Below are positions 1 through 64,000 of a stretch of DNA of 64,000 nucleotides, piece after piece. This stretch comes from Octopus sinensis. Lineage: Eukaryota. The stretch is from contig NC_043018.1 in the NCBI RefSeq assembly GCF_006345805.1, forward strand, positions 16,802,001 to 16,866,000. The letters run 5' to 3'. The translations under genes were made by a program, and so were the position numbers. The notes beneath the pieces were generated by a model, which did no database searches, had not been told where the DNA came from, and saw only the letters and a list, made by a program, of their open reading frames with translations. Position 1 is the stretch's first letter. Every line of letters starts with the position of its first letter.

Positions 1-477
1 GCTTCCACCGCTGCCGCCGCCGCCGTACTGCCACCACCACCACCACCGCCGCCCACGCTGCCGCCCTAGGCACTGGCAGTTCCAAAAAATACATTTTTTT
101 CTGGATAATAAGAAAGATCTCGTCCAAAATTTTAATTTCCGACTCAAAATGAAAGTTCACCTTTGCTACAACATTTAATCTCAGAGAATCTTTTTGAAAA
201 CATCAATAATTCTTCGCGAGGAATGACTACTTGGCGCAGAAAAGGAATTTATTTATGTAATCTTTATTTTCTCCCCGGGTCTGGGGCGACGGTGGAGGCA
301 ACAGTAGCAAAGATCGCCTCTTTTCTGGAAAGTTCATTATAACACATAGCGGCTCCTCCGCACGGAACACACCACCATCCCTCATAACACATACATGTGG
401 GACCACTTGCGCTTTTCGTCGCTTTTTGCTCTCCTTTCCTTTTTTTATACATTGACATCTCTCTCCTCTGTCTCTCC

Positions 478-723
478 TGTAATATATATATATATATATA
501 TCTATATATATATATATATAATATATAAATTTAATGTTATATATATATATAGTATATATATATATATGTATATAGTGTATGTATATATATACACATATAT
601 TATACACATTACACATATATTTATATATAAATATGTGTGTGTTAGTGTGGATGCATATTAATATATAATATATATATTATATATGTATATATATGTATAT
701 GTATATATATAAATATACAAACA

Positions 724-762
<39 letters not shown>

Positions 763-765
763 ATT

Positions 766-801
<36 letters not shown>

Positions 802-1040
802 CATCTATATATCATATATATATATATATTATAATATATAGACATACTATATATGCCTAGTATATATATATATAGATAATACACACATATATGTGCTATA
901 TATATATATATTCATATATATATATATATAATTATATATATATATATATAATATATATATATAGACATACATATATATGTATGTATATATTATATATATA
1001 TATATACACACATATATATGTATGTCTATATATATATCTA

Positions 1041-1076
<36 letters not shown>

Positions 1077-1183
1077 ATATATATATGTATATAGATATAT
1101 ATATATTATACCTATATATATATAATATATATATATATTATTTATATATGTATATATATATATATATATATACATATATATAC
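478..1183. repeat. Compound (TA)n/(TCTA)n microsatellite
   Basis: Directly visible; explains the IY-repeat ORFs. Confidence 0.95.
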
Positions 1184-2616
1184 TTCGCCAGTACCTTCTG
1201 TTTCAGCAATTTGTTAGGCTTTCAGCTCGTGTGACATTTTGATATGTTTCAGCGGGCGGGGGTCGGAGTGGGGGGTGAGGGTGGGATCGCAATGATATAT
1301 TCCTGCAAAAGTCAGGATTTTTCTTCAAAAAAATCTAACGATGCCGCCGCCGCCGCCGTCTTCCAGCTCCAACCTGCAGAACTCCTTTCTTGTTCGAATT
1401 TTTATCCTATTTACTTTCTTACGTTTCACTTTTTATATGTCTTTTGACAATGGTTTACATTCGAAATATTCTTGCGATTTATCCCTTGTAATCCTGGGTA
1501 ACAATTCCCAGAGATGAGGAAGAAAGAACAAGTGGATCGAATCAAATCAAAAAAAAAAAAAAAAAGAAGGAAAAATGAACACCAGCAGATATAGGATATT
1601 GAGACGTGTACTGGAAGCGTATTATGGTAGCATTGATGTTATTAATGTAAATTAGATATGACAGCTCTGTAATTCTTTAAATGGCTTGGTTTGGCATAGC
1701 GTGCTAGCACGTCGCTTCCTTTCGGTTTAGCTATTATTAAATATTCGTTTGCAATTAGCTATCAGGTGAATTATGCAGAAACCTTCCCTCTCACTCCTCA
1801 TCCCCCCACACACACACATGCATGCAACCTTTAAACTCACATACTTTGATATAGATCCCCAAAATACATTTAGCCATGTACGCATGCAGTTATGTAGGTA
1901 TGTATATATGTGTGTATGCATCTATGTATGTGTCTATTTACCAGTGTAAAACACACACTTTTGTTGTGTATATATTATATATATATATATAATATATATA
2001 TATACATACATATATATATACATATATATATATATATAGTATATATATTATATATATGTATTATATATATATATATATTTATATACACACATATATATGA
2101 AACTAAAATATATACATCTTTAGTCATGTATGTTGGTAGGTATGTGTATACGTGTGTATATGTGTGCGGTGTGTGTGTGTGTGTGTCTGCGTTTATCCAT
2201 ATATGTATACATGCATGGATGATATACATCTACGTCTCCAAATATGAGAGGATATCCATCTCCGTGTACTTTCAACAAGTACGAATACATACATACACAT
2301 TCATGCACACATATACACATTCATGCACACACGCACACACATACACATATTCGTCCATATTCACATCCGCACATTCACACACATAGGTATTTGAGAACCA
2401 TATTCTATTAGTATATTTCATATAAAGAGAACTATGCATATTTCTTTAATTATATATCTTTACATAAGCGTAGAAAATAATTCAATGTGTGTATGTGTGT
2501 GTGTACCTGTGAGTGTGTGTACGTGTTTGTGTATGTCTATGTGTGTGTGCATGCAGTTATATTTACCGCTTCAATAAATTGCAACAATAAGACGTTTTAG
2601 GGAAGGGTCTGCCAAA

Positions 2617-2698
<82 letters not shown>

Positions 2699-2835
2699 AT
2701 GAGTATGTGTGCGTGAGTATGTACCCATGTATGTATGTGTCTATATAAGTGTGTGTTTGAAGGTTCCTTAAATTCCTGGTGGAATCGTAAACGCGCCATA
2801 ATGATCCTTGTCATTTTAAGCTTTATGGCTGCTCT

Positions 2836-2927
2836 CCAATGAGTGAAAACTGCAGAAGCTTTTCTTTTTGAGGCAGCACAATTATAATGTAGATGTGGAG
2901 GGGCGGGACCGGAACGCATGCGCGGGG
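2836..2927. promoter_or_regulatory. Possible TATA-less promoter motif cluster (CCAAT, GC box, ETS-like, NRF1-like)
   Basis: CCAAT at 2836; GGGGCGGG-ACCGGAA-CGCATGCGC contiguous at 2899-2923 in AT-rich DNA. Confidence 0.35.
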
Positions 2928-3347
2928 AATCAATATTTGCAGTGAGAACTCTGATTTGTATCACAGTCACCGTAATCGGCAACAATTATGGACTATAAAA
3001 GACGTTAAAATATTTTACTGCCAGAACAGTTCTCTACAGTTGACATTCTAAACTGTGACCTATAGAAATGTTAAAACAATCAGAACCAAGTTTTATTTAT
3101 TGTTGTTTTTCAATTTCAAGAGTGAAACGTTGGAAACTATTATTATACAGCACAAAATCAATAAATACAAGAGCTAACCTTGATATTAAGAGGTTATCTA
3201 GATTTCTAATAGTTCTATGGAAACATTCGACGATGCAACTGTATGTATATGTGTATATGTACACACACACACAAACACACACACATACACACACGCGTGT
3301 GCACATATCTATCTATTTATATATATTATACATACACATACATATAT

Positions 3348-3712
3348 GGTGGTTGTCCATTCCTTGTGCAGAGTTTGACCACCTCCTGTACCTACGCCTT
3401 AGCAGCATCATGGCATCTGATGTGGCTTTTTAAACCAGACAATGTTCTGAAAAGATACCCACAAAAATTTGCACGTCCGATTTGGGCCACCAAGAGCTGC
3501 AGATAAGTTCTGCTCTTTGTGGGTCTTAAAATGTCTCTGGAAGGCTCCATTGGATTTGAAAACCTGGCATACACTGCATTCAAATGTGTGCACAGACATA
3601 TAGGCAGAATAGTTGGTGGTGGTTTGTTATCCATGCGTTCGGAGATGAGATTTGAGGCCAGAAAAAGACAGGCAAGGGTTGTCACAGACTGTGCGCACGA
3701 AAAGGTTATTGT
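3348..3712 (-). mobile_element. 5'-truncated RTE-type LINE 3' end with three decayed C2H2 zinc fingers
   Basis: FV[R]TVCDNPCLSFSGLKSHLRTHG*, FECSVCQVFKSNGAFQRHFKTH and, after a frameshift, CKFCGYLFRTLSGLKSHIRCH; short 3' UTR ending in microsatellite. Confidence 0.7.
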
Positions 3713-3747
3713 CATTCACCTTCTCTAAAGTTACATTCTTCCTTAGA

Positions 3748-3890
3748 TCTACCTACCTACCTACCTACCTACCTACCTACCTACCTACCTACCTACCTAC
3801 CTACCTACCTACTTACCTACCTACCTACCTACCTACCTACCTACTTACCTACCTACCTACCTACCTACCTACCTACCTACCTACCTACCA
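3748..3890. repeat. (ACCT)n microsatellite
   Basis: Direct. Confidence 0.95.
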
Positions 3891-4159
3891 ACATACATGC
3901 ATGCATACATATATACTGATACACACACATATCTACACACAGTTGTAGATGTGTGTATTTGAGTATGGAATTATAAAGATTTATTTTGAAGAATCAAAAT
4001 GTAAAATTTAGTTATCGTTAAAGTGGAGCAATCATGAAATAGCAGCAGTAGCAGCAGTAGTAGTATTAGTAGTTGTAGTAGTAGTAATCTGTCAGTTTTC
4101 CTACTTGAAGATTGTACCCTGTAGACATAAAAACACATAAGAGAAGGTGGGGCAGAGCA

Positions 4160-4330
4160 TGGACGTGACCGGTAAACTTGCTAGAAATAATGACCAAATG
4201 TTTCTTAAATCATACCTTTTTCGTCCGCAAAATACATAAACGGTCGTACTGAACAACGGTGTCCAATAAGGCGTAATGGTCATGGCTGGAATGCCTTTCC
4301 GCTTATGTTTGACAAATCAAGGATTAACGC
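4160..4330 (-). mobile_element. Old dispersed repeat, family G
   Basis: Shares CTAGAAATA and GGTCATGGCTGGAATGCC motifs with 7595-7745, 22725-22915 and fragments near 17670, 21780, 39765, 40920. Confidence 0.4.
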
Positions 4331-4414
4331 TTGCTAAAAACGGTTTCGTTGTGTTGACCAGCAAGTTTCCCTCGGTAGGGAAATGATCTAGAGCTGTGTA
4401 ATAGCTAACAATTA

Positions 4415-4590
4415 GTGTATTTTGTAATTGCGCTGTTTATTATGAAGTATTACAAAGTTTTATCGTACTTGGTCACGAAACTCAATCCTATAGGCCATAG
4501 GTTTGGCCAGACAACAAAAATCTGAGAGTGCGACGAAACTTTGTAGCACTTCATAATAGACAGATACAGAATTTAGAAATATACGAAGAC
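4415..4590. repeat. Decayed inverted repeat, MITE-like
   Basis: 4438-4469 pairs with 4527-4558 (27/32; all mismatches are transitions); weaker pairing extends outward. Confidence 0.55.
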
Positions 4591-5039
4591 GCAACATAAC
4601 TTGTTTTGTGACATTTTTTATTGGCTACAGTGATTCGATTGCTGCGAGTTGACAAGAAATATCGATTTGTAAGTAGTGGGGGAAATCGATTCCCATATAA
4701 TGGTTGGTAGATATTTTATCTGCTCTCCTTCTACGTGATCAAATGACCTTCTAGATATAGAAACAACAACAACAACAAAAGCAACTAGACCAGAAAATGT
4801 AGGAGTTAAGAGTCGGGGAGAGACTCTTAAACGACTCAACCAGAATTGGTACAAAATCAGGAAAGCAGTAATTACCCAAGTGATCAATGACCAGGAAAGC
4901 GATCATATTCTCCTTATTGGCCAAGTCATATCAAATATAGTCACTACCATGTCACATGACGTGATATACAGACACGCGAGTGTGCGCACATCTGTGTGTG
5001 TGTATCTGTGTCTGTCTATGTGTGCGTGCGTGTGTGTGA

Positions 5040-5147
5040 CTGCATATATATATATATATATATATACATGCAAATCCACACACACACACACATATATACA
5101 TATATACACAGGCATACACTTACAAATATACATGTATGCATACATAA

Positions 5148-5189
<42 letters not shown>

Positions 5190-5310
5190 ACACATACATA
5201 TATATACACAGACATACACTTACAAATGTACATGTATGCATACATACATGCACACATATATATATATATATATAATATATATATATATACATTCATACAT
5301 ACATACATAC

Positions 5311-5343
<33 letters not shown>

Positions 5344-5350
5344 ATATATA

Positions 5351-5388
<38 letters not shown>

Positions 5389-5460
5389 TATATACATATA
5401 TATATATATAAGCATGTATATGTGTGGTGTGTGGACACATACACACATACACATATATAT
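5040..5460. repeat. (TA)n/(CATA)n microsatellite
   Basis: Direct. Confidence 0.9.
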
Positions 5461-5779
5461 CCAAATCCCAGTCAGCCTCCATCAGTCTTCTTCCGGTTCT
5501 TTGATTGCAAGTGAATAAATCCGGCATCACTTTTTGTTATTACTCCAATTACGGAAATGTTAATCACCGTTGCATCCCAACTCTTGTCTTTGAATTCTCT
5601 ACTCTTCACTTACAGCTGGGAAGCATTCAACCGCTACACAACTGTCCTACCACATTTGTACCATCTTTCACAGCTGTTTCCGGATCAGCAGAATCATCCA
5701 ACTTCCTTGCTGCCCTCATCCAACCCTCACCTCCTCGTCTCTCTAAACTTATTCTCTCTCACTTTACTTAACAACATTC

Positions 5780-5810
<31 letters not shown>

Positions 5811-5863
5811 TGTATGTATGTATGTATGTATGTATGTATGTATCTATCTATCTATCTACCAAC

Positions 5864-5918
<55 letters not shown>

Positions 5919-6470
5919 ACTCTCTGTCTGTCTGTCTGTATGTTTGTCTGTCTGTCTGTCTGTTTACACACACATACGTACAAACACACACACAAACACA
6001 CACATACATATATAATTTTGTCCTTCGGGCATTATGCTTTTATTTGTTTCTTCTGTCTCATTTCGATTCAGTGCCTCTCTCTCGCTCTCTCTCCCTCTCA
6101 CTATCTGTCTGTCTGTCTGTCTCTCTCTCTCACTCTCTCTATCTAATTATCTATCTATCTATATCTATCTATCTACCCACCTACCTACCTATCTATTAAT
6201 CTATCTATCTATCTATCTATTTATCTCTCTCTCTATCTATCTATCTGTGTGTCTGTGTGTCTGTCTGCCTGTCTGCCTGTCTGTCTGTCTATCTCTCTCT
6301 ATCTATCTATCTATCAATCTCTCTCTCTCTCTCTATCTCTCTGTGTCTCGATCTATATGTACTCATCTCTTTCTCAATTTACATCTTTCTCTCTATTAGT
6401 TTCTTTATTCATCTCCCTCCTTCTCTTCTCTCTCCCTCTCCCTCTCCCTCTCTCCCCCCTCTCTCTCTCT
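5780..6470. repeat. Compound (TATG)(TATC)(TCTG)(TC) microsatellite
   Basis: Direct. Confidence 0.95.
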
Positions 6471-6567
6471 GTTTATACTTGGCATCTAGAATGGATATCA
6501 CCGTATGAATTGTCCCTGGTGTATCCTACACGGAATGATCGATGTGTTCGATAGCGTAGTAACTCAC

Positions 6568-6582
6568 CCGACGTTGGATTTG
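6568..6582 (-). CDS. Candidate 15-nt microexon
   Basis: Minus strand: ttttatttattttcaaag|CAAATCCAACGTCGG|gtgagt; frame-preserving; no transcript evidence. Confidence 0.2.
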
Positions 6583-7594
6583 CTTTGAAAATAAATAAAA
6601 CAGACACAGTATTTTCTTTATTTTAGCCGGAATGTTATAAAACGGCTTTCATCTTCTTCTCCTCTTTCTCTTTCTCTGTTAGAAACGCAAGTCTCAATCG
6701 ACATCATTACAAGTAAATCTAACCATCACAATCTCTTCTTCTCGGCAGTCATCGTCGTCGTCGTCGTCGTCGTCGTTGTCATCGTCATCACCATCATCTT
6801 CAGAATTACTGCAGACTCAATCCCCCACACCAATGTCCTAAACAAAACCACCCATTAGCAAAAAAAGTAATAACCAAAATTCTCTCAAATCTCAACCTAA
6901 AACCAAAAAAGATAAGAAAATCACAATGAATGATGTAGTCCCAGGTAAACTTTGACTAAAACAAGTTGGAATTGTTTCACTGAAAATTTTGACAACAACA
7001 AAACAAAAATAACCAACGAGATAACTAATACGATCTTCATCGTCAGTGAATATGGTTTACAGCAATCAGTACCACCACCACCACCACCACCACCACCCAT
7101 AGCCACCAAAGTGACTATCAATATATCTACTTAGGCCAATTAAAAATTAATTAATATTAATTAGTTAGAGACGTTAACATATTGTTGTATTGTCGAGTGA
7201 TACTGACACAGAAAGAGCAATACTTTTTTTTCATGTTTATGGAGAATGATGGCGAGAATGATTCCACTTGGAATTCTCGATAAAGTAAATTGATCTCCAT
7301 CGGCTACGACCATTCAGCTGTTCGATCCACTGAACTCATTGAATGAACCATGATACGATTCTCGGGTCTTGTATAACAAATCTGGGTCTTGAAATTGCAA
7401 GTACGATCCATCTGACGGTCTTCCACAAGTTTCCGTCGAATGACTTTCACTAGTGAGCCTAAAGTCAACTCGAAGCTATGATAAAAAGACAACTGGCCAA
7501 GGCACTAGGAAGTGGGATCGAACCAAGGACGTAGTGGATGTAAGAAAACTTCTAAATTCTTCTTGTATAGTTGCGACTATTGTTCTTAAGTAAA

Positions 7595-7745
7595 TGATAA
7601 CGTCCGTCATAGGTTTGTTGTCGTTTAGCTCCAGGTCAGACCTGATGGAGTAGAGCTATGGTCAAAAGTATTTCAGCTTTGACAATCCCGTATTTTCCAT
7701 CTGTATTTCTTCTCTCAATGATGATGGTAAGGTATTTGGTGGTTA
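7595..7745 (+). mobile_element. Old dispersed repeat, family G
   Basis: Reverse-complement similarity to 22725-22915. Confidence 0.4.
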
Positions 7746-7899
7746 CTTGAGAAATTTAAGGGAATCTTCATATTCATAGATGATAAACTGAAAAGTAACT
7801 CGCTGTTAATTCGAAGAATTCCAATATATTACTAATTAAACTTAATTGCATATTTACTAGAAAACGTTAATGAAAAAAGCATTATTAAATCTCGTCTAA

Positions 7900-7980
7900 A
7901 GCCAGCTGGAGACGACGATCTCCTGGGGCTATAAAGCTAGAGTAACACCCCCCTCACCTATGTGGTTAGCCATGTTAAGA
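7900..7980 (+). mobile_element. Dispersed repeat family H fragment
   Basis: GCCAGCTGGAGA..CTCCT.GGGCTA...TTAGCCA matches 38390-38465 and the reverse complement of 18140-18220. Confidence 0.6.
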
Positions 7981-8139
7981 TGGCTTCTATACTTTACATT
8001 AGTTTATGAAAAAGTTTGATCATTACCAAAATAAAATTTAAAGGAAAAAATTAATTTCCATTTGCAAATATGTCTGGAATTTCAATACGATGAAAATGGT
8101 TAGCTACAAGTTGAGAATGGATAGGACATGATAAATACG

Positions 8140-8171
<32 letters not shown>

Positions 8172-8214
8172 AGAAAGAAAATTATTTAATTTTATTATGA
8201 AATAATCAAGAATA

Positions 8215-8385
8215 GGCGCAGGAGTGGCTGTGTGGTAAGTAGCTTGCTAACCAACCACATGGTTCCGGGTTCAGTCCCACTGCGTGGCATCTTGGGCAAG
8301 TTTCTTCTGCTATAGCCCCGGACCGACCAATGCCTTGTGAGTGGATTTGGTAGACGGAAATTGAAAGAAGCCTGTCGTATATATG

Positions 8386-8421
<36 letters not shown>

Positions 8422-8643
8422 CTTGTGTGTCTGTGTTTGTCCCCCTAGCATTGCTTGACAACCGATGCTGGTGTGTGTTTACGTCCCAGTCACTTAGCGG
8501 TTCGGCAAAAAGAGACCGATAGAATAAGTACTGGGCTTACAAAAGAATAAGTCCCGGGGTCGATTTGCTCGATTAAAGGCGGTGCTCCAGCATGGCCGCA
8601 GTCAAATGACTGAAACAAGTAAAAGAGTAAAAGAGTAAAAGAG
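8215..8643 (+). mobile_element. tRNA-derived SINE family A, full length
   Basis: A-box TGGCTGTGTGG, B-box-like GGTTCAGTCCC, internal (TA)n(TG)n, (GTAAAAGA)n tail; at least 7 homologues in the window. Confidence 0.9.
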
Positions 8644-8940
8644 AATACATCTCTAAAAGTGTTCCTAAAAGATGATCCTCGTATTCTACAGAACGATAGA
8701 AACCAGGAGAAGTTTCTGAATGGCCTCGCATCCACAAATAATCCACGGTGCTGGATATTAGTACCACCACCGTTCAATATGCATCAACTCATTCCAAATT
8801 CTACGGTTCAGTTCACACTGCTGATGTTGTTAATAAAACCGCCAAATATTCAACCAAATGTTTCAATTCTCTTCACCTTGAAGTAGGAACAACCATTAAT
8901 TTAATATCAACTTTGGATACAACAAAATTCTGTAGCTGTA

Positions 8941-9320
8941 GGAGCACTCCGTCGGTTGCGACGATGAGGGTCCCAGCTGATACGATCAACGGAACAGTTT
9001 GCTCGTGATATTAACGTGCAAGTGGCTGAGCACTCCACAGACACGTGTACCCTTAACGTAGTTCTCGCGGAGATTCAGCATGACACAGAGTGTGACAAGG
9101 CTGGCCCTTTGAAATACAGGTACAACAGAAACAGGAAAAAGAGTGAGAGAAAGTTGTGGTGAAAGAGTACAGCAGGGTTCACCACCATCCCCTGCCGGAG
9201 CCTCGTGGAGCTTTAGGTGTTTTCGCTCAATAAACACTCACAACGCCCGGTCTGGGAATCGAAACCGCGATCCTCCGACCGCGAGTCCGCTGCCCTAAAC
9301 ACTGGGCCATTGCGCCTCCA
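8941..9320 (-). mobile_element. tRNA-derived SINE family B
   Basis: Head TGGAGGCGCAATGGCCCAGT..GGTTTCGATTCCC; 13-bp TSD with 1 mismatch (8929-8941, 9324-9336). Confidence 0.9.
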
Positions 9321-9384
9321 CGCTCTGTAGCAGTAGAAGATTAGCTGTCAAGTGGCATGTAATGAAAACCAGGGTTGTGTTTCA

Positions 9385-9590
9385 TTGTACTAAGGGAGAT
9401 ATTTTCAATGCAGCCCTGTCGGCCTATCGAATATACCATTTCTGTGCAAGTACCTTCAGTTTCCAGAATCGTTGTCTTCTTCTATTGACCATCAACATGT
9501 ATCGGTCCCAATTTCTTAAAGTTGCTAGTGTTGAACTGATAAGTTCACATCTTACACATGGCCAGATTTATTCTGCATTGGGCCAAGCAG
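9385..9590 (+). pseudogene. Decayed Helitron PIF1-type helicase C-terminus
   Basis: NIPFLCKYLQFP, frameshift, then LTINMYRSQFLKVASVELISSHLTHGQIYSALGQ; resembles LQFP..AMTINKSQGQ..HGQLYVA. Confidence 0.7.
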
Positions 9591-9835
9591 ATATCTTTTT
9601 TTATCAGAATATTAAATGAGACAACAATAAAGACTGCCATAGCAAGAGCCACAAAGAATTGAATTTGCTTTCTGTTGCATATTGATTTCAAATTAAGATA
9701 TATAAAGACCTAAAGATAATATTTTCTTAAGCTACAAAATTAAAATTATTAATAAGCACAATATTAAGTTTCAGACAACATAAACACTCAGAAATAGTCA
9801 AATTTCGACGTGTATTTTACATTACAATAATTATA

Positions 9836-10347
9836 TCTATATATATAAAACTGTAGTTGTGTGAGTGTCTGTCCCCTTCGATTTAGATTCCTAACTACTC
9901 CCACATGTGGTGCAGTTTAACCAAATTCGGGTATCTTATAGTCGTGATTCATATCGAGCCCGTCTGGCTATTAGCGCGCGTCTACGATGAGTCTACGATT
10001 TCAAAAATAATTTAACATCATTTTTTATTCCATTTTAATGCATAATTTTTCGTGTGTCGATGGCGGCGGAGTTGGCGTCCACGCTCAAACACCTGCACCT
10101 GTTTGCTTCTCCCCCTTCTTCCCTCCCTCGTGAAGCTGTGGGGAAGGGAGTTTAAGGAAATCAACGTCGTAAAGCGATGTCAAAGAGACCAGCGTTCTTT
10201 TAGAACAACGACTTCATGGCTTGAAGACACCAAAACAGAAATGGCTAAGAAAGCCCGAATTGGCATCTATAAGGGAAGTAACTCTCTAAAGATGCTTATA
10301 TAGTTATTTCCCTTACAAACCCGAGCAACGCCGGGCGATACTGCTAG
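9836..10347 (+). mobile_element. Non-autonomous Helitron
   Basis: 5' TC (TCTATATATATAAAA), subterminal hairpin CCCGagcaacgcCGGG, 3' CTAG, A|T insertion site. Confidence 0.85.
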
Positions 10348-10944
10348 TATTACAATAAAAATACGCAAAACATGCTATGGGTTAACGCAAAAAATAAAAT
10401 TGTTTTTACAAATTTTGCACGCGGGTAACACAAGGCAACTCTGCTCTTATAGATATAAACTAATTACCTGACTTTCTACGTAAATGAAATTATTAAACAT
10501 TAATAACTCTGCCTCTATATAGAACATTCTATTGATGGCACAGCATAAACATGTGATGTATTAAATTTTTACTGAAGACGAATATAGTTCAGATTTATTC
10601 TTTATAATGCAAATAATACCTGGAGACCATTGCAGTCGACGCATAAAACATTCGATTAAACTTTGTTTTATTCAGCGATATTGCTACAGGTCAGCTGTTA
10701 TTAAAATCCATAAAATACGCCAGGCATACGTATTAGAACATTTATTAATACACCGAAAAGACAATATTCAGTTTACTTTTGAACAGTGAATATCTAGTAA
10801 TAAATGAATACCAGCTGCGGATACAGAGAGTAATATCATAAATAAAATGATACTGACTCTCCGTGATAATTGAAATATGCAGTTGATGTAGCAGATCAGC
10901 AGGTCAGTTAGAGAAAATAGCACAAGTTAAAAATGTAATTACAA

Positions 10945-10956
10945 ATGATGATGATG

Positions 10957-10987
<31 letters not shown>

Positions 10988-11001
10988 TAATAATGATAAT
11001 A

Positions 11002-11046
<45 letters not shown>

Positions 11047-11181
11047 TTCATAATAATAATAATAATAACAATAATGATAATAATAATAAATTGTCCTAAG
11101 AGTCGGGAAGACACTCGGCAAGAAATGGAAGAAAATTTGAAAGTAGAAGAAAAAAAAATAATAATAGTAATAATAATAATG

Positions 11182-11250
<69 letters not shown>
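10945..11250. repeat. (AAT)n array interrupted by a ~60-bp unique insert (11090-11150)
   Basis: Direct. Confidence 0.9.
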
Positions 11251-11252
<2 letters not shown>

Positions 11253-11808
11253 TGCCCTGATGCAGTACCAGGCAGTGGCTCTCATGGCTTCTGATCTTAA
11301 CTGATTGGAAGTGTTATAATGTACGTTGTTTTGTCCTGGTATAAAAGATGGGCTACAGCAAATATTCTGCTCAATACCACAGATTTGCTTGTCAGTTGTT
11401 TGACCTTAACCAGTTGAGCATGGCCCTTAGTGGCTGACGATATGTGCATCTCTGATCACGAGCAGAAGTAGTGGGGGAGCATCATAGCCATGTGTTGAGA
11501 AGGATTCTTTGGGGTTTGAATAATTCACCTCTGGAAACATGGGTGTTTCGTTCAACATCCTTAAACAACCCTTATTCAGGGACCGTTTGAGCGGGATGGG
11601 CTACTCAACCTGAAGAAAATTCTAACTGGGCCCCACCTGCAAGGTCATGTGCTGTTTATCTTGATATGAGATCACCATGTCGTGCACATATGGTTGTGAT
11701 GCATGTGCCTGGTATACCTTTATCAGACGGGTAGTCATGATGGGTATATTGGGCTTCGTATATTTTACCCCAGTGTCACTTTGATGGCATGAACTGCTCT
11801 CTCACTCA
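11250..11808 (+). mobile_element. Non-coding dispersed element, family D, embedded in (AAT)n
   Basis: 3' part is the reverse complement of 63766-64000; both copies abut (AAT)n. Confidence 0.75.
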
Positions 11809-12355
11809 ATAATAATAATAATAAATAACGTACATTTTTTCTTGGCTTAAACTGCGTTTTTGCAAGATTTGGTGAGTTAATATAAAACGAAAAAAGGAAA
11901 GACGTGATCCCCCAGGACGGAAGTTCTTTGAGGTTATCAAGGTGAAAATTTAAAAATTGTGTGTGCGCATGTGTGTGTGTGTGTGTGCACAAACACATAC
12001 ATACACACATACATTTATCTATATATTGTAATAAGAAAATGACATAAATCGCAATATATTGCCATTGGGGAATAAAATTCAAAATTCGAAAAAAAAAAAT
12101 ATCCAGAGATTCTTTAGAAATGAACTTTTTGACAAAATGGTCTCATTAACATCATATTGAACTTTACTGTAAGAAATATCTATTTTTACCCCAATGACTT
12201 CATATTAAATCTTTCTAATTGAGCAGAATTTAAAAGAACTGCTTCAGTCATTCTCGAGTATTTCGGACTCGAGAATCTTATTTTGCAGTCGCAGCGCAAA
12301 TTATTGTTAATTAAAAGCCATCTGTTTAAAATACGCGCGTGTGCGTACATACATA

Positions 12356-12394
<39 letters not shown>

Positions 12395-12400
<6 letters not shown>

Positions 12401-12700
12401 GATGACTGCCCTCTCGTTACCGAGTATGGCCATTGCACGAAGCTTAACTGTTAATGGTGCTGTGATTGAATGTGACTATTTAGCCCAGCTAAAGATCTAC
12501 AATGTCTTGTACAGAATTGGCAACTAAAACCTTTACTGGCAATAGCCGGCTGTAGTTGTAACTGGGCTTCATGTATCTTTGCATGTCGTTTAAGTTCTCC
12601 TGCCGAATTACACTCTCTTCCACATGCCTGACAGATATGATTAGTATGGTGTGTTACACCACCACCAGTGACCAGGTTGTCACTCATCTGTCTTGCTTTA
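12395..12700 (-). mobile_element. RTE-type LINE 3' end with two C2H2 fingers
   Basis: HICQACGRECNSAGELKRHAKIH and FSCQFCTRHCRSLAGLNSHIQSQH; 3' UTR GGCCATACTCGGTAACGAGAGGGCAGTCATCAT then microsatellite. Confidence 0.75.
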
Positions 12701-13117
12701 TGACATACATACATACATACATACACAAACATAATTCACATCCACTTCTATTGCTATCAAGTTTATACCAACAGTCCTGTGCTTGTTTACGTTTAATCGC
12801 CTTAATCTCTAAAGTTATGATTTATTTATAATTTAAGTAAATTCAAATCATTTCTGGGGAAGACTGAAGTCAACAAATAAAATTGATAAGATTAATGTTC
12901 CGTTTTTTTGTTTTTTTTCTACGGAAACGTTTTGCTGGTCACCAAACGAAAAAACCTTGTTCTTGAATTAATGGAATTTTAAAGGAAAGCCAAACCAGAA
13001 TCAACCAAAAATATGTTTTCGTAGTTCAGAGAATTATAATTTGATATGTTTTTTTTTTTGTGAAATCAAAGTTTTCCAAATCCTCTTTCCTAAAAGTTTG
13101 TAGTAATCTTCTAAGGA

Positions 13118-13153
<36 letters not shown>

Positions 13154-13454
13154 CTGCAGTCATCAGAATAAAGATGATAATACAACATGAGGAATAAGAA
13201 ACAAAAGAGGCAGAAAAATTAAAACCTATTAAAATATGGAATTGGTAAACAAGTTTTCTTGAGCCCATTTCAATGAAAATTATAGAAAGTCATTGCTTTT
13301 TTTTTTACTTCTCACTTTCTAGTCTTAATAACAACAAACGCTACAAAATAATTATTGCAAAGACTTTTTTCAAACCATTTTACTTACGTTTTCTTGGGTT
13401 TTCTCCCCAACTTTCAGCATGTGTCCTGCATCTAAATCAGTAAAGCACGAAGAT

Positions 13455-13845
13455 GGTGGAAGCACTCCGTCGGTTACGACGACGAGGGTTCCGGTTGATC
13501 CGAATCAACGGAACAGCCTGCTCGTGAAATTAACGTGTTAGTGGCTGAGCACTCCACAGACACGTGTACCCTTAACGTAGTTCTCGGGGATATTCAGCGT
13601 GACACAGAGAGTGACAAGGCCGGCCCTTTGAAATACAGGTACAACAGAAACAGGAAGAAAGAGCGAGAGAAAGTTGTGGTGAAAGAGTACAGCAGGGATC
13701 ACCACCATCCCCTGCCGGAGCCTTGTGGAGCTTTTTAGGTGTTTTCGCTCAATAAACACTCACAACGCCCGGTCTGGGAATCGAAATCGCGATCCTACGA
13801 CCGCGAGTCCGCTGCCCTAACCACTGGGCCATTGCGCCTTCACTG
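13455..13845 (-). mobile_element. SINE family B
   Basis: Near-identical to 8941-9320; perfect 12-bp TSD AAGCACGAAGAT (13443-13454, 13846-13857). Confidence 0.92.
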
Positions 13846-14012
13846 AAGCACGAAGATAAGCATAGATTAATACGTATAGAATTTCCAATGCTGCAACTGA
13901 TTTTAAAACACCAACTTCGACTTTACATTTCATTCCAGTTTTTAAAAATATTTATAAATTTTGATCTTGAAGTTATTGCTCAATAATTGATGTTAATATA
14001 CTTTATAAATTA

Positions 14013-14228
14013 AAGGAGGCGCGCTGGCGGAAGCGTTAGCACGCCGGGAAAAATGTCTGGCGGCATTTCGTCCGTCTTTACTATCTGAGTTCAAATTCCA
14101 CCGAGGTCGACTTTGCCTTTCATCCTTTCGGGATCGATCAAATAAGCAACAGTATAGCACTGGGGTTGATGTAATCCACTTGACACCCCGCCCCAAATTT
14201 CAGGCCCTGTGCCTATAACAGAAAGAAA
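14013..14228 (+). mobile_element. SINE family C, tail type 2
   Basis: GAGTTCAAATTCC B-box, GAGGTCGACTTTGCCTTTCATCCTTTCGGG core, AAATTTCAGGCC.TGTGCCTATA tail. Confidence 0.85.
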
Positions 14229-14847
14229 TATTGTATATGAATTATAATATATTATCCTATATAAATCATTGATCAATGTGTTACGTTCTTGAAAGAGTTT
14301 TTTATTACATTATATACATCCACACATCCATCCATCCATCCATCCATCCATCCATCCATCCATCTATACATACATGCATACATACATACATACATACATA
14401 CATACATACATACATACATACATAAATATATACACAAGGTGCAAATATATATACCTGAATGAGCCTAACCAAGTAGTCTCAAACTCATAGAAGTGTCTTC
14501 ACTTTGTTGCTTTGTGAGTGCCCGGCTTGAATACAGCAATGGAAAAATCACAAAACCCAAAGAAGAAGTGTGCATCCATGCATCCATACGTCCATCCGTC
14601 CGTCCGTCCATCCGTCCGTCCATTCATCCATCCATCCATCCATCCACCTGTATACACATGTATGTATATACTTGTATGTATATATGTATGAATAGTTGAG
14701 GCTTGAAAGCAAGCTGTAGCAAATGCAATCCCTACAAGAACAGTCCTTAATTTACGGAAACCAAATTTAAAGTCGGTTGGAACTCATCTAAAGCGGCAGG
14801 TCTCGAAGACATCATTGATGTAGTTATACGGTTGACTGACATCAGTC

Positions 14848-14889
<42 letters not shown>

Positions 14890-14898
14890 ATATATATA

Positions 14899-14936
<38 letters not shown>

Positions 14937-14938
<2 letters not shown>

Positions 14939-15190
14939 CGGGAAGCTTTATGAAAATAAACAAAAGACGAAGGCAGGTGGAAAACAAACGAACAATTGTA
15001 TTAGTATGGCGCTCAGGAAATATAAATAAAACAAGTCTTTAACGTTTCGAGCCTACGCTCTTCAACAGAAAGATACACAGAGAGAGAAAAACACAGAAAG
15101 AAGGAGAGAAAAAAAATGCGTGCAGTAGCTAACGAATCAACATGGCGATCTGATTTCGGCCAGAGGTCAAAGATCAAACATGAGACGCGA
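14937..15190 (-). mobile_element. Penelope-like element terminus adjacent to (TA)n
   Basis: Homologous to 56087-56298; contains a hammerhead-like motif, which PLE termini are known to carry. Confidence 0.65.
15036..15073 (-). ncRNA. Minimal type-I hammerhead-ribozyme-like motif
   Basis: UCUUU-CUGUUGA-A-GAGC(GUAG)GCUC-GAAA-CGU-U-AAAGA: perfect stems I and II, palindromic ACGU stem III; A6>U deviation. Confidence 0.65.
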
Positions 15191-15258
15191 GAGCGAAATA
15201 AGGGGAGATAATAGGGTTGATAAAAGGGTTGAGGGACCAGCTAAAAGTGCGTGGGAGG

Positions 15259-15590
15259 GGTCTGGATGTGTGTATGTATAGGGTTGGTGTATGTATTAGT
15301 ATGTATAAGGGTGTGTGTGTGTGTGTGTGTGTGTGTATGAGAGAGTATTAGTGCGTAGGATTGGTCTGGACGTGCGTATGTATGGGGTTGGTGTATGTAT
15401 TAGTATGTATTAGTACGTATTGGTATGTATAGGTGTGTGTGTGTGTGTGTGAGAGTATAAGTGCGTATGCGGGGTCTGGACGTGTGTATGTATAGGGTTG
15501 GTGTAAGTATTAGTATGTACTAGTATGTATTAGTACGTATTAGTATGTATTAGTTGGTGTGTGTATTAGTATGGCACATCATATATATAT
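15259..15590. repeat. Three degenerate ~105-bp tandem units
   Basis: GGTCTGGA(T/C)GTG..GGGTTGGTGTA.GTATTAGT recurs near 15260, 15363 and 15473. Confidence 0.8.
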
Positions 15591-15889
15591 GCAGGCACCT
15601 ATAATTAATATAGAATGCAATAGTTTTCGTTAGACCAATCATGTTATCTATTGTCAGCACACCACCGGCACCAAATGGTACCAACCCATGAATCAGAGGG
15701 CAAACAGGATTTCGTCAGCTGTTCTGTTGGAGCATTGTGAAGTAATTAACTGATTTTAACCACTGGGCCATTGCGCCTCCACTGATGTTGTTGCTGCTAT
15801 TGTTTCTGTTGTTGCTGCTCTTGTCGTTGTTGTTGTTGTTGTTGTTGTTGTTATTGTGGTGGTTGCTCAGCTCTAAGTCAGCTGTTAAA

Positions 15890-16745
15890 GCAACAGGGAT
15901 ATGAAGGCCTGCAACATCAATATTAGCGGTTGGGAGGCAGTCGCCGGCAACCGTGGAGAATGGCGACGTACAGTAAAAGAGGGAATACAAAAGAGTGACA
16001 GCAACCGTGGAGAATGGTGACGTACAGGAGAAGAGGGAATACAAAAGAGTGACAGCAACCGTGGAGAATGGTGACGTACAGGAGAAGAGGGAATACAAAA
16101 GAGTGACAGCAACCGTGGAGAATGGTGACGTACAGTAAAAGAGGGAATACAAAAGAGTGACAGCAACCGTGGAGAATGGTGACGTACAGGAGAAGAGGGA
16201 ATACAAAAGAGTGACAGCAACCGTGGAGAATGGTGACGTACAGTAAAAGAGGGAATACAAAAGAGTGACAGCAACCGTGGAGAATGGTGACGTACAGTAA
16301 AAGAGGGAATACAAAAGAGTGACAGCACCGTGGAGAATGGTGACGTACAGTAAAAGAGGAATACAAAAGAGTGACAGCAACCGTGGAGAATGGTGACGTA
16401 CAGGAGAAGAGGGAATACAAAAGAGTGACAGCAACCGTGGAGAATGGTGACGTACAGTAAAAGAGGGAATACAAAAGAGTGACAGAGGGAGAGAGGAGAA
16501 ATGGAAAGAAAGGAAGAGACGTAAACAAGAGACTATGGCACTACAACCAGCCAGGAACAGTCTTCGCTACATTTGCGGTACCTGCCAGAGGGAGTGTTTG
16601 TCCAGGATAGGACTACACAGCCACAGCAGGAAATGTATCAGGACATGAAATATAAAAGCCGGACTAGACTGCAAAAAAAAAAAAAAAAAAAATGCGCAAC
16701 TCCATTGTCTCCCGAGACAGAAAAGATGCCAATACAAATTATCAT
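15890..16745 (+). mobile_element. RTE-type LINE C-terminal fragment containing a minisatellite
   Basis: RDMKACNINISGWEAVAGNRGEWRRTVKEG ... EKWKERKRRKQE ... YICGTCQRECLSRIGLHSHSRKC*, a classic RTE C-terminus. Confidence 0.85.
15948..16483. repeat. 54-bp minisatellite, ~10 copies
   Basis: Unit GCAACCGTGGAGAATGGTGACGTACAG(GAG/TAA)AAGAGGGAATACAAAAGAGTGACA; no spacers. Confidence 0.97.
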
Positions 16746-18139
16746 GGTCCTATCATCCTAGCAGCAGCATTATCCATCAAATCGCTTCGGTTGAATTCAA
16801 CGACTACATTCTCTCGAGTGTTCTTCCTTATTCCATAGCCGGTCACCACTTTTTATAGCCGCGTTTTGTTACCATTTGTGTAACACTATTTTTATGTTTC
16901 CTATTTGGAAATAGATATTAAATATATTTTACTTTTGATGTAGGAATATATATTGATAAAACCCGTCACATATAACTTACTTATAAGTTTTATCATTATA
17001 CTTAAGTCCTAACTCCAGCTACATAAACGCCATAAGCGAGAAATATATACTCTGAAACGCCAACGGACATTTTATGCTTGTATGTATGTTGAAGATAAAT
17101 AAATTCGAGTTCTTTTAATCGCTATAAAAATACACAGTTTCATAATTGCAGAAATAAATTTCAAAAACAAGTTGAAGAACGTGAAGAAAGAGAAAATAAT
17201 TGCTACATTATTTTATTTAAGTACATTTATCATTTATAGTACAATTAGAAAGTAAAGTCATTTTGTCCTAGAGAGTTACGACTTAAAATTCACACTAGCT
17301 AATCCTTAGAGCTTACAACAATTCAAATAAGTCTTGATGGATTTTTATCATAGAAATGGCATAAAAAATAACCAATATCTCAAGGAGTGAGTGTCGTGGA
17401 GTTTAGTAATATCCAAGGAGGAATTACAATGAGTAATTTCCCCCAAATCAGGGTTTTAATAACTGCTCATATCCGAATTCTAAGAACCGTATTTCATGAA
17501 ACTTTTCTGTGACGCAAGTTTAGAATTCGTATATGGGCTGTAATTTTAACCAATAAGATACCAACAATTATACTTGTTCGGGCGAACGAACATTACGTCA
17601 TATTGCCACCTTTTATGACTTGCTACAGTTATATTAAATTGTGCTAGGGATCTTATTCTGAGAAAGCTTTGACTGTTATTTCTAGCAGGTGGAACAACCA
17701 AAGCGAAGTATCCGTCGTTGAACAGTTGAGTATCGCTATGCAAGGGCTCAACTTCTCCATTGTTTCTCTCATATAATCTTCAAGAACGTGTTTCAAAGCA
17801 AAGCTAACGAAAACATTGAAAATTTATGGACGGTGTCGAGACTTTCAGATAGCTTTATAATACGTAGAGCAATAATCTGCACCAACTTCGTCACATGACA
17901 ACTGACTAAACACTGAGTAACGTCGTAGTTAGGAACAGTCTGCATTACTCTGCGCAAATAGTAATGGTTCTCATATCTATTACATGAGTTAGAATATTTT
18001 ATACTATGTAACTTAGTATTGCCATAGCTACAAAATTTGTCTCTATGCTGTATATTTCATTGTAACATGTAATATTGTCATATCTTACATAGTAAGCGTG
18101 AAAAATTAATACTGTCATTAATTATGTGAGGTATATTTG

Positions 18140-18310
18140 CCATCTCAATATGGCTAACCACTAAGGGTGGATGTTACTGTAGCTTGTAGCCCCAGGAGAA
18201 CATCTCCTCCAGCTGGCTATAGGCACACTGTCTGTGCCCTATCTTTTTATGCAAAGGGAGGTCATCCTTCCCTCGCCAACCTAAGTGATACGCACGGACT
18301 GCAGTTTCTG
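18140..18310 (-). mobile_element. Dispersed repeat family H
   Basis: Reverse complement of 38290-38465. Confidence 0.65.
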
Positions 18311-18414
18311 GGTATTGACCCGTCATCAGCGCACGACAATCACCGGTTTTCGATGAAAGGAGTCCCAATGCAAATATCTCGTTCATAGATATATTATTGT
18401 CATTAATCAAATAT

Positions 18415-18610
18415 ATACCTATTTCTTTACTACCCACAAGGGGCTAAACACAGAGGGGACAAACAAGGACAGACAAACGGATTAAGTCGATTATATCGAC
18501 CCCAGTGCGTAACTGGTACTTAATTTATCGACCCCGAAAGGATGAAAGGCAAAGTCGACCTCGGTGGAATTTGAACTCAGAACGTAACGGCAGAGGAAAT
18601 ACCGCTAATA
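18415..18610 (-). mobile_element. SINE family C, tail type 1
   Basis: Core and CCCCTTGTGGGTAGTAAAGAAATAGG tail. Confidence 0.85.
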
Positions 18611-19332
18611 GAGGGGTGTGAATACAGTTATATCTTTGAATGCAGTACGGATAAGGAATTAGCTTATCTACCATATCTGTGCAGAGCATTTTCAGTAGTC
18701 TTATATTTGGCAAAAGTCTATATAGCGTCATTATAGCTATAAACGTATCAGGGATGTTTTATGACGATAAGCAATAACTGTTTACTACCGCCATAGCTAT
18801 GATAGAAATCTGGATAAATTTTAAAACTAAGAATAGTTATTCTGGGAATAGTTATCTATGATAGTTGCCTAAATACTATGTAAGATTACAAGCATAAGTT
18901 AGTTAATGAGACCAGATCCAATGGCGATGTCTAAATAATTTAGACTACAAACCATAAATAATTAATACCATGCTATCTATGATAATAAAATAAATGATAA
19001 TGTTATATATGTTCGTTGATTTACTGTCATAAATACGATAATAATTTCGCTATGAAGATGGTCATAATCTAATAACTGAAACAAGTAAAAGATTAAAAGA
19101 TCAAACGGTTAAGATAATATATAATAAATAGTTACTCCTGTCATGTCTATGTTAATAGTCTAAATACACTATAAGACTATGAACTTTGGATAATTAATAC
19201 TGTGATATCTGTAATGAGATTCTCGATTCTAAGACGACGTTTACTAAATAGCTAACAATATCATATTTCGATGACAATAGTCTAAATATTGTTCAACGTA
19301 CAACAAATAATAAATCCTATTTCTCTCTTTTT

Positions 19333-19661
19333 CTCTTTTACTTGTTTCAGTCATTTGACTGCGGCCATGCTGGAGCACCACCTTTAATCGAGCAACTCGA
19401 CCCCGAGACTTATTCTTTTGTAAGCCCAGTACTTATTCTATCGGTTTCTTTTTGCCGAACTGCTAAGTAACAGGGACATAAACACATCAGCATCGGTTGT
19501 CAAGCAATGCTAGGGGGACAAACACACTCACACAAACACACACACGTATATATATATATATATATATACATATATACGACGGGCTTCTTTCAGTTTCCGT
19601 CTACCAAATCCACTCACAAGGCTTTGGTCGGCCCGAGGCTATAGTAGAAGACACTTGCCCA
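19333..19661 (-). mobile_element. SINE family A, 5'-truncated
   Basis: Reverse complement of the body and tail of 8215-8643; tRNA head absent. Confidence 0.85.
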
Positions 19662-20256
19662 GATAGCATTAAACCAGCACTTCTAGGGGTAGGGATTAGT
19701 CAGTTACGTCTGTCCCAGCACTTAGTTGGTACTTTATATTTTAGCGGTCGCCCCCACCCAATCCAAAGATGAAAAGCAAAGTCGACCTCGGCGGACTTTT
19801 AAGCTCTGATCACGAAGAGGCGAAAATAAAGGCGCTGAGCATTTTTGACCGGCATCCAAACACGATTCTACCTCCTGGCCGGCTTTTTAAAATTATTTTT
19901 TCTAACCTTGACACAAACCCAACAATTTGGACGGGAGCGGGGCCGGTCGATTACATCGATCCTCGTGCTTGATTGAGGGACAGAAAAGCAAAGATGACCG
20001 CGATGGGATTTGAACTCGGAATGAAGAAGACGGACGAAATGCTGCCAAACATTTCCACAACCTAAAAAGTTCCTCATCCATCCCTCATTATTTCCACACT
20101 CCTCTACTTCCCTGCTAGTCTGCCTCCTGTGCCACCTCCTCTTCTTCCCAATAGTGATGATGCTACTGGTGATGATGATGATGATAATGACAGTGATAAC
20201 AATAGCGGTAATGCTCATAATGCTGCTGCTTCTGATGCTGATGACGATACTTAATG

Positions 20257-20287
<31 letters not shown>

Positions 20288-20435
20288 GCTGTCGCTATTG
20301 CTGCTATTACTACTGCTACTACTTGTTCTCTATCTTGTTTTCAGCTTGCAGTTTAGTTATAGATATCTTGATATCGATGACGACAATAATGATGACGATG
20401 CTGCTGCTGCTGCTGTTTCTGCTGCTGTTTCTGCT

Positions 20436-20481
<46 letters not shown>

Positions 20482-20619
20482 GTATTGATGATAATTATGA
20501 TGTCATCGCTGATGACGCTTCTACTCTGAACTTCCAACAGTGTCAATAAAATTATATATGAAAGGATCGCTGAGCCAACATGAAACGATGACGCAAATGT
20601 TTCTTTACGTCACACTGAC

Positions 20620-20630
20620 ACATACGTAAA

Positions 20631-20677
<47 letters not shown>

Positions 20678-21519
20678 GCATGCATAGATACACGCAAACA
20701 CACACACACACATACACACACACACGTACTATACTTATATATGTGGATGCACTCACAGATGCATGTATGTATGTGGGCATAGATGCTATGTATGTAGAAG
20801 CATGCATCGTGCAACATACACGTACACAAACGTATATAAAATATACGTATATTGTATGTATATGTGTGTGTTGTGCGTGTGTGTACGCCCGCGTAGAAAC
20901 GCATTCCCATGCACGCACAATGCGACAAAGGCACGTGCACACAGGTGCGCAAGCACACACAGGTGGGCAGGCACACACATAGCATATGGGCGTGTGTGCA
21001 TGTGCACTCATGTGTGGGTATGTGCATACATCTATGTGTGTGTGCGTGCAAGTGTGTGTGCGTGCAAGTGTGTGTGCGTGCAGGTGTGTGTGTGCGTGCA
21101 TTTGTGTGCGCGTATGTTTGCATTTGCATGTGCATACATGTGTGTGTGTGCGTGCAAGTGTGTGTGCGTATGTGAAAGTGTGTGTGCGTGCATGTGTGTG
21201 TGTGCGTGCATGTGTGTGTGTGCATGCTTATGCGTGCGAGCGTGCGTGTATGTGTAAGTGTGTGTCTGCGTGTATGTTTGTGTGTGTGTGTGTGTGCGTG
21301 CATGTGTGTGTGTGCGTGTGTGTGCATGTGCATACATGTATGTGTGCGTGCGTGCAAGTATGTATGCGTATGTGTGTGTGTGCGTGCATGTGCGTGCGAG
21401 TGTGTGTGCATGCCTATGCGTGCCAGCGTGCGTGTATGTGTAAGTGTGTGTCTGCGTGTATGTGTGTGTACGTGTAAGTGTGTGTGTGTGTGTGTGTGCG
21501 TGTATGTGTGTGTACGTGT

Positions 21520-21556
<37 letters not shown>

Positions 21557-21580
21557 TGTAAGTGTGTGTGTGTGTGTGTA
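20620..21580. repeat. ~1-kb cryptic alternating purine-pyrimidine (GT/GC/AT) tract
   Basis: Direct; source of the VC and HT ORFs. Confidence 0.9.
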
Positions 21581-21995
21581 CAGCAGCATGCAGCATGCAA
21601 CAGGCACGCAGTACAACTACATTCGGTGTCCGTATAAACATACATTGCTATTTATATTTTGCATCTTCCAACTATATTAGACACACTGTACGGCTCACAG
21701 ACACACACACACATACACACAAGCTTTCATCACATACGTTATAGCAGTGACTGATTCTCTATGTGGTCACACCCGATGCTAGAAATAGCAGGAGTTTATC
21801 ACTGGAATCACACCCAACCGTCATAGAAACGAAATTAATACGCTGGATGCTGCGGTTGTAGATGTCCTAAAAATGACAGAATGGACCACAGCCGGAATGT
21901 TTAGTTTGATAACAGGTCTGCGTGACCAACACAAAGAGGACTCAGGGTTAGACAACCCCAGGAATTCTGCACATACACAAAGACTGCTTATGTGC

Positions 21996-22049
<54 letters not shown>

Positions 22050-22074
22050 TGTGTGTGTGTGTGTGTTTATGTTT

Positions 22075-22108
<34 letters not shown>

Positions 22109-22113
22109 TGTGT

Positions 22114-22153
<40 letters not shown>

Positions 22154-22724
22154 ACCATACATTTATTTATTTTTCAATACAAATTTACAAACGTCGTCAT
22201 CCCTGCGATAATACTTCCTCCCGCAACAAAGAGTGACAGATGGAAGCCTTCATTAAACTTTTCGCATTTCTGGTTGCTGCTATCTCTAGCACGATAATGA
22301 GGTCATATGATAACTACATCATGACCCTGCAGCAGTACCTTCAAAATAGTCCTGCTGAACACACCACCACCACTACCACCACCACCACCACCACCACCAG
22401 CAGCACTACTTTTACCATCACCAGTAACACTACCATCACCAACGCATTGGTACACGATCGATTCAGTGACAACTCTAGTAACATCACCTACAACACTACC
22501 ATAGCAACTGGTCCACCATCACCGTCACCACCATCACCTTCACCACCATCACCCCCACTACCATCACTTACCATCACCATTGACGCTAGCAACTGTTTAA
22601 CCATTCCTTTGTTGTCAAAACACCGGCGTCACCGCCCCAACTACTATCAACACCGGCACCCTCCCCCAGTTCTCTTCACCCCCACACACCCAAACAAAAG
22701 TCAACGACAGAGTCTCTCCTTTGT

Positions 22725-22915
22725 TTAATGCCATGCTGGAAATAGGAGTCAAATTTTCTACATACCCACAGACATCCTAATGTCTTCAAAGTGCACACAA
22801 ATCAATGTAGTCCGGGTGACACAGTCTCTGAAAAAAGCAGGAAGGTCATGGTTGGAATACATTTTTTAAAGATAAGCGCTCGAGCCGAGATGATTTGGAG
22901 CCAAGCAACACCCTA
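22725..22915 (-). mobile_element. Old dispersed repeat, family G
   Basis: Similarity to 4160-4330 and 7595-7745. Confidence 0.4.
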
Positions 22916-23274
22916 ATGGCGGAATGTCTAAGCTGTTGTCTGACCTGCAAGAAATAGCGGACAATTTTCCCTTGAATTATACTCTAACTTCTTAAACAAA
23001 GGAAGGAGGCAGTCCTAGTATATCATCTCTGAACAGCAGACGGAGTGGTCATTGCTGGAAGTCCTTTGATTATTGTTCTGCTCAATCAAGTCTGACACCA
23101 AGCCCAATGATGCTGTTAAAAGTGCTAAAGTATGGTGACATAGCAACGCTCACCTTATGACCTCAGCAAGGGCGGTGAAATGGAGGCTTTGCTGAGAAAA
23201 TCTGATAAGTGCGAAACGCATTCACAGTTGTCTTTCCTGGTTGCCGAAAAGTTTAAATTAATATAGTTTTCAAA

Positions 23275-23480
23275 TTTTGGCACAAGGCCAGAAATTCAGT
23301 GGTAGAGGCTAAGTCGATTACATCGACCCAGTAGTTAACTGGTACTAATCAACTGGGATTTAATTTCTAGACCCCGAAAGTATGAAAAGCAAATTGGCCT
23401 CGGCAGAATCTCCACTTAGAACGTAAAGACGGAAGAAACACCGCTAAGCCTTTTGTCCGGCATGCTACGATTCTGCCAGC
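23275..23480 (-). mobile_element. SINE family C, diverged
   Basis: Core motifs recognisable. Confidence 0.7.
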
Positions 23481-24066
23481 CACTGCCCTATATGATTAAA
23501 TTAATAATTGACCGGGAACTAAAGGGTTCTCTCCATACAGCATTTATATTTATAATTAAAATTTGGATGATATGGATTAAATGGGTTCATCCCTAATTAG
23601 CTAATGATCTTCGTGCAGATGTCATTTTTTGATTCTAAAGATGAGAAGACGAGCAACATCGGAGAAAGAAAATCTGAAATCCACTGGAAATAAAGAGAAT
23701 ATAGAAAGAGCGAAGGGGATACGCTGTTTGACAGTGTAACAGGAATATAGCTTGTTCAGGGGAAGGGAAATTGTCTTCTTAATGACATGGAAGAGAGGGA
23801 GAGAAAGAGATAAGTTTCTTTATTGGCCACACAGGGCTGCACACAGATGGGACAAGTTACAAGGTAGAGCTTTTCTTTTGGGGGATGAAAAAGCAAAAAA
23901 CAAAAGAAACAAAAAAAGGGGTGGCGTAGGTTTTCGATCAAGAGGGATCGTAAAAGGGAAAAAAAGAACAAAAAGAATAAAATAAAAAATAAAAAAATTA
24001 AAATTAAAAAAAAGAAGAAAAGGAACAAAAGAAAAGAGAAATGAAAAAAGAAGAAAAAAGGGGAAG

Positions 24067-24187
<121 letters not shown>

Positions 24188-24521
24188 AGGGCGGGGTTAC
24201 GTTTAGGTGAATTATATTTTCTGAAAAATATGTTAATAACCAATAACTACCAGAATGTCGATCGTATTTAAGGAATGGAGTAGAGTGGCAGCAATTTAGC
24301 TGATATGAAAGATTTAATTAATGATGAAGGAAGTTTCTCTTTGCGATGGAGAATTGCCAATGTAACACCTGTTCAAAAACATTTGATAAGGTGTGGCGCC
24401 TTAATATATATTCTTTATTTCTTAGACGAACTGCGGCCATGTTCAAACACCGTCAAAACCTTTGAGTTTTGGTTTAGTTGTCCAGATGGACCCTAAATGT
24501 TTAAACGTTTACAATATATAC

Positions 24522-24822
24522 TCATCATCATCATCATTGTTCGACCGTGGTCGAGACAATGGAATTTACCATGCTACGCCAGACTTCACAGTCCATCATG
24601 GCATTACGGAGGTCCTGTTGTTGGATGCCTGTATCCCTGGAGGTTACATCAGAGTAGGAGAGTGTGCGCCCTCTGGTATTGCGAGTAGATGTCTTCCAGA
24701 GGAGAAGAGTAGAAATTACCTCTTTTTCAGCTCTACAACAATGTCCAGCAAACTGGACTCTCCTACCTTTCACAAGAGATGACACAGGTGGTAGTTTCCC
24801 AATCTCATGTAAAAGTCGACCC
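24522..24822 (-). mobile_element. RTE-like LINE 3' fragment with (TGA)n tail
   Basis: GKLPPVSSLVKGRRVQFAGHCCR...RGRTLSYSDV..RDTG...LRNAMMDCEVWR; ends in (TGA)n. Confidence 0.8.
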
Positions 24823-25954
24823 CCTATTTTTGGCCCAAAACTTAGGAGTTTTCCAGAGAACCTAGTATTAGTATAAACTGGCATAGGGTGTATTCCCAGT
24901 ACCAGTTATATGTTGAGGGATTTAATTTTTCTTTCTTAGAAAGACTTTATGAAATATGCAAAATTCTTTCGATTTACATCAGCGGACAGAGAGAGGTGTT
25001 CTATATTCAAGATTCGATGGCTGTTTGCGTTAGCAACACCTTTTATTAAATCGAACATTAATGATAAAACTTCGTTATAATTTTCTGACTGATCTCATAG
25101 ATTGTAACGATTTTTTTTTTTTAAAAACAACAAATCACTACTTCAGAGACATAATATTTCAACTCTGAAACGGATTTCCCTAATCAAAAACAGTAAATTC
25201 TATCAAAGACCGTGGAACCGTCGTTTACCACGTTGCTGCTTTAAGAGAACATGAAACACTAAAATCAACAACAACAGCAGCAACAACAACAACAACAACA
25301 ACATAAAACCACGAAATATCAACACATCATTCATTATTCTTGCTGTCATCATAAACTCTTTCTCTCTATTCCTCCTTCTCTTTCTGTCACTAACTCTCTC
25401 CTCCTTTATCTCCTTAACAAATCAAATGCTGACAACACCACTACCGCCACCACCACCATCACAACCACCACTACTACCATCATCATCATAATTATCATTG
25501 TCGTCGCCACCACCAACACCAACATTATCAACGCCACATCTGTTCTTACTCTGTCATCATCATCATCATCATCATCATCATTAATATCATCACCATCAGT
25601 ATTATCCTCAGCAACTTCACACTAAAATTTATTTCCTTACAACTAATAATATCTTTATCACCACACCACCACCACCACCACCACCACTACCACCACCACT
25701 ACCACCACCATCTTGCCACCAACCAACACGCAAGTCACGGTGACTTCTGCGACCACAATCAACACTTCCCCTGCTCAACCCTAATCGATCGTGTAAAAAG
25801 ACTGATTAAGCAGCAGAGAAAACTCCTTTTGGCACAGTTGCAATAATACTGACACGTTTGTAAATACGCTGTAGCATGGCCAATTCTGGTGAATTGGTAG
25901 GCGAAGTGGGGTGCCAGACTGACATACATATTACAATATTTATGGACATCAAGG

Positions 25955-26155
25955 TGTCGAGCTGGCAGAATCGATAGCACGCCAGGCGAAATGCTTAGCG
26001 GTATTTCGTCTGCGGTTACGTTCTGAGTTCAAATTCCGCCGAGGTCGACTTTGCCTTTCATCCTTTGGGGATCGATAAATTAAGTACTAGTTGCGTACTG
26101 GGGACGATCTAATCGACTGGCCCTCTCCCCCAAAATTTCAGGCCTTCTACCTTTA
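25955..26155 (+). mobile_element. SINE family C, tail type 2
   Basis: Head, core and tail match the other copies. Confidence 0.85.
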
Positions 26156-26902
26156 CCAAGGAAGACGGTAAACATATTCGTCAGTTACCCTTTGTCATTC
26201 GATCTCGGAATCGCACCTTCCGCCAAACAAACGCTCGCTCATACCTCACCACGGTCGATACATCAGGAATTCCACTCTTTCCTCCCAGGCGTCAAGTAGA
26301 TGTCTCGACTAAACACCAAACCGTATCGATTTTAGCAATCGAGGGAAAACCTACAGAGGTCATCGAAGTAGTATCTCTTCTTTTTCCAGTGATAATACAA
26401 AATCGAATTAATAACATCAAATAGTGTTTGGAAATTCAGCCGAGTAATGCGACAATGATATAGAATAGTGATTACTGGACAGGGTATTGACGTATATTGA
26501 TCAATGAATATTGATTTATATTAATCTATCAAGGTGATTTGAAACAATCGATCTTGAAAAATACCTGGCGAACACTAAGTTTAGAATCATGAAATATTTA
26601 GTATCGCACATTCTCTCGTTTCTGTTAGAATTTGAGGGAAGATATCGCACAAGTATATGGAGCTTATAAAAGATATTACACTTAAGACGTGATCAATAAG
26701 GAACTTATGATACTCATATGTTGTCAGTTGAAGAGAATATGGCACTATCCTATGACGAAAGAATATATAACACTATATATAGTCGCTAAGTAAATTATTA
26801 CTAAAAGATACGGCACTATTATGTTGGTTATTAGGGAACCTATGATACTGATAATTAGTTTTGGGATTTGGTTTGCAAGATTCTTTATTACGTGTGTTGA
26901 AG

Positions 26903-27183
26903 CATATTCTGCTGTGTCTGGGGAGAGTCATTCTCTATTAGTGCCTTATTATTTAACACACTCACCGGTAAAATTTCCACTTATTTCTTATTTATATTTT
27001 CTAAAATTTTCGTTGCGTCTTGCAATAGTCCGAACGGACAGAATCAAGACTATTGAAAAGGTTGCAAGACGCAACGAAAATTTAAAAAATAAAAATAAGA
27101 TATAAGTGGAAATTTTACCGGTGAGTGTGTTAAATAATAAGGCACTAAAAGAGAATGACTCTCCCCAGACACAACAGAATATG
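26903..27183. mobile_element. MITE-like foldback with ~122-bp inverted arms
   Basis: 26903-27025 is a near-perfect reverse complement of 27062-27183; 36-bp spacer. Confidence 0.85.
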
Positions 27184-28157
27184 ATACTGATATTTGGCCG
27201 TTAAGGAGACTATGATACTAATACAGGGTCACTAAGTAACTTATTACACTAATATTTCGTCACGAAGAAAGAAATTACACTAATATATTGTCACTAAGGA
27301 AGATATACGAAATGTCGATAATTATTCAGTCTCTAACTGGAGTCCCGAATAAGTTGGAACGATGGTTTACTACAATCTTTAAGCCTTTATAGTTTGCTTG
27401 TTTCAGTCATTAGATTGCGGCCAGGCTGGGGCACCACCTTGCAAGATTATAGTTGAACGAATCGACCCCAGATCTTGAAATCGGAACAAGATGTCTGATA
27501 AATAGTTGTTTTATTCGAGGAGTAATTAATGACAATAAGCAAGAATAATGATAAAACGAGTGGAAATATCTAAAATAATATAGAAAGAGCAGAAGTCGGA
27601 GGAGGAAGCGGAGAAGGAGGTGGAGGAGGAGGAGGGGGAGGGGGAGAAGGAAGGGGAGAAAGAAGAAAATTGCTTTTTCCATTTGTGTTCGACATATGGA
27701 AGGTTTCTCTCGTCTGTTTATTTGCAAGAATTAATTCGATAAAAGTCTTCTTTCGCAATTTTTGATATTTTAGCTAAATTATTATTATTACATCAGCAAC
27801 AAGAGAAAAAAAAACACCACCACCACCACCACAACCACTACCACTACCACCATCTACAACGTCAACGAAAGAATGGAAGAAGCTAAATGGAAGGTTAAAG
27901 GAGACTTATTAGTAATAACAAAAAAAAAAAAGCAGAAAATAGGACAATTACTCTATAAAATATGAGGAAAATGACAAAAACGGTAACGAAGTTAAACTAA
28001 AAGACAAAAAAAAAAAGAAACAAGAATTGATTAATCGATCGCTTAGATATTGATAGGGTTTTGTTTTATATTGTTTAGAAAATGGTTTTAATAATCTGAT
28101 AAAGCTGCGTAACCCTAAACTGTTCTCTGTCTGTCTGTCTGTCTATCTGCCTGTCTG

Positions 28158-28206
<49 letters not shown>

Positions 28207-28773
28207 TATACAAGCACATATACACACATATGCAAAAACACATACACGCACGCAATCATTCTCACTGTCTGGCTATCTTTACCGCCCTCATGCTTTAATT
28301 CTGACACTCTCTGACACTCTCTTTTGCTCAATCCAAACTCCATGTATTTAATATTATGCCTTCCTCTGAAACCAGCATCCTAAACGGCAATTAAAAGGTT
28401 TCTCCCCAACCACAAATGATACTAAACTATAAACTCGGCTGCGAGAAATCTTCAATGGCCTCCCGAACGACCCTCTTCCATCCCTAAACAAAACACTCTC
28501 CAGTCGGTTTCGGTTAATAAGGGATTAGAGAAACATAGTTTCTTATTTGGAAATTTCCACATTAACAACGTGAAAAATAGACAACTAGGAAGCCTGTATG
28601 CACAAAAGAGCAGCCAAATAACCCACAAATCACGCCTTTCGATGGACACAGTTTAAGGAAAACATGGACAACTCAAAAAGGATGGGTGGTTATGGCAAGA
28701 ATACCTTTCATTAACTTTGTTCTGTTGCATCGGGTTTGACCACCACCACCACCACCACCACCACCACCACCAG

Positions 28774-29195
28774 TGGAGGCGCAATGGCCCAGTGTTTAGG
28801 GCAGCGGACTCGCGGTCGGAGGATCGCGGTTTCGATTTCCAGACCGGGCGTTGTGTGTGTTTATTAAGCAAAAAATACCTAAAGCTTCACGAGGTTCCGG
28901 CAAGGGGTGGTGGCGACCCCTGTTGTACTCTTTCGCCCCAACTTTCTCCCACTCTTTCTTCCTATTTCTTGTCCCCGACTTCCTACGCAACCGCTGAGCC
29001 TGGATGCGCATTCGTCCATCCGTCGATGCTCTCGGTGTCGGGGGTTTGACCTGCTTTCTCTTCTGCGGGTCTTACGAATAGAATAGCAAAGGACCACGTT
29101 TCGGACTTCTCCCATCTTGCGAGCACTGGGACGAAGACCGTTCGTTCAACAACAACAACGACAACAACCACCACCACCACCAACAACAACAACAT
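28774..29195 (+). mobile_element. SINE family B variant with alternative 3' tail ending in (CAA)n
   Basis: B head and body to ~28975, then a tail unlike other B copies. Confidence 0.8.
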
Positions 29196-29504
29196 GTAAA
29201 GCGAGCCACTAAGGAAGTCCCTCTCTATATAGGTCTGTGTGTTTGTGTATTTGTATATCTCGGTGCGTGTGTGTGTGTGAATGTGTACCGTGCGCGGTGT
29301 GCGTGTGTGCGTGTGTTGTCCTGTTTACAGCACCGCGTTCTTCTGTTTTCTCCATTTTCGTTCATGGAAGATTTATGTTGCGTAGAGACGAGTCGTATTG
29401 TCAGGTGCTTATGGTTAGTTTGTGTGATTATATCGGAGCGTATAGCCTCGCTCTACCCCTTCCACTCTCCTTCCTCTCTATACATCTCTCTCTCTCTATC
29501 CGAT

Positions 29505-29509
29505 CTATT

Positions 29510-29593
<84 letters not shown>

Positions 29594-29597
29594 CATA

Positions 29598-29652
<55 letters not shown>

Positions 29653-29806
29653 CAGCATGGCTGTAGCTCTGAGCTGAAGCTAGAAAAAAATATATATCTA
29701 TAAATTATATATATATGTATATATATATTATATAATATATATAAATTATATTTATATATGTATATATATATATATGTATGTATATATATATGTATATATA
29801 TATATA

Positions 29807-29854
<48 letters not shown>

Positions 29855-29860
29855 TATATG
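29505..29860. repeat. (TA)n microsatellites
   Basis: Direct. Confidence 0.95.
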
Positions 29861-30193
29861 AATTGTAGCAGATAGAGATGATGTGGCACTAATTAGGTGA
29901 AACCTCTGGTATATATTTCTTTTCCTTTTTAGCGTATAAAACTTTGTGAACGTAGGTGGATCAAACAACGAAGTTGAAAGAAACGGAATACTCAGGTGTA
30001 TATAAACATTTACGACCAGCCACACACACACACGTACATACATACATTAATGCGTTTACACACACACACACACGGACACACAAACACACGCACGCACACA
30101 CATATATACGCATTGTCTTATGTGAGTTTATTTCTGCTTACATTCACATGTATACAAATACATACGCGTATGTAGAATTCTGTAAGTGTGCGT

Positions 30194-30235
<42 letters not shown>

Positions 30236-30874
30236 ATACATACATATATACACATACATATATATATATATATGTATGTGTGTATATATGTATGTATGTA
30301 TGTATATATGTATGTATCTATATTTATGTATATGTGGATGGATGTATATGTATTTAAAGAGATACGTTACTGTGTATGAGTATGAACGTGCACACACGTA
30401 ATCGATTAAAAAATCCGGTGTAAAATCGACTCCTACATGCCAACACTTTCGTTTCTGCTACGCCATCAACACCACATCATCAATATTTGTTTTATCACCC
30501 TCTTCCATCAATACCATTACTGCTATGGCTCACCATCATTGTGTAACCATTATCATTATTACATCTAATGCTGCCCCATTAACGTCTGCAGTTGAAACAC
30601 ATGTCAACGCACACATACTCACACACACACAGCCACACACATCTTCGGACACGCACACACATAGTCACACATTAATGTATAATAATGCTATTTAGTTTAC
30701 AAGTAGGTAATCGAATTTTCCTGTTAGAGATCGAGACCAGGTAGAAAGGTGAAGTGAGGTGGAATCCAACAATGGTTAAACAAAACTAGACAGCTCAATA
30801 CATCTGCAATTTATATCCATCAAGAATCGTCTTCTAAGGAAACTGTGTATATTTCAAATATCTAAATATACATA

Positions 30875-31255
30875 GGAGTACTCCGTCGGTTGCGACGATG
30901 AGGGTCCCAGCTGATACGATCAATGGAACAGCTTGCTCGTGATATTAACGTGCAAGTGGCTGAACACACCACAGACACATGTACCCTTAACGTAGTTCTC
31001 GAGGAGATTCAGCGTGACACAGAGTGTGACAAGGCTGGCCCTTTGAAATACAGGTACAAGAGAAACAGGAAGAAAGAGCGAGAGAAAGTTGTGGTGAAAG
31101 AGTACAGCAGGGTTCACCACCACTCCCTACCGGAGCCTCGTGGAGCTTTAGGTGTTTTCGCTCAATAAACACTCACAATGCCCGGTCTGGGAATCGAAAC
31201 CGCGACCCTCCGACCGCGAGTCCGCTGCCCTAACCACTGGGCCATTGCGCCTCCA
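30875..31255 (-). mobile_element. SINE family B
   Basis: Near-identical to 8941-9320; AATATACA on both flanks. Confidence 0.9.
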
Positions 31256-31418
31256 ACCTCAATATACAACGACATCAAGCTTAGTTTCTATTCTGATTTT
31301 ATGGTAAAATATTTTGAAGTTTAAGTTTAGGGAGAGAGAAATACAGTTTTGTCATAAACAATTGGTTGTATGGAGCGACTGAGAATTTGGAGAGAGATTT
31401 AATTTGTTTGTAACGATA

Positions 31419-31831
31419 TATTTCTTTACTACCCACAAGGGGCTAAACAGAGGGGACAAACAAGGACAGAAAAAGGGATTAAGTCGATTACATCGACCCC
31501 AGTGCGTAACTGGTACTTTATTTATCGACCCCGAAAGGATGAAGGGCAAAGTCGACCTCGGCGGAATTTGAACTCGGAACGTAACGACAGATGAAATGCC
31601 TATTTATTTACTACCCACAAGGGGCTAAACACAGAGAGGACAAACAAGGATAGACAAACGGATTAAGTCGATTACATCGAAACCAGTGCGTAACTGGTAC
31701 TTAATTTATCGACCACGAAAGGATGAAAGGCAAAGTCGACCTCGGCGGAAATTAAACTCGGAACTTAACGACAGACGAAATACGGCTACGCATTTCACCC
31801 GGCGTGCTAACGTTTCTGCCAGCTCACCGTC
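31419..31831 (-). mobile_element. Dimeric SINE family C
   Basis: Two ~182-bp units; 18-bp TSD AATTTGTTTGTAACGATA (31401-31418, 31832-31849). Confidence 0.9.
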
Positions 31832-32036
31832 AATTTGTTTGTAACGATAGAGACAGAGAAAGCGAGAAGAAATCGAGAAGGCAAGAAAATATAGATAAAG
31901 GAAGAAGAGAGATACTGAACTGGAAATTTTGATCATTTGAGTATTTTACTTAATAATAGTGGCTCTAGTAAATAAATTTTCGTGGATTTACTTCCATGTG
32001 GAATCATGATGAAAATATATATCTTGTTCCTGATTC

Positions 32037-32037
32037 G

Positions 32038-32070
<33 letters not shown>

Positions 32071-33165
32071 GTGTTATTGAAGCAACGGTAAATAATGTTT
32101 TCGCCAGACTATAGTGAGGAATTCGACTATTCAATCGAGTCTAAATTGGAACGGAATATGCTCCACTGGGCTACTTCTGCACAGTCTTTGAATTTCTGTC
32201 ACCTCAATACATGTTAGTTGGAAAATGGCTAAATTCTAAATTGCACGATGTCGGAGTATTTGCAGTAAGCGTGCCGAATTCCTGCAGTCTGAATTCTAAT
32301 CTGATCGCGATCAAGTTTGCCTTTTATTCTTTCGGTGTCAATAAAAAAAATATATCGACTTAGGAAACTGGATTGGTGGAACAGTAAAAGTATCCGCCTG
32401 GATGCCTTGCGGCCACACTATCAAATACACTTCGAGTCTCGTCGAGTTTCTGGTAAAAGTCGTTCTTGTCCAATTCCCCAAAAGATTCAGCCCTCAACAA
32501 TGGTTAACGGATCAATGAAGAATCTCGCCGACGATAAATGGACGTTTTATTTTATTATATTTTAGCCAAGAGGGATGACTGATGGCAGTGACTTACAAAA
32601 CCTCCCAGAGTGGTGGAAGGGAGCAGCTATCCTTAATTCGTAAATATGGAAAGAATGTTTGCTACGGAGTTGCCTCCACTAATCGTACCCATGGTACCAG
32701 TGTTAAACTGCATGACAGATTAACTCTATCGCCCGTGTAAGTCACGGAAGTTGGGGGGTGGGATATGAACTGAAACACAAAACGCTGGAAGAAGCATCGC
32801 AAGGCATCCAGGCGAATATTTTTACTCTTCCACCAATCCAGTATCCTAAATCGATATTTTTTTTTATTGACACCGAAAGAATAAAAGGCAAAGTTGATCT
32901 CGACCCGATTAGAACTCAGACTGCAGGAATTCGGCACGCTTACTGCAAATACTCCGACATCGTACAATTTAGAATTTAGCCATTTTCCAACTAACATGTA
33001 TTGAGGTGACAGAAATTCAAAGACTGTGCAGAAGTAGCCCCGTGGGGCATATTCTGTTCCAATTTAGACTCGATTGAATAGTCGAATTCCTCACTATAGT
33101 CTGGCGAAAACATTATTTACCGTTGCTTCATTAACACCACACACACACACACACACACGCACACC
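32037..33165. repeat. Large inverted duplication: arms 32037-32411 and 32798-33165
   Basis: Arms are reverse complements (>90% by eye) and include unique sequence, (GT)n and a SINE-C relic. Confidence 0.95.
32597..32769 (-). pseudogene. Candidate Ig-domain (I-set-like) exon, frame-disrupted
   Basis: ttttgtgtttcag|FISHPPTSVTYTGDRVNLSC matches F-x3-P-x7-G-x2-V-x-L-x-C; gtaagt donor at 32591-32596; in-frame TAG at 32662-32664. Confidence 0.4.
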
Positions 33166-33813
33166 TCAGACTGCAGGAATTAGGCACGCTTACTGCAAAT
33201 AGTGCAAAAGCTTTTTGCCCGATATTGCGGCCAGACTTCCAGTTCCTTTTCTCGCCAATGGAACCAGAGCTAAACATTTTGTATTACATTAGGTCGACAT
33301 GCAACACAGCTGTGTTCTTTGCTTTTATCCTAACATTAGTCGTGTATCAAAGTAGCATCAGATAAGATTTGATTCGCTTTTCCTTTGCTAAAAGTTCTTC
33401 TGTGATCTGAAACCTCTTCTTCACAGCAACAACTAACCTTATTTCATAACTTTACATTTGATATTTGTTTCACTGTTTGGACATTCGATATTCCTTTCTG
33501 CGTTTCGATATAAAACTTCAAGTCTTACATTTCGTATTTTCTTTTCATTTAATTCTTTTTATTCTTTTCTCCTCATTTCAAACGCTGCCTGCCTCGTTTG
33601 GTTCCCTCAAGATCCATAGGTTTAGTCATTGACCTTTTTGTACAAATATCTAATCAATAATCAATACACGACCAGAATGACCTTTGCCATTACCGACATC
33701 ATCGTCAATGGCCGGTTGCTTCTTATCGAAGTGATCAAAGCAAATCATTTTTTAAATGCCAAGATGAATATTAAACTGGAAGGTCATCGATTATAGATTG
33801 GAATATACAAAAG

Positions 33814-33867
<54 letters not shown>

Positions 33868-33872
33868 CCTCC

Positions 33873-33923
<51 letters not shown>

Positions 33924-34099
33924 ACAACAAAGCTGAGAACAGCAACAGCCGTGCAGTAGAAAGAATAAGGAAAGTTTCACTAAACAAAATCTCAGTCATT
34001 CTGTTCAGTACTTTACTACCTTTAAACCGGCATAACTCTTATAAAGCGGCACACATCTGTCTTAGGACGCGATCGACTATTAATATAAACAATCTTAGC

Positions 34100-34704
34100 A
34101 ACTTCTACGTAACCAACAAAAATTCGAAACAAAAGTAAATGGAAGGAATCTCGGTAGTGAATACATGGGACTTGCTACTATTAAGGGACACTGTTCTGTT
34201 TTGAGTAGAGAAGAGAAGGAACAAGAGTAAGGAAGAAGAGGTGGCTAGAAATATTCAAAAAGTCTGTGGAACGATCGGGAAATTCAGGAACAAAAGGAAG
34301 AACAACAAAAGTACAGAAATCTGGTTGTGGCTGACGAGTTGAAACCGGAAGCAAGAAAGCGATTCACTAATTATAACCACTTGGAAACAAGCCATTAGAA
34401 GGAATTTGATAAAAGCAAAGATTAAGAAAATTCTGCCAGAGTAAAAGCGGTATCTGTGGGAGAGTGATGAAAGGATTAACTACCTCTAAAATGAACGCTG
34501 TAAGCTAGCATAAAAAAAAAAAACAGTACATAGGCGCAGGAGTGGCTGTGTGGTAAGTAGCTTGCTAACCAACCACATTCCGGGTTCAGTCCCACTGCTT
34601 GGCATCTTGGGCAAGTATCTTCTGCTATAGCCCCGGGCCGACCAATGCCTTGTGAGTGGATTTGGTAGACGGAAACTGAAAGAAGCCTGTCGTATATATG
34701 TATG

Positions 34705-34735
<31 letters not shown>

Positions 34736-35420
34736 TTGTGTGTCTGTGTTTGTCCCCCTAGCATTGCTTGACAACCGATGCTGGTGTGTTTACGTCCCCG
34801 TCACTTAGCGGTTCGGCAAAAAGAGACCGATAGAATAAGTACTGGGCTTACAAAGAATAAGTCCTGGGGTCGATTTGCTCGACTAAAGGTGGTGCTCCAG
34901 CATGGCCGCAGTCAAATGACTGAAACAAGTAAAACAGTAAAACAGTAAAACAGTACAAGCGCAGGCAGGACTTGATAAGTAAAATGGTATGTTAGACGAA
35001 TATAAAAAGTGAAAGCAGCTGAAAAGTGATATGAACACGAACCAGAAGCTACATTGGAGAATAAGAATAGAAGTAATTTAAGGGATTTCCCTGCGAAGAA
35101 TGATCAAATTACTAAAGTAAGAAGACCAGATTCTAGAGAAGAAAAACAAAACAAACAATGTAAGGCGATAGACTTTGGAATAACAAGGATAATGGAGAGA
35201 ATGCCAAAGAAATATCAGGACCTAACCAAAGGGACGGGAGACTAATATGACAAAAAGGGGTGAATGGTACTTTTCGTGCAAAATCTAGACCACTACCTAG
35301 CAGGCGGAAGGTTATTGAGATTAAAACTCACACTGTCGACATATAGAAATATACCATTCCAAATTTTAAAGAATCTTAACAAAAATTTTCCAGATTTTGA
35401 GGAGACTCGATCTTACCAAG
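34100..35420 (+). mobile_element. Possible heavily decayed RTE ORF2 region, interrupted by SINE A
   Basis: Purine-rich remnants such as KYQDLTKG...YDKKG resemble RTE pre-RT motifs; many stops. Confidence 0.3.
34533..34955 (+). mobile_element. SINE family A, full length
   Basis: Matches 8215-8643; TSD AAAACAGTACA (34520-34530, 34947-34957). Confidence 0.92.
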
Positions 35421-35549
35421 CTTTAAGAGAACATCTCTACTATATTAAACAGCGTGTAATACACTTAAGAAGAAGAAGAAGAAGAAAAAGAAGAAGAAGA
35501 AGAAGAAGAAGAAGAAGAAGAAGAAGAACAACAACAACAACAAGAAGAA

Positions 35550-35587
<38 letters not shown>

Positions 35588-35614
35588 AGAGCAACAACAA
35601 TAATAATTTCAATG

Positions 35615-35828
35615 GCTTCAAAATTTGACACAAGGCCAGGAATTTCTTGGGATGTGCGTAAGTCAATTACATCAATCCTAGTGTTCAATGGTACTTAATT
35701 TATCGACTCTGAAAGGATGAAAAGCAAAGTCGATCACGGCGGAATTTGAACTCAGAACGTAGCGACAGACGAAATACCGCTAAGCATTTGGCCCGGCATC
35801 CCAACGATTCTACCAGCTCGCCACCTTA
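35615..35828 (-). mobile_element. SINE family C, tail type 2
   Basis: Head, core and tail motifs. Confidence 0.8.
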
Positions 35829-36097
35829 ATATAATAATAATAATAAACACTGATTTATTGCCCACAGTTTCCGTATTTCCTCCTTCCATTCATCATAGTT
35901 ATTTAGTTCTTCTTCTTCTTCTCGTTGACCCTGTTGCCACCAGGTCATGTTATCGGGCATGTTGTTTTCCTTTTCTGTTCACGATAACAATGTCAGGCTT
36001 CCGATCCCTAATCCGACGGTTACACTGAATCATTGCATCCCACAGGGTTTTGTAATTTTCATTGTCAGTCATTTCCTCTGGTCATACCACGTCTCTG

Positions 36098-36605
36098 TGG
36101 AAGCGCAATGACCCAGTGGTTAGGGCAGCGGACTCGCGGTCATAGGATCGCGGTTTCGATTCCCAGACCGGGCGTTGTGAGTGTTTATTGAGCGAAAACA
36201 CCTAAAAGCTCCACGAGGCTCCAGCAGGGGTTGGTGGTGATCCCTGCTGTACTCTTTCACCACAACTTTCTCTCACTCTTACTTCCTGTTTCTGTCGTAC
36301 CTGTATTTCAAAGGGCCGGCCTTGTCACTCTCTGTGTCACGCTGAATATTCCCGAGAACTACGTTAAGGGTACACGTGTCTGTGGAGTGCTCAGCCACTT
36401 ACACGTTAATTTCTGTTGTACCTGTATTTCAAAGGGCCGGCCTTGTCACTCTCTCGTGTAACGCTGAATATCCCCGAGAACTACGTTAAGGGTACACGTG
36501 TCTGTGGAGTGCTCAGTCACTTACACGTTAATTTCACGAGCAGGCTGTTCCGTTGATTCGGATCAACCGGAACCCTCATCGTCGTAACCGACGGAGTGCT
36601 TCCAC
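36098..36605 (+). mobile_element. SINE family B with internal ~121-bp tandem duplication
   Basis: 12-bp TSD ACCACGTCTCTG (36086-36097, 36606-36617); ~36290-36410 repeated. Confidence 0.92.
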
Positions 36606-37184
36606 ACCACGTCTCTGATCTTTCTAGCCGGAATGACTTTAAATTCCGAGGCACGTTGTTGCAAAACGAACTTTCGCCCTATCTGCCAAAGAAGTGCTAA
36701 AATACTAAGGAAATTGGGGGGGGGGGGAAGGATAAAATTTGAAACGTTTGGAAACAAGAATGAGCTTTCCTCTTTCGCCCACATGCTTTACCGATTCTAT
36801 ATCTTCAAATCAGCATCCGCCCCTCTGTCTATGTTGTCCAGAGCCCTCCCTGTATATTGACGTCAGTGAATCGGTATCTCCAGTTCAGCTTTTTGACGTT
36901 CTCTCTATTCAGTCTGTTAACAGTGACGTAGATGTAAACATTTACCCAATTAGGAGAGAGTCAAGTCTAATATTTCCATTACGTATTTTTCAACACTTAG
37001 CATGGAATCATTGCAAGAAAGTCTGTTAGCTTTATTGCGATTTTAGGTAACGCGACCAAAAGGAAATTTCTATAAAATTTTTAGCGTTTTGAGTGCGCCA
37101 CGTTCTCTGATAAGTTAATGGCTAATATTAAAGTGAATGGTTATTATGGCAAGCAGCAAGAGATACATTCCAGATTCATTGTAT

Positions 37185-37690
37185 TATGTGTGGGCGTGTG
37201 TGTGTATATGTATGTGTATATGTGTGTGTATGTGTGTATGTATGTATGTATGTATGTATATGCGTATGTGTGTGTATGTATGTGTGTGCATGTATGTGTG
37301 TGTATGTGTGTATGTGTATGTGTGAGCGTGCGTGTGTGTGTGTGGGCGTACGTGTGTGTGTATGTATGTATGTGTATATGGATGTGTGTATGTGTGTGTG
37401 TGTATGTATGTTTATGCGCATGTGTGTGTGCGTGCGTGCGTGTGTATGAGCGTGTGTGTGTATGTGTATGTGTGCGTGTGTGCGTATATGCGCATGTGTG
37501 AGTGTGTGTGTATGTGCGCGCGTGTATGTGTATGTGTATGGTTCTATGTGTGTATATGTGTGCGCGTGCGTGCGTGCCTGGTTGTGTGTGTGTCTGCGAG
37601 CGTTTGCGCGTGCATGTGTGTGTATATATGTATGCGTGCGTGTCAGTGTGTATGTGCGTGTATGTGTGTGTGTGCGTGTGTGTACACTTA
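37185..37690. repeat. Cryptic (GT)/(GTAT) tract
   Basis: Direct. Confidence 0.9.
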
Positions 37691-38289
37691 GTATTTTGCA
37701 TGACATATATGTTTATAAGGCGCCTCTGCTTCAATAAGAAAGAACGTGACTCGTCTATAGGGAACCGAAGGAAATTCCAAGAGGAATTATCTCATTAAAT
37801 GGCTTTTAGCCTAAATGCTATTCACAGCCAAACTGTGTTTACATAAACCAGATGGATTCAGCAATCGTTGTAGACACGGTTCTTCGCTGATAATATGTTT
37901 GGATATTGCCGAATATTTATTCAATTTCAAATATATTTTAGCCAGATTACAGATGATACAAGGACAATCATTTCGTTGTAGACAATAAACAATACTTTTG
38001 TCTTAATTTCTTTTCTTAGAACATCTTCTGTCGTATTTAATGGTAAAAGAAAGTATTTATCTTTACTGAATAGAAATCTATATTTCAAACAGTCACGTCA
38101 TGAGAACAGCCTGGTCTGATAAACCCAAAAAAGCGTGGTTTCGATTCTCAGTAATAACGTTAACGGATTCATGCACACCTGGAAAGATAACAATGTAAAA
38201 TACAGAAAATGATAATTAAACTACAAGTAGTTTACTGCTCTATATTCTAGAGATGACGAATTCTGTACATTATTTACATTGGACGGATA

Positions 38290-38465
38290 TGTGTCCTCAT
38301 CTTGGGTCCGTGCGTATCACGTCAGGGTCGACGATGGGAAGGATGTCTTCCGTTTGCAAATACTGATAGGACACAGAAAGTGTGTCAACAGCCAGCTGGA
38401 GAAGATGTTCTCCTAGGGCTACAAGCTACAGTAGCATCCACCCTTAGTAGTTAGCCACATTTAAG
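38290..38465 (+). mobile_element. Dispersed repeat family H
   Basis: Matches 18140-18310 (reverse complement) and 7900-7980. Confidence 0.65.
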
Positions 38466-38483
38466 TGTCAAATATACTTCACG

Positions 38484-38539
<56 letters not shown>

Positions 38540-39851
38540 GTTTATATATACAGAGCGAGTGTATGAGAGGTATCGGTATGTAGAAGACCCAAAGGGTGGC
38601 AGGTAACGCTAAGTAAGTTTGTCTAGGGCCCTTCTAAAGCGGTACGCCAGTTCGCCTCTAGGGGTGGTGACGACGAACATAACACTCTGGTATTTGTGGC
38701 CTTGAGTTGGCCTTCCATATTTTCTTCTTAGTCTTTTCAATGGTGTTCCATGACTTATAGTATAAAGTTTCTGTCTAATAAATTCATGACCAAGCTATTG
38801 TCCAGTTCGTGACTATGGCATAAAACACTTGTCAAACATACCGTGACCTCGAAACGAACTCAGATCGATGTATTTGCAAGACTATCCCAGTACTATTTAC
38901 CTCTTTCTCATTAACCTTGTCGATTGAGAATGGAAGGAAAACTTATTATTTGACAAGATTTAAAGGCACAATATGAACAGGTGTAACTAAATACCGTTTG
39001 TAGTCTTTTTCTGTTGCCCTTTCATTCGTAATTCTTCATGTCATCATTACTTTATTATCAAGGACTCATAGTTCAGTAATTCGGTATTCCAGCATCTGGA
39101 ATATAATATCAAAGTATCCTGTTCTCAATATTCTCTGATATATTATATTCTCTGATATATTATCAACTTCCTTTGCTCATCAAATTCTATCATCCGACAT
39201 TTTACAGATCTTCTCATTTCGTAACTTATTTTGGGATGTTACAAATGTTTCTCGCTTAACCAATTCTGTCATCGAACAGCTTAGTTATATTAGCAAGCCG
39301 CACAACAAGAGACATAAAACGGTTTCTATGGGGTATTTTCTAGTTTACGTTTCTCTGCCTCCTTTCATTCTTCCTTTTTTTTTTCACTCACTTCTCTTTC
39401 TTTCATTCAATCCTCATTTGATGTCACTTCTGGACACATCCATTTATTCTTATCGAAACTCCAAAATTAATCTCAACACTTCCATGTTTTGCCCCCGGCA
39501 ATTTCAAATGAATTCTATCGAGATTAGACATGTCCAAAGGCACAATTGATATTCACAAAAAATATACAAGACAAAATATTTCCTAAAGCAGTGAAGCTCG
39601 TGTGAAGTGGATAACTAAAATTTACAGAACTTCAAACAAGATATCCGGCCACCTTCACTTTAGGACCTTACCTTCTAAATGAGATCGATAAAATAAATCC
39701 CAACAAATGGGGGAGGGTGATATTAATCAAGTCAGCAATAGATCTGCTATCTCATCACTGAGTTTCCTAGAAATAGCAACCAAATATTTCTCTGTCTCTG
39801 TCTGTCTGTCTCTCTTTCGTCATCGTTAAAGAAGGGGGTCAATATTTGACG

Positions 39852-40314
39852 ATATAGACCTTGATACCCTGTACCTGAAAATGTACCAGCTAGCTATTGA
39901 CACACTTTCTGTGGCATATCAACAATATGGAAGCCAACAATTAACTAGGACTTTTTTTTTTCTAACCACAATATTATCATCTTGTGAATTTAAAGAACTC
40001 CATCAATATAGACCTTGATACCTTGTGCCTGAAAATGTGCCAGCCAGCTATCGACACACTTTCTGTGGCCTATCAACAATATGGACGCCAACAATTAACT
40101 AGGACTTTTTTTTTTCTAACCACAATATTATCATCTTGTGAATTTAAAGAACTCCATCAATATAGACCTTGATACCTTGTGCCTGAAAATGTGCCAGCCA
40201 GCTATCGACACACTTTCTGTGGCCTATCAACAATATGGACGCCAACAATTAACTGGGACTTTTTTTTTTTCTTACCACAATATTATCGTCTTGTGAATTT
40301 AAAGAACTCCATCA
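39852..40314. repeat. 154-bp tandem triplication
   Basis: ATATAGACCTTGATACC starts at 39852, 40006 and 40160. Confidence 0.95.
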
Positions 40315-41387
40315 GAGCGGCCTTCGCTCAGGAATGTTTTCAGCCGTTCTGTTTTGTGGGAGATGTTTATTCTAGCAGAAACGAGTCAGTACCGTGTCGT
40401 TCAGGCATGCAGCTACTCTATATTCATAAATCATACATAAACATCCATCATAATTTTTTTCTCTCCTTTTAATATAATAAATTTTGTTGTTGTTGTCGTT
40501 GCTGTAATGTGTATAGAGAAAGATATATATTAAATGACCTCCAATAAATTTGTATTATCGCTGTTTCCTCTCGTGTATTGCAATCCAGTATACGAGGAAG
40601 ATTTATAGCAGACTCACTGCTATTGTTTTTATTGTTTTTGTGGTTGTTGTTACTGTTGTTGTTGCTTTTATTGTTGTTTTTGTTGTCGCTGTTGTTACTA
40701 TTGTTGCTGTTGCTTTTGTTATTGTTGCTGTTGTTGATGCTGCTGTTGCTAGTGGCTTTGTTCTACCGCTACGTCTGCTGTTGTTATATGGTTGCAGGTC
40801 AGCTTTGTTTCCAACTATGACCATCCCGTATATTTCCGTCTCTTACAATATATCTAGAACAACATCAATCACCAAGTCCTTCATATTCTATGTCCTTCAT
40901 AACTCAGTGATGGTCTTTTGACTGTTATTTCTAGCACTTAATTTCGAGTTTCACGTAAAATGTTGCGGGTTCGAGATCTCGGCTTTCAAACAATAGTTTT
41001 TGGGTTGTGATTTGTTTCAAATTTTTTCAAATTTTAATTTCAATATTAAATTTTCATGAATATTTTCTAGGTTTTTCGTGTAATTTCTCTTAGAAACCAA
41101 AGCCCCTATCGTAGCAACGGTGGGGCGGGAGATCCGCCCCGATCGGCAATCTTATGGGGACGGCAATATTTTGGAAGCTGCTGTAGACAATATGTACTTT
41201 TGTGGTGGTGATAGTGGTGGTGGTGGGGGGGGGGGGGGCAAAGAAGCTGCTTCGTAATGGCAGTGAGGGAGGGAGAGAGAGAAGGTAAAAAGGGAGAGAG
41301 TGTGCAAACAGTTTGCAAATGCAATTGCTACCAGACGAAGACCCAACAGAGCGGACACTAGCAGGTTTATGGGGTCATCAGGTGTTA

Positions 41388-41419
<32 letters not shown>

Positions 41420-41499
41420 TGTTTAAAGGAAATTTAGTTGGTCTTTACAAGCAGATCCAATGAGCGGGAATGCTCTCCTACTTTCGTCTATTTAATAAT

Positions 41500-41905
41500 T
41501 CTTTCTGCTATAGGCACAAGGCCTGAAAATTTCTTTTGTGGCGGGGGCGCTAGTCAATTATATCGACCCCAGTACGCAACTGGTACTTAATTTATCGACC
41601 CCGAAAGAATGAAAGGCAAAGTGGACCTCGGCAGAATTTTAACTCAGAGCGTAGCGATGGGCGAAATACCTATTTCTTTACTACCCACAAGGGGCTAAAC
41701 ACAGAGAGAACAAACAAGGACAGACAAACGGATTAAGTCGATTATATCGACCCCAGTGCGTAACTGGTACTTATTTAATCGACCCCGAAAGGATGAAAGG
41801 CAAAGTCCACCTCGGCGGAATTTGAACTCAGAATGTAGCGGCAGACAAAATGCCGTTAAGCATTTCGCCCGGCGTGCTAGCAATTCTGCCATCTCGCCGC
41901 CTTTC
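41500..41905 (-). mobile_element. Heterodimeric SINE family C (tail-1 unit plus tail-2 unit)
   Basis: 13-bp TSD TCTATTTAATAAT (41487-41499, 41906-41918). Confidence 0.88.
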
Positions 41906-42218
41906 TCTATTTAATAATGAAAGCATGTTGGCGTATACCATTTGTTTTAGTAATGAGGTAACGCTACAATATCCCTACCTCTTGGTTTAATAACGAAGTA
42001 GTTGTCCTGTGTATCTCTTGTCTTAGTAATGAAATACTGTTGTAGTGTAGAATGCAGAATTAAGTACAAGTCAAATAAATTACTTAACCAACGTTTTGGG
42101 AATTTATTTAAATAACAAACGGATTCTTTTCAATTTTGTTGCTGTCATATAGGAAAACCGTAATTGGTGTCTAGACTCCAAATTGATTTGATTGTCTCTA
42201 CGGTAATTTAGTGGTAGT

Positions 42219-42453
42219 AAGGCGGCGAGCTGGCAGAAACGTTAGCACGCCGGGCTAAATGCTTAGCAGTATTTCGTCTGCCGTTACGTTCTGAGTTCAA
42301 ATTCCGCCGAGGTCGACTTTGCCTTTCATCCTTTCAGAGTTGATTAATTAAGTACCAGTGACGCACTGGGGTCGATGTAATCGACTTAATCTGTTTGTCT
42401 GTCCTTGTTTTTCCCCTCTGTGTTTAGCCCCTTGTGGGTAGTAAAGAAATAGG
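42219..42453 (+). mobile_element. SINE family C monomer, tail type 1
   Basis: Full head to tail; flanks TAA(T/C)TTAGTG(G/A)TAGTAA form an imperfect TSD. Confidence 0.88.
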
Positions 42454-42474
42454 TAACTTAGTGATAGTAAAGGC

Positions 42475-42800
42475 ATGGCTGTGCGGTCAAGAGGCTTGCT
42501 TTGTAACCATGTGGCTTCGAGTTCAGTCCTACTGTACGGCACCTTGAGAAAGTCTCTACTACTTTAACCTTCAACGACCGATGGCTTGTGAGTGAATTTG
42601 GTGGGTGGAAATAGTAGGTGTTTCTCTCCTCCAACCACTTGACAACCAGTGTTGGTTTGTATACATCCCCCATAACTTAGAGGTTCAGTAATAGTGACTG
42701 AACGAGCACCTGACTTATAAAATAAGTACCAGTGTCGATTCGTTCGAGTAAAACTCTTCAGTGCAGTACTCCAGCATGGCCGCAGTCCATTTGACTGAAA
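42475..42800 (+). mobile_element. Diverged SINE family A-like
   Basis: GGCTGTG.GG head; CCAGCATGGCCGCAGTC..TGACTGAAA tail. Confidence 0.7.
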
Positions 42801-43449
42801 GAAGAAAACGATAAAAGTTAGAGTTAAAATGTAGTCGATTTGCATTATCTTCACAAACAATACAATTCATTCAATGTGCAAATTGAGGTTTTAATTCAAA
42901 GAATGCGATCAAAACCTTACAAAAACCAAACATGACAACCTTTACATTTTTGCTTTACAAGAGGACGTCTCTATTTTCATTCCACGATGATAATATGTTT
43001 TACAATGAACTATAACATCCTTCGATATAACAGGTTTTTTTCTCCGGCGAAAATATTCTGGAAGACAAGTATTTTTATGGTTATTAAATTATTAAACTTT
43101 AAATATTAAAAATTACACTAGCTCTAGAGATTAACGAATTAATGAATACGTAAGATTGGATTTTCTGGCAAGCAGAGATAAATTTTTCAGTTGCCCGAGT
43201 TAAAATTCTGAAGCTATTTCTTAAAATGACAAACCAACAATAGAATCAAAATGGTCACAGTAAAAAGAATGTTTTAAAACAACAATCGCAGAATAATTTC
43301 ATCTTTATTGCTAACGATGGAAAGATGGTGTATTTTATTTGTCACACAAGCAGTAATTAATTAAAAGCTAGCTAATTAAAGCGTAAACACGAATCTAATC
43401 ATAAATATTCAATTCCGAATTATCTCATGAAGTAGAAAGAACTAAAATA

Positions 43450-43842
43450 TCTCTTTATCTATAAAGTTGAAGTTGTCTGTGTATGGCAGGTTTGGTAGCC
43501 TTCAACTAAAACTATCTCCTCCGAGACCCTGTGGCACAAGTGGACCAAAATTGAGTCTGATAGAAGAAGGTTTTCTCTTCCTTCCGTAGAAGAAAAAATT
43601 CAAATCGGACCATATTAACACCAAAAATTATTTACATCAAAAAGGTGCTTTGTTTTCTATGAAAATCCCTATTTTTTTACAATTTATTTGACTGCTGTGT
43701 CGCTATTTTTCGGTGTATTTCAACCAGAAAAATGTTCACTTAAAGAGGATAACAAGCTACATAAGGCAAAATTTTTCCTTTTCAAAAATTCCATTTCTAA
43801 AGGGTCGAAACAAACCCGAGCAACGCCGGGCAATACTGCTAG
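43450..43842 (+). mobile_element. Non-autonomous Helitron, different internal sequence
   Basis: 5' TC..TTTATCTATAAAG; 3' CCCGAGCAACGCCGGG.AATACTGCTAG|T. Confidence 0.85.
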
Positions 43843-44312
43843 TATATGTTACTCGTAAAATTGAAATCAATCAACTAAATATGTTGTTCCGTTGCAAACC
43901 AAGTGATTGGACTGTTTAAGCCTCTTATTAAAGCTTAGAAAATTGTTGGAAGAGAGCTTGTTTACATCGTGGAAAATTGTTACAGAAGAATGTTAATGCT
44001 GTTATTGCATTTGTCCCTATTGAGAACTCCAATAAGCTGTGGGACTTTTGGTTTCCTCCAGCCACGCTAAAAGTATTTCTGAAATTGGTGCCACTACTGA
44101 CGTGCTTGCGGCAGATCTCTAAGAAAAGTCGTGAGGGTTTTAGTTTAACATTTGCTGGAAGTAGAGATAAAGAAACTAGTTGCATTTGTTGGCGAGGGTA
44201 CAAAAGACAGAAGAAGAAATTTCAGACTTGATAAACACCGGTTGTCAAGCGTTGGTAGGAGACAAAACACACACACATACGCGCGCGCATATGTATACAC
44301 ACACACAAACAC

Positions 44313-44362
<50 letters not shown>

Positions 44363-44618
44363 AAACACACAGACACAAACACACACACACACACATATAT
44401 ATATACACTTGTTTGTTGTTTATACACCTGCCTTCATCTTGTCTTTTTGTAAATTCGAAATATAGGTAAAACTAGATTATTTCATCATGTATATGTAGTA
44501 CACACCTGCACGCGCGTACACACACACACACACACACAATTCAATGTATGTGCTGCATACACATATTTCTAAACAAATCTTCCGTATTCCATTTTAGGTG
44601 TATAAACAACAAAAAATG

Positions 44619-44661
<43 letters not shown>

Positions 44662-44721
44662 GTGTATGTGTGTATGTGTGTGTGTGTGTATGTATGTGTT
44701 TGTGTATGTATGTGTTTGTGT

Positions 44722-44759
<38 letters not shown>

Positions 44760-45274
44760 TGTATTCCATTTTAGTAATGAGGGCCACCAACAGGAAGACA
44801 CGGCGATGAAGATGGCAACAATAAAAACCACAGCATCACCATTATCACAATCGTCAATGGCATTCCAGTAACCCATCGACATGAATTTATCACGAAGACC
44901 AAGTTCCCTAGCAACTTGTAACAGAATCCAATAATTAAAAGCACAGTAACGACAACAACATCAACAAACGATCAAACGTTACAACGAGAAAAAAGACGCT
45001 ACAATAACAACCACAACAACGACAACCACAGCAGCAGCAGCAGCAGCAGAAACTGCTAAAATAATTTCAGCTGCAAAAAAAAAAAAAAAAAAATGGTGAT
45101 AACAGAAAGAACCACGACTGAATGTTTCCGATAATCACAAAACTCTTCTCTCCAGTGTCTTTTTTTTACTGACCTAAATTTAATTGTGGAATTTGGGTCA
45201 ATGGTAGACATAGCAAGATGGACTCTAGTAGATGTAAAAACATGTTGACTATCTGGAAATGTTGGATCAAATGA

Positions 45275-45776
45275 CTTGTCAAAACTTTTGCCGTAATATT
45301 CAGATGTACTCAACAATTTAATCTTTGGAAAGTCTTTTGTTTAAAAAAAAAAGGCTATCTTCAGTTTTGTTGTAGCTGTGGAGCGCAAACCAAAGAAATA
45401 TTAGCTCAGTTAACCCCTCCCATGACAATTAATTTACATTCTATAAACCTACGTCTTCGATGGTTTCTTACTAACGTAAACACACACCTGTTTCGTTGAA
45501 TTTAGGAGTTTACTGTATAAATTTTCTTGTCAAAACTTTTGCCATAATATTCAGATGTACTGAACAATTTAATCTTTGGAAAGTCTTTTGTTTAAAAAAA
45601 AAAGGCTATCCTCAGTTTTGTTGTAGCTGTGGAGAGCAAACCAAAGAAATATTAGCTCAGTTAACCCCTCCCATGACAATTAATTCACATTCTATAAACC
45701 TACGTTTTCGATAGCTTCTTACTAACGTAAACACACACCTGTTTCGTTGAATTTAGGAGTTTACTGTATAAATATT
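45275..45776. repeat. 251-bp direct tandem duplication
   Basis: CTTGTCAAAAC at 45275 and 45526; CTTGT microhomology at the junctions. Confidence 0.95.
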
Positions 45777-45847
45777 CTTGTTGCTGAATAGTTACTCTTT
45801 TCTTTTTCCTTAAACTTTTTCCAGAAAAGATTCAGTTTGAGAGGTAA

Positions 45848-46093
45848 TTAATATGTAATTAAAGAGAGGCGGAAAATACCAGAATCTTTATTGAAAACTA
45901 CAATCGTTTCGACCCATCTAGCATGGAGCCCTCGCGGGTGGCATACTGCAGAACTAGTTAAGGTGTATCCTTCAATGTAGATTTGTCTCCTCGGGTGATT
46001 TCAAGAGGGATCGATGCTACATGGGTCGAAACGATTGTGGTGATTAATAAAGATTCTCGTATCTTCCGTCTCTCTCATTAATTACATACTTAA
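45848..46093. mobile_element. Inverted pair of ~80-bp PLE-like termini
   Basis: 45848-45924 is approximately the reverse complement of 46014-46093; each has GGGTCGAAACGATTG followed by AATAAAG. Confidence 0.65.
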
Positions 46094-46180
46094 CGAACAC
46101 TGCGCCAATGGGCGTGATTCACTCTCAAACTACCAGGTCTATACCATTCGGTTTATTAACTATTATATATATATATATAT

Positions 46181-46591
46181 TGGCTGTGTGGTAAGTAGCT
46201 TGTTTACCAACCACATGGTTCCGGGTTCAGTCCCACTGCGTGGCACCTTGGGCAAATGTCTTCTACTATAGCCTCGGGCCGACCAAAGCCTTGTGAGTGG
46301 ATTTGGTAGACGGAAACTGAAAGAAGCCCGTCGTATATATGTATATATATTTATATGTGTGTGTGCGTGTATGTTTGTATGTTTGTGTTTGTCCCCCTAG
46401 CATTGCCTGACAACCGATGCTGGTGTGTTTATTTCCCCGTCACTTAGCGGTTCGGCAAAAGAGACTGATAGAATAAGTACTGGGCTTACAAAGAATAAGT
46501 CCCGGGGTCGAGTTGATCGATTAAAAGAAAGGCGGTGCTCCAACATGGCCGCAGTCAAATGACTGAAACAAGTAAAAGAGTAGAAAAGAGT
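46181..46591 (+). mobile_element. SINE family A
   Basis: Matches 8215-8643. Confidence 0.9.
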
Positions 46592-46827
46592 AATATATAT
46601 ATGTGTGCGTGTGTGTGTGCATGTGGATATACACACACACACATATATATAATATAATATAATTCTGAACTCCAATACAAAATATAATATTTGGTTCCAT
46701 TAAACCGGCTACACTTAATTTATAGAATGTTTAGGTTTAGTAGAAGTTCAACGGTTAGAAAAGTGCTCTGTGGTATTTGTTCTGGTTCTTTAGATTCTGA
46801 GTTCAAATCCCGCACATGTCAACTTTA

Positions 46828-47850
46828 ATAATATAATGAGATTGTTGTATACAGTGCTGAGGTGCTCTACAGCTAAAAAAAATGTGGTTGATGGATTTCA
46901 GAAAGCATGGAAGTTTTGAAGGATGAAGTGTCTCGACAGCTAACGACTGATGCGGGTGGTTTATTCCATGCTTCCACAATTCTGAATGTGAAAAAATGTT
47001 TCCGAAAGTCATGAGTGCTGTGTTGTTTTTTGATTTTGTAAGCATACCTATTAGTGTTTGACATATGGAATTCAAAAAGGTGCCCAAGGTTGTTGTTGGA
47101 AAGATGGTGGATTATCTTGTGGGTGTCTACCAAGTCAGTTGCCAGACGTCTGAGCTTTAACGTATCCATACCCAGGGAAGCAAGACGTTCGGAGTATGGT
47201 AGCTGCCTGACGGCGGGTATTCGTTTTGTTGCACGTTTCTGAACAGTTTCCAGGAAACTAATATTCCGCGCAACATAGAAGTTCTATAGTGGTGATGCAA
47301 TTCTAAGTATGAACGTAACATTGTCACATACAGTTTTAAATAGATAGCCAGAGAGCGGCTGACAAAGGTCTTACTGAGTGATGCTAAGACACCCTCACCC
47401 TTCTTGACAATCTTAGAGATGTGGTTTGTCCAACGAAGATCGCTGTTTACAATAATACCCAGATCACGTTCGCTAAAAGATTTCTTAAGATTGGTATTTT
47501 TGAGGGGGTATGTAAAAGCTGCTCCCCCACCCACAAAATCATAATGACGCACTTGTCCACAGCTATCTTGAATCATCAGTCAGTTATCCATTGCTGATTT
47601 GTGTCCAGACCTGATTGACAGAAAGATCTATAGCGTATAGGATCTGTTCTTTTTATCTCAACGGATAACTTGATGTCATCTGCATATTTCAACACTAACA
47701 TTGTTCAAGACAGTAACATTCAAGTTGCCACCTATGTCATTAATGTATGCAACAGGCGTCCAAGACCGGATCCCCGTGGTACAGTAGGGGTCCAAGCACG
47801 GATCCCCGTGGTACACCAGATGCTGTCCTAGTATTGTAACTACACCTTTT
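46828..47850 (-). mobile_element. 5'-truncated CR1-clade LINE (RT C-terminal half), decayed
   Basis: GVPRGSVLGP, KYADDIKL, ERDLGIIVNSDLRW..HI..I, LKLRR..DL...HKI, FFTFRIVEAWN motifs. Confidence 0.9.
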
Positions 47851-48076
47851 CTTTGCCTTTTATCTCTTCAGGGTTAGTAAAATATGCACCAATTAAGCTT
47901 TGGGTATCATCTTCCCAAAATTTCAGGCCTTATCTCTATAACAGAAGCAATTATTGTTGTTATTTTAAACAATGCTAGCAAAATGTGAGAGCCTTGTTGA
48001 TTTTATACTGTTAATTCCTTTCGATAAATTTATCAATATTTCGACTCATTCTTCTAAAATTTAAACGTTTGCTCAC

Positions 48077-48299
48077 CGACGATGGCATGGCAAGTACGGA
48101 AATACTCAAATTCAAGTTTTGAGTACGCAATGGACAATATGTCCTTTCAAAAAGCTCTGCCTTGAAATTCTCAAGCATAGCTAAATCTTTTTCAGTCAAT
48201 GAAGTTGTAGGCACAGGAGAAAATGTACGTAGATTCACTACTACCCTGTCGCCACACCTGCTAAAAAGGAATGCAACTCGATTGTTGCTGAAGCCAAGC
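48077..48299 (-). CDS. Candidate exon within a 108-aa non-repetitive ORF
   Basis: Acceptors tgtctctttag or ttcctttttagcag; donor TCG|gtgagc; no recognised domain. Confidence 0.25.
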
Positions 48300-48315
48300 C
48301 TAAAGAGACACTTCG
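48196..48315 (+). CDS. Candidate 120-nt phase 1-1 exon
   Basis: tctttttcag|...G|gtgagt; only one open frame (NEVVGTGENVRRFTTTLSPHLLKRNATRLLLKPSLKRHF). Confidence 0.25.
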
Positions 48316-49225
48316 GTGAGTTTATACAAAGAGGCAACCACAGTAATCATGACAACAAAAGCAACTGCAAAAAGAAAAAAAGAAAAGAAAGCAAGAGCAG
48401 AATCGACCCATCTAAGACAGTCAACACAATCACCACCACCACCATTACTACCAGGAATAATAACAACAATAACAACAATGAGAACAAGAACGATAGAGCG
48501 AAAACAATAAGAGCAACTGTAAAATCTAGAAAAGCAACATCAAATCTCCTGTAAGAACGTCCTCAGAATCAGGCTTTTGCTGACGTAATACAAACATGGA
48601 TTCATTTAGAAGAGAATACGGGGTTTCAGTTTAAAACTCATTGCCTAGCTGGGCCGGACTTAACAAAGCCTTTCCCAAAAATCGACTGAAAAAAAAAATG
48701 AAAAGAAGACCTCTCATCTTCCGTATTTGACTCATACGCACGCATGCGCATGTGCACACGCACTGACAAACACAAACACACACACACATACACACGCATA
48801 CACACGCACACACACAGACACACACAAGCACAAACACACAGACACACACACAAACCAGACTTTACTTTGCCCTTCTGAATCCTTCTCAAATAACGAAGAA
48901 AAATATTAGGAAAGTCGGTAGTGACTAGTAGTCACGAGAAATCCCCCAAAACAGAGGGCAAAAGGCCAAAGCCGCACCAAAAAAACAGAACCGGAGACGA
49001 TGTCACTTAAAAATCAGTTTTACACTCTACTTTTCTTTTTTCTTTCGTTTAACTCGTCTGAAATGGAGATATGACGTCAATTCTAACATTAACCTCTTGT
49101 CAACGATTTCAATATTCGGTCATTCGTGTTCTCTTCTTCTTTTCCTGTTTGTAAGAAAATCCCTCTAGCATTCGGCTTCAGCGTTTGGTAGCGGTAGTGA
49201 GCCTCCGTTTTTGATCCCCTAGAGG

Positions 49226-49410
49226 CGAGCAAAATACATTGTGACATTTAAATGCATCCTTTTGCGATCAGCATTCAAATCCTTCGGAGATCGATTGTAT
49301 ATTCCCAGTGAAAAGAAGTACGAATAAAGTAGGGATAAAATAAAGTACGGATGAAATAAAGTACAAGTCAGCCACTAAGGTTGATCGAATTGACTTTACC
49401 TTTACTCTTT
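49226..49410 (+). mobile_element. Dispersed repeat family J
   Basis: Clearly similar to 54505-54680; ends GACTTTACCTTTAC. Confidence 0.75.
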
Positions 49411-49599
49411 TACGTTTATACAAAACCAAAATGTTTGAAGAAATTCCAATGTATTTTTGCAGCAATCTTCTGCGTACATATTTGCAGTGATTTTCATATC
49501 ACTGTGGATATTCCGATATCTGAGCAATAGTCTCACTTGAGCCATCGCACATTCTTCGTTTATTTGAGCAGACATGCTCATATCTGTCATCTTCCTGGT

Positions 49600-49800
49600 G
49601 ATTGCAGAATCGTTAGTATGCCGTGCAAAATGCTCAGCGGCACTTGTCTGTCTTTACGTTCTGAGTTCAAATTCCGCCAAGGTTGACTTTACCTTACATC
49701 TTTTCGGTGTTGATAAAATAAGTACCAGTCATGTAACCGGGGCAGATGTAATCGATTTCCCCCTTCCCCAAATTCAGGCTTTGCGCCTGTAGAAAGGATT
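49600..49800 (+). mobile_element. SINE family C, tail type 2
   Basis: Core motifs; tail runs into a minisatellite. Confidence 0.75.
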
Positions 49801-50248
49801 ATTTTTTATTATTAGAAAGGATTATTATTATTAGAAAGGATTATTGTTATTATTTGAAAGGATTATTATTATTAGAAAGGATTATTGTTATTATTATTAG
49901 AAAGGATTATTATTATTATTAGAAAGGATTATTATTATTAGAAAGGATTATTATTATTATTAGAAAGGATTATTATTATTAGAAAGGATTATTCTTATTA
50001 TTAGAAAAGATTATTATTATTAGAAAGGATTATTGTTATTATTATTTGAAAGGATTATTATTAGAAAGGATTATTATTATTAGAAAGGATTATTATTATT
50101 ATTAGAAAGGATTATTGTTATTATTAGAAAGGATTATTATTATTAGAAAGGATTATTGTTATTATTAGAAAAGATTATTATTATTAGAAAGGATTATTAT
50201 TATTAGAAATTATTATTATTATTAGAAAGGGTTATTGTTATTATTATT
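49790..50248. repeat. TAGAAAGG(ATT)n variable-unit minisatellite, ~20 units
   Basis: Direct. Confidence 0.95.
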
Positions 50249-50782
50249 TGGCTTGACTCAGGTTCGGTCTTAATCCTGTTAGAATTGATGTCGGTAGTGG
50301 GTAGAAACGTTATCTTAGTAGAAACCTGTAACCTTAATTGTCCACAAGCTTTCAGTAGTCTTTCAAGTGCTTAGAACCTTCCTGATAATCCTTGCTGTCC
50401 ATGAGAGAAACTTTCTGTAGGATCCCTATCGGGCATTCTATTTCAATCTCCTTCAACCATTTGTTTATATCTTTGCTTACTTCTTTCCAGCGCACCAATT
50501 ATTATAGGCACGACCTTTACAATTTCCACACTCTAAATTCTTCATATTTCAAAATGTTGATCTATCAGTTCAGCTGCTGATAAACACTTTTCTGGTCCCG
50601 TTGGAACAATCTGTTGATATTATATTGTTCAATTCTTTAGTCATACCTCTTGATTTTTGTCGACTTCGTTTTCAGTTCTTCAAGGATTACCTCTGTCCCC
50701 GCCTTTTTGATCCTATACCTACGTCCGAGTTCCTGATAATTCTCTTTCTTCCTGATTTCTCACTGTTTCTGAAAACACCTGA
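50248..50782 (-). mobile_element. R4/Dong-like non-LTR element, internally deleted
   Basis: EELKTKSTKIKRYD*RIEQYNINRLFQRDQKSVYQQLN joined to KVVPIIIGAL..KWLKEI..ILQK..ARIIRKVL*; TAA-rich flanks. Confidence 0.8.
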
Positions 50783-50784
50783 TT

Positions 50785-50807
50785 TTTACCTTATTATTAT
50801 TATTATT

Positions 50808-50844
<37 letters not shown>

Positions 50845-50861
50845 CCATTATCATTATCATC

Positions 50862-50913
<52 letters not shown>

Positions 50914-50930
50914 CCACCATCATCATCATC

Positions 50931-50962
<32 letters not shown>

Positions 50963-51192
50963 CATCATCGTCGTCGTCGTCATCATCACCATCATCATCA
51001 TCATCATTATCATCGTCGTCATCATCACCATCATCATCATCATCATCGTCGTCGTCGTCGTCATCATCACCATCATCATCATCATCATCGTCGTCGTCGT
51101 CGTCATCATCATCATCATCATTATCATCGTCGTCGTCATCATCACCATCATCATCATCGTCGTTGTCATCGTCGTCGTCATCGTCGTCGTCG

Positions 51193-51240
<48 letters not shown>

Positions 51241-51257
51241 GTATTATTATTATTATC
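50785..51257. repeat. Long (ATC)/(GTC)/(ACC) trinucleotide array
   Basis: Direct; shows ~30-40-bp higher-order units. Confidence 0.95.
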
Positions 51258-51606
51258 ACTCGAGAAACAATGATGATTTTAATGGAAAGATATGTTAAAC
51301 AGAGAAGTAATTGTTGATGATTAGAGAAGAAAGTGTAAAGAAAAAAGAAAAAAAAAAGAGAGGAAGGAAGAGAGTGGGTGGGAGGGTGAAGCAAAAGTGG
51401 AGGACGAGTTGACCTTCACAATGGCTAAAGTCACATACGACAACATCGACAATCTCCTCGAGAAAACAATTAACCGATCAATAACACCAACAACAATGCT
51501 GCCAAGACAACAGGTGTCCCTTTGACCTACAAGAAATAGAAGCCAAATCTCAAACAAACTACTGTGTTACTGTAACAAATGGACGCATTTAAAAAAATTT
51601 GTTTTT

Positions 51607-51813
51607 TTTTACTTGTTTCAGTCATTTGACTGCGGCCATGCTGGAGCACCACCTTTTAGTCGAGCAAATCGACCCCGGGGGACTTATTCTTTTGTAAGCC
51701 CAGTAATTATTCTATCGGTCTCTTTTTGCCGAACCGCTAGGTGACGGGGACGTAAACACACCAGCATCGGTTGTCAAGCAATGCTAGGGGGACAAACACA
51801 GACACACAAACAC

Positions 51814-51846
<33 letters not shown>

Positions 51847-52003
51847 CATACATATATACGACAGGCTTCTTTCAGTTTCCGTCTACCAAATCCACTCACA
51901 AGGCATTAGCAGAAGACACTTGCCCAAGATGCCACACAGTGGGACTGAACCCGGAACCGTGTGGTTGGTTAGCAAGCTACTTACCACACAGCCACTCCTG
52001 CCC
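51607..52003 (-). mobile_element. SINE family A with small internal deletion
   Basis: Reverse complement of 8215-8643. Confidence 0.9.
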
Positions 52004-52444
52004 CATTGAGGATTGTATTTTTGAAAATGAAATCCAAAAACGATGGGATGGTCGCGGCTGGAAGGTTTTTTATTTGTTTTATTATAGATGTTCTTGTTTA
52101 TCAGAGAGTTATTGTTAAACAGCGGGAGAACTGGAATTTCAATTATAAACACAACAGGTGATTTGACAAAAGGCAAGTATTAGGTAATGCCATCTTAACA
52201 ACCGCATTGTATTCCGACAGTAAACAATTGTTTCGAGAATACTAGAGAACGTACACGCTGGGCACAATGGTAGCCATTTACGATTAGAATTAAATACAGA
52301 CACAAATATAATGCGTTTGTGTGTGTGTGTGTGTGCATGAGTTTGTGTGTGAGCGTGTATGTGTGTGTGTGCGTATAATTTTGTGCGAGGATATGTATAT
52401 CTACATAAATATATACATGCATATCAGCTAGGGTGACTGTGTGC

Positions 52445-52477
<33 letters not shown>

Positions 52478-52479
52478 TA

Positions 52480-52512
<33 letters not shown>

Positions 52513-52527
52513 TATATATTATATATA

Positions 52528-52572
<45 letters not shown>

Positions 52573-53035
52573 AATATATATATTATATATATATTATATA
52601 TATATTATACAACATATTATACACATATGTATATTAATTGAAAGGTTAGTGACATTTTCAATGCTGCTCTCAACGGAAGGACAAAGCGTGTTCAGAGGTC
52701 GAACATCACTACACTAAACTTAAATTCAGTACACATGGTCCTATGTTTTCCTTAGTACATAGTTTGAAGTCCTGTATATGTGTGTGTTAGCGTATATATT
52801 TCTATTCGCACGTACCCTAACACACACAAACACAAATGTATTTATGTCCTGGCCAAACCTTTGCCTTTTTTAGTGTAAGAATCTCTCTCTGTATAGTGTT
52901 GAGTCATTCTACGCGGCACATTTTAGCCTTCCTACATAGCACTGGACAGACTAATATCTTGTGATTGGATTAGTCCAGGAAATTTGTGAAGTCCGTCTTC
53001 AAGTTTGTGCATACGTGTGCAAGCACAGGCGTGTG

Positions 53036-53162
<127 letters not shown>

Positions 53163-53293
53163 GGAATATATAAGGATGGAATATATAAGTATTGTAATGG
53201 ATCGGTACACGCAGCAATGCATTGAAATATTATAAATTCCATCCTACGATTATTATTATTAATGTTGTTGTTATTATTATTATCATTATTATA

Positions 53294-53474
53294 AAGGCGG
53301 CGAGCTAGCAGTATCGTTAGCACGACGTGCGACATTTTGTCTGCCACTACGTTCTGAGTTCAAATTCCGCCGAGGTCGACTTTGCCTCTCGTACCAGCGA
53401 GCGAAAGACTCACGTTGATGTAATCGACTAGTCTCCTCCTACTAATTTCAGGCACTGTGCCTGTAGTAGAGAGG

Positions 53475-53480
<6 letters not shown>
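53294..53480 (+). mobile_element. SINE family C, tail type 2
   Basis: Ends TAGAGAGG(ATT)n. Confidence 0.75.
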
Positions 53481-53506
<26 letters not shown>

Positions 53507-53511
53507 CATTA

Positions 53512-53720
53512 TTCAGTAGTTTTATTTTTATAGCGTGCTTTCACTTCACTACCGAGCGCAGCTCTGTGTGCCTTGGGTATGTGCTGTGATTTGTTGTGAT
53601 GCTCTGATGGTTATTGTATGGAAAGTGTTCTGCGTAGGATGTGTGCAGTGCCTAGTAGTGCAATTTTCTGTATGTTATATGTGTTTGTAAGTCCTGGTGT
53701 TTTTGTTATGTATTTGTTAT
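53512..53720 (-). mobile_element. R4/Dong-like 3' end within (TAA)n
   Basis: TPGLTNTYNIQKIALLGTAHILRRTLSIQ* plus short UTR; (ATT)n on both sides. Confidence 0.85.
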
Positions 53721-53751
53721 GTATTTATTATTATCATTATTATCGTTATTA

Positions 53752-53806
<55 letters not shown>

Positions 53807-53812
53807 TGTATT

Positions 53813-53908
53813 AAGGCGGTGAGCTGGCAGAATCGTTAGCACGTCGGGCGAAATGCTTAGCGTTATTTCGTTGGTTGCTACGTTCTGAGTTGAAATTCCG
53901 CTGAGGTT
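53813..53908 (+). mobile_element. SINE family C head, 3'-truncated
   Basis: AAGGCGGTGAGCTGGCAGAATCGTTAGC...TTCCGCTGAGG. Confidence 0.8.
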
Positions 53909-54504
53909 TATAGATAGATAGTTAATAGTATTAGATCACGAATCCAATGTGTGCAGCCGTTTCAAACTAATCAAATGAGGCCCAACAATCAGACATTTAC
54001 ACATTCAGAAATCTATAGAATGTGTGAATATTTGCTCTTTTTTAGTTTTACACGAAGATTCAGAAAAATAATCAAAGTGTGTAGGTCTTACACAGAAACA
54101 TGAAAGTGACGTCTACTGGCAAGTAAATCGGAACAACAACAACAATAAAAATGTATAGCTCAGTTCTTGTGGTACTTTGCTTGTTTCTGTACAACTCAAC
54201 ACTGAAGAAGGGTCGTCTAGATTGTAAAGAAAAGGAAAGGGCTAGAGTTTGTTTTGTGGTTACTTATTTTAATGCTCTGACAGAATGAATAAGGGTGAAA
54301 TAACGAATGAGATGCGAGGTTCTCCATCTTCAGGGCCTGATACATTTATGTGTCTAGAAGGTTACATTCACGATATTCTCGTAGGAGACGGACTCACGTT
54401 GTCCCGTACTTTTATGGAACTCGACATCTCATGACTGCGAATCGAACTTCTTAAACAACCGACGATGTTTAATGGGAACTCAAAACGTGCCAGTTCGCAC
54501 ATGA

Positions 54505-54680
54505 CGAGCAAAATACATTGTGACATTTAAATGCGTCCTTTTGCGATCAGCATTCAAATACTTCGGAGGTCGATTGTATAAGAAAAGAAGTACGAATAAA
54601 AATACGGATAAAATAAAGTATGGATGAAGTAAAGTACAAGTCAACCACTAAGGTTGATCTAATTGACTTTACCTTTACTC
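54505..54680 (+). mobile_element. Dispersed repeat family J
   Basis: Similar to 49226-49410. Confidence 0.75.
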
Positions 54681-56086
54681 TAAACTGGAAACATTTTGTC
54701 TTTATTTGTATCCAATTTGGGGATGGCTCATTTCCAAAATCTTTGTTCGGTTTCAATTAACTTGACACCGTCTGTTGGTCACGTTACCATGAGAAAGAGA
54801 GCTGTCCATGATTTACGATACGAGCTCAGCGATGGAATAATTCTGTTCCCCACGTAAGCCAGATTGGGATTTGAACTCAAAATGCGAAGTACCAGAATAA
54901 AAACACAACAATGTGTTAGGAGCAACGCACCGATTCTCCCAGTCCACCACAAAAGATTAATACTTAATATTTTGATCCCAGTAGTTTAAAAGTCAAATTT
55001 GAGTTGATGGGATTAGAACTGGTGGGCACAGTGCTCTAATAAATACGAAATAAAACAGTTCCCTTCCTCTGTTTGTTCCTTGTTTGCAGTTATTCAATTA
55101 CCTTGTTATATAGAGATTTATGTTTATAATGTTGGGCATTCTCCTTCACATGTGCCCCTCAGCCGTTTTGTATTTCCGAGGATGTTTTATAATATCTCAT
55201 AATATAAACCGATATTTTCAATGTCTGATTCGTAGATAAAATGTAATCAATCGTCTAATTTGATACCTAAATCGACATCAGTCGATGAAGAAGACATCTG
55301 TTTTGCTGATGTTTCTCGTTAATAGACATTTATCATATTTTTATTAGCAAAAATGAAACCGACCATGCAAGATTTTAGGTTAAAAGTTGGAAGCCACATA
55401 TTTTGGTCTTGCTTTTGTAGTTAATTGCGTTAGAAAGACATTTTTAGTAAAGTCTGTGCAGTGTTTTGTGTGGTGAAATCAGAATTCTCTGGTTTGTTAC
55501 TGTTGTATTGATGGAGTCGATCAAACAGTTGCCAATTCTGATTTGACATTTATATCTTTTTTCCCTCAACTTATTGACATTAACAATATCTAACATAACC
55601 CAGTTTTTTTCCCCCTTCAAATGCTAGGATGTTATTTACAGACAATTTTATCCTCGATGCTAGAAAGTGCAGCGACTGCGTAAATATTTCTTAGTTACTA
55701 GTGTGGCTCTGTTTTAAATAATAGCTTTAATACAAACTTCCATTCATATCTTGGAATGTGCCAAAACTAACATTTTCCTTAACACAAAGAACTTTCCTCC
55801 ACAGACATTTGTCCTTCAAGGTAACTCAAAGCAATGCAATATTTCTTCTTATAAAATATACAGGAACTGGATCGCTTTTTCTTTTACTAGAGCAAAAGTG
55901 AAGTTCTTTCTGAAATATGCCAGAGTTGTCGTAGTTGAATAATGAAGACGGAAGCGATGATTGTTATAATGATTCTGATATTGAGAAATATGATAATGGT
56001 GAAGAAGAAGAAGAAGGAGGAGGAGGAGAAGAAGAAGATGATGAAGAAGAAGAAGAAAAGAAGAAGGTCTATATATATATATATAT

Positions 56087-56298
56087 AACGGGAAGCTTTA
56101 TGAAAATAAACAAAAGACGAAGGCAGGTGGAATACAAACAAACAATTGTATTAGTATGGCGCTCAGGAATATAAAAAAACAAGTCTTTTACGTTTCGAGC
56201 CTACGCTCTCAACAGAAGATACACAGAAAAGAAACGGAACGGAGAGAGACAAGGAGAAAAAAATGCGTGCAGAGGCTAGCGAATCAACATGGCGATCT
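56087..56298 (-). mobile_element. PLE terminus, second copy
   Basis: Homologous to 14937-15190; also abuts (TA)n. Confidence 0.65.
56184..56219 (-). ncRNA. Minimal hammerhead-like motif, copy 2
   Basis: UCUU-CUGUUGA-GAGC(GUAG)GCUC-GAAA-CGU-A-AAAGA. Confidence 0.55.
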
Positions 56299-56299
56299 T

Positions 56300-56415
56300 C
56301 TCTCTATCTATCTATCTATCTATCTATCATCTCTATCTATCTATCTATCTATCTATCTATCATCTATCTATCTATCTATCTATCTATTATCTATCTATTA
56401 TCTATCTATCTATCT

Positions 56416-56460
<45 letters not shown>

Positions 56461-56489
56461 ATATCTATCTATCTATCTATCATCTATCA

Positions 56490-56542
<53 letters not shown>

Positions 56543-56662
56543 CCATCCTCTATCTATTATCTATCTATCATCTATCTATCTATCTATCTATATCTATCTA
56601 TATCTATCTATCTATCTATCTATCTATATATATATATATATATATAATATATATATATATAT

Positions 56663-56715
<53 letters not shown>
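56300..56715. repeat. (CTAT)n-(TA)n-(ATAG)n microsatellite
   Basis: Direct. Confidence 0.95.
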
Positions 56716-56919
56716 AAGATATGCGTGCGTGTGTATGTGAGTGGATGCGTGTGTGTGTATGTATATATGTATATATAAATACATACATACACACACGAAT
56801 AAGCATAAACACACATGCATGTGAGCTCTCAGGTTAAAGAATCATTGTGAGGCCGGTTAGTATTCAAAACTCACTTATAACGTCCTTTTTGATTTAGGTT
56901 TAATATTTTGGATCATCCT

Positions 56920-56951
56920 CTGTGTGTGTGTGTTGTGTGGTGTGGTGTGTG

Positions 56952-57001
<50 letters not shown>

Positions 57002-57073
57002 TGTGTGTGTGTGTTTGTGTGGTTGTGTGTGTGTGTGTTGTGTGTGTGTGTGTCTGTGTGTCTGTGTGGTGTG

Positions 57074-57117
<44 letters not shown>

Positions 57118-57229
57118 TGTGTGTGTGTTGTTTGTGTGTGTGTGTGTGTGTGTCTGTGTGTTTGTGGTGTGTGTGTGTGTGTGTGTTTGTGTGTGTGTGG
57201 TTGTGTGTGTGTGTGTGTGTCTGTGTGTT

Positions 57230-57277
<48 letters not shown>

Positions 57278-57551
57278 GGCAATAACTGGACGCTCTAATT
57301 CCTCATAGTGATCGAAGGTTTCATCTCAGGGCAGGGGAATTTCTAAGCGTTTGAAAGCAGCATCTGTTCTCTGGGTTATAGGGGATGGTGTATGTATGTG
57401 GTGGGGGAGGGATACGGTTTATTTGTAGTCAGTGTCGGTGCGGGGGTGGGAATGCTGATTCGATTATCTAAAACTATATTTGGTCATACCTTATGTACTT
57501 AGTTAAACTAATTAGCATGGATATTTCACTCCATGCTTAATTGTATTACTG

Positions 57552-57604
<53 letters not shown>

Positions 57605-57959
57605 CGCGTGTGTGTGTGCGTGTGTGAATGTGCACGCTTGTATGTGTGTGTGGGCGTGTGCGTTTCCCTTTCCGTTCTGAATCCTGCTATATGCGTGTAA
57701 TGGAATGGAAGTATATCTTAATTGGATTTTTTTCTTTTATGAATCAAGTTTGAAATAATTTCGTAAGGTCTCCGTCAGTCAGTGATTGAAGTAAGTGTGT
57801 GTGTATGTATGTGTGTGTGTATGTGTGTGTATGTGTGCATATGTATGTATGTGTATGTGTGTGTGTATGTATGTGTGTATGTATATATGTGTGTATGTAT
57901 GTATGTGTGTGTATGTGTGTATGTATGTATGTGTGTGTATGTGTGTGTATGTAGGTGTA

Positions 57960-57999
<40 letters not shown>

Positions 58000-58000
58000 C
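56920..58000. repeat. Several (GT)n/(GTAT)n tracts
   Basis: Direct (56920-57275, 57555-57660, 57795-58000). Confidence 0.85.
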
Positions 58001-58035
58001 ATGACAGTTTATGCAAATATTCGTACTCTCCTCAG

Positions 58036-58100
58036 AATTTTAAGGGTGAAGTTGAATCTTTCCAAGTTGAGGTTCGTAGAGAATGCTGTTGTGCTCGTAG
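58036..58100 (+). CDS. Candidate 65-nt exon
   Basis: ctctcctcag|...AG|gtgagt; may instead be a chance site in a decayed element. Confidence 0.15.
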
Positions 58101-58369
58101 GTGAGTTTGTGTTTGAAGTTATGCGTTCATGCTTGTGTGTATAATTGTGTGTAGGCGTGTAACGCACTTTGTCTATTTAAATGTAATTATAGTTCAGAAA
58201 AAAAAGAAGACTGCTACTAAATCTGATCAAGAGATGTTCTCTAACTATGGAAGTCAATTATGTGTGCTTTATTGTCGAACCTTAAACTCGATATTGAACT
58301 TTAGTTTAAGAGTTAACTGAATCAAGTACAGCTTGGTTCAATTAACTGACACACACACACACATGCACT

Positions 58370-58440
<71 letters not shown>

Positions 58441-58441
<1 letters not shown>

Positions 58442-58622
58442 CGACTGGCTTCTTTCAGTTTCCGTCTACCACTCACATGACTTTGGTCGGCCACTCACAA
58501 GGCTTTGATCGGCCTGAGGCTATAGTAGAAGACACTTGCCCAAGGTGCCATGCAGTGGGACTGAACCCAGGACCATGTGGTTGGTAAGCAAACTACTCAC
58601 CACACAGCCACACTTGCGCCTA
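58441..58622 (-). mobile_element. SINE family A 5' half
   Basis: Head and core present. Confidence 0.8.
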
Positions 58623-58894
58623 TGTGTGTATATATGAAACATATCGACAAAGGTGTCTAAATATCTATGTTTGATATGCTTTAGCCATATGAATGTAAAA
58701 TATGAACGTATAATACACACCCCACCCAACCACACACACACATGTAAACAGATATATTTATATCTATACATATATATGTGCATGTATGTATGTATATATA
58801 TGCATGTGTGTATGTACATATATATATATATCTGCAGGGTGGGTGTATATATATTTTTACACACATGCACTTATATACATATACATATATACAC

Positions 58895-58958
<64 letters not shown>

Positions 58959-58978
58959 ATATATATATGTATATATAT

Positions 58979-59029
<51 letters not shown>

Positions 59030-59567
59030 TGGTGGAGAGAGAAACAAAAAACAGAGAGAGGAATGGTGAAAAATAATTGGTGCATGCCATAAAGTTCGTT
59101 GCCATTGAAGTTAATCGCCAGATGAATAATGACCGTAAATATGGACATTAAATAAGATTTTTTATCAATGTTGCTGCCTTGAAAGAATCTTTTGAGAGTG
59201 ACCGATAACAGATTCTTTTCCCCTGGATTTGGAAGAAAAAATTCTAAACGAAAACTATATTGAAAGAGCACACCTGTAATTATTTAATGTTTTCATCGAG
59301 AAATTGTTCGATATTCTATTTCTTGTCTCCAGTCGTCAGGTACCGAACAAAGCCTTCTAAATACATTTCCATCACAACCAAATTCTCAGCGTTGGCTGCT
59401 TAGAACAGCCGAGGCTGCATTGTGATCTAACATAACGCATTTTTCTATTCTTATCTATCAAACGCGGACTATGCATTCTTTTGCGATTAAGTGCGACCGT
59501 TAGGGAGATTACATTCAGTATCTATATATACATACACACACACACACACACACATATATATTATAAT

Positions 59568-59612
<45 letters not shown>

Positions 59613-59639
59613 TATATATATTATATATATATATATTTA

Positions 59640-59975
59640 AGTTTTAATTCACCTCAGATGTAACATTACATCTATATATCACATTTTTAGTTTTACATTT
59701 AGCATTCACATAGCAGGAGTCGAGTTTAGAACAATTGCAGGGATGATTTGTTGTATTTCTCACAGATTTGGTATTAATTTGATCATTAATGATAAAATCA
59801 AATTCATTTCTACTAAGTTCTTTATCACTATTTACTCTTCCATATAACGTTATTTTCATTCTATTTCTAGCTGAATTTTTTCCGATTCTACGTCATGAAC
59901 CATATCCAATTGGGTTGTTTCCCTTTGTGCAATTTTTAAATCCTTTGCGTCTTCTTCCATTTAGTTTATTATTAA
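59640..59975 (-). mobile_element. Penelope-like ORF fragment (RT to GIY-YIG linker)
   Basis: IWF..IG(K)K remnant and PCNCSKLDSCYVNAKCKTKNVIYRCNV, resembling CNC..CP..GKC.TKNVIY. Confidence 0.75.
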
Positions 59976-60271
59976 CTAGCAGTATCGCCCGGCGTTGCTC
60001 GGGTTTGTAAGGGAAATAACTATATAAGCATCTTTAGAGAGTTATAGCCGAAAAATAGCAAAAAAATGCATTAAAAATGGAAAAACAATTATGGTAATTT
60101 TTAAAAAAATCATTGACTCATCGTAGACGCGCGCTAATACCCAGAAGGGCTCGATATGAATCATGACTATAAGACACCCGGTTTTGGTTAAACTGCACCG
60201 CAAAATGTGGGAGTAGTTAGGAATCTAAATCGTAGGAGACAGACACACAACTTCACTTTTATATATAAAGA
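59976..60271 (-). mobile_element. Non-autonomous Helitron, short version of 9836-10347
   Basis: Same 5' region and identical 3' hairpin-CTAG. Confidence 0.88.
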
Positions 60272-60743
60272 TATTATTCTGAATATTAATTTTGTTATGT
60301 AGGGTTAGAATAGCTTTTTCGAAACTTCAATACGACTTTCACGCCATGTGTTGCCAATACCTGTGCTATGCTTCCACCACAAGTACAAGACACGCAGATC
60401 CCATGTGTATAAAAAAAATCCACGATATCCATGATTTATAAAAAAAATACCCCTCCACTGCACCGAGCAATGTAGAAAAACTATAATTCACTCGTTTACC
60501 AGATGGAACAACTAACCACAAGGCCCTCCTGAGCTACAATTCTGATCACGATCCCGATGCTCACACCAGCCCTTCGAAGGAGTAGATATTCTTCCATTTG
60601 ATTCTAAATGTACATACATACATGCACACACAAATATATTCATAAACATACACACACTCATACATACACACAACACACGTGTATATATATATATATATTT
60701 TTTTTTCTCTGTCTTCCCTTCTCTGGATCTTTCCTTCTCCTAT

Positions 60744-60920
60744 GTTTCCGACCAAGAGCTCCGCTCTAAACGTTAAGCCCTCCTTCTTTCCTTCTTTCCT
60801 TCTTTCCTGAGCGTCCAATAATACTATATTTGTTCCACGTTCTCGCGTTGTTGTGTTTTTTTGTGCTTTCTTGTTTGGATTAACTTTATAATATATATTA
60901 TATATATATATTATATATAT

Positions 60921-60952
<32 letters not shown>

Positions 60953-61064
60953 CATACATATACATATAAGGTTAATCCAAACGGGAAAACAGAAAAAACA
61001 ACAACACGTGGAACAATTACAGTATTATTATTATTAGGCGCTCAGGAAAATGGAAGAAGGAGGG
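60744..61064. mobile_element. Inverted PLE-like termini around a (TA)n core
   Basis: 60778-60888 is approximately the reverse complement of 60967-61064; decayed hammerhead at 60744-60778. Confidence 0.7.
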
Positions 61065-61734
61065 TATATATATATATATATATATATAAATGTGTGTGTG
61101 TGTGTGTGTACAAAATGCATATCGATAGATATGTAGATAGATATAACAAATGAATTATAGTAGATGTACTGAACACAATTTTTCACATGGACGGGGAATA
61201 GAGCAAGTGTTTGTGTAAGTATATGCATGTGAGGTGAAGTGAGTTTGGGTGTGTGGATATGGAATCACTCATACGCGAATTGTACTTTCGCTGCTATGAA
61301 TATCAATTAACTAAAGAATTTTCCAAATGAATTCTGTTTGGTTTAATTCAGTAAGAACATCTATTATGTCGTGTTGTTTGTAATCATTTCATTCCCGTTT
61401 CTGTTCGTATTACATATAAACCAACTACAGACTATATTAACTCGAAATAAGCAATTTACAGCCTCTCTTGTTGCAATCTATATTCTAATCACTTCATCAA
61501 ATAGTCACTGCTGAAATTACTATAATCTGCAGTCGTGGACCAATTAATATTATGTCCACCGTTGAAATTAATTATATTATGATGTGGTGAATTGGATGAA
61601 TGGTTAATTCGTTGGATAGATTGCGTTGCGATAATCAATCCCTTCCCTCCAGGATCAAATCCGCCGAGGTCATCTTTACGTTTCATTATTTCGGTGTCGA
61701 TAAAAAAAGTAGACCAGTCTTGTAAATAATAAAA

Positions 61735-61976
61735 TAAATGCGCCCTTTTAAAGCCTAACCAGGCTGATGGGCCCGGTTTCCCGGTTTCTGTGTTACCCAG
61801 GTGGACGGGACGCCAGTCCAGAGCAGCGTTACTCATTTTTGCCAGCTGAGTGGACTGGAGCAACGTGAAATGAAGTGTTTTGCTCAAGAACACAACGCGT
61901 CGCCCGGTCCAGGAATCGAAACCACAATCTTACGATCATGATGCTGAGACCCTAACCCCTAAGCCAGGCGCCTCCA
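61735..61976 (-). mobile_element. tRNA-derived SINE family E (B-like head, different body)
   Basis: TGGAGGCGCCTGGCTTAG..GGTTTCGATTCCTGGACCGGGCG, then GTGTTCTTGAGCAAAACACTT; tail also at 63513-63585. Confidence 0.75.
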
Positions 61977-62401
61977 CACACCAGTCTTGTACTGAGGGAA
62001 TATTATTCTTTCTGGTATTCTGTGCCTTTCTCTTAGTCTATATTCTGTGCCTTTCTCTTAGTCTCTTAGTCTATATTCTGGCTGTGTATATATTTGGTGA
62101 CGCTTATGCATCTCAGGGTTAAAAAAATTTGTCAAAGCATACAATATGTGACGATGGCATCCCTACAACACCTTCAATATTAGCAAAGTTCCTAACATTT
62201 AATTATCTCGCGAGGAAATTAAAATCTTACAGAAATTGTTCGCAATATTAAGTTTCCTACCTCTTTGATTTTATTAACCAAGATAAAATTGATTGGTTAT
62301 TCTGTGGTGTAAAACACGTTTCTCGAGAAAATAGCAACTAATTTCGTGCAATAGTGATAATATAATTTTTGCTTCTTTTCTTCCTTTTAAGATTCTGAAT
62401 A

Positions 62402-62829
62402 CTCTTTTACGCTTTTACTCTTTTACTCTTTTACTTGTTTCAGTCATTTGACTGCGGCCATGCTGGAGCACCGCCTTTAGTCGAGCAAATCGATCCCGGG
62501 ACTTATTCTTTGTAAGCCCAGTACTTATTCTATCGGTCTCTTTTTACCGAACCGCAAAGTGACGGGGACGTAAACACACCAGCATCGGTTGTCAAGCAAT
62601 GCTAGGGGGACAAACACAGACACAAACATATACACACACACTTATATATATATATACATATATACGACAGGCTTCTTTCAGTTTCCGTTTACCAAATCCA
62701 CTCACAAGGCATTGGTAGGCCCGGGGCTATAGCAGAAGATACTTGCCCAAGATGCCACGCAGTGGGACTGAACCCGGAACCATGTGGTTGGTTAGCAAGC
62801 TACTTACCACACAGCCACTCCTGCCCCTA
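62402..62829 (-). mobile_element. SINE family A, full length
   Basis: Reverse complement of 8215-8643 with (GTAAAAGA)n tail. Confidence 0.92.
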
Positions 62830-63002
62830 TGCCTCTCCTGAAAGTGGGATTTTTTTTCTCACACGCTTAATACCATTATATATATACATATACATACACA
62901 CACACGAGTAATCACATAAACGTAAAACAAGGTGGCAAAAATAGTACTCGAAGATATGATAATATTTTTTTTTATTAAACCTGCAAAAAACATCAGAAAA
63001 AC

Positions 63003-63508
63003 TGGTACTTATTTAATCAACCACGAAAGGATGAAAGGCAAAGTCGACCTCGGTGGAATTTGAACTCAGAACATAACGACAGACGAAATACCTATTTCTT
63101 TACTACCCACAAGGGGCTAAACACAGAGGGGACAAACAAGGACAGACATAGGTATTAAATCGATTACATCGACCCCAGTCCGTAACTGGTACTTAATTTA
63201 TCGACCCCGAAACGATGAAAGGCAAAGTCGACCTCGGTGGAATTTGAACTCAGAACGTGACGACAGACGAAATACCTATTTCTTTACTACCCACAAGGGG
63301 CTAAACACAGAGGGGACAAACAAGGACAGACATAGGTATTAAATCGATTACATCGACCCCAGTCCGTAACTGGTACTTAATTTATCGACCCCGAAAGGAT
63401 GAAAGGCAAAGTCGACCTCGGCGGAATTTGAACTCACAACGTAACGCAGACGAAATACTGCTAAGCATTTCGCCCGGCATGCTAACGTTTCTGCCAGTTC
63501 GCTGCCTT
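63003..63508 (-). mobile_element. Trimeric SINE family C, 184-bp period
   Basis: Identical junctions at 63091 and 63275. Confidence 0.9.
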
Positions 63509-63589
63509 TCAAATAAACGCGCCCTTTTAAAGCTTAGCCAGGTTCATGAGGGCCGGTTCCCCGGTTTCAATTGCGTATGTGTTCCCCAG

Positions 63590-63701
63590 CTACCTATCAT
63601 TTCATCTGCCTTTACACCCATATCTTTCGCAGTATATTGCTGCAGGTCTTCATCGCTTTTTATCAAATACCCGGCAAGCGTTCTCCTTTCACTCCTTATA
63701 C
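63590..63701 (-). mobile_element. Possible R4/Dong-like ORF fragment
   Basis: IRSERRTLAGYLIKSDEDLQQYTAKD resembles the post-RT region; abuts (TAA)n. Confidence 0.4.
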
Positions 63702-63729
63702 AATATCATTATTATTATTATTATTATTA

Positions 63730-63765
<36 letters not shown>

Positions 63766-63766
<1 letters not shown>

Positions 63767-64000
63767 GAGTGAGAGAGCAGTGCATGCCATCAAAGTGACA
63801 CTGGGGTAAAATATACGAAGCCCAATATACCCATCATGACTACCCGTCACATAAGGGTACACTAAGCACGTGCATCACATTAATATGTGCTCGACATGGT
63901 GATCTCATATCAAGATAAACAGCACATGATCTTGTAGGTGGGGCCCAGTTAGAATTTTCTTCTGGTCGAGTAACCCATCCTGCTCAAAAGGTCCCTGAGT
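63766..64000 (-). mobile_element. Family D element 3' part, runs off the window
   Basis: Reverse complement of ~11575-11808. Confidence 0.8.

What the first reader, a model, noticed from the sequence alone, without database searches (positions are those of the whole stretch)
32037..33165. 370-bp-arm inverted duplication that loops out a candidate exon
The arms contain unique intron-like DNA and differ mostly by substitutions, which argues against a fold-back read artefact. In a pre-mRNA they would form a long stem around the 385-bp spacer holding the Ig-like exon. That geometry is known to favour ADAR editing, exon skipping or back-splicing (inference). No TSD was found, arguing against a Pack-MULE.
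Basis: partly seen in the sequence, partly recalled or inferred. Interest (0 to 1): 0.75.

Follow-up and report, generated by a model that had tools for sequence, protein, structure and literature searches.

The report
Local inverted duplication in octopus DNA
A real 370-base inverted duplication sits in repeat-rich, apparently non-coding octopus DNA; it most likely grew in two steps by replication template switching at an old SINE copy, and the "exon" it was said to loop out has no support.

Summary
Arms 32038-32411 and 32798-33164 are 95% complementary over 368 nt and enclose a 386-nt spacer. They differ by 15 substitutions and one single-base indel, so a read artefact is unlikely.

- The arms are not purely unique DNA. 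About 155 nt of each arm (segments c and d) derive from a diverged copy of the genome's abundant tRNA-derived SINE, and the outer ends are a (GT)n microsatellite.
- Deleting the 250 nt at 32915-33164 restores one colinear SINE copy that runs into the right flank.
- Arm divergence has two levels: 1.9% in the outer part and 8.5% in the inner SINE part, with the break exactly at the c/d boundary.

Best model: an older ~156-nt inverted pair of SINE fragments was extended when a nascent strand switched templates between the arms. It copied the left flank and microsatellite in inverted orientation, then returned 37 nt upstream.

The "Ig-like exon" has stops in all three frames, no Pfam hit and no homologue among 5.8 billion proteins. 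Transcription, editing and genome-wide copy number could not be tested. Local inverted repeats like this are reported to be very common in octopus genomes, so interest is low.

The parts
32038..32070 (+). Segment a: (GT)n microsatellite at the outer end of the left arm (33 nt).
   Evidence: Read directly from the sequence. Pairs with the (CA)n run at 33139-33164.
32071..32256 (+). Segment b: non-repetitive part of the left arm. Inferred to be original flank DNA and the source of b'.
   Evidence: No other copy in the window or in a 20.7-kb O. sinensis sample. No SINE homology. Differs from b' at only 5 of 186 positions.
32257..32292 (+). Segment c: 36-37 nt, corresponding to the end of the SINE tRNA-like region. 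Present three times (c, c', c'').
   Evidence: I4, D4. The SINE profile hit on the left arm starts here, at hmm 69.
32293..32411 (+). Segment d: SINE-core-bearing inner part of the left arm, a 5'-truncated SINE fragment in sense orientation. This is the older layer of the inverted repeat.
   Evidence: nhmmer hit at hmm 69-153, window 32282-32370, 24 bits. Differs from d' by 10 substitutions and 1 indel over 119 nt.
32412..32797 (.). Spacer s (386 nt), the loop of the hairpin.
   Evidence: Stops in all three frames. No Pfam hit. No protein homologue. No other copy in the window.
32798..32914 (-). Segment d': inner part of the right arm, the core and body of an old SINE copy lying on the minus strand.
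   Evidence: nhmmer hit at hmm 69-136, window 32859-32926, 34.4 bits. 58-nt core is 74-81% identical to 12 or more SINE copies.
32915..33164 (-). Segments c' b' a': a 250-nt insert inside the SINE copy, being an inverted copy of left a-b-c (c' 32915-32951, b' 32952-33138, a' (CA)n 33139-33164). This is the younger layer of the inverted repeat.
   Evidence: Deleting it restores a colinear SINE hit (hmm 34-136, 39.3 bits). About 2% divergence from a-b-c.
33165..33201 (-). Segment c'': the original c of the interrupted SINE copy. It is a direct repeat of c', and is the stretch copied a second time when synthesis returned.
   Evidence: D4 (36/37 identical, 250-nt spacing). Colinear with the SINE profile into the right flank.
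33202..33224 (-). Right flank R: head (tRNA-like region) of the same SINE copy. It is outside the inverted repeat and may extend to about 33260.
   Evidence: The profile alignment reaches hmm 34. It scores 37.2 bits against a maximum of 35.7 in about 200 shuffled-head controls.

Best explanation
This is a local, non-transposon inverted duplication in non-coding, repeat-rich DNA of an Octopus-type genome. It was most likely built in two layers.

Older layer: two fragments of one diverged tRNA-derived SINE lie tail to tail, 386 nt apart. They are c-d on the left in sense orientation, and d'-c''-R on the right on the minus strand. They arose either by an earlier inverted duplication or by two insertions.

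Younger layer: during replication a nascent strand that had copied d' and part of c disengaged. It paired with the complementary left arm through the 36-nt c homology and copied outwards through b into the (GT)n tract. It stalled there and jumped back to the original template at the start of c.

That event inserted 250 nt (c' b' a') into the right-hand SINE copy, duplicated c as c' and c'', and lengthened the inverted repeat from about 156 nt to about 370 nt.

Shown here: the segment map, the three copies of c, the restoration of a colinear SINE when the insert is removed, and the two divergence levels. Inferred: the replicative template-switch mechanism, the order of events, and stalling at the microsatellite.

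No function is indicated. If the locus is transcribed, the RNA would be an ordinary long double-stranded substrate for ADAR or Dicer-type enzymes.
For: - Anatomy a-b-c-d-s-d'-c'-b'-a'-c''-R.
- The SINE profile hit on the right arm is hmm 69-136 (34.4 bits). It grows to hmm 34-136 (39.3 bits), running through c'' into R, once 32915-33164 is deleted.
- The true right flank scores above all of about 200 shuffled controls (37.2 against a maximum of 35.7 bits). Segment b in either arm adds nothing beyond hmm 68/69.
- Arm divergence is 5/223 in b+c against 10/119 in d (Fisher p = 0.012).
- An unconstrained change-point search puts the break exactly at 32293, the c/d boundary, which was defined independently by the c'' repeat (1.9% against 8.5%).
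- c' shares one state with c'' at its inner end (32915) and another state with c further out. That is what a switch inside c would produce.
- No TSD, no second copy of b or of the spacer in the window, and arm termini that are a microsatellite rather than a TIR motif.
- Size and junction style fit published replication-error rearrangements: PMC2621351 (MMBIR), PMC7954356 (short template switches) and PMC13334657 (small inverted triplications of about 150 nt).
Against: - The two-level divergence is only moderately significant. The permutation p for any breakpoint is 0.074, and partial gene conversion between the arms would give the same pattern.
- The gain in SINE profile score on removing the insert is small (about 5 bits).
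- No outgroup or second genome could be aligned, so the inferred ancestral states are not observed.
- Copy number of b in the whole genome is unknown. Only 64 kb plus 20.7 kb could be searched.
- No microhomology was seen at the return junction a'|c''.
Confidence: 0.6

Rival explanations
1. A single fold-back or template-switch event copied d'-c'-b'-a' as one 368-nt block to the left of the spacer. The extra c'' and the uneven divergence would then be unrelated: a small 37-nt duplication, chance, or later gene conversion.
For: The arms are colinear over their whole length. The any-breakpoint permutation test on divergence is not significant at 0.05 (p = 0.074). Fold-back inverted duplications with spacers are well documented (PMC3907307, PMC7467729, PMC10622511).
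Against: It requires b'-a' to have sat inside a SINE copy beforehand, flanked by a 37-nt direct repeat that no known insertion mechanism explains. It also requires the duplication to have stopped exactly at the a'|c'' boundary. The maximum-likelihood divergence breakpoint coincides with the c/d boundary.
Confidence: 0.17
2. The arms are two copies of a multicopy element. Either it is a composite SINE-containing retroposon ending in (CA)n that inserted twice in opposite orientation, or the whole unit is a MITE, foldback or Pack-MULE-type element with 370-nt terminal inverted repeats.
For: SINEs make up about 11.6% of an Octopus genome (PMC13282606). An ordinary inverted SINE pair lies 9 kb away (41552-41906 / 42216-42458). 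A (CA)n run at one end could be a retroposon tail. Genome-wide copy number could not be tested.
Against: There is no TSD around either arm or around the whole unit. No other copy of b, c or the spacer was found in 64 kb plus 20.7 kb, whereas the common SINE occurs 17 times in the window. The right arm abuts a 36/37 copy of its own internal segment c, and removing c'b'a' heals a SINE. Independent insertion does not explain either point.
Confidence: 0.1
3. Assembly artefact: a palindromic chimeric long read (missed adapter or fold-back) was built into the contig.
For: Inverted duplications with a short spacer are a known long-read artefact. No reads were available to check.
Against: The arms differ by 15 substitutions and only one 1-nt indel, at two distinct divergence levels. 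The structure is internal, with more than 30 kb of ordinary sequence on each side. The extra c'' and the interrupted SINE are not what a fold-back read produces.
Confidence: 0.05
4. One reading: the repeat lies in a pre-mRNA, loops out a real (Ig-like) exon, and controls its editing, skipping or circularisation.
For: The predicted stem is very stable. Octopus shows exceptionally high hyper-editing, and most hyper-editing occurs in local inverted repeats (PMC5625713). A consensus GTAAGT donor and a pyrimidine-rich acceptor flank 32567-32737.
Against: There are stops in all frames. No Pfam hit and no protein homologue were found for the candidate exon, and a search of 61 of the window's longer unique ORF segments also found nothing. 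26 comparable splice-like pairs arise by chance in the window. The spacer side next to the right arm may continue the SINE body (weak hit, E = 0.063).
Confidence: 0.05

Closest known systems
Inverted-repeat-mediated template switching (FoSTeS/MMBIR; the DUP-TRP/INV-DUP type of rearrangement; small inverted triplications) - PMC2621351, PMC13334657, PMC7954356
   Same: One junction lies in pre-existing inverted homology (c). The other is a non-homologous return upstream of the leaving point, so a short stretch (c) is copied again. Flank DNA is copied in inverted orientation. The size (about 150-250 nt) is like the small inverted triplications reported in yeast and tumours.
   Different: This is a fixed germline event in an octopus genome, not a somatic or disease allele. 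The product is not the classic direct-inverted-direct triplication, because only the 37-nt c is in extra direct copy. The mechanism is inferred from one sequence and was not observed.
Fold-back (hairpin-primed) inverted duplications - PMC3907307, PMC7467729, PMC10622511
   Same: An inverted duplication around a unique spacer with no TSD.
   Different: Those events are usually kilobases to megabases long and linked to terminal deletions or dicentric chromosomes. Here both flanks are intact, and the structure has two layers plus an extra c''.
Inverted SINE pairs that form dsRNA (inverted Alu-type pairs; hyper-editing substrates across Metazoa, very abundant in Octopus) - PMC5625713
   Same: The inner 156 nt of the arms are oppositely oriented fragments of one SINE. 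The predicted RNA is a long, nearly perfect duplex. A plain example of the class lies at 41552-42458 in the same window.
   Different: Homology runs 213 nt beyond the SINE into unique DNA and a microsatellite. The arms are more alike (95%) than the neighbouring SINE pair (90%). Transcription and editing were not shown.
MITE / foldback / Pack-MULE transposons
   Same: Long terminal inverted repeats around a non-coding or captured middle.
   Different: There is no TSD. The termini are a microsatellite. No other copy was seen. The right arm is an insert inside a SINE copy.

Membership tests
TIR DNA transposon (MITE, foldback, Pack-MULE) | Target-site duplication directly flanking the two outer arm ends | tested here: not met
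   The left flank ends ...cctgattcg and the right flank starts ctcagactg... or, after c'', gtgcaaaag... There is no direct repeat.
TIR DNA transposon (MITE, foldback, Pack-MULE) | Multicopy family sharing the same arm termini | tested here: inconclusive
   No second copy in the 64-kb window or in 20.7 kb of O. sinensis. The whole genome was not available. The metagenome scan was uninformative, because even the common SINE core gave 0 hits there.
TIR DNA transposon (MITE, foldback, Pack-MULE) | Superfamily-type terminal motif at the arm ends | tested here: not met
   The arm ends are a (GT)33 / (CA)26 microsatellite of unequal length.
Plain inverted SINE pair | Both arms are copies of one SINE family in opposite orientation | tested here: met
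   nhmmer with a SINE profile built from the window's own copies hits the left arm (hmm 69-153, + strand) and the right arm (hmm 69-136, - strand).
Plain inverted SINE pair | Arm homology is confined to the SINE sequence | tested here: not met
   Homology continues for 186 nt of non-SINE DNA (b) plus the microsatellite.
Template-switch inverted duplication (MMBIR / inverted-repeat-mediated) | The inverted copy lies next to its source and interrupts a previously continuous sequence | tested here: met
   Removing 32915-33164 restores a colinear SINE hit (hmm 34-136, 39.3 against 34.4 bits). The true flank beats about 200 shuffled flanks.
Template-switch inverted duplication (MMBIR / inverted-repeat-mediated) | A re-copied stretch at the return junction, with one junction inside pre-existing homology | tested here: met
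   c' and c'' are 36/37 direct repeats 250 nt apart. c' carries the c'' state at 32915 and the c state further out.
Template-switch inverted duplication (MMBIR / inverted-repeat-mediated) | The ancestral (empty) allele is seen in a relative or in the population | not testable with these tools
   No octopus genome collection was searchable by DNA. No annotated gene in the window could be used to fetch orthologous loci.
Coding exon of an immunoglobulin-like domain | An open reading frame between the proposed splice sites | tested here: not met
   All three frames of about 32567-32737 contain stops. Only a 52-aa ATG-initiated ORF (32582-32740) is open.
Coding exon of an immunoglobulin-like domain | Match to an Ig-superfamily profile or to any known protein | tested here: not met
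   Pfam gave 0 families at E <= 10 for four spacer and arm ORFs on both strands. There were 0 homologues in 5.8 billion proteins.
ADAR hyper-editing substrate / hairpin RNA locus | A long, nearly perfect intramolecular duplex | tested here: met
   The predicted stem is about 370 bp, MFE -749 kcal/mol for 32030-33210.
ADAR hyper-editing substrate / hairpin RNA locus | The locus is transcribed and shows A-to-G clusters or small RNAs | not testable with these tools
   No RNA-seq or small-RNA data were available.
Fold-back read / assembly artefact | Arms identical or differing mainly by indels, with the structure at a contig end | tested here: not met
   15 substitutions against one 1-nt indel, two divergence levels, and more than 30 kb of flank on each side.

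The most novel reading that the evidence does not exclude
The locus may be a snapshot of how a long hairpin-RNA gene is born and grows. A short inverted SINE pair would act as a seed that repeatedly captures flanking unique DNA by arm-to-arm template switching. The resulting ~370-bp duplex, if transcribed in octopus neural tissue, would be a lineage-specific hyper-editing or endo-siRNA locus. It could possibly affect splicing of an exonised SINE-derived segment in the loop.
Probability: 0.07. Interest if true: 0.5.

Novelty: new member of a known kind. Interest (0 to 1): 0.2.

Why it matters
The locus matters little on its own. Octopus genomes are reported to hold an exceptionally high density of near-perfect local inverted repeats (PMC5625713), and this is one of them, in DNA with no detectable coding content. 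Its modest value is as a clean, datable example. It shows how such repeats can arise and lengthen without transposition, by template switching seeded by inverted SINE fragments and ending in a microsatellite. That process may contribute to the large double-stranded-RNA load that cephalopod ADAR enzymes act on. The result also warns against calling exons from splice-like motifs and short peptide resemblances in AT-rich repeat DNA.

Tried and rejected
- **Pfam scan** of four spacer and arm ORFs on both strands, E <= 10: nothing.
- **Protein search** with the 111-aa minus-strand ORF that spans arm and spacer: no homologue.
- **Concatenated protein search** with 61 non-repetitive ORF segments from the whole window (4174 aa, including the + strand 'exon' ORF), meant to find any annotated gene and so fetch orthologous loci: no hit. 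The gene context stays unknown and no orthologue comparison was possible.
- **Rfam** at gathering thresholds and **ARAGORN** on the whole window: nothing.
- **Metagenome scan** for a 24-mer of segment b: 0 hits. A control scan with the abundant SINE core also gave 0 hits, so that collection holds no octopus DNA and the first negative means nothing.
- **tRNA-like cloverleaf** across the right arm/spacer boundary: not found. There is only a weak profile hit (E = 0.063) and a small local hairpin. This was not used as evidence.
- **Pairwise alignment** of the right flank to single SINE heads was weak (z = 0.9 to 4.1). The profile test with shuffled controls replaced it.
- **Microhomology** at the b|c, d|s and a'|c'' junctions: none convincing.
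- **TSDs** for each arm treated as an independent SINE insertion: none.

Full report
**Observation.** The window is AT-rich (31-45% GC in 2-kb windows, mostly 33-40%), full of microsatellites, and contains no tRNA or Rfam family. At the flagged place there is one long inverted repeat. The left arm is 32038/32044-32411 and the right arm 32798-33164. They align over 368 nt at 95.4% identity and enclose a 386-nt spacer (blastn E = 1.6e-168). The arms differ by 15 substitutions (about half transitions), one single-base indel in an A run, and a microsatellite length difference.

**Anatomy.** I divided the structure into segments.
- a: (GT)n, 32038-32070.
- b: 32071-32256.
- c: 32257-32292.
- d: 32293-32411.
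- s: spacer, 32412-32797.
- d': 32798-32914.
- c': 32915-32951.
- b': 32952-33138.
- a': (CA)n, 33139-33164.

Directly after the right arm comes a third copy of c. This c'' (33165-33201) is 36/37 identical to c' and lies in the same orientation, 250 nt downstream of it (D4 and I4).

Outside the microsatellite, the only part of the arms that recurs in the window is a 58-nt stretch in d/d'. It matches the core of an abundant interspersed repeat at 74-81%.

**The repeat is a tRNA-derived SINE of an Octopus-type genome.** With the finding masked, nhmmer found 17 copies in the window. I built a profile from them. A reverse-transcriptase fragment at 46876-47579 has its best protein hits in Octopus sinensis and O. 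bimaculoides. A 20.7-kb O. sinensis locus fetched through that hit carries the same SINE, plus another repeat 93% identical to window 12393-12704. The source is therefore an octopod, probably Octopus or a close relative. The exact species was not established.

**The right arm interrupts a SINE copy.**
- The profile hits the right arm on the minus strand at hmm 69-136 (window 32859-32926, 34.4 bits).
- It hits the left arm on the plus strand at hmm 69-153 (32282-32370, 24 bits). Both hits start at the outer edge of c.
- When 32915-33164 (c' b' a') is deleted in silico, the right-hand hit lengthens to hmm 34-136 (39.3 bits). It then runs without a break from d' through c'' into the right flank R, to about 33224.
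- In a control with the same c and core but shuffled flank, none of about 200 shuffles reached the true score (37.2 against a maximum of 35.7 bits), and only 3 reached hmm <= 40. Segment b, taken from either arm, gave no extension past hmm 68/69.

So d'-c''-R is one old, diverged SINE copy on the minus strand. The 250 nt c'-b'-a' are an insert within it, and that insert is an inverted copy of the left-hand a-b-c. The left-hand c-d is a SINE fragment truncated exactly at c and joined to unrelated DNA (b).

**Two ages.** Substitutions are not spread evenly: 5 in 223 nt of b+c against 10 in 119 nt of d (Fisher p = 0.012). A change-point search with no prior boundary puts the break at 32293, exactly the c/d boundary that the c'' repeat defines independently (1.9% against 8.5%). 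Corrected for scanning all breakpoints, the permutation p is 0.074. This is suggestive rather than conclusive.

Within c, the copy c' has the c'' state at its inner end (32915) and the left-arm state further out. That pattern is expected if synthesis switched templates inside c.

Using the published O. vulgaris repeat clock (Jukes-Cantor distance 0.065 is about 18 My; PMC13282606), the outer layer would be roughly 3 My old and the inner layer roughly 12 My. This is a rough inference.

**Mechanism (inferred).**
1. An older inverted pair of SINE fragments, c-d and d'-c, stood 386 nt apart with arms of about 156 nt. It may have come from an earlier inverted duplication or from two insertions of one subfamily. 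I could not decide between these: neither copy has a TSD, and the subfamily has no other copy in the 85 kb examined.
2. Later, a nascent strand that had copied d' and entered c left its template. It paired with the complementary left arm through the c homology and copied b and then the (GT)n tract in inverted orientation.
3. It left that template in the microsatellite and resumed on the original template at the start of c.
4. This one event explains three things: the 250-nt insert, the direct duplication c'/c'', and the coincidence of the outer arm boundary with the a'|c'' junction.

This is a small-scale analogue of inverted-repeat-mediated template switching and MMBIR (PMC2621351), of short template switches (PMC7954356) and of the roughly 150-nt small inverted triplications ascribed to replication errors (PMC13334657). 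A one-step fold-back duplication (PMC3907307, PMC7467729, PMC10622511) plus an unrelated 37-nt duplication remains possible but needs more coincidences.

**The 'exon'.**
- The 171 nt between the proposed acceptor (tttag|) and donor (|GTAAGT) have stop codons in all three frames. Only a 52-aa ATG ORF is open.
- By simple criteria the window contains 26 acceptor/donor pairs 50-300 nt apart, 24 of them without an open frame like this one, so the motif pair is not distinctive.
- No Pfam family, Ig or otherwise, matches any spacer ORF on either strand at E <= 10.
- The Ig-like look is limited to one short L-x-C...W motif match on the minus strand (32686-32724). A motif scan found no other Ig-like signature with a plausible coding context in the window.
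- Neither the 111-aa minus-strand ORF nor a concatenate of 61 non-repetitive ORF segments from the whole window, including the + strand ORF, has any homologue among 5.8 billion proteins. That collection does contain Octopus sinensis and O. bimaculoides proteins.

The window shows no detectable coding exon among its longer unique ORFs. Whether it is intergenic or a long intron cannot be told.

**RNA-level reading.** If transcribed, 32030-33210 folds into a single ~370-bp stem (MFE -749 kcal/mol). The 14 substitutions scored outside the microsatellite leave 3 (+ strand) or 5 (- strand) G:U wobbles, and the rest are mismatches. Such a duplex is a textbook ADAR substrate. However, Porath et al. 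(PMC5625713) report that Octopus has an exceptionally high density of near-perfect local inverted repeats: 4.4 x 10^-3 of random 50-mers have a partner more than 95% identical within 2 kb. They also report that most hyper-editing in animals falls in such non-coding repeats.

The same window holds an ordinary inverted SINE pair with 240-nt arms (41667-41906 / 42216-42455) and several shorter ones. The flagged repeat is the longest and best in the window but belongs to a common class. Transcription, editing, back-splicing and small RNAs could not be tested here.

**Rivals.**
- A TIR transposon, or two insertions of a composite element, is disfavoured. There are no TSDs, the termini are microsatellite, no extra copies were seen, and c'' together with the healed SINE is unexplained. 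It is not excluded, because genome-wide copy number is unknown. Both metagenome scans were uninformative.
- An assembly artefact is unlikely given substitution-type, two-level divergence and long normal flanks.

**Verdict.** This is a real, locally generated and probably two-stage inverted duplication in non-coding octopus DNA. The exon and Ig reading is unsupported, and the pre-mRNA consequences are untested. Interest is low. It is a new example of a known kind of rearrangement.

Noticed in passing
window 41552-41906 (-) and 42216-42458 (+): Two copies of the abundant tRNA-derived SINE in opposite orientation. Arms are 240 nt and 90% complementary with a 309-nt spacer. This is an ordinary inverted SINE pair that would also form dsRNA if transcribed, and it serves as a useful local comparison for the finding.
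   Followed up: partly
window 26903-27009 and 27077-27183: A compact hairpin element with 107-nt arms, 94% complementary, and only a 67-nt spacer. It could be a MITE or another small local inverted duplication.
   Followed up: no
window 31417-31831: The SINE copy just upstream of the finding is tandemly reiterated with a 184-nt period (two to three partial units). The same dimer-like arrangement is seen at 41564-41906 and 63000-63520.
   Followed up: partly
window 31147-31255 and 36098-36206: Two copies of another interspersed repeat (also at about 9113-9295, 13683-13817 and 28799-29071) lie in inverted orientation on either side of the finding, 109 nt at 94%. They could pair over 4.8 kb in a long transcript.
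   Followed up: no
window 46876-47579 (-), 24537-24905 (-), 12454-12735 (-), 3395-3715 (-): Decayed retrotransposon ORF fragments. These include a reverse-transcriptase tail (50-75% identical to O. sinensis and O. bimaculoides proteins) and C2H2-like zinc-finger remnants. The 12393-12704 repeat is 93% identical to a stretch of O. sinensis chromosome CM016860.1.
   Followed up: partly
window 20600-22150, 37100-37740, 56900-57300 and many others: Very long compound (GT/CA)n, (TA)n-like and trinucleotide tracts (for example (ATC)n at 33816-33931). They create most of the long 'ORFs' in the mechanical ORF list, and none of them is coding.
   Followed up: no
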